The notes below the pieces were generated by a model that searched no databases, was not told the DNA's origin, and worked only from the letters and a program-made list of their open reading frames with translations. A stretch of DNA of 45,484 nt from a bacterium (GTDB taxonomy: Bacteria > UBA9089 > CG2-30-40-21 > SBAY01): NCBI GenBank assembly GCA_040754115.1, contig JBFMDD010000018.1, positions 1 through 45,484 of the forward strand, read 5' to 3'. The position numbers and the translations under genes are program-made. Position 1 is the stretch's first letter. Each line of letters begins with the position of its first letter. Shown here piece by piece: positions 1 to 45,484 of the stretch.

Positions 1-404
1 TTTACATTTTATTGTCACTCACTTTTTGGAATTTTTTAAGCCCCTCTCCTCTAAATCCCTTGTAAATACAAGGAATTCTACTTCCGCTACCACCAACTTT
101 ACCAATTTGCTGTTGAACTTGAGTTACTGGTATACCTACTGGCAATATTTCTTCAGGGCATGTATTAGGTGCTACTCCGGAGCCTTACTCAGTGATATTA
201 TTTGGCTCAGGACTACTTGTAGGGATAAGACTATTGAGGAGAAAATCCTAAATAAGTTGAGATAGCCTTGAGAGGTTGGTAGTCAGAATTTATTTATTTA
301 TTTATGTTAAGGCATCGATGAGCATTAATGGATTAATCCTACAAAGCCAGTTTTCATTTAACTGATAGGCATTTTTAAAAGTTTTCTCAGGAATGTAGTC
401 TGGT

Positions 405-445
405 GTCTGGTAATCTAAGTGTCTGGATTACATAGATTACCAGAC
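405..445. repeat. Perfect 13-bp inverted repeat (GTCTGGTAATCTA / TAGATTACCAGAC) with a 15-nt loop; hairpin in the long non-coding region upstream of hisA
   Basis: Read directly: arms at 405-417 and 433-445 are exact reverse complements. The loop repeats part of the arm (GTCTGGATTAC). Confidence 0.6.
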
Positions 446-476
446 AGATAGACATCTTTTACGCAAAATTGATATT

Positions 477-540
477 GGAGTGACAGCACTTGCGCTGTCA
501 ATAACACCACAAGTGGTGTCACTCCAAGTGGTATCACTCC
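477..540. repeat. GGAGTG...CACTCC closed double-hairpin module, with a partial extra copy of the 3' arm
   Basis: GGAGTGACA (477-485) pairs with TGTCACTCC (517-525). Inside are two local hairpins, TGACAGC-acttgc-GCTGTCA and ACACCAC-aa-GTGGTGT. GTGGTATCACTCC (528-540) repeats the 3' arm. The same architecture occurs at 23176-23257. Confidence 0.5.
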
Positions 541-642
541 TCATTTCCCTGATATTAACTGATTGCTGATACCTGATGGCTGAACGCCTACATGTTTTTT
601 ACCACCAATTTCCACCTATTTCTAATTTCTACTATTTTTTTA

Positions 643-671
643 TTGATTATTATTCTTAAGTATGGTATAAT
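643..671 (+). promoter_or_regulatory. Sigma-70-type promoter for hisA (TTGATT - 17 nt - TGgTATAAT, extended -10)
   Basis: -35 TTGATT at 643-648, 17-nt spacer, -10 TATAAT at 666-671 preceded by TGG. It lies about 85 nt upstream of the hisA ATG. Consensus match only. Confidence 0.45.
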
Positions 672-754
672 TTAGTAACTGATAAATATTAAATATGGTA
701 ACTATTTAACCAGTAACCAGTTACCATTTAACCAATACATGGAGGTGAGGAGTT

Positions 755-1555
755 ATGTTAGTTATTCCAGCTATTGATTTAAAGGGAGGTAAGGTTGTAA
801 GGTTAGTTCAGGGTAAACCAGAGGAAGAGACTACTTATTCTACAAATCCAGTTGAAGTAGCTAATATGTGGGAAGAAAAAGGTGCAAAGCTGTTACATGT
901 AATAGATTTAGATGGAGCTATTTCAGGACGATTAGAAAATTTAGGTAAGGTAAAAGAGATTATCTCACAGGTTAAAATCCCGGTGCAGTTAGGTGGTGGA
1001 ATTCGTGATTTAAAAATGGTTAAAGATGCATTTAATATAGGTGTAAGTCGAATTATTATTGGCACAAAAGCTGCTATTGACCCAAATTTTACTCGCTCTA
1101 TTGTAGCACAATTCAAAGAGAAGGTAGTTGTTAGTATTGATGCTAAAGGTGGAAATGTAGCTGTGTGGGGTTGGCAGCAGATGACCGAGTATTCTGCGGT
1201 TACATTGGCACAAGAGATGAAACAAGTAGGTGTGCGGGAAATAATTTATACCGATATTAGCCGTGATGGGATGCTTGAAGGACCTAATTTTGATGCAATC
1301 CGTGACTTTACTCAAGCTCTTAAAATGAGAATTATTATCTCTGGTGGTATTTCCTCATTAGAGGATATTAAAAAATTGGTTCCATATAGTCGATATGGAG
1401 TAGTAGGTGTTATTATTGGTAAGGCACTTTATACGCAGGATGTGAAATTAGAAGATGCCATTGTTGTAGCCAAAGAAAATGTTCCAGTTCAACCTACTGT
1501 AGGTCCTCAGATAAAAAAGTTTCCTGCAAGAGAGGAATGGGATTTTAGATTTTAG
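755..1555 (+). CDS. hisA: ProFAR isomerase HisA, a (beta/alpha)8 barrel enzyme of histidine biosynthesis
   Basis: 266-aa ORF. The N-terminus MLVIPAIDLKGGKVVRLVQGK plus DLDGA, GGGIR and ISGGISS motifs are typical of HisA. RBS GGAGGTGAGG lies just upstream of the ATG. The last ~25 aa extend beyond usual HisA length. Confidence 0.92.
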   Translation: MLVIPAIDLKGGKVVRLVQGKPEEETTYSTNPVEVANMWEEKGAKLLHVIDLDGAISGRLENLGKVKEIISQVKIPVQLGGGIRDLKMVKDAFNIGVSRIIIGTKAAIDPNFTRSIVAQFKEKVVVSIDAKGGNVAVWGWQQMTEYSAVTLAQEMKQVGVREIIYTDISRDGMLEGPNFDAIRDFTQALKMRIIISGGISSLEDIKKLVPYSRYGVVGVIIGKALYTQDVKLEDAIVVAKENVPVQPTVGPQIKKFPAREEWDFRF

Positions 1556-1592
1556 ATTTATAAAAGTAACACAAACATCCTGCTTGTGTTAT

Positions 1593-1610
1593 AATCGACA
1601 ATCAAAAATC
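1593..1610 (+). repeat. Left copy of an 18-bp direct repeat (AATCGACAATCAAAAATC) flanking the PIN/antitoxin cassette
   Basis: 17/18 identical to 2356-2373 (AATCGACAATTAAAAATC), 763 bp downstream. Confidence 0.7.
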
Positions 1611-1654
1611 CGCAATTAATTAACACCCGGTTTAAACTTTATAGGTTATAATAA

Positions 1655-2134
1655 ATGAGAATATATTTTGACAATAGTTGTTTCAATCGTCCATTTGACG
1701 ACCAACAGCAACTTCGAATCAAACTTGAAACTGAAGCAAAATTGGATATTCAAAGACGGATTTTTCGAAAAGAAATTGACCTCGCATGGTCTTACATGTT
1801 GGATTTTGAAAATGAAGCAAATCCATTTAAACCAAAGAAGGTTTGCTATTAGAATGTGGAAGAACTATGCTTGAACCAAAGAAGGTTTGCTATTAGAATG
1901 TGGAAGAACTATGCTTGCGTTGATACAGATGAGACGAAGGAAATTATTGAAATAGCTGAACGGTTTCATCAAACAGGAATCAAAACTAAAGATTCTATTC
2001 ATTTGGCGTGTGCTATTTCTATGCAGTGTGAATATTTTTTAACAACTGATGACGAATTGTACAAAAAAGCATCGAGCATTAAGGAAATCAAGGTAACTGA
2101 ACCAATCTCTTTTATAAAGGAGGTATCTGGATGA
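1655..2134 (+). pseudogene. PIN-domain (VapC-like) toxin gene interrupted by an in-frame TAG created within a 44-bp tandem duplication
   Basis: N-half MRIYFDNSCFNRPFDDQQQLRIKLETEAKL...ENEANPF (1655-1852). C-half ...RRFAIRMWKNYACVDTDE...DSIHLACAISMQCEYFLTTDDELYKKA (1856-2134). Both are in the same frame, separated by TAG at 1850-1852. The acidic D/E residues and the TTDD motif fit a PIN fold. Confidence 0.7.
1830..1917 (+). repeat. Perfect 44-bp tandem duplication (2 copies) inside the PIN gene
   Basis: AACCAAAGAAGGTTTGCTATTAGAATGTGGAAGAACTATGCTTG occurs at 1830-1873 and again at 1874-1917 with no mismatch. Confidence 0.95.
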
Positions 2135-2185
2135 TTACTGATACAGAAATAAAGGAGGTATCTGGATGATTACTGATACAGAAAT
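2116..2185 (+). repeat. Perfect 35-bp tandem duplication (2 copies) spanning the PIN stop, the RBS and the start of the downstream gene
   Basis: AAAGGAGGTATCTGGATGATTACTGATACAGAAAT occurs at 2116-2150 and 2151-2185. It duplicates the AGGAGG RBS and the ATGA stop/start overlap. Confidence 0.95.
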
Positions 2186-2381
2186 AAAAATTAAAGGCAT
2201 TGAATCTCTTATAAGAACATTAGGTGAAGTTGAAGCTGAAAGATTCATTTCATTAGTGATGAGAGAACCATTTGATTATACTAAATGGCAAAAAACTCTT
2301 TGGATTGATAAGTCAATAGCAGAATTAAGTGCGCAAGCCATGCAATTTAGAAAAAAATCGACAATTAAAAATCAAAAATAA
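2166..2381 (+). CDS. Small PIN-associated protein, putative cognate antitoxin
   Basis: 71-aa ORF (MITDTEIKIKGIESLIRTLGEVEAERFISLVMREPFDYTKWQ...). Its start is coupled to the PIN stop by ATGA, and its AGGAGG RBS lies in the duplicated segment. The first duplicated ATG (2131) gives only a 12-aa peptide. Confidence 0.55.
   Translation: MITDTEIKIKGIESLIRTLGEVEAERFISLVMREPFDYTKWQKTLWIDKSIAELSAQAMQFRKKSTIKNQK
2356..2373 (+). repeat. Right copy of the 18-bp direct repeat flanking the PIN/antitoxin cassette
   Basis: AATCGACAATTAAAAATC, 17/18 identical to 1593-1610. It lies inside the last codons of the 71-aa ORF. Confidence 0.7.
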
Positions 2382-2523
2382 CTTAAGAGGATACCGCTGG
2401 GGGGAAGAAGAGAGCATAAAATTGTCTAAGTTATTGACATTAAAGAAATTCTCTCTTGGTACCCGCTTACAGGTTATTGGTGGTTAATTTTGACATTATC
2501 ACAAAAATAATCAGGAGGAAAAA

Positions 2524-3501
2524 ATGATAAAAGTAGCTGTGTTAGGTGCAGGTGGATTAGGAAAAGCAGCCGCTAAAATTATCGGTATAAAACAAGAGAT
2601 GAAATTAGTTGCTATTTGCGACCAATCAGGGTATGCTTTTAGCCAGGCAGGTATTAATTCTCTTGAAATCGAAAAAATTAAAATAGGCTCAACAGTAGGT
2701 AAAATGTCCAATGGAAAACTTTCTGATGACTCAATTGGAGAGATTGTAAAATTAGGTAATGAGATTGATGGGATATTTGTTGCATTACCTAATCTACCAA
2801 ATGAATTTATCCCAAATGTGATTAAACGATTTATTGATGCAGGATATAAAGGCGTATTTACAGATGCTTTAAAAAGGACTCAAGCAATGGAGTTGATATT
2901 TAAATTAGACGAAGACTTAAAAGCAACTCAAAGTACATATATTACTGGTGCTGGGGCTACACCAGGACTGTTGACTGCGGCTGCGGTAATAGCTGCTCAA
3001 TCATTTATTGAGGTTACGAAGGTGGATATTTGGTGGGGTGTAGGAATATCTAATTGGGAGGACTACAAGGCAACTATTCGTGAAGATATTGCTCATCTAC
3101 CTGGATTTACTTTAGAAAAGGCAAGGGCATTGTCAGACGATGAAGTGTCAAAATTATTAGATGACCGAAATGGAATATTAGAACTACATGAAATGGAACA
3201 TGCAGACGATTTGCTCCTACAAAAAGTAGGGGTAGTGGATTCACGAGATAAGGTAGAAGTAGGGGGAGTGATGGATACCCACAGTGCTAAAAAACCCGTT
3301 ACTACCACCATGACCTTGACGGGTAAAACATTTGATGGCAAGACCGCAAGCCATAAATTTATACTTGGTGATGAAACTACCATGGCAGCTAATGTAATTG
3401 GACCTGCATTAGGTTATCTTAAGCGGGCAAAGTGGCTCAATGAACATGGAATCTACGGTATCTACGGCTCTACTGAATTTATGCCTGCAGTGGTCAGGTA
3501 A
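2524..3501 (+). CDS. NAD(P)-binding Rossmann-fold oxidoreductase (saccharopine / diaminopimelate dehydrogenase-like); specific function unknown
   Basis: 325-aa ORF with N-terminal dinucleotide-binding motif KVAVLGAGGLGKAAA and an internal TGAGATPGL motif. AGGAGG RBS lies 6 nt upstream. The family assignment is tentative. Confidence 0.55.
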   Translation: MIKVAVLGAGGLGKAAAKIIGIKQEMKLVAICDQSGYAFSQAGINSLEIEKIKIGSTVGKMSNGKLSDDSIGEIVKLGNEIDGIFVALPNLPNEFIPNVIKRFIDAGYKGVFTDALKRTQAMELIFKLDEDLKATQSTYITGAGATPGLLTAAAVIAAQSFIEVTKVDIWWGVGISNWEDYKATIREDIAHLPGFTLEKARALSDDEVSKLLDDRNGILELHEMEHADDLLLQKVGVVDSRDKVEVGGVMDTHSAKKPVTTTMTLTGKTFDGKTASHKFILGDETTMAANVIGPALGYLKRAKWLNEHGIYGIYGSTEFMPAVVR

Positions 3502-3532
3502 CTGGTTAAATGGTTATTAATTACCAGTTACC
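3497..3532 (+). terminator. Hairpin (GGTAACTGGT ... ACCAGTTACC) overlapping the stop codon of the oxidoreductase gene; weak terminator or attenuator candidate
   Basis: 10-bp perfect stem at 3497-3506 / 3523-3532, with no clear T-tract after it. Related GGTAAC/CAGTTACC motifs recur at about 700-735 and about 40070-40100. Confidence 0.3.
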
Positions 3533-3559
3533 AATCACCAAATCAGGAGGAGATTAATA

Positions 3560-4618
3560 ATGAAGAATCCTATAAAAGTTTTAGTAGTAGATGATTCAGC
3601 CATTATTCGAGATGCGATAGCTAATGCATTAGAAAGTGAAGAAGATATAAAATTAATAGGAACAGCAAGTAATGGTAAGGAGGCAATAGATTTAGTACAA
3701 GAATTAAAACCAGATATAGTCACTATGGATATTGTAATGCCGATTATGGATGGATTACAGGCAACTGAATATATCATGGCTTATCACCCAACACCTATTT
3801 TAATTGTTACTTCCCTACTGCCTAAAGACATGGAAATTGCATTTAAGGCATTACATGTTGGAGCATTAGATATAATAGAAAGACCATCTATTTCTGAATT
3901 ATCAAAGCCAACATCAAAAGTAAGAAAGGAACTAATAGATAAGGTAAAAATACTGGCAAATGTAAAAGTAATTACACATTTGGGAGGGAGATTTCAAAAG
4001 AAAGAAAGGAAACCATTAGAACCTACATCTCAAAAACAAGAGACAAAATTTAAGATAATTGGGATAGCCTCCTCTACTGGAGGACCTAAAACAGTAAAAA
4101 AAATCTTATCTAAATTGCCGGTTGATTTTCCCATACCAATAGTTATTGTCCAGCATATATCAGATGGATTTACTAAAGGATTAGTTGATTGGTGGAATAA
4201 TGAATGTGCAATAGAAATTCATGAGGCAAAAGATGGAGAGAGACTGTGTCAAGGTGTAGCTTATGTAGCACCATCTTTTGTACATATGAGAGTAACTAAA
4301 AATGGAAGGATAAAATTAGAAGATACGCCACCAGTAGGTGGACATAGACCGTCAGCAAATGTTTTACTTTCGTCAGTAGCAGAAGCTTATCCTCAAACCG
4401 CTATAGGTATAATTCTCACTGGAATGGGAGACGATGGTGCAATTGGAATAAAAGCAATTAAAGATGCAGGAGGATTTACTATAGCAGAGGATGAAGAAAG
4501 CTGTGCTATATTTGGTATGCCAAGGGTAGCAATTGAAATGGGTGTGGTAGATAAAGTTATGCCTTTAGATGATATACCAGATGAAATAATAAGGAGAGTA
4601 AAAAATACAAATGCCTGA
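3560..4618 (+). CDS. cheB: Chemotaxis response regulator protein-glutamate methylesterase CheB
   Basis: N-terminal receiver (KVLVVDDSAIIRD...DIVMPIMDG) plus the methylesterase core with GIASSTGGP, VQHISDGF and GMGDDGA motifs. AGGAGG RBS. Confidence 0.9.
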   Translation: MKNPIKVLVVDDSAIIRDAIANALESEEDIKLIGTASNGKEAIDLVQELKPDIVTMDIVMPIMDGLQATEYIMAYHPTPILIVTSLLPKDMEIAFKALHVGALDIIERPSISELSKPTSKVRKELIDKVKILANVKVITHLGGRFQKKERKPLEPTSQKQETKFKIIGIASSTGGPKTVKKILSKLPVDFPIPIVIVQHISDGFTKGLVDWWNNECAIEIHEAKDGERLCQGVAYVAPSFVHMRVTKNGRIKLEDTPPVGGHRPSANVLLSSVAEAYPQTAIGIILTGMGDDGAIGIKAIKDAGGFTIAEDEESCAIFGMPRVAIEMGVVDKVMPLDDIPDEIIRRVKNTNA

Positions 4619-6068
4619 TAAAATTTTGATTGCAGATGATAGCCCAACAATTGTAGAAATGCTAAGATTTTTCTTAGATAAGGAAGGATATAAAACCGTA
4701 GTAGCTAAAGACGGGATTGAAGCTATTGAGCAAGCATATATGGAATTGCCAGACCTTATGTTACTTGATGTGCTAATGCCAAAGATGAATGGATACCAAG
4801 TCTGTAGACTACTAAAAGGAGACGAAAATATTTCTTATATACCTGTGATTATGCTTACTTCTCAAGATCAACCAAAAGATAAATTCTGGGGACTACAAAC
4901 AGGAGCAGATGAATATATCATAAAGGATTTTGAATCTGAGGAGTTGTTTAATTCTATTATTAGAGTACTTGAGAAGACTAAAGAACAAAGGGAGAAAAAA
5001 CCAAAAGAAGTGCCTCAAACCACTATTGATAATATTCTATACCGCCTCAATGGACTTCTGGATAAAAAACTCTTTCAAACTACTATATTAAACGAAATTA
5101 ATCGTATTGCACGCACTTGTGATAATTGTGAGGATGTAATAAAGGAAATTTTAGGATTGCTAAATCGAGTGATAAACTATCATTTAGGTGCAATACTTAT
5201 AGAGCAAGATGAGATAATGAATATGATTGTGTATGTAAATCAATTAGTAGATGAAAGTTTTATAGTTGAGAGTATTGCTACTGTAAAAGAAGCAGGAATT
5301 ACAATGGCTGGATTTACAATTAGAAAGGATAATCTAAAGGTAAGAACTATTAGTGCAAGTCCCAAAAAGGGAAAAGGAGATTATCCTGAGAAAGTAAAAT
5401 CTTTCCTGACTATTCCAATGCGGGCGCACAAATCAGTAATTGGAATTCTTTATATTGCCAGTGCCTTTGAAAATGCCTTTAGCCCTGAAACAATAGAGCT
5501 ACTGAATATTATCGCTAATGAAGCTACAATTGTGGTTAATAATGCTATGTTTTATGACCAATTTAAACTGTTAGCCATTACCGATGGACTGACCAAATGC
5601 TATAATCATCGCCATTTTCAAGAAGTCCTTGAAAATGAATTCCAGCGGGCAAAGAGATACAAATTAACCTTTTCTCTATTAATTGGAGATATAGATAATT
5701 TCAAAAAGATAAATGATACCTACGGACATCAGAGAGGAGATGTGATTTTAAAAGGGATAGCCTCTTTATTAAAAAGTGGTGTACGGGATATAGATGTTGT
5801 TGCAAGATATGGTGGAGAGGAATTTGCAATCATTATGCCTGAAACAGATGCTAAAGGAGCTTATGGAACGGCTGAAAGATTAAGAAGCTCTATTGAAGAA
5901 TATATCTTCTCAGGACTTCCACCAAAAACTTATGTTACCATGAGTATAGGGGTAGGGACATATCCAGAGTTAAAAGCAACAAGTAAATTTGATTTTGTTG
6001 AAAAGATAGACAAAGCACTTTATCGTGCCAAAGAGGAAGGGAAAAATAGAGTCTGTGTTGCTTCTTAG
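4611..6068 (+). CDS. Response regulator with REC, GAF-like and GGDEF domains (WspR-like diguanylate cyclase)
   Basis: REC motifs (ILIADDSPT, DVLMPKMNG), a central GAF-like region and a GGDEF domain with intact GGEEF. An RxxD I-site (RDID) lies five residues upstream of GGEEF. The start overlaps the cheB stop by 8 nt. Confidence 0.88.
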   Translation: MPDKILIADDSPTIVEMLRFFLDKEGYKTVVAKDGIEAIEQAYMELPDLMLLDVLMPKMNGYQVCRLLKGDENISYIPVIMLTSQDQPKDKFWGLQTGADEYIIKDFESEELFNSIIRVLEKTKEQREKKPKEVPQTTIDNILYRLNGLLDKKLFQTTILNEINRIARTCDNCEDVIKEILGLLNRVINYHLGAILIEQDEIMNMIVYVNQLVDESFIVESIATVKEAGITMAGFTIRKDNLKVRTISASPKKGKGDYPEKVKSFLTIPMRAHKSVIGILYIASAFENAFSPETIELLNIIANEATIVVNNAMFYDQFKLLAITDGLTKCYNHRHFQEVLENEFQRAKRYKLTFSLLIGDIDNFKKINDTYGHQRGDVILKGIASLLKSGVRDIDVVARYGGEEFAIIMPETDAKGAYGTAERLRSSIEEYIFSGLPPKTYVTMSIGVGTYPELKATSKFDFVEKIDKALYRAKEEGKNRVCVAS

Positions 6069-6105
6069 AGAAGTAGCCAGTGGAGAGAAAGGAGGATAAG
6101 TTTAA

Positions 6106-7647
6106 GTGAAATACCACCAAATAGAACCTGATATTAGTGATGAAGAATTCTTATTATTCCAAAACTTTATATTACAAAATAGTGGTATATTTATAGATGA
6201 GGCTAAACGAGACCAATTAAGAAGAGCCCTGTTATCTCGAACTACATTTATGAATCTCACTGGATATGCTGATTACTATAAATTTTTGAAATATAACCCA
6301 AGAGGAGAAGAGGAATTTAAAGAATTACTTAACTTAATTACCATAGGTGAAACATACTTTTTCCGTGATGCAAAACATTTTAACACACTGCGTAAGCATG
6401 TATTGTTAGAAATTATCAAAAGAAAACAGTCTGCGGGTAATAGGGGTATTAAAATCTGGTCTGCAGGCTGTTCTACTGGTGAAGAGCCTTATTCGATTGC
6501 TATTACTTTGTTAGAAAGCCTACAACCTATACAGATGTGGGATGTGGAAATATTAGCTTCAGATGTTAGTACCAGGGCATTAAAGACAGCTCAGGAAGCG
6601 GAATATTCCAAATGGTCTCTCAGGTCTACTAATAGAAGTTACATTGAGAAATACTTTATTCAGGAAGGTAAAAAATTTACTCTAAAAGATGAAATCAAAA
6701 AGATGGTAAATTTTGAGTTTTTTAATCTTATCAAAGAACCATTTCCTCTGTCTAAAATGGGTGATTATTGGGACATCATCTTTTGCAAAAATGTAACTAT
6801 CTACTTTAAACCTGAATCTACAAAACGGGTAATAAGTAATTTTTATAACAGTCTACAAAAAGAAGGTTACCTATTTATTGGTGCTTCAGAATCTCTATAT
6901 CATATATCAAGTGAATTCAAATTATTAGAAATAGAGGGGAACTTTATATATCAAAAACCAGTTGAGGAAATCGTTAAAAAACCAGTTGAAGACCAAAAAG
7001 TAGTTATAGAAAAGATTACTCCGCCAACAAAATTACCCAAAAAACCTAAAAAGGTTGATGAGTTAAAAAAAGAAGTAGAAGAAATTAAACAAAAAGCAAA
7101 AGTTCCATCTGATGATAAAAAAATAGATGAATTATATAAAACTGCTCAATATTATTTTGAGGAAGATATGTTTGAAAAGGCATTATTTGAATTGATGAAG
7201 ATAATTGAGCTCACGGATGAACATTCTGAAGCCTTTCTTATGTTAGCAGATATTTATGCCAATAAAGAGCAATTTGATGATGCAGAAAGGGAATGTCGTA
7301 AGGCATTGCAACTTAATTCATTACTCTCGCCTGCTCATTTCCTTTTAGGTATCATCCTTAACAAGAAGGGGAAAATAGAAGAAGCCATTAATGAATTTAA
7401 GAAAACTATCTATTTAGACCCTAATTTCCCTTTAGCCCACTTTAACCTCGCCAATATCTACTATGAAAACAGAGACTATCAAAAAGCTACAACACAATAT
7501 AAGGCGACGATAGATATATTGAATAAAAATACAGATATCCCTGCTAAAATTAGTGGTGGGTTCTCAAAAAATATCCTAATCCAAACATGCCAGCGAAAGA
7601 TAGAAAAGATAGAAGAGGAAACTTCAAAACGGTTCACTTTAATGTGA
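6106..7647 (+). CDS. cheR: Chemotaxis protein methyltransferase CheR with a C-terminal TPR domain
   Basis: ETYFFRD and IWSAGCSTGEEPYS SAM-MTase motifs, a Lys/Glu-rich linker, and TPR-like repeats (ADIYANKEQFDDAERECRKALQLN..., ANIYYENRDYQKA). GTG start with an AAGGAGG RBS. The last 6 codons and the TGA fall inside MITE-B-derived sequence. Confidence 0.88.
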   Translation: MKYHQIEPDISDEEFLLFQNFILQNSGIFIDEAKRDQLRRALLSRTTFMNLTGYADYYKFLKYNPRGEEEFKELLNLITIGETYFFRDAKHFNTLRKHVLLEIIKRKQSAGNRGIKIWSAGCSTGEEPYSIAITLLESLQPIQMWDVEILASDVSTRALKTAQEAEYSKWSLRSTNRSYIEKYFIQEGKKFTLKDEIKKMVNFEFFNLIKEPFPLSKMGDYWDIIFCKNVTIYFKPESTKRVISNFYNSLQKEGYLFIGASESLYHISSEFKLLEIEGNFIYQKPVEEIVKKPVEDQKVVIEKITPPTKLPKKPKKVDELKKEVEEIKQKAKVPSDDKKIDELYKTAQYYFEEDMFEKALFELMKIIELTDEHSEAFLMLADIYANKEQFDDAERECRKALQLNSLLSPAHFLLGIILNKKGKIEEAINEFKKTIYLDPNFPLAHFNLANIYYENRDYQKATTQYKATIDILNKNTDIPAKISGGFSKNILIQTCQRKIEKIEEETSKRFTLM

Positions 7648-7789
7648 AAGATTGCGATTAAAAAATGGATATGAAATTAGAAATTAGAAATTAGAAATTA
7701 GGGAAAGAAGTGAAGACCTAATTTCTAATTTCCAATTTCAGTGTGGATATCCAAAAGAAATCATAGGAAAAACGATAAGATGAACCGTC
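7628..7789 (-). mobile_element. Truncated MITE family B copy (reverse orientation) bridging cheR and the yfhO-like gene
   Basis: Aligns with the copy at 22440-22602: AAACGGTTCACTTTA..GTGAAAG.TTGCG.TTAAAAAATGGA, then the (GAAATTA)n hairpin, then GGAAAAACGATAAGATGAACCGTC. Both outer termini are missing. Confidence 0.7.
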
Positions 7790-10074
7790 TCGAAAATGTA
7801 TTAGCAATTTTTATATTACTTTTACTCTTATCTATCTTCTTTTGGAAGGCTATTACTCTACAAGGGCTGTGGGTAACTGGTGAGTTTAGCCTGTCGGATA
7901 TTACAGAGCTTAATTTCCCACTTAAATATTTACTTTATGACTCATTACAAAAATTTTCACTTCCGTTATGGACTAAAGACCTGCTATGTGGCTATCCTGC
8001 ATTTGCAGAAGGAGAAGGTGGACATTTATATCCGTTGAATCTACTTCTTTTTTCTTTCCTGCCTCCATTAGCAGCATTTAATTACAGCCTTATTATCTCT
8101 TATTTATTAGCTGGATTTTTTACATATCTATTTGCCCGCAAGATTAAATTAAGTTGGTATTCCTCACTAATTAGTGGAATTATCTTTATGTTTTCTGGCT
8201 TTTTAGTTACTCATCTTAAACATCCATCTATGATTTCAGCCTGCTCTTTAATGCCTCTTTTGTTTTATCTTGTAGAGTGCTATTGGGGTCAGATTGGTTT
8301 GACCCCTTTAATTCTGGCTGGTGTTATCTTTGGCTTACAAATATTAGCAGGACATCAACAAATAACGGTTTATTCCATGGTTGGGGTAAGTTTATACTTT
8401 TTATTCAGATTTTTAATAACATTATTTATTGAAAATTATTCTCAGCCTAAAAAAAGGAGAAAAACAAAAAAACTCAATAAATTGAGGAAGCCATTTAAAG
8501 ATACAAGTCTAAAACTTGCATTCTTTACCTTAATAATCATTATTGGGCTTGGTATAGGAGCAGTCCAAATTCTACCTACCTACGAGCTTTCAAATCATTC
8601 CTATCGGTCAGCGGAAATAGGATTTGAAAATATTGTAAGATTCCCTTATCCTCCAAAACATCTAATCACATTTATCAAACCATATTTTTATGGTGATCCA
8701 GGTGAAGGAACATATTCTATACCAGGTGAAGAATGGGGTTTTTTCTGGGAAAATACAGGTTATGTAGGAATATTACCGTTAATTCTCTCACTAATTGGGA
8801 TAACCTTTATTTTTCTTAGAAATAAAAAGGCATCATTTTCTCCTGCAAATATCTTATCCAGTAACCAACACATTATCTTCTTTTCTTTTTTATTGATTTT
8901 TTCAATCCTGCTGGTATTAGGCAAATATGGTCCACTATTTCCTTTACTTAAGTTACCTGTTTTATCTACATTTAGATTTCCTGCACGATTTTTGATGTTA
9001 GTAGATTTCTCATTGGCTATCTTGACTGCATTTGGAATAGAGGTTTTATTGAATAAGGTTAAATTCAAGAAGATAATCAAATGTTGTATTCTGCCTATTA
9101 TTGTAATTGATTTATTTATCTTTGGGCTGAAATTTAATCCTACTATTTCACCTAAACTATGGTTTGAAAAACCTGAATCTGTAAAGTTTTTAGAAAAAGA
9201 TAAAAGCATATATAGAATTTATAGTCTTGGGGCAGAAGCGACCTGGAGTCATGTATATTTCAGTATAAGTCATGGCTGGCGAAAGAACCTGTTACCTTAT
9301 CTAAAACATCGAGAGATATTGGCAGTTAATTCCAATCTACTTCATGGAGTCTCAAATGCAGATGCCTATTTCCCACTTCTGCCTTTAAGACCATGGATGT
9401 TTAAAAAATTTATAGAACAAAATATTAATTTTGATAATCGTCGAGGAATAGCCATTATTCCACCACATCTAATGAAGATAATGAGTATGTTAAATATAAA
9501 CTACATCCTTTCATTTTATCAAGTTGAAAATGAGAAATTAGATTTAGTTAAAACAATTGATGTAGGAGAAGGATTGCCACCATTAAAGATTTATAAAAAC
9601 CATAGTTGTCTTCCAAGGGCATTTTTAGTACCAACTACAAGAGTAGTTTCTGATGCGAATAAGATTATCCAGGAGCTAACAAAAGAGGATTTTGAGCCTA
9701 AAAAGGAAGTAATTGTAGAAAAAGAAATTCCTCATCCCTCATCCCTCATCCCTCATCCCTCGTCCCTTGTTGAGATTGTAACTTACCAATCTAACAAAGC
9801 CATACTTAATGTTTCTTCCCCTACTGATTGTATTCTATTTATGAGCGATACTTATTATTCTAGCTGGAGAGTATTTATAGATGGAGTTGAAGGAGAGATA
9901 TTTCCTGCTAATTTAGGATTTAGAGGAGTTGCTTTAAGTAAAGGAGAGCATGAAGTAAAATTTGTTTACAAACCAAAGGCATTTAAAATAGGCTTAATTA
10001 TCACTTTGATAACCATCTTATTGCTCATTAGTTACTCTGGCGGCGTTATACTAAAACTGAAGGATAAATTTTAA
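7780..10074 (+). CDS. YfhO-family polytopic membrane protein (putative glycosyl-transfer / glycopolymer-modifying protein)
   Basis: Many TM segments. The C-terminal block FIDGVEGEIFPANLGFRGVALSKGEHEVKFVYKPKAFKIGLIITLITILLL resembles YfhO C-termini. I prefer ATG 7780 (MNRLENVLAIF...) over GTG 7741 because 7741-7779 is MITE sequence. Confidence 0.75.
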   Translation: MNRLENVLAIFILLLLLSIFFWKAITLQGLWVTGEFSLSDITELNFPLKYLLYDSLQKFSLPLWTKDLLCGYPAFAEGEGGHLYPLNLLLFSFLPPLAAFNYSLIISYLLAGFFTYLFARKIKLSWYSSLISGIIFMFSGFLVTHLKHPSMISACSLMPLLFYLVECYWGQIGLTPLILAGVIFGLQILAGHQQITVYSMVGVSLYFLFRFLITLFIENYSQPKKRRKTKKLNKLRKPFKDTSLKLAFFTLIIIIGLGIGAVQILPTYELSNHSYRSAEIGFENIVRFPYPPKHLITFIKPYFYGDPGEGTYSIPGEEWGFFWENTGYVGILPLILSLIGITFIFLRNKKASFSPANILSSNQHIIFFSFLLIFSILLVLGKYGPLFPLLKLPVLSTFRFPARFLMLVDFSLAILTAFGIEVLLNKVKFKKIIKCCILPIIVIDLFIFGLKFNPTISPKLWFEKPESVKFLEKDKSIYRIYSLGAEATWSHVYFSISHGWRKNLLPYLKHREILAVNSNLLHGVSNADAYFPLLPLRPWMFKKFIEQNINFDNRRGIAIIPPHLMKIMSMLNINYILSFYQVENEKLDLVKTIDVGEGLPPLKIYKNHSCLPRAFLVPTTRVVSDANKIIQELTKEDFEPKKEVIVEKEIPHPSSLIPHPSSLVEIVTYQSNKAILNVSSPTDCILFMSDTYYSSWRVFIDGVEGEIFPANLGFRGVALSKGEHEVKFVYKPKAFKIGLIITLITILLLISYSGGVILKLKDKF
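9730..9764 (+). repeat. Heptanucleotide array (CCTCATC x4 + CCTCGTC) inside the yfhO-like CDS
   Basis: Read directly. It is translated as IPHPSSLIPHPSSL. Confidence 0.9.
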
Positions 10075-10144
10075 CATGGATAAAATCAAACTTTGGGCGG
10101 TTTACTTAGAAATAGAATGAAGCTGAAAAGCGGTGGGTATTGTC

Positions 10145-10522
10145 GTAACCGTTCAGGTAGCTAAGAATTTTGCAGTTTATCAGGTTCAAGGTTCCATGTT
10201 CAGGGTTCAAGGTTACTAATCGATAAAGATTATACTGGACACTGCCATTAACTGAGCTATTTAGGGACGGTTTATTTTCATCGTTTTCACGGTGATTTCT
10301 TTTGGAAATTAGAAATTGGAAATTAGGTCTTCACTTCTTTCCCAAATTTCTAATTTCATATCCATTTCTTAACCGCAAGCTTTCACGCTAAAGTGAACCG
10401 TTTCTAAAATCGCAATTTGTAACGGTGTTGAGTATAAATGAATCCTTACAAACAGCTAAGCAAATCAACTCAGGAGCACACACCCAACCCTGAACCTTGA
10501 ACCGGGAACCCTGAACGGTTAC
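10145..10522 (+). mobile_element. MITE family A (termini GTAACCGTTCAGG / CCTGAACGGTTAC) carrying a nested MITE B
   Basis: The two halves (10145-10230 and 10437-10522) are collinear with the uninterrupted 170-bp copy at 15625-15794. The termini are inverted repeats and the arms contain (AGGTTCA)n heptamers. Confidence 0.8.
10231..10436 (+). mobile_element. MITE family B (206 bp; termini TATACTGGACAC / GTGTTGAGTATA) nested in MITE A
   Basis: Near-identical to 17409-17614. The filled site AAAGAT-TA-[element]-TA-AATGAA compares with the empty site AAAGATTAAATATC in the 15625 copy, suggesting a TA target duplication. Confidence 0.8.
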
Positions 10523-10651
10523 ATTTTTTCTTCGTGGTCTCCTAATCCTGTCAGGAACAAGCTTCGTGCCCTTCGTGGTTTATCTTAATTGCACAGGTCG
10601 AATTTTTTCTTCTCTGCGTCTCTGCGGTGAACAGTTACCTTTTTCACTTGT

Positions 10652-13213
10652 TTACACCAACCTGACAACCTCTTCCATCAGGTCTTTAAAATCAAACGGT
10701 TTAAAAAGATAAGTGGTTGCTCCTGCTTTATAAATCTTATCTAAATTTTGCTCTTCATCTACCGGGACTAACATAATAAGTGGAATTTCTTTTGTCTCTT
10801 CATGGTCTCTTAATATATGTGCCATTTCATAGCCATCTACCTTCGGTACTCTAAGACTGAATATTATCAAATCTGGTTTTTCCACATATAGTTTCTCTAA
10901 TGCCTCTACACCATCTTTAGCTGTCTTAACTCTGTACCCATTTGTTTTTAAATATAATTCTGAGAGTTTTAATACCTCCAGGTTATCATCTACAATTAAA
11001 ATTATTGTTTGATGAGGTGGTTTTTTCTTACTTAATCTTATCTTTGGCAGTTCTTCTTCTGGGACTTCTTCTTTTGGTATAGTAAATATAAACTTACTGC
11101 CTTTACCTACTTCTGATTCTACTCTGATAGTTCCATTAGACTCATCAAGTATTTCTTTTACTATTGCTAATCCCAGCCCTGTACCTTCATATGAGCGTGT
11201 ATCTGACATATCTAATTGATAGAACCTATCAGTTATCTTATCAAAATTCTCCTTTTTAATACCAATTCCTGTATCTTCAACACAGCCTTGTAGGTATTTA
11301 CCTTTATCTTCAAGTCTGATAGTTACTTTCATTTTAGTATCCTTCTTATCCTTCTTAATAAATTTTATAGCATTATCCACCAATTTACTAAGAATCTCCT
11401 TTGCTCGCTCTTTATCATACATAACAATAGGGATATTTGGATCTACTTCTGATTGAAGTACAATCTTCTTTTCTTGAGATTGAGGGGTAAAGATAAGTAT
11501 TACTTCTTCTACTATCTTTTTAAAATCTACCGGTTGTTTTTTTAATTCGTATTTTTTACCTCGTTCAATCTTAGACAGGTCTAAAATATCTCCAATTAAT
11601 TCATTTAAGTGTTTACATTTTTCTAACATTATGTCAATACCTTTTATTTGCTCATCAGTAATTTCACCTAATGCCTTATAAGAAAGTAGTTGCAGATAGC
11701 CCATGATAACAGTAAGAGGGGTACGTAATTCATGTGAGACAATATTTAAAAAGGTAGATTTAGCCTCATTAGCTATCTGTAACTCCTCGGTCATTTTCTT
11801 TAATTCTATCACCTTCTGTTTCAATTCATCATAAAGTTTGGTATTTTCTAATGCTACAGATATTTCACCAGCTAAAGAAGAAAGGAATGTCAAATCTTCT
11901 TTGTCATACGGTTTACCAGCAAATTTATCACCTAAGTTTAAGATACCTAATAATTCCTCTTTATAAAATAAAGGAACAGATACTGTTGCCCCTAATTTTT
12001 TTAGTTGAGCTAATAACTCACTACGTTCTTCCAACTCCCTACTTTCTCGTATCTCTTCTTTAAGTAATTCCCGTTTTTCTGTTTTAAACCATTTTACTAC
12101 TGGATGGGTTATTTTAAGTATATCACGATGTCCTACCTCACCTACTTCAAATTCACGCCTGAATATCCCTTCTCTTTCATTCAGAAGCATCACAGATGCT
12201 CCATCAAGATGCATGGTTTGTACAATCGACTTCATGATAGGAGGTAATAATACATCCTTATCAACAGTGGTAGTAAGCATCATACCAACTTTTTTCAGAA
12301 ACTCCTGTTGGTCAAATCGCTCACGGAAGAAGTGCTTATCAACTATCAATTGAATTTTTTCACGCAGTGGTTGGAAGATAATGGTTACTATTGCTACAGC
12401 TATTACTGTCCCCATGAATGCCTCATAGCCAGTAGTGTATCTAAAAGTCCTTTCGAGGAAGACTATAGTTGAGACCAAAACAGTAGTCAAAGCCCCAGTC
12501 AATGTAGTATAAACAAATCCCTTACGAATAATTATATCAATCTCCATTAGGCGATACTTGAAGATAGCATAAGCAAAAATTGCCATACAGTAGGCAATAG
12601 TTAAATGAGCTATTGGATATACTTCAACTCCAGCAACAAGAAGTACATTAGAAATTCCACCTCCTATACCTACACATCCACCCATAGCTATGTATTTAAA
12701 TCTATTTTTAATCCCTGGATTTTTTGTAGTTATATATTTCTTGTACAAGAGATAAGTACCATAACCTATAAAAAAGAAAAGGCTTAATGGAAATAAAAAA
12801 TAAAATTTTCCTGCTATTGGAAAGTAAAAATGTCCAAATTCATAATAAGTGAAATCTTTAAATAATAAACCTGTCCAGTTAATGATTAAAAGAAGTGAAC
12901 TATAGATATAAGCAATTATAATTAAAAATTTCTTTCTTTTACTATAAAACTTGGTTAACAAAACTGCAGTGTGAAAAGAAGCTGGTGGTATAAAAATTAG
13001 ACCTGTATAGAATATATAACCCAAAAGGAAGACCAATTCTTTAGTGAGAACAAATGAAAAAGTAAAAGCGGTAAAACACCAAATTGTTACGCAGAAACAT
13101 AGTAATGAAAATACTCTATTCATTTCTTTCTTAGGATTTTTAATAAAAACAAATACTGTTAAAGATAGATTAATAAAAGTAGCTATTAATGTTGTCAAAA
13201 TATAAGGTGTCAT
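10652..13213 (-). CDS. Hybrid sensor histidine kinase (N-terminal multi-TM sensor, GAF, HisKA, HATPase, C-terminal receiver)
   Basis: 853 aa with about 7 hydrophobic helices at the N-terminus. H-box FLNIVSHELRTPLT, N/G boxes LVDNAIKF, DTGIGI and GTGLGLAIV, and a C-terminal REC (ILIVDDN...). It starts 42 nt downstream of the PocR-GGDEF-KAS ORF. Confidence 0.88.
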   Translation of the reverse strand: MTPYILTTLIATFINLSLTVFVFIKNPKKEMNRVFSLLCFCVTIWCFTAFTFSFVLTKELVFLLGYIFYTGLIFIPPASFHTAVLLTKFYSKRKKFLIIIAYIYSSLLLIINWTGLLFKDFTYYEFGHFYFPIAGKFYFLFPLSLFFFIGYGTYLLYKKYITTKNPGIKNRFKYIAMGGCVGIGGGISNVLLVAGVEVYPIAHLTIAYCMAIFAYAIFKYRLMEIDIIIRKGFVYTTLTGALTTVLVSTIVFLERTFRYTTGYEAFMGTVIAVAIVTIIFQPLREKIQLIVDKHFFRERFDQQEFLKKVGMMLTTTVDKDVLLPPIMKSIVQTMHLDGASVMLLNEREGIFRREFEVGEVGHRDILKITHPVVKWFKTEKRELLKEEIRESRELEERSELLAQLKKLGATVSVPLFYKEELLGILNLGDKFAGKPYDKEDLTFLSSLAGEISVALENTKLYDELKQKVIELKKMTEELQIANEAKSTFLNIVSHELRTPLTVIMGYLQLLSYKALGEITDEQIKGIDIMLEKCKHLNELIGDILDLSKIERGKKYELKKQPVDFKKIVEEVILIFTPQSQEKKIVLQSEVDPNIPIVMYDKERAKEILSKLVDNAIKFIKKDKKDTKMKVTIRLEDKGKYLQGCVEDTGIGIKKENFDKITDRFYQLDMSDTRSYEGTGLGLAIVKEILDESNGTIRVESEVGKGSKFIFTIPKEEVPEEELPKIRLSKKKPPHQTIILIVDDNLEVLKLSELYLKTNGYRVKTAKDGVEALEKLYVEKPDLIIFSLRVPKVDGYEMAHILRDHEETKEIPLIMLVPVDEEQNLDKIYKAGATTYLFKPFDFKDLMEEVVRLV

Positions 13214-13255
13214 TTTGATACTCCAATTATTAATAGTTATTAATAAACTATGGAA

Positions 13256-15595
13256 TTAGCTCTCATTGTATCGGCTGAATACCAATATAGAATTCTTACC
13301 ACCAAACCCAAATGTATTTGATACTGCAATATTTATATTAATTTTCCGACCAACGTTAGGTACATAATCCAAATCACATTCTGGGTCAGGATATTCATAG
13401 TTTATAGTAGGTGGTATAAAACTATTTTCTATTGCTAATGCACATACTATTGCTTCAATTGCTCCTGCTGCTCCTATTGAATGACCAAGTATAGACTTAG
13501 TAGAACTTACAGGTATCTCATATGCATGATCACCAAATATCTTCTTAATAATCATTGTTTCTATTTTATCATTTAAAGGTGTAGAAGTGCCATGTGCATT
13601 AATATAATCTACTTCTTCTGGTTTGATTCCCGCATCTATTAAAGCTAGGTTAATTGCTCTTATAGCTTCTACTCCAGAAGGATCAGGTGCAGTTATATGA
13701 TAAGCATCTGTAGTAGTACTATAACCAATTACTTCACTATAAATATGTGCATTTCTATTCAAGGCATGTTCCAGTTCTTCTAAGATTACAATTCCTGCTC
13801 CTTCTCCCGCGACAAATCCACTTCGTTTTATATCAAAAGGTCGACTTGCACTTTCTATTCCAGTAGTCCCAGAGACTAAAGCTCCCATTGCATAGTATGA
13901 GCTTAAGATAAATGGTTTGATAGTTACTTCTGTTCCTCCTACAATTGCCAATTTACCTTTTCCTTCTCGTATATTATTAAATACTTCTCCAATAGCATCA
14001 GTTCCTGCAGTGCAACCTGTAGAGATTGTCATCGCAGGCCCTTTTAATTTTAATTCTAAAGAGATCATTGAAGAAATCGCTCCAGTAAAAATAGCTAATG
14101 AAGCAAAAGGACTTATTCTATCAGCTCCATCTCTTAAGAACTTTTTCATTTGATCTTCTCCAAAACTCAATCCTCCTATTGTTGATCCAATAGTAACTTG
14201 ACTTTCAGTCATCTCCTCTTTAGAAATATCTAATTTAGCATCTTCAACAGCCATTTTAGCTGCGGCAATAGCAAATTGTGTAGTTCTATCAGTGCGTTTT
14301 ATAGTTTTAAAATCCATATATTTTACCGGGTCAAAATCCTTCACCTCTGCTGCTATTTGAACTGGTAAATTTGACGGGTCGAAGGAGGTAATTCTACCTA
14401 TGCCTGATTTGCCAGTACTAATTGCCTGCCAGAATACCTCCTTACCTATTCCTACCGGTGAGATAATTCCTATTCCTGTAATTACTACCCGCGGTTTATG
14501 AGGTCTTTTTGTATATATAGTAACAACTTTACCTCCTCCCTCTTTTTTACTAATTAGCAACTTCTCCATTGCATTTTTGATTAATCCTTGACTATTAGAT
14601 ACACTCTTTGTAATATTTGCAATTCCAATGCTTATGCTTAAAGAAAGATTTAACCTATCTTCCTTACCGAAGATATAGTTTTTTACTTTTAATTGTAAAT
14701 CTTTAGCTAATATATCTATTTCCTCTTTAGTGCCTTTTAAAATAATCCCAAATATATCTCCCTCATATCTACCACCTACTGCATCTTTAGGTAAATTTTC
14801 TCTTACCATATTTGCCAGTTCCTTAATAATTCTATCACCAACAAATAGTCCATAGGTATTTTTTATCGAACTAAAATTATCTATATCAATCATAATGAGT
14901 GCTAAAGGTTGATTTTGACTTTTTGCTATCAGTATTTCTTCATCAAGACAATCTAAGAATGTATTTTTAGTCAAAAAAGAGGTTAATTCATCAACTTTGA
15001 GTAACTCTTCCATCTCTTTTAGTAAATTATATAAATACTGGCTTTTTTCAAAAAGATGGTAATAATTAATCATCCCCTCCTTTATTGTATCTATCCTTGG
15101 TTTTAACATCTGGTTGAGCAAGACTATATCTTCATCAGATACTATTTTAATCTCTTGAATATAGTTAATTAGTGCTTTTGTATCTATACCAAGTTCTTTA
15201 GCATATTTTTTATATTGTTGTAAATCAGGAGATTTATCTAATATTCCACCAATTACAATAGTGGCTAATGGGATATCTCCAATAGCTATAGGGATAAATA
15301 GATTAGTTAATCCTGCATGGCACTTGAATAGACAAAGGCCTTTTTTAATTACCTCCTTCCCAAAGCAGCTATTTAAATAAAATGACTTACATCTTTTATA
15401 GCCTGATTTAGAGCTTTGAACTAATTGACAAAATTTAGATGAATGTTGTCGCTCTGAAACAAACTTCCCACTTGGCTCTATAATTTGAATACCAACGCCA
15501 ATAGTTTTCTCACAGACATCCTCTAAGTATTCCCAGCTATTAAATAAGCCAATTAGGTTTTTAAAATGCTCTAACTCTGATTGATTTATTTTCAT
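13256..15595 (-). CDS. Fusion protein: PocR-like sensor domain + degenerate GGDEF domain + complete beta-ketoacyl-ACP synthase II (FabF-type)
   Basis: aa 1-170 carry a PocR-type Cys pattern (KFCQLV, YKRCKSF, LFKCHAGLTN). aa ~200-360 are GGDEF-like with RYEGDIF (14750-14770) in place of GGDEF/GGEEF. aa ~369-779 are a KAS II with VVITGIGIISPVG, active-site TISTGCTAG, NAHGTSTPLND, LGHSIGAAGA and a C-terminal FGFGGKN. A single uninterrupted ORF. Confidence 0.85.
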   Translation of the reverse strand: MKINQSELEHFKNLIGLFNSWEYLEDVCEKTIGVGIQIIEPSGKFVSERQHSSKFCQLVQSSKSGYKRCKSFYLNSCFGKEVIKKGLCLFKCHAGLTNLFIPIAIGDIPLATIVIGGILDKSPDLQQYKKYAKELGIDTKALINYIQEIKIVSDEDIVLLNQMLKPRIDTIKEGMINYYHLFEKSQYLYNLLKEMEELLKVDELTSFLTKNTFLDCLDEEILIAKSQNQPLALIMIDIDNFSSIKNTYGLFVGDRIIKELANMVRENLPKDAVGGRYEGDIFGIILKGTKEEIDILAKDLQLKVKNYIFGKEDRLNLSLSISIGIANITKSVSNSQGLIKNAMEKLLISKKEGGGKVVTIYTKRPHKPRVVITGIGIISPVGIGKEVFWQAISTGKSGIGRITSFDPSNLPVQIAAEVKDFDPVKYMDFKTIKRTDRTTQFAIAAAKMAVEDAKLDISKEEMTESQVTIGSTIGGLSFGEDQMKKFLRDGADRISPFASLAIFTGAISSMISLELKLKGPAMTISTGCTAGTDAIGEVFNNIREGKGKLAIVGGTEVTIKPFILSSYYAMGALVSGTTGIESASRPFDIKRSGFVAGEGAGIVILEELEHALNRNAHIYSEVIGYSTTTDAYHITAPDPSGVEAIRAINLALIDAGIKPEEVDYINAHGTSTPLNDKIETMIIKKIFGDHAYEIPVSSTKSILGHSIGAAGAIEAIVCALAIENSFIPPTINYEYPDPECDLDYVPNVGRKININIAVSNTFGFGGKNSILVFSRYNES

Positions 15596-15624
15596 TCTCT
15601 TTCATCTTATATTATTCTTCTTTT

Positions 15625-15794
15625 GTAACCGTTCAGGTAGCTAAGAATTTTGCAGTTTATCAGGTTCAAGGTTCCAGGTTCAGGGTTCAAGGTTACTAAG
15701 CGATAAAGATTAAATATCAAATCCTGACAAACAGCTAAGCAAATCAACTCAGGAGCACACCCCCAACCCTGAATCTTGAACCTTGAACGGTTAC
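15625..15794 (+). mobile_element. MITE family A, uninterrupted 170-bp copy
   Basis: GTAACCGTTCAGGTAGCTAAG...(AGGTTCA-type heptamers x5)...CTTGAACGGTTAC. It serves as the empty-site reference for the nested copies at 10145 and 23869. Confidence 0.8.
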
Positions 15795-15855
15795 CTCTTT
15801 TTTAGAGGATAAATCCTCTACTCTATTAAAGTTATCGAGCGAAGCAAGATTTTTC

Positions 15856-15883
15856 TTGACACAAAAATTTTATATGGTATAAT
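15856..15883 (+). promoter_or_regulatory. Near-consensus orphan promoter (TTGACA - 16 nt - TGgTATAAT) with no substantial downstream ORF
   Basis: -35 TTGACA at 15856-15861 and -10 TATAAT at 15878-15883, preceded by TGG. It points toward 15884-16317, which holds only very short ORFs, and then into the 3' end of galT (antisense). Confidence 0.45.
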
Positions 15884-16133
15884 AACCTGAGATTTTTGGG
15901 TGATTATCGAGAGGAATTCATAGCTAAACTTATAGGCGACTATACAAAAATCATTCTTGCTACCTTTTTCGCAGGTGAATTCTTTTTAAACCTTTCCTCT
16001 CTACAAAAAACAAAAAATAATTTTTGGGGTAGTTTTTTTTATTTTATTCATACTCAGTATTCTCTTTCATCCTCAGAATAGGAGGTGAATCGTTTATGAT
16101 ACTTAATATAGTGATTATCACAGTATAGAAGTC

Positions 16134-16250
16134 ATGCTCATTCTTTTAGGAATTGCAGGTCTTGTACTTTTAGGTCTGAAAATTCTTGACCAGATTCTTG
16201 ACCAGATTGAGAAACGAAAGGAAAAATCTCATCCTCACTCTACAAAGTGA
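16134..16250 (+). CDS. Possible 38-aa membrane mini-protein (speculative)
   Basis: ATG at 16134: MLILLGIAGLVLLGLKILDQILDQIEKRKEKSHPHSTK. One hydrophobic helix plus a charged tail, a weak RBS and a 12-nt internal direct repeat (ATTCTTGACCAG x2). Confidence 0.15.
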   Translation: MLILLGIAGLVLLGLKILDQILDQIEKRKEKSHPHSTK

Positions 16251-16317
16251 TAAAATTTTAAATTTAAACTGCTAATTCTTGAATCTCTTGGGAACGGGAG
16301 AAATTGGCAATCCTGGT

Positions 16318-17355
16318 TCACACTTCATTCTTCAAATACTTTGCTGCATCTTCTGGTGGAGTTGGGTTAATAAAGAATCCAGAGCCCCACTCAAATCCAG
16401 CTATATCAGTCAATCGTGGTATTAATTCAATATGCCAGTGGAAATGTTTAAGTTCATCACGGTTAATTTTACACGGTGCAGTATGAAGCATGTAATTAAA
16501 AGGTGGGTTATTAAGCACCTTATCTACCTTTTTGATAATTCCACCTAACACTTCTGCTAATGCCATTACTTCATGTCTTGTAATATCAGGAAATGTTGGG
16601 TCATGTACCTTAGGTAAAATCCAACATTCAAATGGAAATCTGGATGCAAAAGGAGTAATAGCAATAAAATCATTATTTTCCATTATTACCCGTTCTTGGG
16701 AATTTTGTTCTTCACGGATAATATCACAAAATACACACCTATCTTTATATTTAAAATGCTGGAATGCAAAATCCATCTCCTCTCGCACATTTGAAGGTAC
16801 AATAGGAGTAGCAATCAACTGAGAATGAGGATGCTCTAAAGAAGCACCAGCTTTAACTCCATGATTTTTGAATATAAGGATGTATTCAAATCTTGGATCA
16901 CGATTTAGGTCAATTGACCTATCTCTATATGCCCAGAGTATTTCTTCTACTTGTGAAAGCTCAAGTGAATCAAAATCTAATGTGTGCTTTGGAGTTTCAA
17001 TAATCACCTCATGTGCTCCAGTACCACTTATCATATCAAACATACCTATCCCTATTTTCTCCAGTTTACCTTCTATCTGCAAGGCAGGAAATTTATTAGG
17101 TACTACCCGTAACCACCAATCAGGGGTATTAGGTTGACTACCAGGTTTTCTATAGGCTAATATCTCAGGTGGTGTTTTAGATTCATTCCCTTCACAAAAA
17201 GGACAGTTATTAACTGAAGAACTATTAGTCTCTTCGTTCTTAAGTTCTTTAGTTTTTGAGTTCTTTAGTTCATAAAAATCTGATGGTCTTTTCGCTCGCT
17301 CCGTAGCGATAATTACCCACCGATTACTTACAGGGTCTTTGCGTAACTCTGGCAT
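16318..17355 (-). CDS. galT: Galactose-1-phosphate uridylyltransferase-type (HIT-superfamily) nucleotidyltransferase
   Basis: 345 aa. It has LRKDPVSNRWVIIATERAKRP, the zinc motif CPFCEGNE and the active-site HPHSQ (SLEHPHSQLIATP). Confidence 0.85.
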   Translation of the reverse strand: MPELRKDPVSNRWVIIATERAKRPSDFYELKNSKTKELKNEETNSSSVNNCPFCEGNESKTPPEILAYRKPGSQPNTPDWWLRVVPNKFPALQIEGKLEKIGIGMFDMISGTGAHEVIIETPKHTLDFDSLELSQVEEILWAYRDRSIDLNRDPRFEYILIFKNHGVKAGASLEHPHSQLIATPIVPSNVREEMDFAFQHFKYKDRCVFCDIIREEQNSQERVIMENNDFIAITPFASRFPFECWILPKVHDPTFPDITRHEVMALAEVLGGIIKKVDKVLNNPPFNYMLHTAPCKINRDELKHFHWHIELIPRLTDIAGFEWGSGFFINPTPPEDAAKYLKNEV

Positions 17356-17408
17356 AATTCTGCTCCTATTTTACCTATCGTTTATCCATTATTAACAAAA
17401 AATTAACA

Positions 17409-17614
17409 TATACTGGACACTGCCATTAACTGAGCTATTTAGGGACGGTTTATTTTCATCGTTTTCACAGTGATTTCTTTTGGAAATTAGAAATTAGGTA
17501 TTCACTTCTTTCCCCAATTTCTAATTTCTAATTTCATATCCATTTTTTAACCGCAAGCTTTCACGCTAAAGTGAACCGTTTCTAAAATCGCAATTTGTAA
17601 CGGTGTTGAGTATA
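17409..17614 (+). mobile_element. MITE family B, full-length copy (206 bp)
   Basis: TATACTGGACACTGCCATTAACTGAGC ... GTAACGGTGTTGAGTATA. Near-identical to 10231-10436 apart from the number of central GAAATTA/AATTTCT heptamers. Confidence 0.8.
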
Positions 17615-17665
17615 ACTTAGTATATCAGAAATTGTTTAAAATGTCAACATTTTTAATTTTTTCTC

Positions 17666-17694
17666 TTGCCTTTATCAATATTTTCTGGTATAGT
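17666..17694 (+). promoter_or_regulatory. Promoter candidate for the HD-GYP gene (TTGCCT - 17 nt - TGgTATAGT)
   Basis: -35 at 17666-17671 and -10 at 17689-17694 with an upstream TG. The heptamer hairpin 17701-17834 would form the 5' UTR. Confidence 0.4.
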
Positions 17695-17700
17695 ATTAAG

Positions 17701-17834
17701 TAGAGAGTAGAGAGTAGAGAGTAGAGAGTAGAGAGTAGAGAGTAGAGAGAAATCAATAATAGGGAGTTAGATGAAAATCTCTCTACTCTCTACTCTCTAC
17801 TTGCTACTCGCTACTTGCTACTTGCTACTCGCTA
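17701..17834 (+). repeat. Heptamer-repeat hairpin: (TAGAGAG)x7, 29-nt spacer, then (CTCTCTA)x3 and (CTYGCTA)x5
   Basis: Counted directly: 17701-17749 is seven exact TAGAGAG units and 17779-17834 is eight units. CTCTCTA is the exact reverse complement of TAGAGAG. Confidence 0.92.
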
Positions 17835-17860
17835 CTTCTTTTTAAAGTGGGTGATGAGTT

Positions 17861-18850
17861 ATGCCTGGTAAAGGAATTATTTATAAAGGACCTCTTCCTA
17901 AAAAGGTAAAAACAAGTCCAAAGACTAAAAAAATAAAGGAATTAATTGATGAAATTCCTCAAGCAATTCCTGAACAGACACAAAAAGAGGCATTAAAAAC
18001 AGTAGAACATGTTATCAGTAATGTAAGGATAGGAAAGGCTATCGAAGAAGAACCACTAAAGAAGGTAATAAAGCAAATGGCAGAGGAGATTATTTCTAAT
18101 CAGGATGCGATGTTAAACTTGATAAAAATCAAGTCTCATGATGAATATACCTTTGCTCATTCGACTAATGTCTGTACTTTAGCGATTTTGCTTGGGGTAA
18201 GACGCGAATTTAAGAAAGCTGAAATTGAAGAAATCGCTTTAGGTGGAATACTGCATGATATTGGTAAGGTGAAAATTTCAGAAGAGATACTACTTAAACC
18301 TACTAAATTAACTATAAAGGAATATGAGGAGGTAAAAAAACATCCTATTTATGGCTATGAGATTTTAAATGAAAATAGTAAGTTGTCTCAACTTACAAAA
18401 TTAATTGCCTATCAACATCATGAACGCATGCAAGGTAAAGGTTACCCGCAAGGACTATCAATAGATGAGGTGCATCCAGCAGTTAGACTAATTGCTTTGG
18501 TCAATCTGTATGATTCTTTGACCACTGATAAACCCTATCGAAGTAAATTTTTACCTCATGATGCGATGCGAATTATTATTAGCCAATCAGGTAGTAACTT
18601 CTCAGTAGAGGATGTAAAGAAATTTGTAGATGATATGTCTATTTATCCCGTGGGTAGTTTTGTACGACTTAATACTGGAGAGATAGGAGTAGTGACTAAG
18701 ATAAATAGACATGCAGTAATAAGACCTTATGTTAAGATATTGCTTAATGCCAAAAAGGATATTTTGTATAAGCCTTTTGAGATTAATTTATTTAAAGATA
18801 AAGATAGATTTATTGTAAATTGTGTAGGGGAAGAGGTGTTGTTTGAATAA
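17861..18850 (+). CDS. HD-GYP domain protein (predicted c-di-GMP phosphodiesterase)
   Basis: HSTNVCTLA, GGILHDIGK and YQHHERMQGKGYPQGL motifs. Confidence 0.88.
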   Translation: MPGKGIIYKGPLPKKVKTSPKTKKIKELIDEIPQAIPEQTQKEALKTVEHVISNVRIGKAIEEEPLKKVIKQMAEEIISNQDAMLNLIKIKSHDEYTFAHSTNVCTLAILLGVRREFKKAEIEEIALGGILHDIGKVKISEEILLKPTKLTIKEYEEVKKHPIYGYEILNENSKLSQLTKLIAYQHHERMQGKGYPQGLSIDEVHPAVRLIALVNLYDSLTTDKPYRSKFLPHDAMRIIISQSGSNFSVEDVKKFVDDMSIYPVGSFVRLNTGEIGVVTKINRHAVIRPYVKILLNAKKDILYKPFEINLFKDKDRFIVNCVGEEVLFE

Positions 18851-18851
18851 A

Positions 18852-19475
18852 ATGAAGTTAATTTTAGTTCGTCATGGTGAATCTACCTGGAATAAGTTAA
18901 AAAGAATACAGGGGGCAAAAAACCCTCGATTAAGTGATAAGGGAATTAAGCAATCACAACTATTAGCTAATCGATTTAATGAGATGAGATTTGATGCAGT
19001 TTATAGCAGTCATTTAAACCGTGCTTACCAAACCGCTAAGATTTTAATTAACTCTAATACCCATATTTGTATCATTGAAGACCTGCAAGAGATTAAATTA
19101 GGTGTCTGGGAAGGTAAAACGATAGACCAGGTGAGTAAAGAGTATAAAGAAATATATGATAAATGGTATCAAAAACCATTAGAGGTAAAGATACCTGGTG
19201 CAGAAACAATATTAGAATTTAAAAACCGTGTAGTAAGAACTATTGATGGAATTAAGAGACAACATCCCGGGCAGGAGGTACTTGTAGTTACACATGGTGG
19301 CGTGATTAGTATTTATTTAGCTCATTTATTAGAGATGAATTTAAACAAGGTCTGGTCAATCTCACTTAAAAATGGTTCAGTAACAATCATAAGTTTTTAT
19401 GAAGAGTTTCCTTCTGTGTTACTATTTAACGATACCTGTCATCTGGATTCTGAAGAAGATTTGGTTACTTGGTAA
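18852..19475 (+). CDS. Histidine phosphatase family protein (phosphoglycerate mutase-like)
   Basis: MKLILVRHGESTWN (RHG catalytic motif) and a later THGGV. I prefer ATG 18852 over the TTG at 18843. Confidence 0.85.
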   Translation: MKLILVRHGESTWNKLKRIQGAKNPRLSDKGIKQSQLLANRFNEMRFDAVYSSHLNRAYQTAKILINSNTHICIIEDLQEIKLGVWEGKTIDQVSKEYKEIYDKWYQKPLEVKIPGAETILEFKNRVVRTIDGIKRQHPGQEVLVVTHGGVISIYLAHLLEMNLNKVWSISLKNGSVTIISFYEEFPSVLLFNDTCHLDSEEDLVTW

Positions 19476-19517
19476 CAGCAAGTTTGATAAGTTTGATAGA
19501 GTTCTGCAAAAGAGATT

Positions 19518-19548
19518 GTAATCGTTCAGGTGTAATGAAGGGAAAATA
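19518..19548 (+). mobile_element. Left-end fragment of MITE family C
   Basis: GTAATCGTTCAGGTGTAATGAAGGGAAAA matches the left end of the 343-bp element at 23049 (GTAACCGTTCAGGGTGTAATGAAGGGAAAAA). It is followed by (GTCTAAA)x2. No right end was found. Confidence 0.5.
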
Positions 19549-19623
19549 GAAAAGTCTGATGTCTAAAGTCTAAAGTCCAGTCTCTGAATCACAAATATCC
19601 TAAATTTAATTGGAGGAGCAAGT

Positions 19624-21072
19624 ATGAATTTAAAACAAGCTAATGAGTTAGCCTGGTTAAAGGAAAAGTATCCTGAGATGGATGTGGACAAGTTTGATCA
19701 AATTCGACAAAAATATCTAAATGGTGAATTGGAAGTAGTCTACGATGAGCAAATTCAATCGTTAAAGGGAACAAAGTATATGAGTTCCTATGAGGAATTG
19801 CCAGCCATTGAAGAACAAAATGGACTCCCTAAAGGCTACTTCCACAATAGAGGAGTTGAATTAGGAAGAAATAGCAAATTAGGTATGATAGTGTTAAATG
19901 GTGGTGTGGCTACATCGTATGAAAAGGAATTGGGCTATCGACCGACTAAAGGCATATTTCAAGCAATTATGTACACACCTATCAGTTTTATTGCTATCAA
20001 ACTCCATTCGATTTATCAATATCAAAAGGAAGGGATATTTATACCAACATATTTTATGAACAGTCCTGCTACTGATAAAGATACCAGAGACTACCTTGAA
20101 AAATTTAATAATTTTAATCTAAAAATCAAGCCAAAACATTTCTGCCAGGATTTAGGTTGGCCAAGAATCGACCCGCAAACAGGTAGCTTAATTACCCGCA
20201 AAAGTGGTAGAGTAAGCGTGGTTACCAAAGGGCATGGTGATGTGTATCAGGCATTTGATAAAAGTGGACTTTATGATGAATTTGTAGATAAAGGTGGAGA
20301 GGTGCTTTTAATTTGTAATATTGATAACTCAGAGGCAAAAATAGATATGGCTATTGCAGGTTACTTCTCATGGCTTAATGAAACACAAGGAGTACAAATA
20401 ATGTTTGAATCTGCCCCACAACTCCAAGATGACAAAAAGGGAGGAAAATGCGTATTGATGAAAAGACCTGATGGGAATATGGGGCCTGGAATATTAGAAC
20501 TAACTCGGATTTCACCCAACCTGCATGATGACTTGCAAAATATACAAGAATTTAATACCAATATGTGTTGGTTACATACCTCAATTGATAGAAGGTTATT
20601 TGATTTACCGTTCCGGGTGGTAAAAAAAACCCGCTTGAGTGATGTTGATGACCCGGAAATCAGTAAGAGTGGCGATGAGCAGGTAATACAATTTGAACAT
20701 GAGTCCCATAAACTAATGGAACTTGTAGAGTTAGGTCATTCACATGTGCTTTTAGTCCCACGAGATTTACGATTCTGGCCTAATAAATACTTCCATGACC
20801 AGATTAAAAAACAAAAACAATTAGTTGAAAAGTATAAAGAGCTGTATGATTGGATGTTTGAATTAAATCCCAAGGCTAATGAAAGTATCCTACAAGTCAA
20901 GGATGAATTGCTAAAGCAACTGGGGTTTGAAAAAGAAATTGTAACTTCGAGAATAAAGATTAGAGGATTAGAAGATAAGAGAGTAGAGAATCTTAGGTGT
21001 ATCGGGACAGTTCACTTTTGTTTGAAAGCTTGCGGAAAGAAAAGAGAGTTGAAATTGAAAGGTAGAAATTAG
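19624..21072 (+). CDS. UDPGP-family (UTP-hexose-1-phosphate uridylyltransferase-like) protein; the C-terminal ~40 codons read through repeat DNA
   Basis: Motifs VLNGGVATSY, KGHGDVYQAF and CNIDN resemble eukaryote-type UGPase/UAP family signatures. From about 20950 the ORF runs into heptamer and MITE-B-like sequence (..GTVHFCLKACGKKRELKLKGRN). Confidence 0.6.
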   Translation: MNLKQANELAWLKEKYPEMDVDKFDQIRQKYLNGELEVVYDEQIQSLKGTKYMSSYEELPAIEEQNGLPKGYFHNRGVELGRNSKLGMIVLNGGVATSYEKELGYRPTKGIFQAIMYTPISFIAIKLHSIYQYQKEGIFIPTYFMNSPATDKDTRDYLEKFNNFNLKIKPKHFCQDLGWPRIDPQTGSLITRKSGRVSVVTKGHGDVYQAFDKSGLYDEFVDKGGEVLLICNIDNSEAKIDMAIAGYFSWLNETQGVQIMFESAPQLQDDKKGGKCVLMKRPDGNMGPGILELTRISPNLHDDLQNIQEFNTNMCWLHTSIDRRLFDLPFRVVKKTRLSDVDDPEISKSGDEQVIQFEHESHKLMELVELGHSHVLLVPRDLRFWPNKYFHDQIKKQKQLVEKYKELYDWMFELNPKANESILQVKDELLKQLGFEKEIVTSRIKIRGLEDKRVENLRCIGTVHFCLKACGKKRELKLKGRN

Positions 21073-21208
21073 AAATTAGAAAATTGGCATAGAATTAGAA
21101 GTTTTTCTTTCCATTTTCATACAAATGGATATCCGAAAGAAACCATAGGAAAAACGATAAAATAAACCGTCCCGGTGTATCTTTTAACCAGACTACCTGA
21201 ACTGTTAC
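21004..21208 (-). mobile_element. Degenerate MITE B-like copy followed by a family-A-type right terminus (CCTGAACTGTTAC)
   Basis: GGGACAGTTCACTTTTGTTTGAAAGCTTGCGG...(GAAATTA)n...GGAAAAACGATAAAATAAACCGTCCC aligns with family B in reverse orientation. The terminal CCTGAACTGTTAC is at 21196-21208. Confidence 0.55.
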
Positions 21209-21211
21209 CTT

Positions 21212-22306
21212 TTAACTTATTTCCTTTTTTTCTTTTATAAACTCATTGATAGTTAGTTGAATTGGGAAGAGGAAGTTTTTTGCCTCATCTTTAAAAAATA
21301 ATAATTGTGGTGGTGTTGGGCTGGCAAAATCATGTTCATTTAGAGGTGCGGCGAGGAATTCTTCAGTTTTTTCTGGTGAAATGATAACTACAGGCCTAAA
21401 TACAGCCTCAAAACCCGTTCTAAGTGCTTTATACATTTTTTCTAATGGAATGATTCTGGTTTCATCTCCAAATTGTTCTGCAAATGAATGTTTCTCATCC
21501 CTTATCCCTAAATAAACGGTTAAATGAGTAGTATATTTTTCTGGATAATGAGTGGCATAATACTTACCGGTGAGTATATCTCCAGGTAATACACTATTAA
21601 TGGCTTTTTCATCTAAAGGAAGATATGTTTTTGATTCCTTCCAAATATCTATTCCCCTTTTTCCGTTTCTGTCCATCTTTTCATATACTGCAGACCCTTT
21701 GCTTAACATTAAATCAAATATTTCCCATGTAGAACTTTTAAAATCACCATCATCAATCAGCCCAATCTTTATCAGGAAATTATCTATGGCGTCATATTCA
21801 TCTCCTCTGTAATAACTTGAATTTAATATCTGATAAATTTTTTCAAAACATTGTTTTTCTTGTAAAGAGGGGGTTTTTGGTACACTTGAATTATAATTAT
21901 TTAGTGGATTCTCCATGAGACTATCAATTATTTCTTTAATTTTGACCACCTTTAATGAATAATCTAACATCTCATTTACATTCGTATAGCCTAATTCTGC
22001 TGATAATTTTTTAAGCCAGACCGCATAGAGCATCTGAACTGTAGCTGTGCAGTTATACTTTTCATAATTGTTTGGGATTTGATAAACTGTTAAACTTTTC
22101 CAAAATTTACTTATGTATATGGGAATATTATTTATTAAATTTAGGTCTTTATCTTTGGAAATATGAACTAACTCATCTCTATCTACAAGAAGTGCATTTA
22201 TATCATGAGAATAAGAATTTAATATAATCAAGATAAAGGCAATGGAGATGACAAAAATGACCTTTTTAAACAAATTCGTTTCGTTTTTTACAATAAATTC
22301 ACTCAT
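21212..22306 (-). CDS. Hypothetical membrane-anchored protein, possibly a papain-like / NlpC-P60-like fold
   Basis: N-terminal TM helix (VIFVISIAFILIILNS). A Cys (YNCTATVQML) and a later LPGDIL...THLTVYLG pattern resemble NlpC/P60 Cys-His arrangements. The start could be 22339 (GTG) or ATG 22306. Confidence 0.5.
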   Translation of the reverse strand: MSEFIVKNETNLFKKVIFVISIAFILIILNSYSHDINALLVDRDELVHISKDKDLNLINNIPIYISKFWKSLTVYQIPNNYEKYNCTATVQMLYAVWLKKLSAELGYTNVNEMLDYSLKVVKIKEIIDSLMENPLNNYNSSVPKTPSLQEKQCFEKIYQILNSSYYRGDEYDAIDNFLIKIGLIDDGDFKSSTWEIFDLMLSKGSAVYEKMDRNGKRGIDIWKESKTYLPLDEKAINSVLPGDILTGKYYATHYPEKYTTHLTVYLGIRDEKHSFAEQFGDETRIIPLEKMYKALRTGFEAVFRPVVIISPEKTEEFLAAPLNEHDFASPTPPQLLFFKDEAKNFLFPIQLTINEFIKEKKEIS

Positions 22307-22410
22307 TTGATTTTTTCCTGTCAGAATAGAAACATTCACCGTTTACTTTTTTTAACTTTCTACTCTCTTTTATATATCGGCAAATTCGTTAGATTTCTTA
22401 ATAATTTTTG

Positions 22411-22439
22411 TTGACAATATGGTAATTTAGATGTAAAAT
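22411..22439 (+). promoter_or_regulatory. Promoter candidate for hisI (TTGACA - 17 nt - TAAAAT)
   Basis: -35 at 22411-22416 and -10 at 22434-22439. It is immediately followed by a complete MITE B, which would form the 5' UTR. Confidence 0.45.
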
Positions 22440-22602
22440 TATACTCAACACTGTTACAAATTGCGATTTTTAGAAACGGTTCACTTTAGCGTGAAAGCTT
22501 GCGGTTAAAAAATGGAGTTGAAATTGGAAAGTAGAAATTACATGGAAAACGATGAAAATGAACCGTCCCTAAATAACTCAGTTAATGGCAGTGTCCAGTA
22601 TA
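22440..22602 (-). mobile_element. MITE family B, reverse orientation (163 bp), in the hisI leader
   Basis: TATACTCAACACTGTTACAAATTGCGATTTTTAGAAACGGTTCACTTTAGCGTGAAAGCTTGCGG...CAGTTAATGGCAGTGTCCAGTATA is the reverse complement of the 10231 and 17409 copies. Confidence 0.8.
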
Positions 22603-22628
22603 TCTTTAATCAAGGAGATGGAAACAAA

Positions 22629-22955
22629 ATGGAGTTTAAATTTGATGAAAAGGGATTAATTCCAGCAATAATTCAAGATGAGGCGACCAAAGATGTTTTA
22701 ATGGTAGCTTATATGAATAAGGAATCTTTACAAAAAACATTAGAAACTGGGAAAACACACTTTTGGAGTCGGTCAAGACAAACATTATGGTTAAAAGGAG
22801 AGACTTCTGGACATTATCAATTAGTTAAAGAGATATGGTATGATTGTGATGAAGATACATTATTAGTTAAGGTAGAACAAATAGGTGATGTTGCGTGCCA
22901 TACGGGTGAGCGAAGCTGCTTTTATAGAAAATTATATCCTGCAACTGATGTGTAA
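22629..22955 (+). CDS. hisI: Phosphoribosyl-AMP cyclohydrolase HisI
   Basis: [34 protein letters not shown]...[12 protein letters not shown]...[39 protein letters not shown] upstream of ATG 22629. The 22512 start of the tracked ORF lies inside the MITE and is rejected. Confidence 0.9.
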
Positions 22956-22978
22956 TAATAGGATATTATGGAGGAGTA

Positions 22979-23852
22979 ATGACCGATATAATTCCAGTTG
23001 AAAAAATAGAGAATAGAATATTTCAGATAAGAGGCAAGGTAACCGTTCAGGGTGTAATGAAGGGAAAAATGGGAAATAATGGGAAAAGGGGGAATTTATT
23101 TTTATGTATAGGAATTTGATAGTTGTTCTGGTCATTCCCACATTATAGTCTTTGGAAAAGTAAGTTCCTCTTTTTGGAGTGCGGTAGCTTGCTACCGCTT
23201 TGAGCAAATCGCAAGCACGCTCTCGCCGTCCAAAGCGAAAGCAAGCTTTCGCACTCCACATTTTGAACATACTGATCACTGTTCACTGAACATACTGATC
23301 ACTGAAAATTAAAATTTGAAATGAAATCCTCTAATATTTTTCCTATTTTCCCTACTTTTCCATTTTTCCTTACTTACACCTGAACGATTACGAGGCAAGA
23401 AGGTAATGCTGGATAGAGATCTGGCAGAATTGTATGGCGTTTCAACAAAGGTTTTAAATCAAGCGGTTAAAAGAAATTTAAAAAGATTCCCGGAAGATTT
23501 TATGTTTAGGTTAACTAATGCTGAAAAATACAAGGTGGTCACAAATTGTGACCACCTTAGAGTATTAAAATTTTCACCACAATTACCGTTTGCTTTTACT
23601 GAGCAAGGTGTGGCAATGCTTTCAAGCGTTTTAAACAGTGAAAGGGCTATTATGGTGAATATTCAGATTATGCGTGCTTTTATAAACTTGTGAAGGATTG
23701 GTTTAACCTATGTTGAATTAAAACGAAAAATTGAAGCAATAGAGAAAAAATATGATGAACAATTTAAGGTTGTTTTCCATGCGATAAAGAAGTTATTAGA
23801 GCCAACACAAGTAGAAGGGAAAAAGAGGAAAATAGGATTTCGTAATAGTTGA
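22979..23852 (+). pseudogene. ORF6N-domain (KilA-N-related DNA-binding) gene, disrupted by a MITE insertion and an in-frame TGA
   Basis: Exon-like parts: MTDIIPVEKIENRIFQIRGK (22979-23048) and, after the [40 protein letters not shown]...[13 protein letters not shown]...[10 protein letters not shown], then TGA at 23691-23693. The same frame continues RIGLTYVELKRKIEAIEKKYDEQFKVVFHAIKKLL...GFRNS to the stop at 23850-23852. Confidence 0.8.
23049..23391 (+). mobile_element. MITE family C (343 bp), termini GTAACCGTTCAGGGTGTAA / TTACACCTGAACGATTAC, flanked by a perfect 8-bp TSD GAGGCAAG
   Basis: TSD copies at 23041-23048 and 23392-23399. Removing the element plus one TSD copy restores the ORF6N frame (IRGK|KVMLDRD). 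It contains a GC-rich double hairpin (23176-23257) and no credible ORF. Confidence 0.88.
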
Positions 23853-23868
23853 AAAGGGAATTATACTT

Positions 23869-23971
23869 GTAAGCGTTCAGCTAATAATTTTGCAGTTTAT
23901 CAGGTTCTAGGTTCAGGGTTCAAGGTTCAAGGTTCAAGGTTCAAGGTTCAAGGTTACTAAGCGATAAAGAT
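23869..23971 (+). mobile_element. MITE family A left half (GTAAGCGTTCAG...) with an expanded heptamer array (8 units); right half absent
   Basis: Collinear with 15625-15711 and 10145-10230, but with 8 rather than 5 AGGTTCA-type units (23902-23957). It is followed by a MITE B at the same internal junction as in the 10145 copy. Confidence 0.7.
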
Positions 23972-24267
23972 TATACTGGACACTGTCATTAACTGAGCTA
24001 TTTAGGGACAGTTTATTTTCATTTTCATCGTTTTTCACGGTGATTTCTTTTGGAAATTGGAAATTAGAAATTGGGGGACGGTTCATTTTCATCGTTTTTC
24101 CTGTGATTTCTTTTGGATTTTAGGAATTGTTCATGGAACGCTGAAATTGGAAATTAAACTTTCACTGCTCTCCCCAATTTCTAATTTCATATCCATTTTT
24201 TAACCGCAAGCTTTCACGCTAAAGTGAACCGTTTCTAAAATCGCAATTTGTAACGGTGTTGAGTATA
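23972..24267 (+). mobile_element. MITE family B copy with an internal partial duplication (296 bp)
   Basis: The termini TATACTGGACACTGTC ... GGTGTTGAGTATA are as in the other copies. The segment GGGACGGTT.ATTTTCATCGTTTTTC..GTGATTTCTTTTGGA occurs twice. Confidence 0.75.
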
Positions 24268-24323
24268 ATTATTTTTCGTGTAATTCGTGTCATTCGTGGT
24301 TCAAAAGTATTTTCAGGAGAATT

Positions 24324-25805
24324 ATGTATTATCCAACTAAAGAAGAATTCAAGCAAAAGGCAAAGCAGGGTAATTTGATACCTGTTTATAAAGAGATTTT
24401 AGGTGATTTAGAGACACCTGTTTCTGCATTTTATAAGATTAGTCAAGGTGGAAAATATGGCTATCTTTTAGAGAGTGTAGAAAAGGGAGAAAAATTAGGC
24501 AGATACTCGTTTTTAGGCGCTTCTCCTTCCATAATATTCAAATCCAAAGGTAGCCAGGGAGTGATTATCAAAGATGGGAAAGAAGAAATCTTCAATGTGG
24601 CTAATGACCCATTAATTCAACTTAAAAAATTAATGAGTCAATTTAAACCCGTTAAGGTAGATGGCTTACCAAGATTTTATGGAGGAGCAGTAGGCTACCT
24701 GAGTTATGATTATGTCAGGTTTATAGAAGAGTTGCCTGATAAAAATCCAGATAACCTTAATTTACCAGATACATTCTTTGTTATTACTGACACAATTCTT
24801 ATCTTTGACCATCTACTTCAAACCATAAAAGTAGTTTCAAATGCTTATGTAGATAAAGACCCAGATTTAGCTTATGAAAAAGCAATAGAACAAATTGAAG
24901 GGATAATCACTAAATTACGGCAATCGATACCAGTTCGAAATTCGAAATTCGAAATTCGAAATTCGAAATTCCCATTCCAATCTAACTTTACCAAAAATGG
25001 ATTTGAGAAAATAGTAAAAGGTGCAAAGGAATATATCAAAGCGGGAGATATAATTCAGGTTGTTCTTTCGCAAAGACTTACTGGAAAGATTCATTCAGAG
25101 CCGTTGACTGTATATCGGGCGTTAAGAAGAATAAATCCTTCGCCGTATATGTTTTATCTAAAATATGATGAGGTAAATATTGTCGGTTCTTCTCCAGAAC
25201 TTTTAGTAAGATTAGAAGAAGGAGAGGTAGAAACCCGGCCTATTGCAGGGACAAAGCCTCGTGGCATCAATGAAAAAGCAGATGATAAGTACGCTAAAGA
25301 GTTGTTAGCAGACCCAAAGGAAAATGCAGAACATATCATGTTAGTTGACCTGGGTCGCAATGATATTGGGAGGGTGTGTGAGTATAAATCAATTCATCTG
25401 CCTGAATTTATGGTTATAGAGAAATACTCACATGTAATGCACATTGTTACCTCAGTAAAAGGGAAACTCCTACCTCAATATGATGCCTTTAGTTTAATAA
25501 GAGCTTGTTTCCCCGCAGGAACAGTTACGGGTGCTCCTAAAGTGAGGGCTATGGAGATAATCAATGAATTTGAACCTGAACGAAGAGGCCCTTATGCTGG
25601 ATGTGTGGGCTATTTTAGCTTCTCAGGTAATTTAGATACCTGTATTACTATTAGAACTATTGTTATTAAAGATGGTAAAGCCTACCTGCAAGCTGGAGCA
25701 GGAATTGTGGCAGATTCTAACCCAGAAACTGAATATTATGAGACGATGAATAAACTTAAATGCTTAATTGATGCTGTTGAATTAGCAGAGAAAGGACTAC
25801 AATAG
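24324..25805 (+). CDS. trpE: Anthranilate synthase component I TrpE
   Basis: LLESVEKGEKLGRYSF, AGDIIQVVLSQR, INPSPYMFYL, RPIAGT, GTVTGAPKVRAMEII and AGAGIVADS motifs. AGGAGA RBS. No trpG or trpD follows. Confidence 0.93.
   Translation: MYYPTKEEFKQKAKQGNLIPVYKEILGDLETPVSAFYKISQGGKYGYLLESVEKGEKLGRYSFLGASPSIIFKSKGSQGVIIKDGKEEIFNVANDPLIQLKKLMSQFKPVKVDGLPRFYGGAVGYLSYDYVRFIEELPDKNPDNLNLPDTFFVITDTILIFDHLLQTIKVVSNAYVDKDPDLAYEKAIEQIEGIITKLRQSIPVRNSKFEIRNSKFPFQSNFTKNGFEKIVKGAKEYIKAGDIIQVVLSQRLTGKIHSEPLTVYRALRRINPSPYMFYLKYDEVNIVGSSPELLVRLEEGEVETRPIAGTKPRGINEKADDKYAKELLADPKENAEHIMLVDLGRNDIGRVCEYKSIHLPEFMVIEKYSHVMHIVTSVKGKLLPQYDAFSLIRACFPAGTVTGAPKVRAMEIINEFEPERRGPYAGCVGYFSFSGNLDTCITIRTIVIKDGKAYLQAGAGIVADSNPETEYYETMNKLKCLIDAVELAEKGLQ
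24934..24968 (+). repeat. Heptanucleotide array (TTCGAAA x5) in frame inside trpE
   Basis: Counted directly. It is translated as VRNSKFEIRNSKF, in the linker preceding the conserved ...KEYIKAGDIIQVVLSQR block. Confidence 0.92.
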
Positions 25806-25862
25806 ATTTTGGATTGTGGATTTGATAAATTTGAAATTTATACAAGGAGGTTTTATTGAATT

Positions 25863-26207
25863 ATGGAGACTTTATTGAAAGTGGCTATTAAAAAAGAATA
25901 TAAGGATATTTTGGAATCTTTGGGAGATTTTCAAGGAGTGGTCAATAACGCTTTAAGAAGATATGTATTAGATATAGGCAGTGAGCGAGTTGAAAAATGT
26001 GAGATAGAAATTAAAAAATTAGAAGGAAAGTATCATTGTTCATTTAAAACATTTCTTTCTAAAGTAGGTACAGATAAAGATATTACATTCCTACAACAAT
26101 TAGAAGAAAAATATCCTATGTGGGAAAGCGATTTTAACCTATGGGAAACCTATATCACGGAGTTGAATAAATGGAAGGAAAAGATGAGTATTATTTTGAA
26201 AGGTTAA
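25863..26207 (+). CDS. Hypothetical protein, possible antitoxin partner of the downstream DUF6516-like gene
   Basis: 114-aa ORF with a GGAGG RBS. Its stop overlaps the next start (TAATG). No motif recognised. Confidence 0.45.
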   Translation: METLLKVAIKKEYKDILESLGDFQGVVNNALRRYVLDIGSERVEKCEIEIKKLEGKYHCSFKTFLSKVGTDKDITFLQQLEEKYPMWESDFNLWETYITELNKWKEKMSIILKG

Positions 26208-26584
26208 TGAATTTAATCTACCAAAAGTTTGAAGAAGTGGTAATCATTAGAAAGGATATTACCCCTCAAGTCTTTATATTAGAAGTAAATTGTATCTATA
26301 AATCATATAGAGTAGTAATATCTGAAATAGTTGATTTAATGGGTAGAAAATATGCATTTTATATCCTAAAGGATAATTCAATAATTGTAGGATTTGATAA
26401 TTCACCAGATTATAGAGCTATAAAATTAAAATACGAAGAATATTTCAAACATCACTATTATGAAAGAGTTCCTCATCAGCATACATCTAAAAAGAAAGGA
26501 ATTTATCTAACAAAAGATATGAGAGTAGAAGATTTTATAGAGTGGTTAGAACAAGAATTAGAAAACTATCTTAAAACTTGTTAG
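26207..26584 (+). CDS. DUF6516 / TumE-like toxin-antitoxin family protein (tentative)
   Basis: KYAFYILKDNSIIVGFDNSPDYRA....VPHQHTSKKKG resembles the DUF6516 pattern (..rYDNaPHh...PhHkH..). ATG 26207 forms a TAATG overlap with the upstream gene. An alternative start is 26171. Confidence 0.4.
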   Translation: MNLIYQKFEEVVIIRKDITPQVFILEVNCIYKSYRVVISEIVDLMGRKYAFYILKDNSIIVGFDNSPDYRAIKLKYEEYFKHHYYERVPHQHTSKKKGIYLTKDMRVEDFIEWLEQELENYLKTC

Positions 26585-26611
26585 ATATAGGTATAAGAAA
26601 GGACTGTAATA

Positions 26612-28231
26612 ATGGAAACAGAGAATACCGATATAGCAAAAAAGGTAGCTGAATTAACTGTCTTAACTAAGACCAGCAGTATTATTAATTCTACGCTCGA
26701 CCTACAAAAATTACTAAAGATAGTTATGAAATTAGTTACAGAGGTACTCCAAGTAGAATCATCCTCTTTAATGCTTTTAGATAAGGAAAAGGATGAGCTT
26801 GTCTTTGAAGTAGCCTTAGGTGAAAAGGGTAAAGAGGTAAAAAGGATTACATTTCCCGCGGATAAAGGAATTGCAGGTTGGGTACTTAAAAATCGGAAAT
26901 CGTCTTTAGTTCATGATGTGAGTAAAGATCCACGATTTTACTCAAGGATTGATATAGATACGCATTACCAAACTAAATCTTTATTATGTGTCCCATTGAA
27001 GATTAAACAGCGGGTAATTGGCGTATTGGAGGCAATCAATAAGATTGATGGGAATTTTGAACAAGGAGATGTAGATTTACTTAATGCGATTGCCAATCAA
27101 GTTGCCATTGCCATTGAAAATGCACAGTTGTATAAAAAACTTGAGCAAAAAGTAGAGTTGGCTAATAAGGAATTAATTCATGAGAAAGATAAAATCAAGG
27201 CAATTATTGAAGGGATGGAAGACGGTGTCTTTGCTACTGATAAGACTTTAAAGGTTATTTTATTGAATCATAAAGCCAAAGAATTGTTAGGAGAATGTAT
27301 TGGTCGCTCACTTAAGGATTTAATTAAGGATGAGGAGTTTATTCAAGCATATCAAGATGCGGTAGTGAAGGGTAGGGGAATAGAAAAGGAGATTGAGTTT
27401 GATTTACAACAAATATATGCGGTTATTATTACACCAGTTAAAGAAAAAGAAGAAGTAATTGGTCAGGTAGCGGTAATGCGAAATATTACGAAACAAAAAG
27501 AGATGGAACGACTAAAATCTAATTTTCTATCCGTAGTATCCCATGAATTGAAAACACCACTTACCTCTATCAAATCCTTTTCAGAGATGCTGGTAGAAGA
27601 TGATTTGGATAGCAATACACAACAAGAATTTGTGCAGATTATTAATGAGGAGTCAGATAGGCTTGTTCAACTATTAGAAGATTTATTGACTGTCTCTAAA
27701 CTTGATTTAGGTAAAAGGAAAATTAACAAACAATCCATAAATACAAAAGATTTATTAGAAGGAATTCATCTACGATTTAAAGCATTAGCTAATAAAAATG
27801 GTGTAACAATAAGTTTTGACATTTGTGATGATTGTCAACAGATAATAGCTGATAAAGATTCTATTAACCAGATTATTATAAATTTACTCTCAAATGCAAT
27901 TAAATACTCTCCTAAAGGTGGTAAGGTAAAAATAGAGGTAAAGAAAATAGAGTATGAAAAACTACCTGATTTTATAAAACACCAGTTGCGACCAATTCAA
28001 TATGTACTTATCTCTATTGCGGATACTGGGATTGGAATTTCAAAGGATGAGATGAGACATCTTTTTATAGACGAATTCTTTAGATCAGATAGAAAAGAGG
28101 TACGTGAGATTAGTGGAACGGGTCTTGGATTAACCATTGTCAAGAGATTAGTAGAGCAACATAGAGGAGCGGTTTTTGCAGAAAGTAAATTAGGCAAAGG
28201 GAGTAAATTTTCAGTTCTCCTGCCAAGTTAG
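26612..28231 (+). CDS. Cytoplasmic GAF-PAS sensor histidine kinase
   Basis: 539 aa with no TM segment. A GAF-like N-terminus (..GIAGWVLKNRKSSLVHDVSKDPRF..), a PAS-like segment, H-box FLSVVSHELKTPLT, N-box LLSNAIKYSP, and DTGIGI / GTGLGLTIV. Confidence 0.88.
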   Translation: METENTDIAKKVAELTVLTKTSSIINSTLDLQKLLKIVMKLVTEVLQVESSSLMLLDKEKDELVFEVALGEKGKEVKRITFPADKGIAGWVLKNRKSSLVHDVSKDPRFYSRIDIDTHYQTKSLLCVPLKIKQRVIGVLEAINKIDGNFEQGDVDLLNAIANQVAIAIENAQLYKKLEQKVELANKELIHEKDKIKAIIEGMEDGVFATDKTLKVILLNHKAKELLGECIGRSLKDLIKDEEFIQAYQDAVVKGRGIEKEIEFDLQQIYAVIITPVKEKEEVIGQVAVMRNITKQKEMERLKSNFLSVVSHELKTPLTSIKSFSEMLVEDDLDSNTQQEFVQIINEESDRLVQLLEDLLTVSKLDLGKRKINKQSINTKDLLEGIHLRFKALANKNGVTISFDICDDCQQIIADKDSINQIIINLLSNAIKYSPKGGKVKIEVKKIEYEKLPDFIKHQLRPIQYVLISIADTGIGISKDEMRHLFIDEFFRSDRKEVREISGTGLGLTIVKRLVEQHRGAVFAESKLGKGSKFSVLLPS

Positions 28232-28293
28232 ACACTCATAGCTCAATGCAAAGATATTACCAAATTCCTCCAACTCTTTGAAAAACACTATCC

Positions 28294-29910
28294 TTATGTT
28301 TTAAGCCGTGCGATGTGCCCTCTACCCATACCTTTTACCACACAATCTAATTGCAGGTATTCCTTAATTTTTGCATCTGAGAGGATACCAAAACAATCAA
28401 CTATTGCTATAGGTTTACCAGCCATCTTGACTAAATTTTTAGGAGTGATTTTAAGATAATGTTTGTGTCGCACAGCAAATATCACCCCATCTGCATCTTT
28501 AATAGCTGATTTTAGGTCTTGTTGAACTTTGAGGTTGTTGAGTTCATCCTGATTTTTGAAAAAGCGTGCCAATGAATGACCTGGTGATGGGTATGTATCT
28601 TGCTTTTCAAATTCCCACCAGTGTTGAATATATGGGTCATGGACGGATATTTTAGCACCCATTTCTGTAAGTTTGCGGACAATAAGTTCTGAGCCGCTAT
28701 ATCGTGTATCACCTACATCCTCACGATATGCCGCACCCAATAGTAGAATTTTTGCATTGCGTAGTTTTTTGCCCATTTCTTTTATTGCATCCTGCATCAG
28801 CTCAGCAACATGTAATGACCGTGTATCGTTGATATTGATAGCTAAATGTGTGATTTTGAAAATATCATCTTTAAATTTTAGGATATTTTTGTATGCCCAG
28901 ATGCCTAAAGCCCCATCTTTTGGCAGGCAATAACCACCAATTCCTGGGCCTGGAAAGATAATGTTACTGTGTGTTGGGCGGACTTTTATTGCTTCAATTA
29001 CCTTGATCAAGTCTATCCCATTTCGTTCTGCAAACAAGCTCCACTCATCTAAAAATGCTAAGATAGTAGCACGAAAGCTGTTTTCAATGATTTTTGTAGT
29101 CTCTGATTCAATTGGTCTATCTAAAACGGTTAATGGGTATTCGTCAGTATTCAACACCTCACCCAGAAATTTAACTACTCGTTTTTTACTTTCTTGATTT
29201 ATTCCACTGCATACTCGCCAGAAATCACGGATTGAGCTAACATAATTTCGACCTGGCATAACCCTCTCAAATGAATGAGCTAATAACGGCTCTATTTTGA
29301 TTTTACGCTTTTTGAATTCCTCTTTTAGTATTGGGTAGGCAACAAACTCAGTTGTTCCTGGAGCTACTGTTGTTTCTATCAAAACCAATGCATTAGGATT
29401 CATCTTTTCACCAATGACTTTTAACGACTTTTCTAATGCTGCCATATCAACATATCCTGTTGAAATATCACCAATAGATTCCTTTACATAGTCACATTGT
29501 ACATCTACCACGATTACATCAGCTAATGTGAATGCATATCCTGTGAATGTAGCAATCAATGTTCCTTTATCCTTCACACAGCGTCGAATCATTGGTGCTA
29601 CTTCCGGGTCTTCTGCTTTGACCGGGGCTATCCCTCGATTAAGATAAATGATTTTCCAATATGAGCGAACAGAAGGGCGCTGCATACCAATAACAAACTT
29701 TTTAGGCTTTTGTGTCTTTTTATCCACGCTGTCTGCAATTACACCCGCCATCACCGCTCCTACAAAACCAATTCCTACCACTACCACGATTTCATATCCT
29801 TCTTTTTTCTTTTGACTTACTATTTCGTCTAACCGCTTATATTCATCTCTATAATCATCTGATGTTGGAAGTGGAAACTTCTCACCATCTGGACTTATTG
29901 AATACTCCAT
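28294..29910 (-). CDS. Nucleotide-sugar dehydrogenase (UDP-glucose / GDP-mannose dehydrogenase family), long form
   Basis: VVVGIGFVGAVMAGVIA Rossmann motif, catalytic-Cys motif GGYCLPKD, and a C-terminal UDPG_MGDP_dh-like region (LLGAAYREDVGDTRYS). At 538 aa it is longer than typical family members. Confidence 0.85.
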   Translation of the reverse strand: MEYSISPDGEKFPLPTSDDYRDEYKRLDEIVSQKKKEGYEIVVVVGIGFVGAVMAGVIADSVDKKTQKPKKFVIGMQRPSVRSYWKIIYLNRGIAPVKAEDPEVAPMIRRCVKDKGTLIATFTGYAFTLADVIVVDVQCDYVKESIGDISTGYVDMAALEKSLKVIGEKMNPNALVLIETTVAPGTTEFVAYPILKEEFKKRKIKIEPLLAHSFERVMPGRNYVSSIRDFWRVCSGINQESKKRVVKFLGEVLNTDEYPLTVLDRPIESETTKIIENSFRATILAFLDEWSLFAERNGIDLIKVIEAIKVRPTHSNIIFPGPGIGGYCLPKDGALGIWAYKNILKFKDDIFKITHLAININDTRSLHVAELMQDAIKEMGKKLRNAKILLLGAAYREDVGDTRYSGSELIVRKLTEMGAKISVHDPYIQHWWEFEKQDTYPSPGHSLARFFKNQDELNNLKVQQDLKSAIKDADGVIFAVRHKHYLKITPKNLVKMAGKPIAIVDCFGILSDAKIKEYLQLDCVVKGMGRGHIARLKT

Positions 29911-29983
29911 TATTTTATTTTATCTCCTTTTTGTCATAGATAAATAGTAGAAAGTAGAGAGCTTTTTCTTTCTACCCCCGTTT

Positions 29984-30012
29984 ATTTTACACATATTGGT
30001 AATCTTTGTCAA
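29984..30012 (-). promoter_or_regulatory. Promoter candidate for the nucleotide-sugar dehydrogenase gene (TTGACA - 17 nt - TAAAAT on the minus strand)
   Basis: On the minus strand, -35 at 30007-30012 and -10 at 29984-29989. Confidence 0.45.
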
Positions 30013-30055
30013 GATTTTTTTAAGAGGGTGTGTTGAAAAAGTCATTTTTTGAAGC

Positions 30056-30233
30056 CTCTCGGATAAAAATAAGGTTCAAGGTTCAAGGAGAAAGGAACAA
30101 GGTAGAGTAACCTTGTTCCTTGCACCTTGATCCTTGATCCTTGATCCTTGATCCTTGATCCTTCAGTGGGGGTGAAGAAGGAATTATCTGCTCGGAAAGG
30201 CTAATAAAATCAACCCTCAATTTTATCCGAGAG
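30056..30233. repeat. Hairpin / MITE-like element with terminal inverted repeats (CTCTCGGATAAAAAT / AATTTTATCCGAGAG) and opposed heptamer arms
   Basis: The 5' arm is (GGTTCAA)-type and the 3' arm is (CCTTGAT)x5. The central perfect stem is AAGGAACAAGGT-agagta-ACCTTGTTCCTT. The arms are complementary except for one periodic mismatch per heptamer. Confidence 0.7.
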
Positions 30234-30521
30234 CGTTCTTTTTAGGAAAGGGGGTAGTTTTTGGGGGTGAATTTTCTAAAAACTGCAAAACCGCCTATCT
30301 CTTTGAATTTGAACATCTCCTTTTTATCCTTACTTTTTATTTTTCTTAATCTTTCTTTTCCCTCATCTCTCCTTTGAAGACTAACTAAAGAAAAAATAGG
30401 TAACTTCATAAAATAAGTAAGAGAACAATTCTTATGCAGATACTCTGGAGCATCAAGACTTACCACCAATATATCCTCATCAACAAATAAAATTATTCCA
30501 TCTATACTCCAGTGGGGTATA

Positions 30522-30658
30522 AATTGTGATTATTTAAAGTAATCGGTAATCAGGTAATCAGTATAATCGGTAATTTGAGATAGCAGGCTACTGCTTGCTC
30601 TTTACCGATAACCTGATAACCGATAACCTGAGTTGATAGTAACAGGAAATCACAAAAT
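30522..30658. repeat. Hairpin / MITE-like element with terminal inverted repeats (AATTGTGATT / AATCACAAAAT) and opposed (GGTAATC)n / (GATAACC)n arms
   Basis: Read directly: AATCGGTAATCAGGTAATCAGTATAATCGGTAA ... TTACCGATAACCTGATAACCGATAACC. Confidence 0.65.
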
Positions 30659-30758
30659 ATGCCTCTCTAAAGTATAATTACCCAATTACCTGGTTACCAA
30701 TTGAGTGAGCCTAAAGCTTTCACACTAAAGTAAACCATCAAGATATTTTGAATAAAAA

Positions 30759-31868
30759 TCAGTGATTATGAGGAAGTTTACCATCAATCAGAATAAATTT
30801 GGCTGCTCTTTTTATTACCACCCCTACCTTTTTTAATTCATCTAAGGTATGAAATTTATTCTTACTTTTTATAATTCGAGCCGCAGAGATGGGACCAATA
30901 CCCGGTACTCTAAGCAATTCCTCTTTAGATGCTTTATTTATCTCTATTGGAAATTTATCCATATTGGTTAGAGCAAAAACCATCTTAGGGTCTAAATTTA
31001 GTGGTAAATTCCCTCCTTCATCAAATTTTAGCTCGTCAAATTTAAACCCATAGCGTCTTAGCAAAAAATCTGCTTGATATAGTCTATGCTCACGCATTAA
31101 AGGAGTTGGTGGATGTGATTCCAATGGTGTATTTTCTATTGGCTGGAAAGCAGAAAAGTAAGTTCTGGCTAAATTTAAATTTTTATAAAGCCAGTCAGTA
31201 GTCTTTAATAGCTCATAATCACTCTCATCACTTGCTCCCACAACAAATTGAGTAGTTTGAGAAACCCTAAGATTTTCTGTAGAAATAATCTTATCTATCC
31301 ATTTCATCCTTTGATAAATATCATTTTTAATATCTTTATTACTAATCTTACTTAATCCTTTTTGAGTAGGTGATTCGAGGTTTAGTGATACTCTATTAGC
31401 TAATTGAGTAGCCCGTTCTACATAGCTAAAATTTGCTCCTGGTAATATCTTAAGATGAATATATCCTTTAAATCTGTATCTCTTTCTTAAAATTTCGACC
31501 ACCTTGATCATTTTTCCCATAGTTTGATTAATACCCCAGGCAACCCCAGAACTTAAGAAAAGCCCATGAACAGAGCGATTGCGGTACAATTCTATAAATA
31601 ATTTCACCAACTCCTCTGGCTCAAAACTTACCCTTGCAAAATCGCGTCCACATCTATTGATACAATACTTACAATCATTCTCACATTCATTACTTAAAAG
31701 TACCTTTAAAAGGAATGTAGTCTTACCATCTGGCAAAGAGGCAGGATAAATCCATCTATTAACAGGGTCCTTTGGGTCTTTAGCCCTTCCACCAGCAATA
31801 CAAGAGGATAAACAAATATCATATTTAGCCGCATCACCTAAAATTTTAGCCTTCTCAAAAATACCCAT
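30759..31868 (-). CDS. Radical SAM protein of the putative DNA modification/repair type, with a C-terminal helix-hairpin-helix
   Basis: N-terminus MGIFEKAKILGDAAKYDICLSSC, radical-SAM cluster CENDCKYCINRC, and a C-terminal HhH (LLRVPGIGPISAARII). I prefer ATG 31868 over 31895. Confidence 0.75.
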   Translation of the reverse strand: MGIFEKAKILGDAAKYDICLSSCIAGGRAKDPKDPVNRWIYPASLPDGKTTFLLKVLLSNECENDCKYCINRCGRDFARVSFEPEELVKLFIELYRNRSVHGLFLSSGVAWGINQTMGKMIKVVEILRKRYRFKGYIHLKILPGANFSYVERATQLANRVSLNLESPTQKGLSKISNKDIKNDIYQRMKWIDKIISTENLRVSQTTQFVVGASDESDYELLKTTDWLYKNLNLARTYFSAFQPIENTPLESHPPTPLMREHRLYQADFLLRRYGFKFDELKFDEGGNLPLNLDPKMVFALTNMDKFPIEINKASKEELLRVPGIGPISAARIIKSKNKFHTLDELKKVGVVIKRAAKFILIDGKLPHNH

Positions 31869-31909
31869 AATTTTAATCCTTACCTTTGTTATCACTGGTA
31901 AATTTTTAT

Positions 31910-31965
31910 CTCTCTACTCTCTACTCTCTACTCTCTACTCTCTACTCTCTACTCTCTACTCTCTA
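31910..31965. repeat. Heptamer array (CTCTCTA x8; TAGAGAG on the coding strand) spanning the stop of the upstream rSAM gene and the gap before the next
   Basis: Counted directly as eight exact units. The stop codon (31949-31951) and the last ~5 codons (..VESRE) of the 31949-33106 ORF lie inside the array. Confidence 0.92.
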
Positions 31966-33106
31966 CTTTACTTGTATCCCATATCCCTGGTATCGATTCC
32001 TTGCAATATGTGCATTTACCATCCTGAATGTTATTCTCAACTACCTTAAACCCAAACCTCTTTATTATTATTTTTGAACAGTGATGACAATAGGTATTTT
32101 CTCCTGAATGACCAGGAACATTACCGATGTAGACATATTTTAATCCTGAAGAAAAAGCTACTTGTCGAAGTGTCTCTAATTTGTGCACCGGTGTTGGAGG
32201 TAAATGTTCTAATTTATAATAAGGGAAAAATCGGGCAAAATGTAATGGAACATCATCCCCTAATTCATTTTTAATCCACTTGCACATCTTTTTGGTTATC
32301 TCTAAATCATCGTTTTTGGTAGCTATTATTAAAGTAGTAATTTCTAAATGTACACCTTCTTCTTTTAATATTTTTAGTGTATTTTTAACCGGCTCAATCC
32401 ATGCTGATGACATTTGATTATAATATTCATCCGTAAAACCTTTCAGGTCAATATTAGCTGCATCTATATATTTACATAATTGCCTCAATGGATTTGGATT
32501 GATGAAACCATTTGAATGATAAGCATTCATCAGTCCCTTTTCTTTTGCTAACATGGCTATATCAAGCATATATTCAAAGAATATAGTTGGTTCTGTATAT
32601 GTAAATCCGATTGAGGGGCATTTCTTAGATAAAGCGGCTTTTACTACCTCCTCATGCCCGATAGGGAAATTCATTGTCTCTTCTGGTTTTGATTGTGAAA
32701 TCTGCCAGTTCTGACAGAACTTACATCGTAAATTACAACCAGCAGTAGCTAATGAGAGAATCTGTGTTCCTGGTAGGAAATGGGAAAGAGGTTTTTTCTC
32801 AATTGGGTCCTGATGTATAGCACATGGATTGCCGTATACAAGAGTGGTTAATTTCCCTTTTTGATTTTCTCTTGCTCCACAAAAACTCCTCTCTCCTTCA
32901 CGAAGAAGACATCTTCGTGGACAGAGTTGACACTGGACTCGCTGATTTCCAAATGATAGATAATACAGTGCCTCTTTGGATGAAATATATCCTTTTTTAC
33001 CTGAAATCTCTTTCCCTTCAGTGGTGTTATGTAAAAAAGGAGTACTCGTTAATGCTAAACTTAATATAGAGATCTTTTTTAAGAACTCCCTACGAGTCAA
33101 TTTCAT
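31949..33106 (-). CDS. AmmeMemoRadiSam-type radical SAM enzyme (AmrS-like) with an N-terminal twin-arginine signal-like sequence
   Basis: GCNLRCKFCQNW (CX3CX2C), a conserved N-terminal CQLCPRRC...FCGAR block and a C-terminal CHHC...CTYC tail. The N-terminus is MKLTRREFLKKISILSLALTS. There is no in-frame ATG between residue 1 and about residue 145. Confidence 0.8.
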   Translation of the reverse strand: MKLTRREFLKKISILSLALTSTPFLHNTTEGKEISGKKGYISSKEALYYLSFGNQRVQCQLCPRRCLLREGERSFCGARENQKGKLTTLVYGNPCAIHQDPIEKKPLSHFLPGTQILSLATAGCNLRCKFCQNWQISQSKPEETMNFPIGHEEVVKAALSKKCPSIGFTYTEPTIFFEYMLDIAMLAKEKGLMNAYHSNGFINPNPLRQLCKYIDAANIDLKGFTDEYYNQMSSAWIEPVKNTLKILKEEGVHLEITTLIIATKNDDLEITKKMCKWIKNELGDDVPLHFARFFPYYKLEHLPPTPVHKLETLRQVAFSSGLKYVYIGNVPGHSGENTYCHHCSKIIIKRFGFKVVENNIQDGKCTYCKESIPGIWDTSKVESRE

Positions 33107-33113
33107 GTAAACC

Positions 33114-33296
33114 TCACCCGGCTAATTGCTGAAATAGTTTTTTATCTTTCACAGGTAGCTTATCTAAGTCAAAGATATCTTCTTTACTATCATCTTCTAT
33201 CTTGTCATCAAAGAGTATTGAAATTAATGATAAGGGAGTTAAAAATTGTTTATTAAAAAATTGTCTTCGCGTAATCTTTTCATTAACCTCTTTCAT
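33114..33296 (-). CDS. 60-aa ORF with a twin-arginine-like motif and an acidic tail; function unknown
   Basis: MKEVNEKITRRQFFNKQFLTPLSLISILFDDKIEDDSKEDIFDLDKLPVKDKKLFQQLAG. It ends 7 nt before the rSAM ATG, and the rSAM SD (GGTGAGG) lies within its last codons. Confidence 0.4.
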   Translation of the reverse strand: MKEVNEKITRRQFFNKQFLTPLSLISILFDDKIEDDSKEDIFDLDKLPVKDKKLFQQLAG

Positions 33297-33326
33297 AGCT
33301 TTTATACCTATTAAGGTTCTTTCTTT

Positions 33327-36300
33327 TTATTCTATTGTTGGCGGGAGGTTGACATGGATTTTGACTTTCTTTGTATCTTCTCCACCTTTACCATCGGTTA
33401 CTTTGAAGGTTATTTGATAAGTACCATTCTGGTCTTTGGTAGGACGCCAACTGAAAATTTTAGTTTCTTTAGAAAAACTTGCACCTTCGGGTAAAGAGGA
33501 TATAGCATAAGTTAATTTGTCATCATCTGGATCAAAGCCTGAAACATTGAATTGTAATAATTCACCTATATTTATTATTGTATCTTTTATTATAGATAGT
33601 GTAGGAGATATATTTTTATCAATTATAGTTAATACCCAATTTTGAAGTACTACAGATGTTCCATCTGTTATAGTTAAAATTAGTGTTTTAATTCCTGCAT
33701 CTATATGACTTGGAGTGTATGTCCATGCGTTATCAGTAGATTTTTCTACTCCATCCAGTTTCCAATTATATTTTATTTCATCATGATTAGGGTCTGATGC
33801 ATATACCTCAAAGGTTAATGGCTCCCCTTCAAATATAGTTGGTGATAAATCTACTGGTGTGTACGACCAGATTATTGGCGAAGGATTAAATGTAGTAAAC
33901 TTCCAGGTAACTGGTTTTTGGAGATAATTACCCATTATATCTCTTGCCTCCATTGAAACACTCACTGTATATTTTGTATTTCCTGATAAATCAGAGATAG
34001 GTGTAAAAATAAGTTTATTTGCCCTCCATGTAAAACTGCCTAAGGTATCAGGCGTAATAGAAAATGCCTGTATTACTGACTCCTCATCCATCTTTTCACT
34101 AAAAGTGATTGTAATAACTTCTTCAGGTGAAACATTACTCCCAGTTGGAGTATAAGCTATTATCTTGGGGAAAATACTGTCTTTAGGAATCCCTACATAC
34201 TGAGCAGAAGGCATAGATTTATTCCCATAAATATCAAAGGTAAAGAAGGTGTAATAATAAGGTAAATTATTGACCAGAGCAGTATCAATATAAGTAGTCT
34301 CTTTTATTCCATCTGCTATAAGATTTCCTAATTTACCTTTAACAATCGAGCGATAAATCTGAACATGTGAGAATAAAAATGCCTTTTCTTTTGGCTTTTG
34401 CCAGCTTAATTTTAATTTCTCTCCTCCTTCTAAAGGTGTAATAGAGACTTCTGTTGGTAATGAAGGAGGTAGCGTTAATGTTATGCCAGAAGAGGATCTG
34501 CAATATTCTGAACTACCATTTTTATTAAATGCCTTTATTCTATAATAATAAGTTGTATCTGGAAGGAGATTTTTATCTTGATAATTGGTGGTATTCGGTA
34601 AGAGAATTGTCAATTGAGTATAAGCCTCATGCGGCGTACCTCGTTCAACAATAAAGCCTGATTCATCTTTTGAGTTATCCCTAAAGCTAATGTTTATCTG
34701 AGAATAAAACACTACCTCTGTAACTAAATTATCCGGAGCAATCGGTGGTTTATACCCTTTACCTATGGCATATAGTTGCCCATTATTAGCTCCTACATAA
34801 ACAGTCCCATCTTTACCAATATTCGGAGATGTACTAATTTTAGAGTCAATAGTATAATTCCATTTTAACTTCCCATTTTTTGATATACAACATAAATTAT
34901 AATCCTTTGAGATGGCATATATATTTCCCGCAGAATCAATTATTGGACTAAAAGTACTCCACCCAATAGGATATTCCCATAGAATTTTACCATTTTGTGC
35001 CACAGCTCTTAAACTACCTTCTTGAGAATTCCAACATATATTATAATAAATTATACCATCAGGAGTTATAATTGGTGAGAAATTCAGCCAACCTTTTCCC
35101 TCATGCTCAATTTTAAATCGAATCGTTCCTTGAGGAGTGAAAGAATAAAGTGCATTATTAAGTCCAATATAAACATTCCCATTTGAGTCGATTGCAGGGG
35201 CTGTAATAGCCTCACCTGCGGTTGTATATTCCCATTTAAGCATACCAGTTGAATCAAGGCAAAATAGCCCACCATCTATTCCTTTTGCACCGATGTAGAT
35301 ATTTCCATTAACATCAATTGCTGGAGTGAAAGAAATCATTCCACCACCAATATAGCTTGACCACCTGAGTCTTCCATCTGGATGAATAGAATATACCTTC
35401 CCATTCCATGTAAATACATGAATTGCAAAATTATGTCCAATTACAGGAGAGCTCTCAATCGGGAATTTAATAGGATATTTCCACTTTAATGTCCCATCTG
35501 GTAATATAGCATATAGATTTTTATCCGAAGATAATACATAGATTACTCCATCCTCACCAATTACTGGTGATGTATTTATCGCTCCTTGCGTAGGATAACG
35601 CCATATTAATTCACCTTTGGAAGAAAGACAATAAAGATATGAATCTTCTGAACCTATATAAATCCTTCCTTTAGTATCAATTAAAGGATTAGAGCGATAA
35701 ATTCTATATTTAGTAGGATATGTCCACGAAAGGGCAGGAGAATCTATACCTGAATAAGGACTTATACCAGCTGGTTGAATTTTAGGTGCTGGTTTAGGCG
35801 GTGCAAGATGTGTCTTAACCATGGTTATATTTGAGTAGTCAGAGTTACCATCCTGATTATACGCCCTTACACAATAGTAGTAAGTTGTATTTGGAGTAAG
35901 TTGTATATCATGATATGAGGTAGTGTTTGCAAGGGTAACAGCTACCTGAACAAACTCTTTCTCATCTATAGTTTTGCGCTCTATTTTAAATCCCAACTCA
36001 TTATCTGAATTATCTTTCCATGTAAGTTTTATCTCGAAGTGAGAAATAGGTATTGCTTCCAGGTCAGTTGGAGGTGAAGGAGTAATTTGAGTTATTTCTG
36101 TAGAAACCTCTTCTGAGTATTTAGAGTATCCTTCATCATTATATGCACGGATTCGATATAGATAAGTAACTTTTGGTAAAAGCCCGGTATCCTGATATTC
36201 AGTTATATCCTTTGATACTGTATTTAGTTGTATATAGGTACCATCTTCTTGCTTCCTTTCTATTTCAAATCCTAATTCATTTATAGAGTTATCCTGCCAT

Positions 36301-39300
36301 GTCAATTTTATTTTATCCGGTAATAAATGTGAAATGCGAAGATTGGTTGGTGCAATAGGTACAACATCTAATGTTTTACACTCTACTTTATTGGAATAAT
36401 ATGAATCCCCAAGAGAATTATAAGCACATATGCGATAATAGTAAGTAGTATTTGGAACTAAATTTTTATCCTGATATGTAGTGGTATTGGCTAAAGTAAG
36501 AGCAATTTGCGTGTAGGCTTTTTCATCCTCGCTTCGTTCTATCTTAAATCCTCGTTCATTCTTTGAATTATCTTGCCAACTAAGTTCTATTTGAGTAGTT
36601 GAAATAGGTTTTGCAAGTAAATCAAATGGTGGATAAGGAAGGGTATCTTTTGTAGTAACCCCTTGCTCATTTGAATAACTGGAGTTACCTGCTTGATTAT
36701 ATGCCCTTATTCGATAATAATAAGTTGTATTTGGTTCTAAATATTTATCTTCATATATAGTAACATTTGCTCCAAGTATGAACATCTCCTCATAATTTTT
36801 ACCTTCTTCTTTTCGCTCAAGTTTAAATCCTAACTCATTATCTGAATTATCCAGCCATGATAAATTTATCTGATTTGAAGAAATAGCGTTAACTTTAAGA
36901 TTTGTTGGAACAAATGGCACAACAGGTAAAGTAGCAATCGTCAGTAAATTTGAGTATTCAGAGTTACCAATCCAATTGTATGCCCTTACTCGATAGCAAT
37001 AAGTTGTATTAGGAGTAAGGTCACAATCTTGATAAGAAGTGGTATCTTGGTTCAAAATGGCTATTTGAGTATAAGCTAATTCGGTATCAGCCCTTCTTTC
37101 TACCTTAAATCCTACCTCATTATTTGAGTTGTCTTGCCAGAAGAGTTTTATCCGTGTACTTAGATTTGATACCCCGGTTAAATCAGTAGGTGGTGCAGGT
37201 AATATATCCAATGTCCTTACGCCAGATACTGTTGAATAATCAGAATCACCTAACTTATTGTATGCTCTTATACGATAATAATAAGTAGTATCTTTTCTAA
37301 GTCCTTTATCTATATACGAAGTAGTATTAGGAGGTAAAATTTTTATCTGAACATATTCTTGTAGAGGTAATGCTCGCTCTAATTTAAACCCTTGTTCATT
37401 ATTTGAATTATCCTGCCATGCAAGTTCTATCGCACTTTTTGAAATAGGCTTAACCTGTAAATTAGTTGGTGCTGGAGGTGGAGCATCTGTGGTTTTAACC
37501 ATGATTTCTTTTGAATAATTTGATAAACCTACATCATTATAAGCTACTACTCGATAAAAGTAAGTAGTTAATGGAGTTACAGTTGTGTCTTTTAAAGTTG
37601 TAGTATTAGCTGGTAGTACTTCAATTAAGGCATATTCCCCATCTGGTTTTCTTCTTTCAACTTTAAAACCTTGTTCATTGTCTGAATTATCCTTCCACTC
37701 AAGAACTACCTTGTTTGATGAAACCTGTATTGTTTTCAAATTACGAGGTGGTAGTGGCGGTAAAGACTTAGTTGTAACCTCAACTTCATTTGAATAATCA
37801 GAATTACCCATATCATTAAAAGATAAGACTCGATATGAATAAGAAGTAGCTGGTGTTAAGTTCGTATCTTGAAATGAAGTACTATTGGCAGGCAGGGTTT
37901 TTATCTGGGTATATTCTTTTATTTTTCTTTCGACTTTAAATCCTTGCTCATTATCTGATGTATCAAGCCATGTAAGACTTACTGCTGTTGATGAAAAATT
38001 TATTACCTTTAGCTCTTTTGGAGCAGTAGGAGGTGGAGTTTTTGTAGTAACAGTTATTTCATTGGAATATTCAGACATTCCAACTTCATTATAAGCCACT
38101 ATACGATATGAATAATTGGTTCCAGGACTAATATTTACATCTTGGAAGGTGGTAATATTTGGGTCTACAGTATTTATTAAAATGTATTTTTCATCCTTTA
38201 ATTTTCTCTCTATCCGAAATCCTTGTTCATCTTCTGAGTTATCTGTCCAGGAAAGTGTTATTTGGGTAACTGATACATCTATCGTCTCTAGATCAGTTGG
38301 AGGATTTGGAGGTAATGAAGGTAATAAAGACTTAGTGGTAGCTTCATTCTGGACTGAATATTCAGAAAAGCCCATTTTATTATAAGCCACTACGCGATAT
38401 ATGTAGGTAGTACCTGGGTTAAGCGCTACATCTAAAAATGAGGTAGAGTCAGGTGGTAAAATTTTTATTAAGGTATAACTTTGGTCTTTTAGTTTACGAT
38501 AGATTCTATATCCTAATTCATTATCTGCATTATCCTGCCAGGTAAGCATTATCTCTTCAGAAGATACTGAAGTTATAAGAAGATTAGTAGGTGAATCAGG
38601 AGGTGTAATCTTTTCCTTTTCCACTACTTCCTTTACTTCCTCTATCTTCTCTATCTTCTCTATCTTCTCTATCTTCTTTACTTCTTCTATTTTCTTCTTT
38701 ATTGGCTTAGGAATTGTGACCTTAGGTTTTGTAGGGGTTATTGGTGTAATTTCAGAGCCAATAGCATATAAATTCCTATCCCGACTACCAACATAAATAG
38801 TTCCATCCTGACCTATAGCTAAAGATGTTGGACCATGTCCAACATCACAACTCCAAATTATCCTTCCTTCTTTTGGCTCAACCGCATGAACTTTACCATC
38901 AAAAGAGGCAATATAAATTATACCATCTGAAGTAATAACAGGTGCAGAATTAAAAATCCTACCTGTTTTTGCACACCAAATACCTTTAGAAGTAATACCG
39001 TAAAGTCCCTCATTGCTACCAATGTAAATAAAACCATCTTTTGATATAGCAGGGGAAGAGTAAATAGGAGAGTCAAGTTGGATAGAAAGTAGATTTTCAT
39101 CTTTAGTTATAACTAATATAAGTCTATTTGAACAACCTACATAAATATTTCCTTCTGAATCGATTGCAGGTGATGAGAAGGCGGATATTTTAAGATCTTT
39201 TTTAAATCTAATGCTTCCATCTTTGTTTATTGCATGTAGAGTACCATCATTACAGCCAATGTAAATTATGCCCTCATTACTAATAGCAGGCGAAGACTGG

Positions 39301-39848
39301 ATGCTACTCAATGTTTGATATTTCCATTTTAGACTTCCATCTTTATTTACTGCATGAAGGCTACCATCTTCACATCCAACAAAGATTGTTTCATCCTGAC
39401 CAATAGCAATAGAAGATGACTTAATCTTACTTTCAGTAGAATAAACCCATTGACTTTCACCATCAGAGTTAAAACACAAAAGATGCCCATTGCTTACACC
39501 CAGATAGAGATTACCATTTTTTGAGATAGCAGGTGTAGAATCAATTTTAACTCCAATGGATATAATCTTTTCCTTTTTGCCAGAAGAAGAAATAATGTGT
39601 AAATTTCCATCTTCTGTTGCCAGATAGATTCTTCCTGAGGAATCTATTATTGGCGAGGCAAAGATATAACTATTGGCAAAATAACTCCATTTAATGATGG
39701 GTTGCTTTATCCCACTATAGGTACTTCTTCCAGAGCGTTGTGGGTCATGTTGAAACATAGGCCAACTACTTGTAGCTTCAACACCATTAGCCTTTAACGG
39801 GCTTAATATTAACAACCCTAATAATATTATCCACTTGCAACTCCTCAT
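33327..39848 (-). CDS. Giant secreted multidomain protein: signal peptide, beta-propeller 1, 10 tandem FN3, beta-propeller 2, 2 further FN3-like domains, then Big_5-like and Ig/cadherin-like domains
   Basis: The signal peptide MRSCKWIILLGLLILSPLKANG starts at ATG 39848; the tracked 39929 start overlaps rpsU. PQQ/BamB-like repeats (..DGxLYAI..G...W.Y) fall at about 38754-39767 and 34758-35732. FN3 units have the pattern P.PPTNL...I.L.W.DNSDNE.GF.IERK....Y..I....NTT.Y.D..L.P.TTYYYR.RAYN..G.S.YS. No TM, LPXTG or other anchor was recognised at the C-terminus. Confidence 0.85.
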   Translation of the reverse strand: MRSCKWIILLGLLILSPLKANGVEATSSWPMFQHDPQRSGRSTYSGIKQPIIKWSYFANSYIFASPIIDSSGRIYLATEDGNLHIISSSGKKEKIISIGVKIDSTPAISKNGNLYLGVSNGHLLCFNSDGESQWVYSTESKIKSSSIAIGQDETIFVGCEDGSLHAVNKDGSLKWKYQTLSSIQSSPAISNEGIIYIGCNDGTLHAINKDGSIRFKKDLKISAFSSPAIDSEGNIYVGCSNRLILVITKDENLLSIQLDSPIYSSPAISKDGFIYIGSNEGLYGITSKGIWCAKTGRIFNSAPVITSDGIIYIASFDGKVHAVEPKEGRIIWSCDVGHGPTSLAIGQDGTIYVGSRDRNLYAIGSEITPITPTKPKVTIPKPIKKKIEEVKKIEKIEKIEKIEEVKEVVEKEKITPPDSPTNLLITSVSSEEIMLTWQDNADNELGYRIYRKLKDQSYTLIKILPPDSTSFLDVALNPGTTYIYRVVAYNKMGFSEYSVQNEATTKSLLPSLPPNPPTDLETIDVSVTQITLSWTDNSEDEQGFRIERKLKDEKYILINTVDPNITTFQDVNISPGTNYSYRIVAYNEVGMSEYSNEITVTTKTPPPTAPKELKVINFSSTAVSLTWLDTSDNEQGFKVERKIKEYTQIKTLPANSTSFQDTNLTPATSYSYRVLSFNDMGNSDYSNEVEVTTKSLPPLPPRNLKTIQVSSNKVVLEWKDNSDNEQGFKVERRKPDGEYALIEVLPANTTTLKDTTVTPLTTYFYRVVAYNDVGLSNYSKEIMVKTTDAPPPAPTNLQVKPISKSAIELAWQDNSNNEQGFKLERALPLQEYVQIKILPPNTTSYIDKGLRKDTTYYYRIRAYNKLGDSDYSTVSGVRTLDILPAPPTDLTGVSNLSTRIKLFWQDNSNNEVGFKVERRADTELAYTQIAILNQDTTSYQDCDLTPNTTYCYRVRAYNWIGNSEYSNLLTIATLPVVPFVPTNLKVNAISSNQINLSWLDNSDNELGFKLERKEEGKNYEEMFILGANVTIYEDKYLEPNTTYYYRIRAYNQAGNSSYSNEQGVTTKDTLPYPPFDLLAKPISTTQIELSWQDNSKNERGFKIERSEDEKAYTQIALTLANTTTYQDKNLVPNTTYYYRICAYNSLGDSYYSNKVECKTLDVVPIAPTNLRISHLLPDKIKLTWQDNSINELGFEIERKQEDGTYIQLNTVSKDITEYQDTGLLPKVTYLYRIRAYNDEGYSKYSEEVSTEITQITPSPPTDLEAIPISHFEIKLTWKDNSDNELGFKIERKTIDEKEFVQVAVTLANTTSYHDIQLTPNTTYYYCVRAYNQDGNSDYSNITMVKTHLAPPKPAPKIQPAGISPYSGIDSPALSWTYPTKYRIYRSNPLIDTKGRIYIGSEDSYLYCLSSKGELIWRYPTQGAINTSPVIGEDGVIYVLSSDKNLYAILPDGTLKWKYPIKFPIESSPVIGHNFAIHVFTWNGKVYSIHPDGRLRWSSYIGGGMISFTPAIDVNGNIYIGAKGIDGGLFCLDSTGMLKWEYTTAGEAITAPAIDSNGNVYIGLNNALYSFTPQGTIRFKIEHEGKGWLNFSPIITPDGIIYYNICWNSQEGSLRAVAQNGKILWEYPIGWSTFSPIIDSAGNIYAISKDYNLCCISKNGKLKWNYTIDSKISTSPNIGKDGTVYVGANNGQLYAIGKGYKPPIAPDNLVTEVVFYSQINISFRDNSKDESGFIVERGTPHEAYTQLTILLPNTTNYQDKNLLPDTTYYYRIKAFNKNGSSEYCRSSSGITLTLPPSLPTEVSITPLEGGEKLKLSWQKPKEKAFLFSHVQIYRSIVKGKLGNLIADGIKETTYIDTALVNNLPYYYTFFTFDIYGNKSMPSAQYVGIPKDSIFPKIIAYTPTGSNVSPEEVITITFSEKMDEESVIQAFSITPDTLGSFTWRANKLIFTPISDLSGNTKYTVSVSMEARDIMGNYLQKPVTWKFTTFNPSPIIWSYTPVDLSPTIFEGEPLTFEVYASDPNHDEIKYNWKLDGVEKSTDNAWTYTPSHIDAGIKTLILTITDGTSVVLQNWVLTIIDKNISPTLSIIKDTIINIGELLQFNVSGFDPDDDKLTYAISSLPEGASFSKETKIFSWRPTKDQNGTYQITFKVTDGKGGEDTKKVKIHVNLPPTIE
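35808..38606 (-). repeat. Ten tandem ~280-bp coding repeats (FN3 modules) within the giant gene
   Basis: aa 442-1374 of the tracked ORF divide into 10 units of about 93 aa with the conserved W.DNS.NE.GF..ER and TY.YR..AYN motifs. Confidence 0.85.
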
Positions 39849-39861
39849 ATATAAAGGCAAT

Positions 39862-40035
39862 TTAGAACCTCTTTTTTCTGCGAGCGATAATTCTTCTTCT
39901 TCTCTCACTCGGCTTTTCATAATACTCACGTTTCTTCATTTCAGTAATTATCCCTGCTGATTGGCATGAGCGTTTAAATCTCCTTAACGCATTATCAATA
40001 GATTCATCATCTCGAATCTTTATTCCTGCCGGCAT
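39862..40035 (-). CDS. rpsU: 30S ribosomal protein S21
   Basis: [60 protein letters not shown] at 40033-40035. The longer tracked ORF start (40098) is rejected. Confidence 0.9.
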
Positions 40036-40117
40036 ACATTTTTCAACTCCCTTCTTATTTGCTAATTGGTTAAATGGTAACTGGTTAGTAGTTACCAATT
40101 AAAAACATCTCCAGAAT

Positions 40118-40459
40118 TTATCCAGGAGGCCAGTCCATTTTTCTGCCACCTAAAAGATGAAAATGAATATGAAACACTTCCTGTCCAGCATCTTTATTAC
40201 AATTCGTTACCACTCTAAAACCACTACCTTCAATATTATTTTTAGCAGCTAATTCTTTAGCGACTAAATAAACATGCCCAATTAAGTCCTTATCTACCTC
40301 TTCTAAATCTAAGATAGTAGGGATATGTTTTTTAGGAACAATCAAAAGATGTATTGGTGCTTGCGGTGAAATATCTGCAAAGGCAACTACTTTATCATCT
40401 TGATGAATTAGCTTTGCTGGTATTTCACTATTGATAATTTTACAAAATATACAATCCAT
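40118..40459 (-). CDS. HIT-family (histidine triad, Hint-like) nucleotide hydrolase
   Basis: MDCIFCKII..., APIHLLIVPKKH, and the histidine triad HIHFHLLGG. Confidence 0.9.
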   Translation of the reverse strand: MDCIFCKIINSEIPAKLIHQDDKVVAFADISPQAPIHLLIVPKKHIPTILDLEEVDKDLIGHVYLVAKELAAKNNIEGSGFRVVTNCNKDAGQEVFHIHFHLLGGRKMDWPPG

Positions 40460-40516
40460 TTTATTCCTTTGAAAATAGTAAGTTTGTTGTTTGGAGTTCG
40501 CTTGCCTGTATATCTC

Positions 40517-41008
40517 CTATGCGGCTATTTTCTTTTGTATCTCCTTTTTTATCTCAGCTATATCTTGTTCCATCTTAATAACTCTTATATCTAATTTTTC
40601 ATGCTCTTCTCGTCTTACAATTACCTCATAAAGCTGATTTATCCTGTAATTTGTTCCATCTATTCTTTTATTTGTTTCATCTATCCTTTTATTTGTTTCA
40701 TCTATCCGAAGAGTATTCTTTCCTATCTCCTCCTTCAATTCTACCCTCAATTCATTTATTTCATTCCTCAATTCTACCCTCAATTCATCTATTCTCTTGT
40801 TCGTATCATCTATTCGCCTACTTTGATCAACAAGATGAGTATTAATATTATCAAGTCGTTTATTAATATCATCAACTCGTTTGTTGGTAAGTTCTAAAAT
40901 TGTCTTAATCTCTTTATTCTCTGCCTTCATTATCTCAAATTCAGGTAGTATAAACTCTTGTATAATCTTTTTTATAGTGTCACCTATCTCCATTCTTTTC
41001 TCCTCCAA
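40517..41008 (-). CDS. Coiled-coil protein with internal tandem repeats (hypothetical)
   Basis: 163 aa. Contains repeated NKRIDETNKRIDETNKRIDGTN (21-bp DNA repeats) and ELRVELRNEINELRVELKEEI (33-bp repeats). No enzymatic motif. Confidence 0.6.
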   Translation of the reverse strand: MEEKRMEIGDTIKKIIQEFILPEFEIMKAENKEIKTILELTNKRVDDINKRLDNINTHLVDQSRRIDDTNKRIDELRVELRNEINELRVELKEEIGKNTLRIDETNKRIDETNKRIDGTNYRINQLYEVIVRREEHEKLDIRVIKMEQDIAEIKKEIQKKIAA

Positions 41009-41022
41009 TCTTCACGACATTC

Positions 41023-41595
41023 TTACTTCGATGCACTTAAATATTTCTCATACCCTAATTCCTTCAATCTTTTATTTTTTTCTTCTAATTCTTTAGCTAA
41101 ATTATCACGATATTCTTTAAGTTGGGCATAAAGAGTAGGATATTTTAAAGCTAAAATTTGTATGGCTAAAAGCCCTGCATTTTTCGCCCCTATCTCTCCA
41201 ATGGACATCGTTGCTACCGGGATACCACCCGGCATTTGAAGAATAGAATATAAGGCATCAAATCCTTCAAGAGGAGATTTTTCGTTTGCAAGAGGCACGC
41301 CAATAACCGGTAAAAGTGTTTGCGAGGCGACTACTCCCGGTAATGCCGCTGATAATCCAGCACCACAGATTATTACTTCTATACCTTTTTCAACTGCTTT
41401 TTGTGCATATTCTACAGTCTTTTTTAGTGTCTTATGGGCAGAGGTAAGAACTATTTCATATTTAATTTTAAAAGCCTCTAAAATTTTAATTGTTTGACTC
41501 ATCACATTAAGGTCAGAATCACTACCAATAAAAATTCCTATCAGGATTTTATCCACCTTACCTCCACCATTTTGAATCTTTTCATACGAATTCAA
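41023..41595 (-). CDS. purE: N5-carboxyaminoimidazole ribonucleotide mutase / AIR carboxylase PurE
   Basis: IGIFIGSDSDLNVM, SAHKT, and CGAGLSAALPGVVASQTLLPVIGVP motifs. Confidence 0.9.
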   Translation of the reverse strand: MNSYEKIQNGGGKVDKILIGIFIGSDSDLNVMSQTIKILEAFKIKYEIVLTSAHKTLKKTVEYAQKAVEKGIEVIICGAGLSAALPGVVASQTLLPVIGVPLANEKSPLEGFDALYSILQMPGGIPVATMSIGEIGAKNAGLLAIQILALKYPTLYAQLKEYRDNLAKELEEKNKRLKELGYEKYLSASK

Positions 41596-41764
41596 CAGGA
41601 TTAAACTGATTTAACAGATTTTATATCTGTTAAAAATCCTGCTGAAAAAATTCAACCTGTGTAATCAATAAATTCATCACACAGACACAGAGAAAAAATT
41701 AATAGACATCTTAATTCCATCCCTCTGTGCCTCTATATCCCTGTGGTAATTTAAACTTGTTTTA

Positions 41765-41793
41765 ATTATAACATATAATAAAAATTAAGTCAA
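41765..41793 (-). promoter_or_regulatory. Promoter candidate for purE (TTGACT - 17 nt - TATAAT on the minus strand)
   Basis: On the minus strand, -35 at 41788-41793 and -10 at 41765-41770. This leaves a ~160-nt hairpin-rich leader. Confidence 0.45.
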
Positions 41794-41911
41794 CTAAAAT
41801 TTTAGACTACAGCATAATCCGTCAGTGGGAGTGTTGCGTAGGACTTAAAGCTATATCTATGGTCCGATGAAGCAGGAATACTATGCTGATAAAAAATATA
41901 CAAAAAAATAC

Positions 41912-41940
41912 TTTACAAACCAGAGGATTTTAAGTATACT
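41912..41940 (+). promoter_or_regulatory. Promoter (TTTACA - 17 nt - TATACT) upstream of the first MNT/HEPN pair; duplicated at 43028
   Basis: AAAAATACTTTACAAACCAGAGGATTTTAAGTATACT is near-identical to 43021-43056. Confidence 0.5.
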
Positions 41941-41967
41941 AATAAAGTAATTAATGAAATCTTTAGG

Positions 41968-42237
41968 GTGGATTATTGGGGCATTGGCAAGCAAGCAAGA
42001 GATTATGAAATAGCAAAGAAACTCAAAGAAGGGTTGTCTAATGTAGTTGAGTTAGTTGATATTAGAATATTTGGCTCGCGAGTAAGAGGAGATGCGGATG
42101 AATATTCGGATTTGGATGTTTTTATTGAGGTTGAGTATCTCGATAAAAAACTGGAAGATAGGGTGGATAATATCGTCTGGGAGGTAGGCTTTAAGCATGA
42201 AGTATATATTTCTCCACTTATATTTAACGCTAGATGA
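41968..42237 (+). CDS. Minimal nucleotidyltransferase (MNT-type antitoxin of an MNT/HEPN module)
   Basis: IFGSRVRGDADEYSDLDVFIEV (GSxxRGxxxxxSDxD NTase motif). GTG start, with an uncertain 5' end. Confidence 0.75.
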   Translation: MDYWGIGKQARDYEIAKKLKEGLSNVVELVDIRIFGSRVRGDADEYSDLDVFIEVEYLDKKLEDRVDNIVWEVGFKHEVYISPLIFNAR

Positions 42238-42401
42238 AATTGAAAAATCACCTTTACGAGTATCGCCTATTGTTAAAAATATTTCTGAAGAGGGGGTGCG
42301 AATATGACGGATAAGGAAATACTTTTTTCGTACAGATTAAGGCAGGCAGAAGAAACACTTCACGATGCCGAAAAAATGTTACTGGGAGACTTTACACCTA
42401 G

Positions 42402-42638
42402 TACCGTGTTAGCTAAGTTCTTTCACAGTTTAAGAGATTATAAGCAGTCAGTCATTAAAGTATTAGCAATAGTGAATAGAAATTGGTGACCAAAGAACAA
42501 TAAATTTCCATAAATTTCTATTAATTTAAACTTATTTCCTTAATTTCCTTAATTTCCTTAATTTCCTTAATTATAAGCTGATATTGAGCATTTTTGCCTC
42601 AATATCGAAAACTGTGAAAAAATTTACTTAACACGGTA
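42402..42638 (+). mobile_element. MITE family D, copy 1 (237 bp), termini TACCGTGTTA / TAACACGGTA, flanked by CTAG
   Basis: CTAG at 42398-42401 and 42639-42642. It has a 10-bp perfect TIR and contains a 9-nt array (TTCCTTAAT x4). Confidence 0.75.
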
Positions 42639-42642
42639 CTAG

Positions 42643-42811
42643 TGTCCTGTTGAAGAAATTCTGCACTATTTTCAAAGATTATCACCCCTAATCAGATATA
42701 GGTGGTGGGTGATTGGTAATAGGTAATATCCCTACTACCTATAACCCATCACCTAAAACCTATTTCGAGCTCTATAACACGATACTGGTGCAAAACTTAG
42801 TCAACACGACA
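42643..42811 (+). mobile_element. MITE family D-like, copy 2 (169 bp), termini TGTCCTGTTGA / TCAACACGACA, flanked by CTAG
   Basis: CTAG at 42639-42642 and 42812-42815. It has an imperfect TIR (10/13) and an internal hairpin built from GGTGATTGGTAATAGG / CCTATAACCCATCACC-type arms. Confidence 0.6.
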
Positions 42812-43027
42812 CTAGATCTATCACCAATAAGGAATTTGTGCATACCCAAAAAATAGACAAATACTTCTCAGCAATTCTTCATAAGTTGTTTAACATCAGG
42901 CAAAAAGGTGATTATAAAGAATATGTTGAAATTACAGTTGATGATGCAAAGGAGTATGTCGGATTGGCAAGAGAATTTTTGCAGGGGATAAAAGAGTTTA
43001 TCCAGAAAATAGAGTGTTAAAAAATAC

Positions 43028-43056
43028 TTTACAAACCAGAAGATTTTGAGTATACT
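43028..43056 (+). promoter_or_regulatory. Second copy of the TTTACA - 17 nt - TATACT promoter
   Basis: -35 at 43028-43033 and -10 at 43051-43056. The surrounding ~40 bp are near-identical to 41905-41940. Confidence 0.5.
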
Positions 43057-43070
43057 GATTGAGGTTAATT

Positions 43071-43196
43071 ATGAATTATTTTAAGGCGGTATTTTGGGAT
43101 TATCCTCAATTTAGTGATGAAATGGTGCTAAAAGAACATCTTGATAAGAAGAAGTCTCATTTATATCCCTGGATACTATACCACGAATTTTCTTAG
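43071..43196 (+). CDS. 41-aa ORF (MNYFKAVFWDYPQFSDEMVLKEHL...), probably a truncated remnant
   Basis: ATG 15 nt after the duplicated promoter. Its 5' DNA is homologous to the region just upstream of and into the first MNT gene (41954-41990). Function unknown. Confidence 0.25.
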   Translation: MNYFKAVFWDYPQFSDEMVLKEHLDKKKSHLYPWILYHEFS

Positions 43197-43272
43197 AGAA
43201 GTAGCTAATTGAACCAAGATGGGTGAAGGAAAAGGAAGGTCTGAGAATTTTTACGAAGGAGGTGTTAAGATA

Positions 43273-43521
43273 ATGTCTATTGTAGACGAATATACTACTC
43301 AACTTTTAGAAGAAATGAAAGGGCTTCCAACGGCGAAGGTAAAGGAGATACTCGATTTTACCTGTTTTATTAAGGCGAAAGAGGCGATTGATCCCACTCA
43401 GGCATATTTCTGGAGCAAGAAATGGCAAGAAATGGAGAAGGAGGCTGATGAGGATAGGGAAGCTGGGAGAATAATTGGAGATGGGACAACTGAAGGACTC
43501 CTAAAGGACCTCAAAAGATGA
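43273..43521 (+). CDS. Antitoxin (DUF2281-like) of a RelE/ParE-type module
   Basis: MSIVDEYTTQLLEEMKGLPTAKVKEILDFTCFIKAKE... AGGAGG RBS about 10 nt upstream of ATG 43273. The stop overlaps the toxin start (ATGA). Confidence 0.65.
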   Translation: MSIVDEYTTQLLEEMKGLPTAKVKEILDFTCFIKAKEAIDPTQAYFWSKKWQEMEKEADEDREAGRIIGDGTTEGLLKDLKR

Positions 43522-43778
43522 AGGTTAAAGCATACAAAAGATTCCAAAGAGCATACCAGAATTTGCCTGATGAGATTCAAAAGAAAGCTGATAGACAAAT
43601 AACTTTTCTTGCAAAAGACTTGCTCCATCCATCTCTTCATTCAAAGAAGATTAAAGGAAAAGAGAATATCTGGGAAGCACGAGTTGACCTACATCATCGG
43701 ATGACTTTTGAGATTATTGAGGATACAATCTATCTGAGAGTGGTTGGGAACCATGATGAAGTTTTGAAGTTCCCATGA
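43518..43778 (+). CDS. RelE/ParE-superfamily toxin
   Basis: 86 aa: MKVKAYKRFQRAYQNLPDEIQKKADRQITFLAKDLLHPSLHSKKIKGKENIWEARVDLHHRMTFEIIEDTIYLRVVGNHDEVLKFP. The length and pattern fit RelE/ParE-type toxins. Confidence 0.7.
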   Translation: MKVKAYKRFQRAYQNLPDEIQKKADRQITFLAKDLLHPSLHSKKIKGKENIWEARVDLHHRMTFEIIEDTIYLRVVGNHDEVLKFP

Positions 43779-43829
43779 TGAATGAAGATTCGAAATCTCT
43801 GGAAAGGCATTTTCCCTGGGAGACTATAA

Positions 43830-43877
43830 ATGCAAGCAAAAGATTATGAAATAGCAAAAGAACTGAAAGAACCTTAG
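43830..43877 (+). pseudogene. Remnant of an MNT paralogue N-terminus
   Basis: MQAKDYEIAKELKEP-stop matches KQARDYEIAKKLKEGL of the 41968 MNT at both the DNA and protein level. Confidence 0.55.
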
Positions 43878-43993
43878 ATAGTATTAAGTATAGAGTGGAT
43901 GAATGGTGAAAAAAGTGGAATATTGGAAGAAAAAGCTCAAACAGATTCTGAAAAATGCATAGAGAATATTTTAGGCAGAAGAGGGAAAAGAAA

Positions 43994-44461
43994 ATGGATT
44001 TTAGGTTAAAAGATTTTGTAAGAGGTCTAAAGGAAGGTTTTGGTGAAAGCTTATCAGGGGTTATATTGTATGGTTCAAGGGCAAGAGGAGAGGCAGTTGC
44101 AAGTAGTGATTATGATGTATTTATTTTGATAGATGGCTCTTTGCCTAAAAGCCCTTTTAAAAGAAGTAAGTTGATAATGAGCAAGATTAAGGATAGGAAG
44201 AATATAAATTTCATACTAAGGACAAAAGCGGAGTTTGAAACCTCCTTCCCCTCTCTATACTTAGACTTGGCATTGGATGGAAAAGTCTTATTTGATAAAA
44301 AAGACTATGTAAAATGCAAACTTGAAAGAATAAAGGAACTGCTGAGAGAAGCAGGACTGGTGCGGGAGAAGCGAAGTTATGGATTTGGCTGGTATTGGAA
44401 GAAGGTTCCTGTAAAATTCCCATGGAAAATAGATTGGGAGGGTGTAGATGCAATCTTTTGA
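43994..44461 (+). CDS. Nucleotidyltransferase-domain protein (second MNT-type antitoxin)
   Basis: GVILYGSRARGEAVASSDYDVFILID NTase motif. I prefer ATG 43994 (RBS GAGGGAAAAG) over 43955. Confidence 0.75.
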   Translation: MDFRLKDFVRGLKEGFGESLSGVILYGSRARGEAVASSDYDVFILIDGSLPKSPFKRSKLIMSKIKDRKNINFILRTKAEFETSFPSLYLDLALDGKVLFDKKDYVKCKLERIKELLREAGLVREKRSYGFGWYWKKVPVKFPWKIDWEGVDAIF

Positions 44462-44536
44462 AGATGCAGACTAAAGTTATCTGAAGGATTCATAAAATAG
44501 GGAGATGAACATCTGAAATTAGGATTTTATAGGTCT

Positions 44537-44878
44537 GTGGTTGATAATTCCCAGCTTGCAGTCGAAAATTCAATAAAAGCCCTGATCTCCTTCTTTAGAC
44601 CTATTCCAAAGATTCATAAGTTTGAAGAAGTGATTGATGAGTTAATAAAAGAGGCAAGGCTTGAGGCGGAAGATGTAAAAAAGATAGAACGTCTAAAAGA
44701 GATTGGTAGTATCCTAGGTTTTGAAGAACATATTAAAACAGACTATGGAGATGAACTGGAGAAGATAACTCCATGGGAGCTCTTTGATAAGGAGGATGCA
44801 GATGAGTCTCTAAAGGCTGCAAAAGAGGCCTTTGCCATATCAAAGTTACTCATTGAAAAGATGAAGAAAAACAAGTAG
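44537..44878 (+). CDS. HEPN-domain protein, apparently N-terminally degraded
   Basis: VVDNSQLAVENSIKALISFF... helical HEPN-like sequence. Upstream in the same frame, (R)CRLKLSEGFIK-TAG(44498-44500)-GDEHLKLGFYRS continues the HEPN N-terminus. A possible ATG (44448) is in another frame. Confidence 0.5.
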   Translation: MVDNSQLAVENSIKALISFFRPIPKIHKFEEVIDELIKEARLEAEDVKKIERLKEIGSILGFEEHIKTDYGDELEKITPWELFDKEDADESLKAAKEAFAISKLLIEKMKKNK

Positions 44879-44880
44879 AT

Positions 44881-44992
44881 GAAGCAGTCTGGAAGTTTGG
44901 TGTTGGAGCGAAGGATGCAGGTAGTTATGGCTACTTGAGGGTGAAAATATATTGTAGTTGGAACTCATAATGAGATCTTGAAGTTTCCATGA
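44881..44992 (+). pseudogene. Frameshifted remnant of a second RelE/ParE-type toxin gene
   Basis: IVVGTHNEILKFP-stop (44951-44992) parallels LRVVGNHDEVLKFP-stop of the 43518 toxin. The upstream ..AVWKFGVGAKDAGSYGYLRV is in a different frame. Confidence 0.45.
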
Positions 44993-45030
44993 TAAAGATT
45001 CAGATTGAATCAAGGTGGGTGAGAGGGAAA

Positions 45031-45091
45031 TTCGTATTATATAACTACGAAATCCTATAAAAACAGTTGTTTCGTAATATAATGATACGAA
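45031..45091. promoter_or_regulatory. Two copies of the palindrome TTCGTA-N9-TACGAA, 40 bp apart; operator-like sites
   Basis: Copies at 45031-45051 and 45071-45091, read directly. A related GAAATTCGTGTTA occurs at about 45398. Confidence 0.4.
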
Positions 45092-45267
45092 GGGGAGGAA
45101 TATAACCAAATTGGAGAATGGACTAAAGATCAAAGCTCCAGGTTGAGTCGAGGCATGTAAGAGAAGAGGGGACTGCGGGTTTTTGAAAGGGAATTCTTGG
45201 AGGGATTTTTATGATTGAGGCAATAAGAAATAGAAGGGATTTTGTTTCAGGAAGGGATGAGATGTTA

Positions 45268-45371
45268 ATGGCAAACCAAAATTGACCCACTTTTGGCAAT
45301 GGAAATTGACCCACCCATGTAAAAAATCAGATCAAAAATGAACAAATTTGGCAATGAAAATTGACCCACCC
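45268..45371 (+). repeat. Three direct copies of a ~23-bp motif (..GGCAA..RAAATTGACCCAC..)
   Basis: Copies at 45268-45290 (ATGGCAAACCAAAATTGACCCAC), 45292-45316 (TTTGGCAATGGAAATTGACCCACCC) and 45347-45371 (TTTGGCAATGAAAATTGACCCACCC). Confidence 0.7.
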
Positions 45372-45484
45372 CCGGATATAAAGATTGAAATTCGTGTTAC
45401 AAATATAGTATAGTGTCTTTCGGTGCGGAAAAAGCAGTCTGATAAAATTCAATCCGCAAAAAGGAGGAAAAACACTATGCTAAA

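Follow-up and report, generated by a model that had tools for sequence, protein, structure and literature searches.

A radical SAM enzyme of the AmmeMemoRadiSam type carries a Tat-like N-terminus from a clade with export-type signals and adjoins a small gene probably derived from its signal region

The window, i.e. the whole 45,484-nt stretch of DNA that was analysed, holds a run of four genes on the minus strand: a giant surface-protein gene (33327..39929; 2200 aa, with fn3, beta-propeller and Ig-like domains by Pfam), a mini-ORF of 60 aa (33114..33296), a gene for an AmmeMemoRadiSam-type radical SAM enzyme of 385 aa, here termed rSAM (31949..33106), and a gene for a radical SAM and HhH protein (30759..31895). 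The 7-nt spacing first noted between the mini-ORF stop and the rSAM ATG is present: the TGA (33114-33116) overlaps the rSAM Shine-Dalgarno sequence GAGG (33112-33115), which lies 5 nt before the ATG (junction at 33107..33116, minus strand). No terminator-like or strong promoter-like site lies between these two genes, the promoter and terminator scan stayed within what shuffled sequence gives and placed no terminator between any of the four genes, and Rfam had no match over the whole window.

The final codons and the stop of rSAM are encoded by a perfect heptamer tandem array, CTCTCTA × 8.3 (31910..31967, no strand assigned; Tandem Repeats Finder, 100% matches, score 116), which lies upstream of the next gene. 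This radical SAM and HhH gene matches TIGR03916 (putative DNA modification/repair) with 361.4 bits against a cutoff of 343.5; the match begins at residue 12, and the true start is likely the ATG at 31868. A gene 87% identical to it directly follows the mini-ORF in one related locus (L001). On the other side, the giant surface-protein gene has no homologue in the related loci L001-L006, L090 and L091. It adjoins the mini-ORF and lies outside any conserved unit, so the idea that rSAM or the mini-ORF acts on this neighbor is not borne out. Synteny of the giant gene with rSAM or the mini-ORF, considered as a candidate association, was rejected for the related loci.

The sequence of rSAM is that of an ordinary AmmeMemoRadiSam-family radical SAM enzyme. 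TIGR04337 scored 379.7 bits (cutoff 220) over residues 48-380, corresponding to model positions 3-337 of 349, and confirms the AmrS identity and the core first proposed. Since this alignment starts at residue 48, about 47 residues form an N-terminal extension; the catalytic core, defined by the alignment range and the conserved columns, is at 31967..32965 (minus strand). It contains the GCNLRCKFCQNW and CHHC...CTYC motifs, with cysteines C59/C62/C66/C76 on the N-terminal side and C340/C343/C365/C368 on the C-terminal side, and a CX3CX2C motif (C124/C128/C131; nt 32714-32737, minus strand) that is invariant in 40 homologues, across which cysteines 340/343 and 365/368 are also invariant or nearly so. 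The enzyme would hold one [4Fe-4S] site of the radical SAM type, along with two additional metal sites of four Cys each. Pfam gave Radical_SAM at 70.1 bits, Fer4_12 below threshold and neither RRE/PqqD nor SPASM/twitch domains, and SPASM maturase models scored far under their cutoffs. The AF2 model has a pLDDT of 90.1, and among solved folds PFL-AE 3CB8 comes closest to it (Foldseek E 5e-12, target TM-score 0.82); a PDB sequence search with rSAM returned zero matches.

The extension opens with a twin-arginine motif, T4-R-R-E-F-L-K10 (33077..33097, minus strand), which is kept in most of 120 homologues, and continues with an h-region, ISILSLALTSTPFL (33032..33073, minus strand), followed by Thr22 at the position of the lipobox-like Cys of the closest relatives. 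The original prediction that this segment does not arise from the choice of start was correct, as the first internal Met is residue 145 and codons 2-60 offer just one alternative start, the TTG at codon 3, from which the RR would still be translated. An rSAM start that removes the RR segment was ruled out: codons 4-60 contain no start, and the family model begins at residue 48. We found dN/dS values of 0.16-0.54 for the extension and 0.11-0.21 for the core. Purifying selection acts on the RR segment, which is translated and kept across the clade.

The TatP default regex, RR.[FGAVML][LITMVF] (PMC1182353), matches both rSAM and the mini-ORF, and of the 104 ORFs of 50 aa or more in the six frames of the window, these two alone pass an approximate TatFind-like rule. 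The rSAM h-region comprises 18 uncharged residues, and its most hydrophobic 12-mer has a hydropathy of 1.64. Corresponding values by class are 1.74 ± 0.30 for RR (n = 115), 1.88 for KR (n = 43) and 2.86 for non-RR members (n = 33; p ~1e-15), which places rSAM inside the RR class of its family and outside the Sec/TM class. These properties indicate that the rSAM N-terminus is physico-chemically Tat-like, in line with the S/T-R-R-x-F-L-K motif and h-region first noted there. TIGR01409, a curated Tat-signal HMM, gave 15.5 bits (E 0.017) against a cutoff of 16.7; among relatives, P0012 (18.3) and P0027 (19.9) score above this cutoff and P0045 (15.6) below it. Pfam PF10518 did not match the rSAM N-terminus, and TIGR02811 had weak sub-threshold matches at the N-termini of two rSAM homologues (12.2 and 15.8 bits; cutoff 48.45).

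In each of the seven closest relatives, a lipobox-like [LV]x[ST]C falls around positions 19-22. At this position, the window rSAM has LTST with Thr22 and a Pro at +1, and it has no clear AxA. AF2 predicts a helix at residues 5-20 followed by a disordered linker, with residues 1-33 apart from the confident core; structurally, the N-terminal segment of the model is separate from the fold.

Rather than being confined to the rSAM of the window, the RR tag is common to a large, taxonomically broad clade spanning many anaerobic phyla, which we sampled as the 120 closest proteins and as 80 species-level loci. Among the 120 proteins, 77 of RR type and 18 of KR type pass the TatFind-like rule, most others are RR/RK or TM/Sec-like, and only two are without an N-terminal extension, one of them a fragment. 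The 80 loci divide into 31 RR, 24 KR/RK and 17 TM/Sec-like N-termini and eight scored as having none; these eight mostly have an RR motif or a TM-like stretch behind a mis-picked start, and L045 is truly without an extension. In L007, tatC is directly upstream of the rSAM homologue. This clade with a signal-bearing rSAM appears to be undescribed. The literature searched, which did not cover Burroughs et al. 2019 (J Biol Chem; the comparative work on Memo/AMMECR1/rSAM contexts that bears most closely on this subject), contained no Tat-tagged radical SAM enzyme and no spermidine-synthase association.

AmrS is normally found alongside AMMECR1-like and Memo-like genes and is regarded as cytoplasmic. 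Neither partner was found in the 45-kb window, using Pfam on ORFs of at least 90 aa and tblastn with partner proteins, and no AMMECR1-like (TIGR04335) or Memo-like (TIGR04336) genes were found in L003, L004, L006, L007, L008 and L009. The original prediction that both partners are absent thus applies to the window; it does not extend to the RR-tagged type, since a Memo+AMMECR1 fusion adjoins rSAM in 27 of the 80 species loci (TIGR04336, 276.6 bits; TIGR04335, 195.9 bits). Most copies of the fusion have a hydrophobic N-terminus, with predicted signals of the classical Sec or lipoprotein-like kind, and many copies overlap rSAM at its stop; in L019 and L023, the AMMECR1 proteins are separate and no signal was seen. 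A polytopic spermidine-synthase-like membrane protein (Spermine_synth) adjoins rSAM in 39 of the 80 loci, and DsbD_2 is a neighbor in ten; no spermidine-synthase-like gene was found elsewhere in the window. Given the signal-bearing fusion and the polytopic neighbor, the whole system of the clade looks envelope-located.

Overall, we consider it reasonably probable that rSAM, by virtue of an export-type N-terminus that is clade-wide, usually RR/KR and sometimes Sec/TM-like, is exported, and that the mini-ORF is a lineage-restricted duplicate of the signal region. Tat translocates folded, cofactor-loaded proteins. The enzyme would probably be folded and loaded with metal in the cytoplasm, then passed to the Tat translocase, and may come to rest at the outer face of the cytoplasmic membrane or in the periplasm. 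Its closest relatives would be lipid-anchored through the lipobox Cys; since the window rSAM has Thr at this position, it may be an uncleaved anchor or may be cleaved by signal peptidase I. In many other lineages, rSAM would act on an envelope substrate together with the signal-bearing Memo+AMMECR1 fusion and the polytopic aminopropyltransferase-like membrane protein; in the lineage of the window, neither of the two is linked to rSAM. The earlier proposal that rSAM is exported or membrane-associated gains support from an RR segment that is selected and clade-wide, a low-hydropathy h-region, the lipobox Cys of relatives and signal-bearing partners, with export itself staying a prediction.

Some observations pull the other way. 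The window rSAM is just under the TIGR01409 cutoff and is without a lipobox Cys or a convincing AxA site. To our knowledge, neither SAM nor a low-potential reductant, both of which radical SAM chemistry requires, is known outside the cytoplasm. About one-fifth of the clade is Sec-type, and Sec is unable to carry folded Fe-S proteins across the membrane; what the clade has in common may therefore be something other than export. The same observations suit a different account, which we regard as unlikely: the hydrophobic N-terminus may be a membrane tether only, with the catalytic domain facing the cytoplasm and the RR serving as a topology determinant rather than for Tat targeting. This account would accommodate the established need of radical SAM enzymes for cytoplasmic SAM and reductant, the 17 loci whose Sec/TM-like N-termini could not serve to export a folded Fe-S enzyme, and the signal-less AMMECR1 proteins of L019 and L023. 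However, the positive charges N-terminal to the helix predict an N-in/C-out topology, the RR/KR h-regions have the low hydropathy of Tat signals, unlike TM anchors, and most members have a lipobox-like or AxA-like site after the h-region. The Sec or lipoprotein-like signals of the fusions also argue against a tether, and the DsbD_2 and tatC neighbors point to the periplasmic side.

The mini-ORF has the RR motif T9-R-R-Q-F-F-N-K16 and a 13-residue h-region, Q17-F29 (together 33210..33272, minus strand), forming a hydrophobic helix, then an acidic linker and a conserved C-terminal helix, F42...DKKLFQQLAG60 (33117..33173, minus strand). Columns F42, K46, L47, D51, K52, K53, F55, Q57, L58 and G60 are invariant in five sequences, dN/dS in the family is 0.20-0.41 and all indels are in-frame; this pattern of substitution marks the mini-ORF as a genuine gene. 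AF2 predicts helices at residues 10-29 and 49-59 (pLDDT 65), and no NCBIfam or Pfam model matched. The Tat motif originally assigned to the mini-ORF stands in part: RRQFF fits the TatP regex and the h-region, at 13 residues, just reaches the minimum length, but TIGR01409 and PF10518 are silent (two members searched) and the hydropathy of 2.16 (family 2.2-2.6), compared to 1.74 for the rSAM family RR class, is nearer the anchor class. There is no cleavage site after the h-region (...ISILF-DDK). The predicted product is a small peptide that is anchored in the membrane in N-in orientation and carries an acidic, conserved helix at its C-terminus.

We found only five members of the mini-ORF family in searches of 5.8 billion sequences and 1.84 billion representatives, and the exhaustive HMMER search of the latter recovered the family alone and no distant relatives. 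Full and tail-only HMMs detected no small mini-ORF-like gene upstream of rSAM in the 80 species-level loci; a conserved short RR ORF preceding Tat-tagged AmrS homologues, which the original prediction led one to look for, is thus not seen there. Two pattern scans of a metagenome collection, the first unspecific and the second missing the known L001 copy, gave no further copies among the matches listed. The sequence of L001, a JGI contig, fits the second scan pattern by eye, and its sample is apparently outside that metagenome collection.

The mini-ORF is directly upstream of rSAM in the window, L004 and L005 and upstream of rSAM stubs of 47-58 aa in L002 and L091, while rSAM is absent in L001; conversely, rSAM occurs without the mini-ORF in L003, in L006 and in all 80 species-level loci. 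The gap between the two is 7 nt in the window vs 145 nt in L004. Hence, the mini-ORF and rSAM occur separately and their 7-nt coupling is not kept, which does not support the notion that the mini-ORF is dedicated to rSAM as its substrate, precursor or Tat-piggyback partner.

Smith-Waterman scores of mini-ORFs against the AmrS N-termini of their own lineage were 39-62, compared to means of 26-30 (sd 5-9) against 54 other RR/KR N-termini. Identity to the own-lineage rSAM N-terminus is 34% over about 50 residues, a relationship supported by this rank test and not by a tree. Since the mini-ORF is closest to the rSAM N-terminus of its own lineage, a duplicated 5' end is its probable origin; the duplicate would most probably have been truncated and would have retained the signal region and the first mature residues. 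We conclude that the mini-ORF is probably a lineage-restricted offshoot of the rSAM signal region and not an obligate partner. In the window, it would be co-transcribed with rSAM, yet not dependent on it.

Its closeness to rSAM's own signal region, compared to other Tat-like signals, the retained RRxF[LF] and helix, and its place directly upstream of rSAM or of rSAM stubs could also be read to mean that the mini-ORF is a signal-peptide mimic (a decoy, chaperone bait or small anchor subunit) that modulates the Tat targeting, proofreading or anchoring of rSAM or other Tat substrates. We find this role quite improbable, as TIGR01409 and PF10518 are silent on the mini-ORF, it persists without rSAM in L001 and there is no precedent family in NCBIfam, Pfam or the 1.84-billion-representative search. 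More improbable still is a RiPP-like rSAM substrate or precursor, modified in the cytoplasm and exported by its own RR signal: the adjacent genes are just 7 nt apart and meet at a common Shine-Dalgarno/stop junction, the C-terminal motif is conserved, rSAM domains related to the Memo-AMMECR1 type are found in peptide-processing systems (PMC7159879) and rSAM-matured exported effectors such as HxsA are known (PMC13128918), but purifying selection on the mini-ORF persists with rSAM reduced to a stub (L002, L091) or absent (L001), rSAM is without it in L003, L006 and 80 of 80 species loci, Pfam finds no RRE or SPASM domain and the spacing varies (145 nt in L004).

A wider reading can be offered tentatively, and we hold it to be possible though doubtful: the entire AmmeMemoRadiSam pathway may be extracytoplasmic in many anaerobic phyla, with a Tat-exported rSAM, a Memo-AMMECR1 fusion exported by Sec or as a lipoprotein, and a polytopic aminopropyltransferase-like protein. 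In that case, rSAM would be the first radical SAM enzyme to be exported. The membrane partner might deliver a SAM-derived cofactor, or a lipid or polyamine substrate, across the membrane; in Omnitrophota, the DsbD-like protein might provide reducing power.

Their requirement for SAM and a low-potential electron donor is the reason why radical SAM enzymes are regarded as confined to the cytoplasm. Export of rSAM, should the prediction prove right, would challenge this view. It would also be the first hint, from localisation, at what the Memo/AMMECR1/rSAM triad does (its eukaryotic homologues, MEMO1 and AMMECR1, are linked to disease), and would make an envelope substrate (a lipid, isoprenoid or polyamine-modified component) the prime candidate. 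The mini-ORF and the truncated stub loci would provide a small, clean case of a new gene born from a signal-peptide-coding end.

Among known systems, HxsA of the HXS defence system, an rSAM-matured exported effector (PMC13128918), resembles the mini-ORF in its small size and in the place of its gene beside a radical SAM gene, and it is periplasm-destined, as the mini-ORF product may be; it differs in that the mini-ORF and rSAM are separable and rSAM has Radical_SAM alone, apart from the sub-threshold Fer4_12. The 'formate dehydrogenase region TAT target' family (TIGR02811; up to 70 aa) likewise combines an RR signal and a short conserved C-terminus beside a redox enzyme gene, and the mini-ORF has no sequence relationship to it. 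PflA (PDB 3CB8) offers the nearest solved fold for rSAM, and glycyl-radical activase HMMs are the next-best sequence matches; however, identity is about 15%, the PDB gave no match at the sequence level, and PflA is cytoplasmic, with no signal and without the extra Cys-rich N- and C-terminal modules of rSAM.

Tat-exported Fe-S proteins and Tat lipoproteins include hydrogenase small subunits, NapG and proteins of the DmsA/B type. With these rSAM shares the S/T-R-R-x-F-L-K motif, a weakly hydrophobic h-region and a need for cytoplasmic metal-cluster loading, to which its close relatives add a lipobox; unlike them, an exported rSAM would need its co-substrate SAM outside the cell. The closest counterpart is AmmeMemoRadiSam itself (TIGR04337, 'AmrS'), with which rSAM shares the full-length HMM match and the CX3CX2C and flanking four-Cys motifs. 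It differs by the roughly 47 N-terminal residues, with their Tat-like signal, that lie beyond the family model, and by the lack of any partner in this window. As for AmrS, Memo and AMMECR1 adjoin rSAM elsewhere in the clade; there, in contrast, the partners are one fused protein with its own signals, and the commonest neighbor is the polytopic spermidine-synthase-like protein.

The 385-aa AmmeMemoRadiSam-type radical SAM enzyme (AmrS; 31949-33106, minus strand) matched TIGR04337, the model of that enzyme family, at 379.7 bits (cutoff 220), with residues 48-380 only in the alignment. Hence, about 47 residues form an N-terminal extension. The AmrS-like core motifs of the original prediction were present, and C59/C62/C66/C76, C124/C128/C131 and C340/C343/C365/C368 were fully or almost fully conserved across 40 homologues. 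An AlphaFold model from 40 sequences (pLDDT 90.1) was confident in the core, ahead of which residues 1-33 formed a detached low-confidence helix (5-20) and a disordered linker. The nearest solved fold to this model was pyruvate formate-lyase activating enzyme 3CB8 (target TM-score 0.82), and we found no match between the enzyme sequence and solved structures.

The twin-arginine (RR) segment within this extension is real. It had been argued not to be an artefact of start choice, and this held: after the start, no Met occurs before residue 145, and codons 2-60 offer a single other start, the TTG at codon 3, which keeps the RR. No downstream GTG or TTG that would drop the motif occurs in codons 2-60. 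Among four close homologues, dN/dS was 0.16-0.54 in the extension vs 0.11-0.21 in the core.

Weakly hydrophobic h-regions are typical of Tat signals and strongly hydrophobic ones of Sec/SRP signals. Across about 190 family N-termini, we found h-region hydropathy of 1.74 for RR (n=115), 1.88 for KR (n=43) and 2.86 for non-RR proteins (n=33; p ~1e-15); the window enzyme (1.64) falls within the Tat class, and the mini-ORFs, short RR-bearing ORFs represented in the window by a 60-aa ORF (33114-33296, minus strand), are intermediate (2.2-2.6). The curated Tat model TIGR01409 gave 15.5 bits for the enzyme N-terminus (cutoff 16.7) and 18.3, 19.9 and 15.6 for relatives, with no match on the mini-ORFs. 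Of the 104 six-frame window ORFs of at least 50 aa, just 2, the enzyme and the mini-ORF, combine an RR motif with 13 or more uncharged residues and so pass a rule that approximates TatFind. Both also matched the default TatP regular expression, which alone gives 15-23% false positives (PMC1182353). The original observation is confirmed for the enzyme and is weaker for the mini-ORF.

Signals of this kind are spread across the relatives of the enzyme: among its 120 closest proteins, nearly all have an N-terminus of RR, KR/RK or Sec/TM-like type. We scanned species-representative genomes and obtained about 600 matches, the best 80 of which came from Thermodesulfobacteriota, Omnitrophota, Zixibacteria, WOR-3, Stahlbacteria, KSB1, Bacteroidales, Ignavibacteria, anammox Planctomycetota, Aminicenantes and two archaeal MAGs. 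These 80 loci divide into RR (31), KR/RK (24), TM/Sec-like (17) and no signal (8); in most of the last, a wrongly chosen start conceals an RR motif or a TM-like stretch, and only one locus (L045) truly lacks the extension. In the seven closest relatives (74-80% identity), the h-region is followed immediately by a lipobox-like [LV]-x-[ST]-C, which makes them predicted Tat lipoproteins; the window enzyme has Thr in place of this Cys. Six loci of Omnitrophota and Planctomycetales (L014, L030, L032, L037, L052 and L075) encode enzymes with classical Sec-type signals, e.g. MKNFLKFISCLFFLYLFLPNALA/D.

AMMECR1 and Memo, the usual partners, had been reported absent. This was correct for the 45-kb window, where Pfam searches of ORFs of at least 90 aa and tblastn found no AMMECR1, Memo or Spermine_synth partner, but not for the clade with RR-type enzymes, which is not partnerless. 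When genes within 5 kb of the enzyme were clustered in the 80 loci (best 80 of about 600), two families dominated: a 700-800-aa polytopic Spermine_synth membrane protein like PRK03612 or 'fused MFS/spermidine synthase' (39/80 loci), and a Memo/AMMECR1 fusion of about 500 aa (27/80; 276.6 bits to TIGR04336, protein B, and 195.9 bits to TIGR04335, protein A). Both occur in 17 loci and at least one in 49, despite many short contigs. At the N-terminus of most fusions is a hydrophobic segment of Sec- or lipoprotein-like type, and in many cases the fusion gene overlaps the stop codon of the radical SAM gene; hence, the two form an operon. A DsbD_2 transmembrane reductant-transfer protein is often next in Omnitrophota (10/80 loci), and DUF362 is found in 7/80. 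Examples of the gene set are L013 (5995-8576), L025 (5830-9134) and L007 (9250-14541), the last ordered tatC, radical SAM gene, spermidine-synthase-like gene directly downstream, DUF362, with no fusion nearby. Neither partner is near the gene in close relatives L003, L004 and L006 or the more distant L008 and L009.

The simplest reading of these gene sets is that the whole AmmeMemoRadiSam system may exist in an envelope-located version. The proposed export or membrane association of the window enzyme has support from sequence inference but is unproven. Radical SAM enzymes need SAM and a reductant, a real difficulty for export; so are the Sec-type signals in the clade, because Sec exports chains unfolded and the enzyme is predicted to hold Fe-S sites.

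The mini-ORF is a genuine gene: its family holds five proteins of 54-60 aa with 63-70% identity, in-frame indels only and dN/dS of 0.20-0.41, sharing the invariant RR, a helix and a C-terminal ...F-x-[LV]-[DN]-K-L-x3-DKK[LV]F[QK]QL[AS]G. It is also an orphan; its profile found nothing beyond its own family in 1.84 billion representative proteins, and the expected short RR ORF ahead of Tat-tagged AmrS homologues did not appear, with no copy in the 80 species loci. As claimed, its stop lies 7 nt ahead of the enzyme ATG, the TGA overlapping a GAGG sited 5 nt before that ATG. The original prediction cast it as a substrate, precursor or piggyback partner. An intact enzyme follows it in the window and, after 145 nt, in L004 and L005; in L001 it is followed directly by a helix-hairpin-helix (HhH) radical SAM gene (87% identical to that of the window) without AmrS; and in L003 and L006 the enzyme occurs without it. 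In L090 the contig ends directly after it. In L002 and L091 it precedes ORFs of 47 aa (448-591) and 58 aa (540-716) with the signal region only, then unrelated DNA (a priA-like gene in L091); these independent stubs keep the RR signal and lipobox region and have lost the catalytic domain. Since each gene occurs without an intact other, the two are separable both ways, which speaks against an obligatory role as substrate or partner; the substrate and piggyback ideas are not supported.

Mini-ORFs resemble enzyme N-termini of their own lineage (e.g. 34% identity over 51 columns, with RREF, LALIS and PK...Q.L in common), with Smith-Waterman scores of 39-62 vs means of 26-30 (sd 5-9) against 54 other family RR/KR N-termini. 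Together with the natural stubs, this resemblance suggests that the mini-ORF arose when the 5' end of the radical SAM gene was duplicated and truncated. The predicted structure (pLDDT 65) has helices at 10-29 and 49-59 joined by an acidic linker, and the charge distribution and lack of a cleavage site suggest a small N-in/C-out membrane peptide.

Both genes belong to four tightly spaced minus-strand genes, with no terminator-like site found between them by a terminator scan: a giant gene (33327-39929), the mini-ORF, the enzyme and the HhH radical SAM gene (30759-31895). The suggestion that the enzyme or mini-ORF acts on the giant protein is not supported: no giant-gene homologue adjoins either in any related locus, and nothing supports a functional link; upstream genes there encode glycosyltransferases, sugar-modifying enzymes or unrelated proteins. 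The 2200-aa product, probably a surface adhesin or S-layer-like protein, has an N-terminal hydrophobic segment, ten fn3 domains, several PQQ/BamB-like beta-propeller blocks and, C-terminally, Ig-like (Big_5, Big_9) and cadherin-like domains.

The HhH gene, whose true start is likely ATG 31868 rather than GTG 31895, matched TIGR03916 ('rSAM_link_UDG') at 361.4 bits. This model is named for a usual link to a uracil-DNA-glycosylase-family gene; none adjoins here, and the 850 nt downstream hold no ORF of at least 90 aa. A perfect CTCTCTA array (8.3 copies, 31910-31967) encodes the last codons and stop of AmrS and lies upstream of the HhH gene. Further heptamer arrays (30071-30088, 30111-30163 and 30539-30631) lie in the ORF-free stretch 29911-30758, and a similar one is directly 3' of the L002 stub; such arrays could promote deletion or recombination, or modulate expression. 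Elsewhere in the window, a single 779-aa ORF (13256-15595, minus strand) unusually fuses PocR sensory, GGDEF diguanylate cyclase and complete beta-ketoacyl synthase N- and C-terminal domains. The plus strand carries a toxin-antitoxin-like nucleotidyltransferase/HEPN pair (43955-44878) and, at 25863-26584, an unannotated small ORF followed by an ORF for a TumE-like toxin, whose Pfam match is sub-threshold (22.7 bits vs cutoff 23.4).

The window locus is a slightly degenerate member of a signal-bearing AmmeMemoRadiSam variant, in that it lacks both the lipobox Cys and linked partners, and the interest lies in the clade-level variant rather than in this locus. The variant is apparently undescribed: we found no account of an envelope-located version in the searchable literature, which did not include Burroughs et al. 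2019. That work reportedly connects Memo contexts with the modification of nucleotide bases and isoprenoids.
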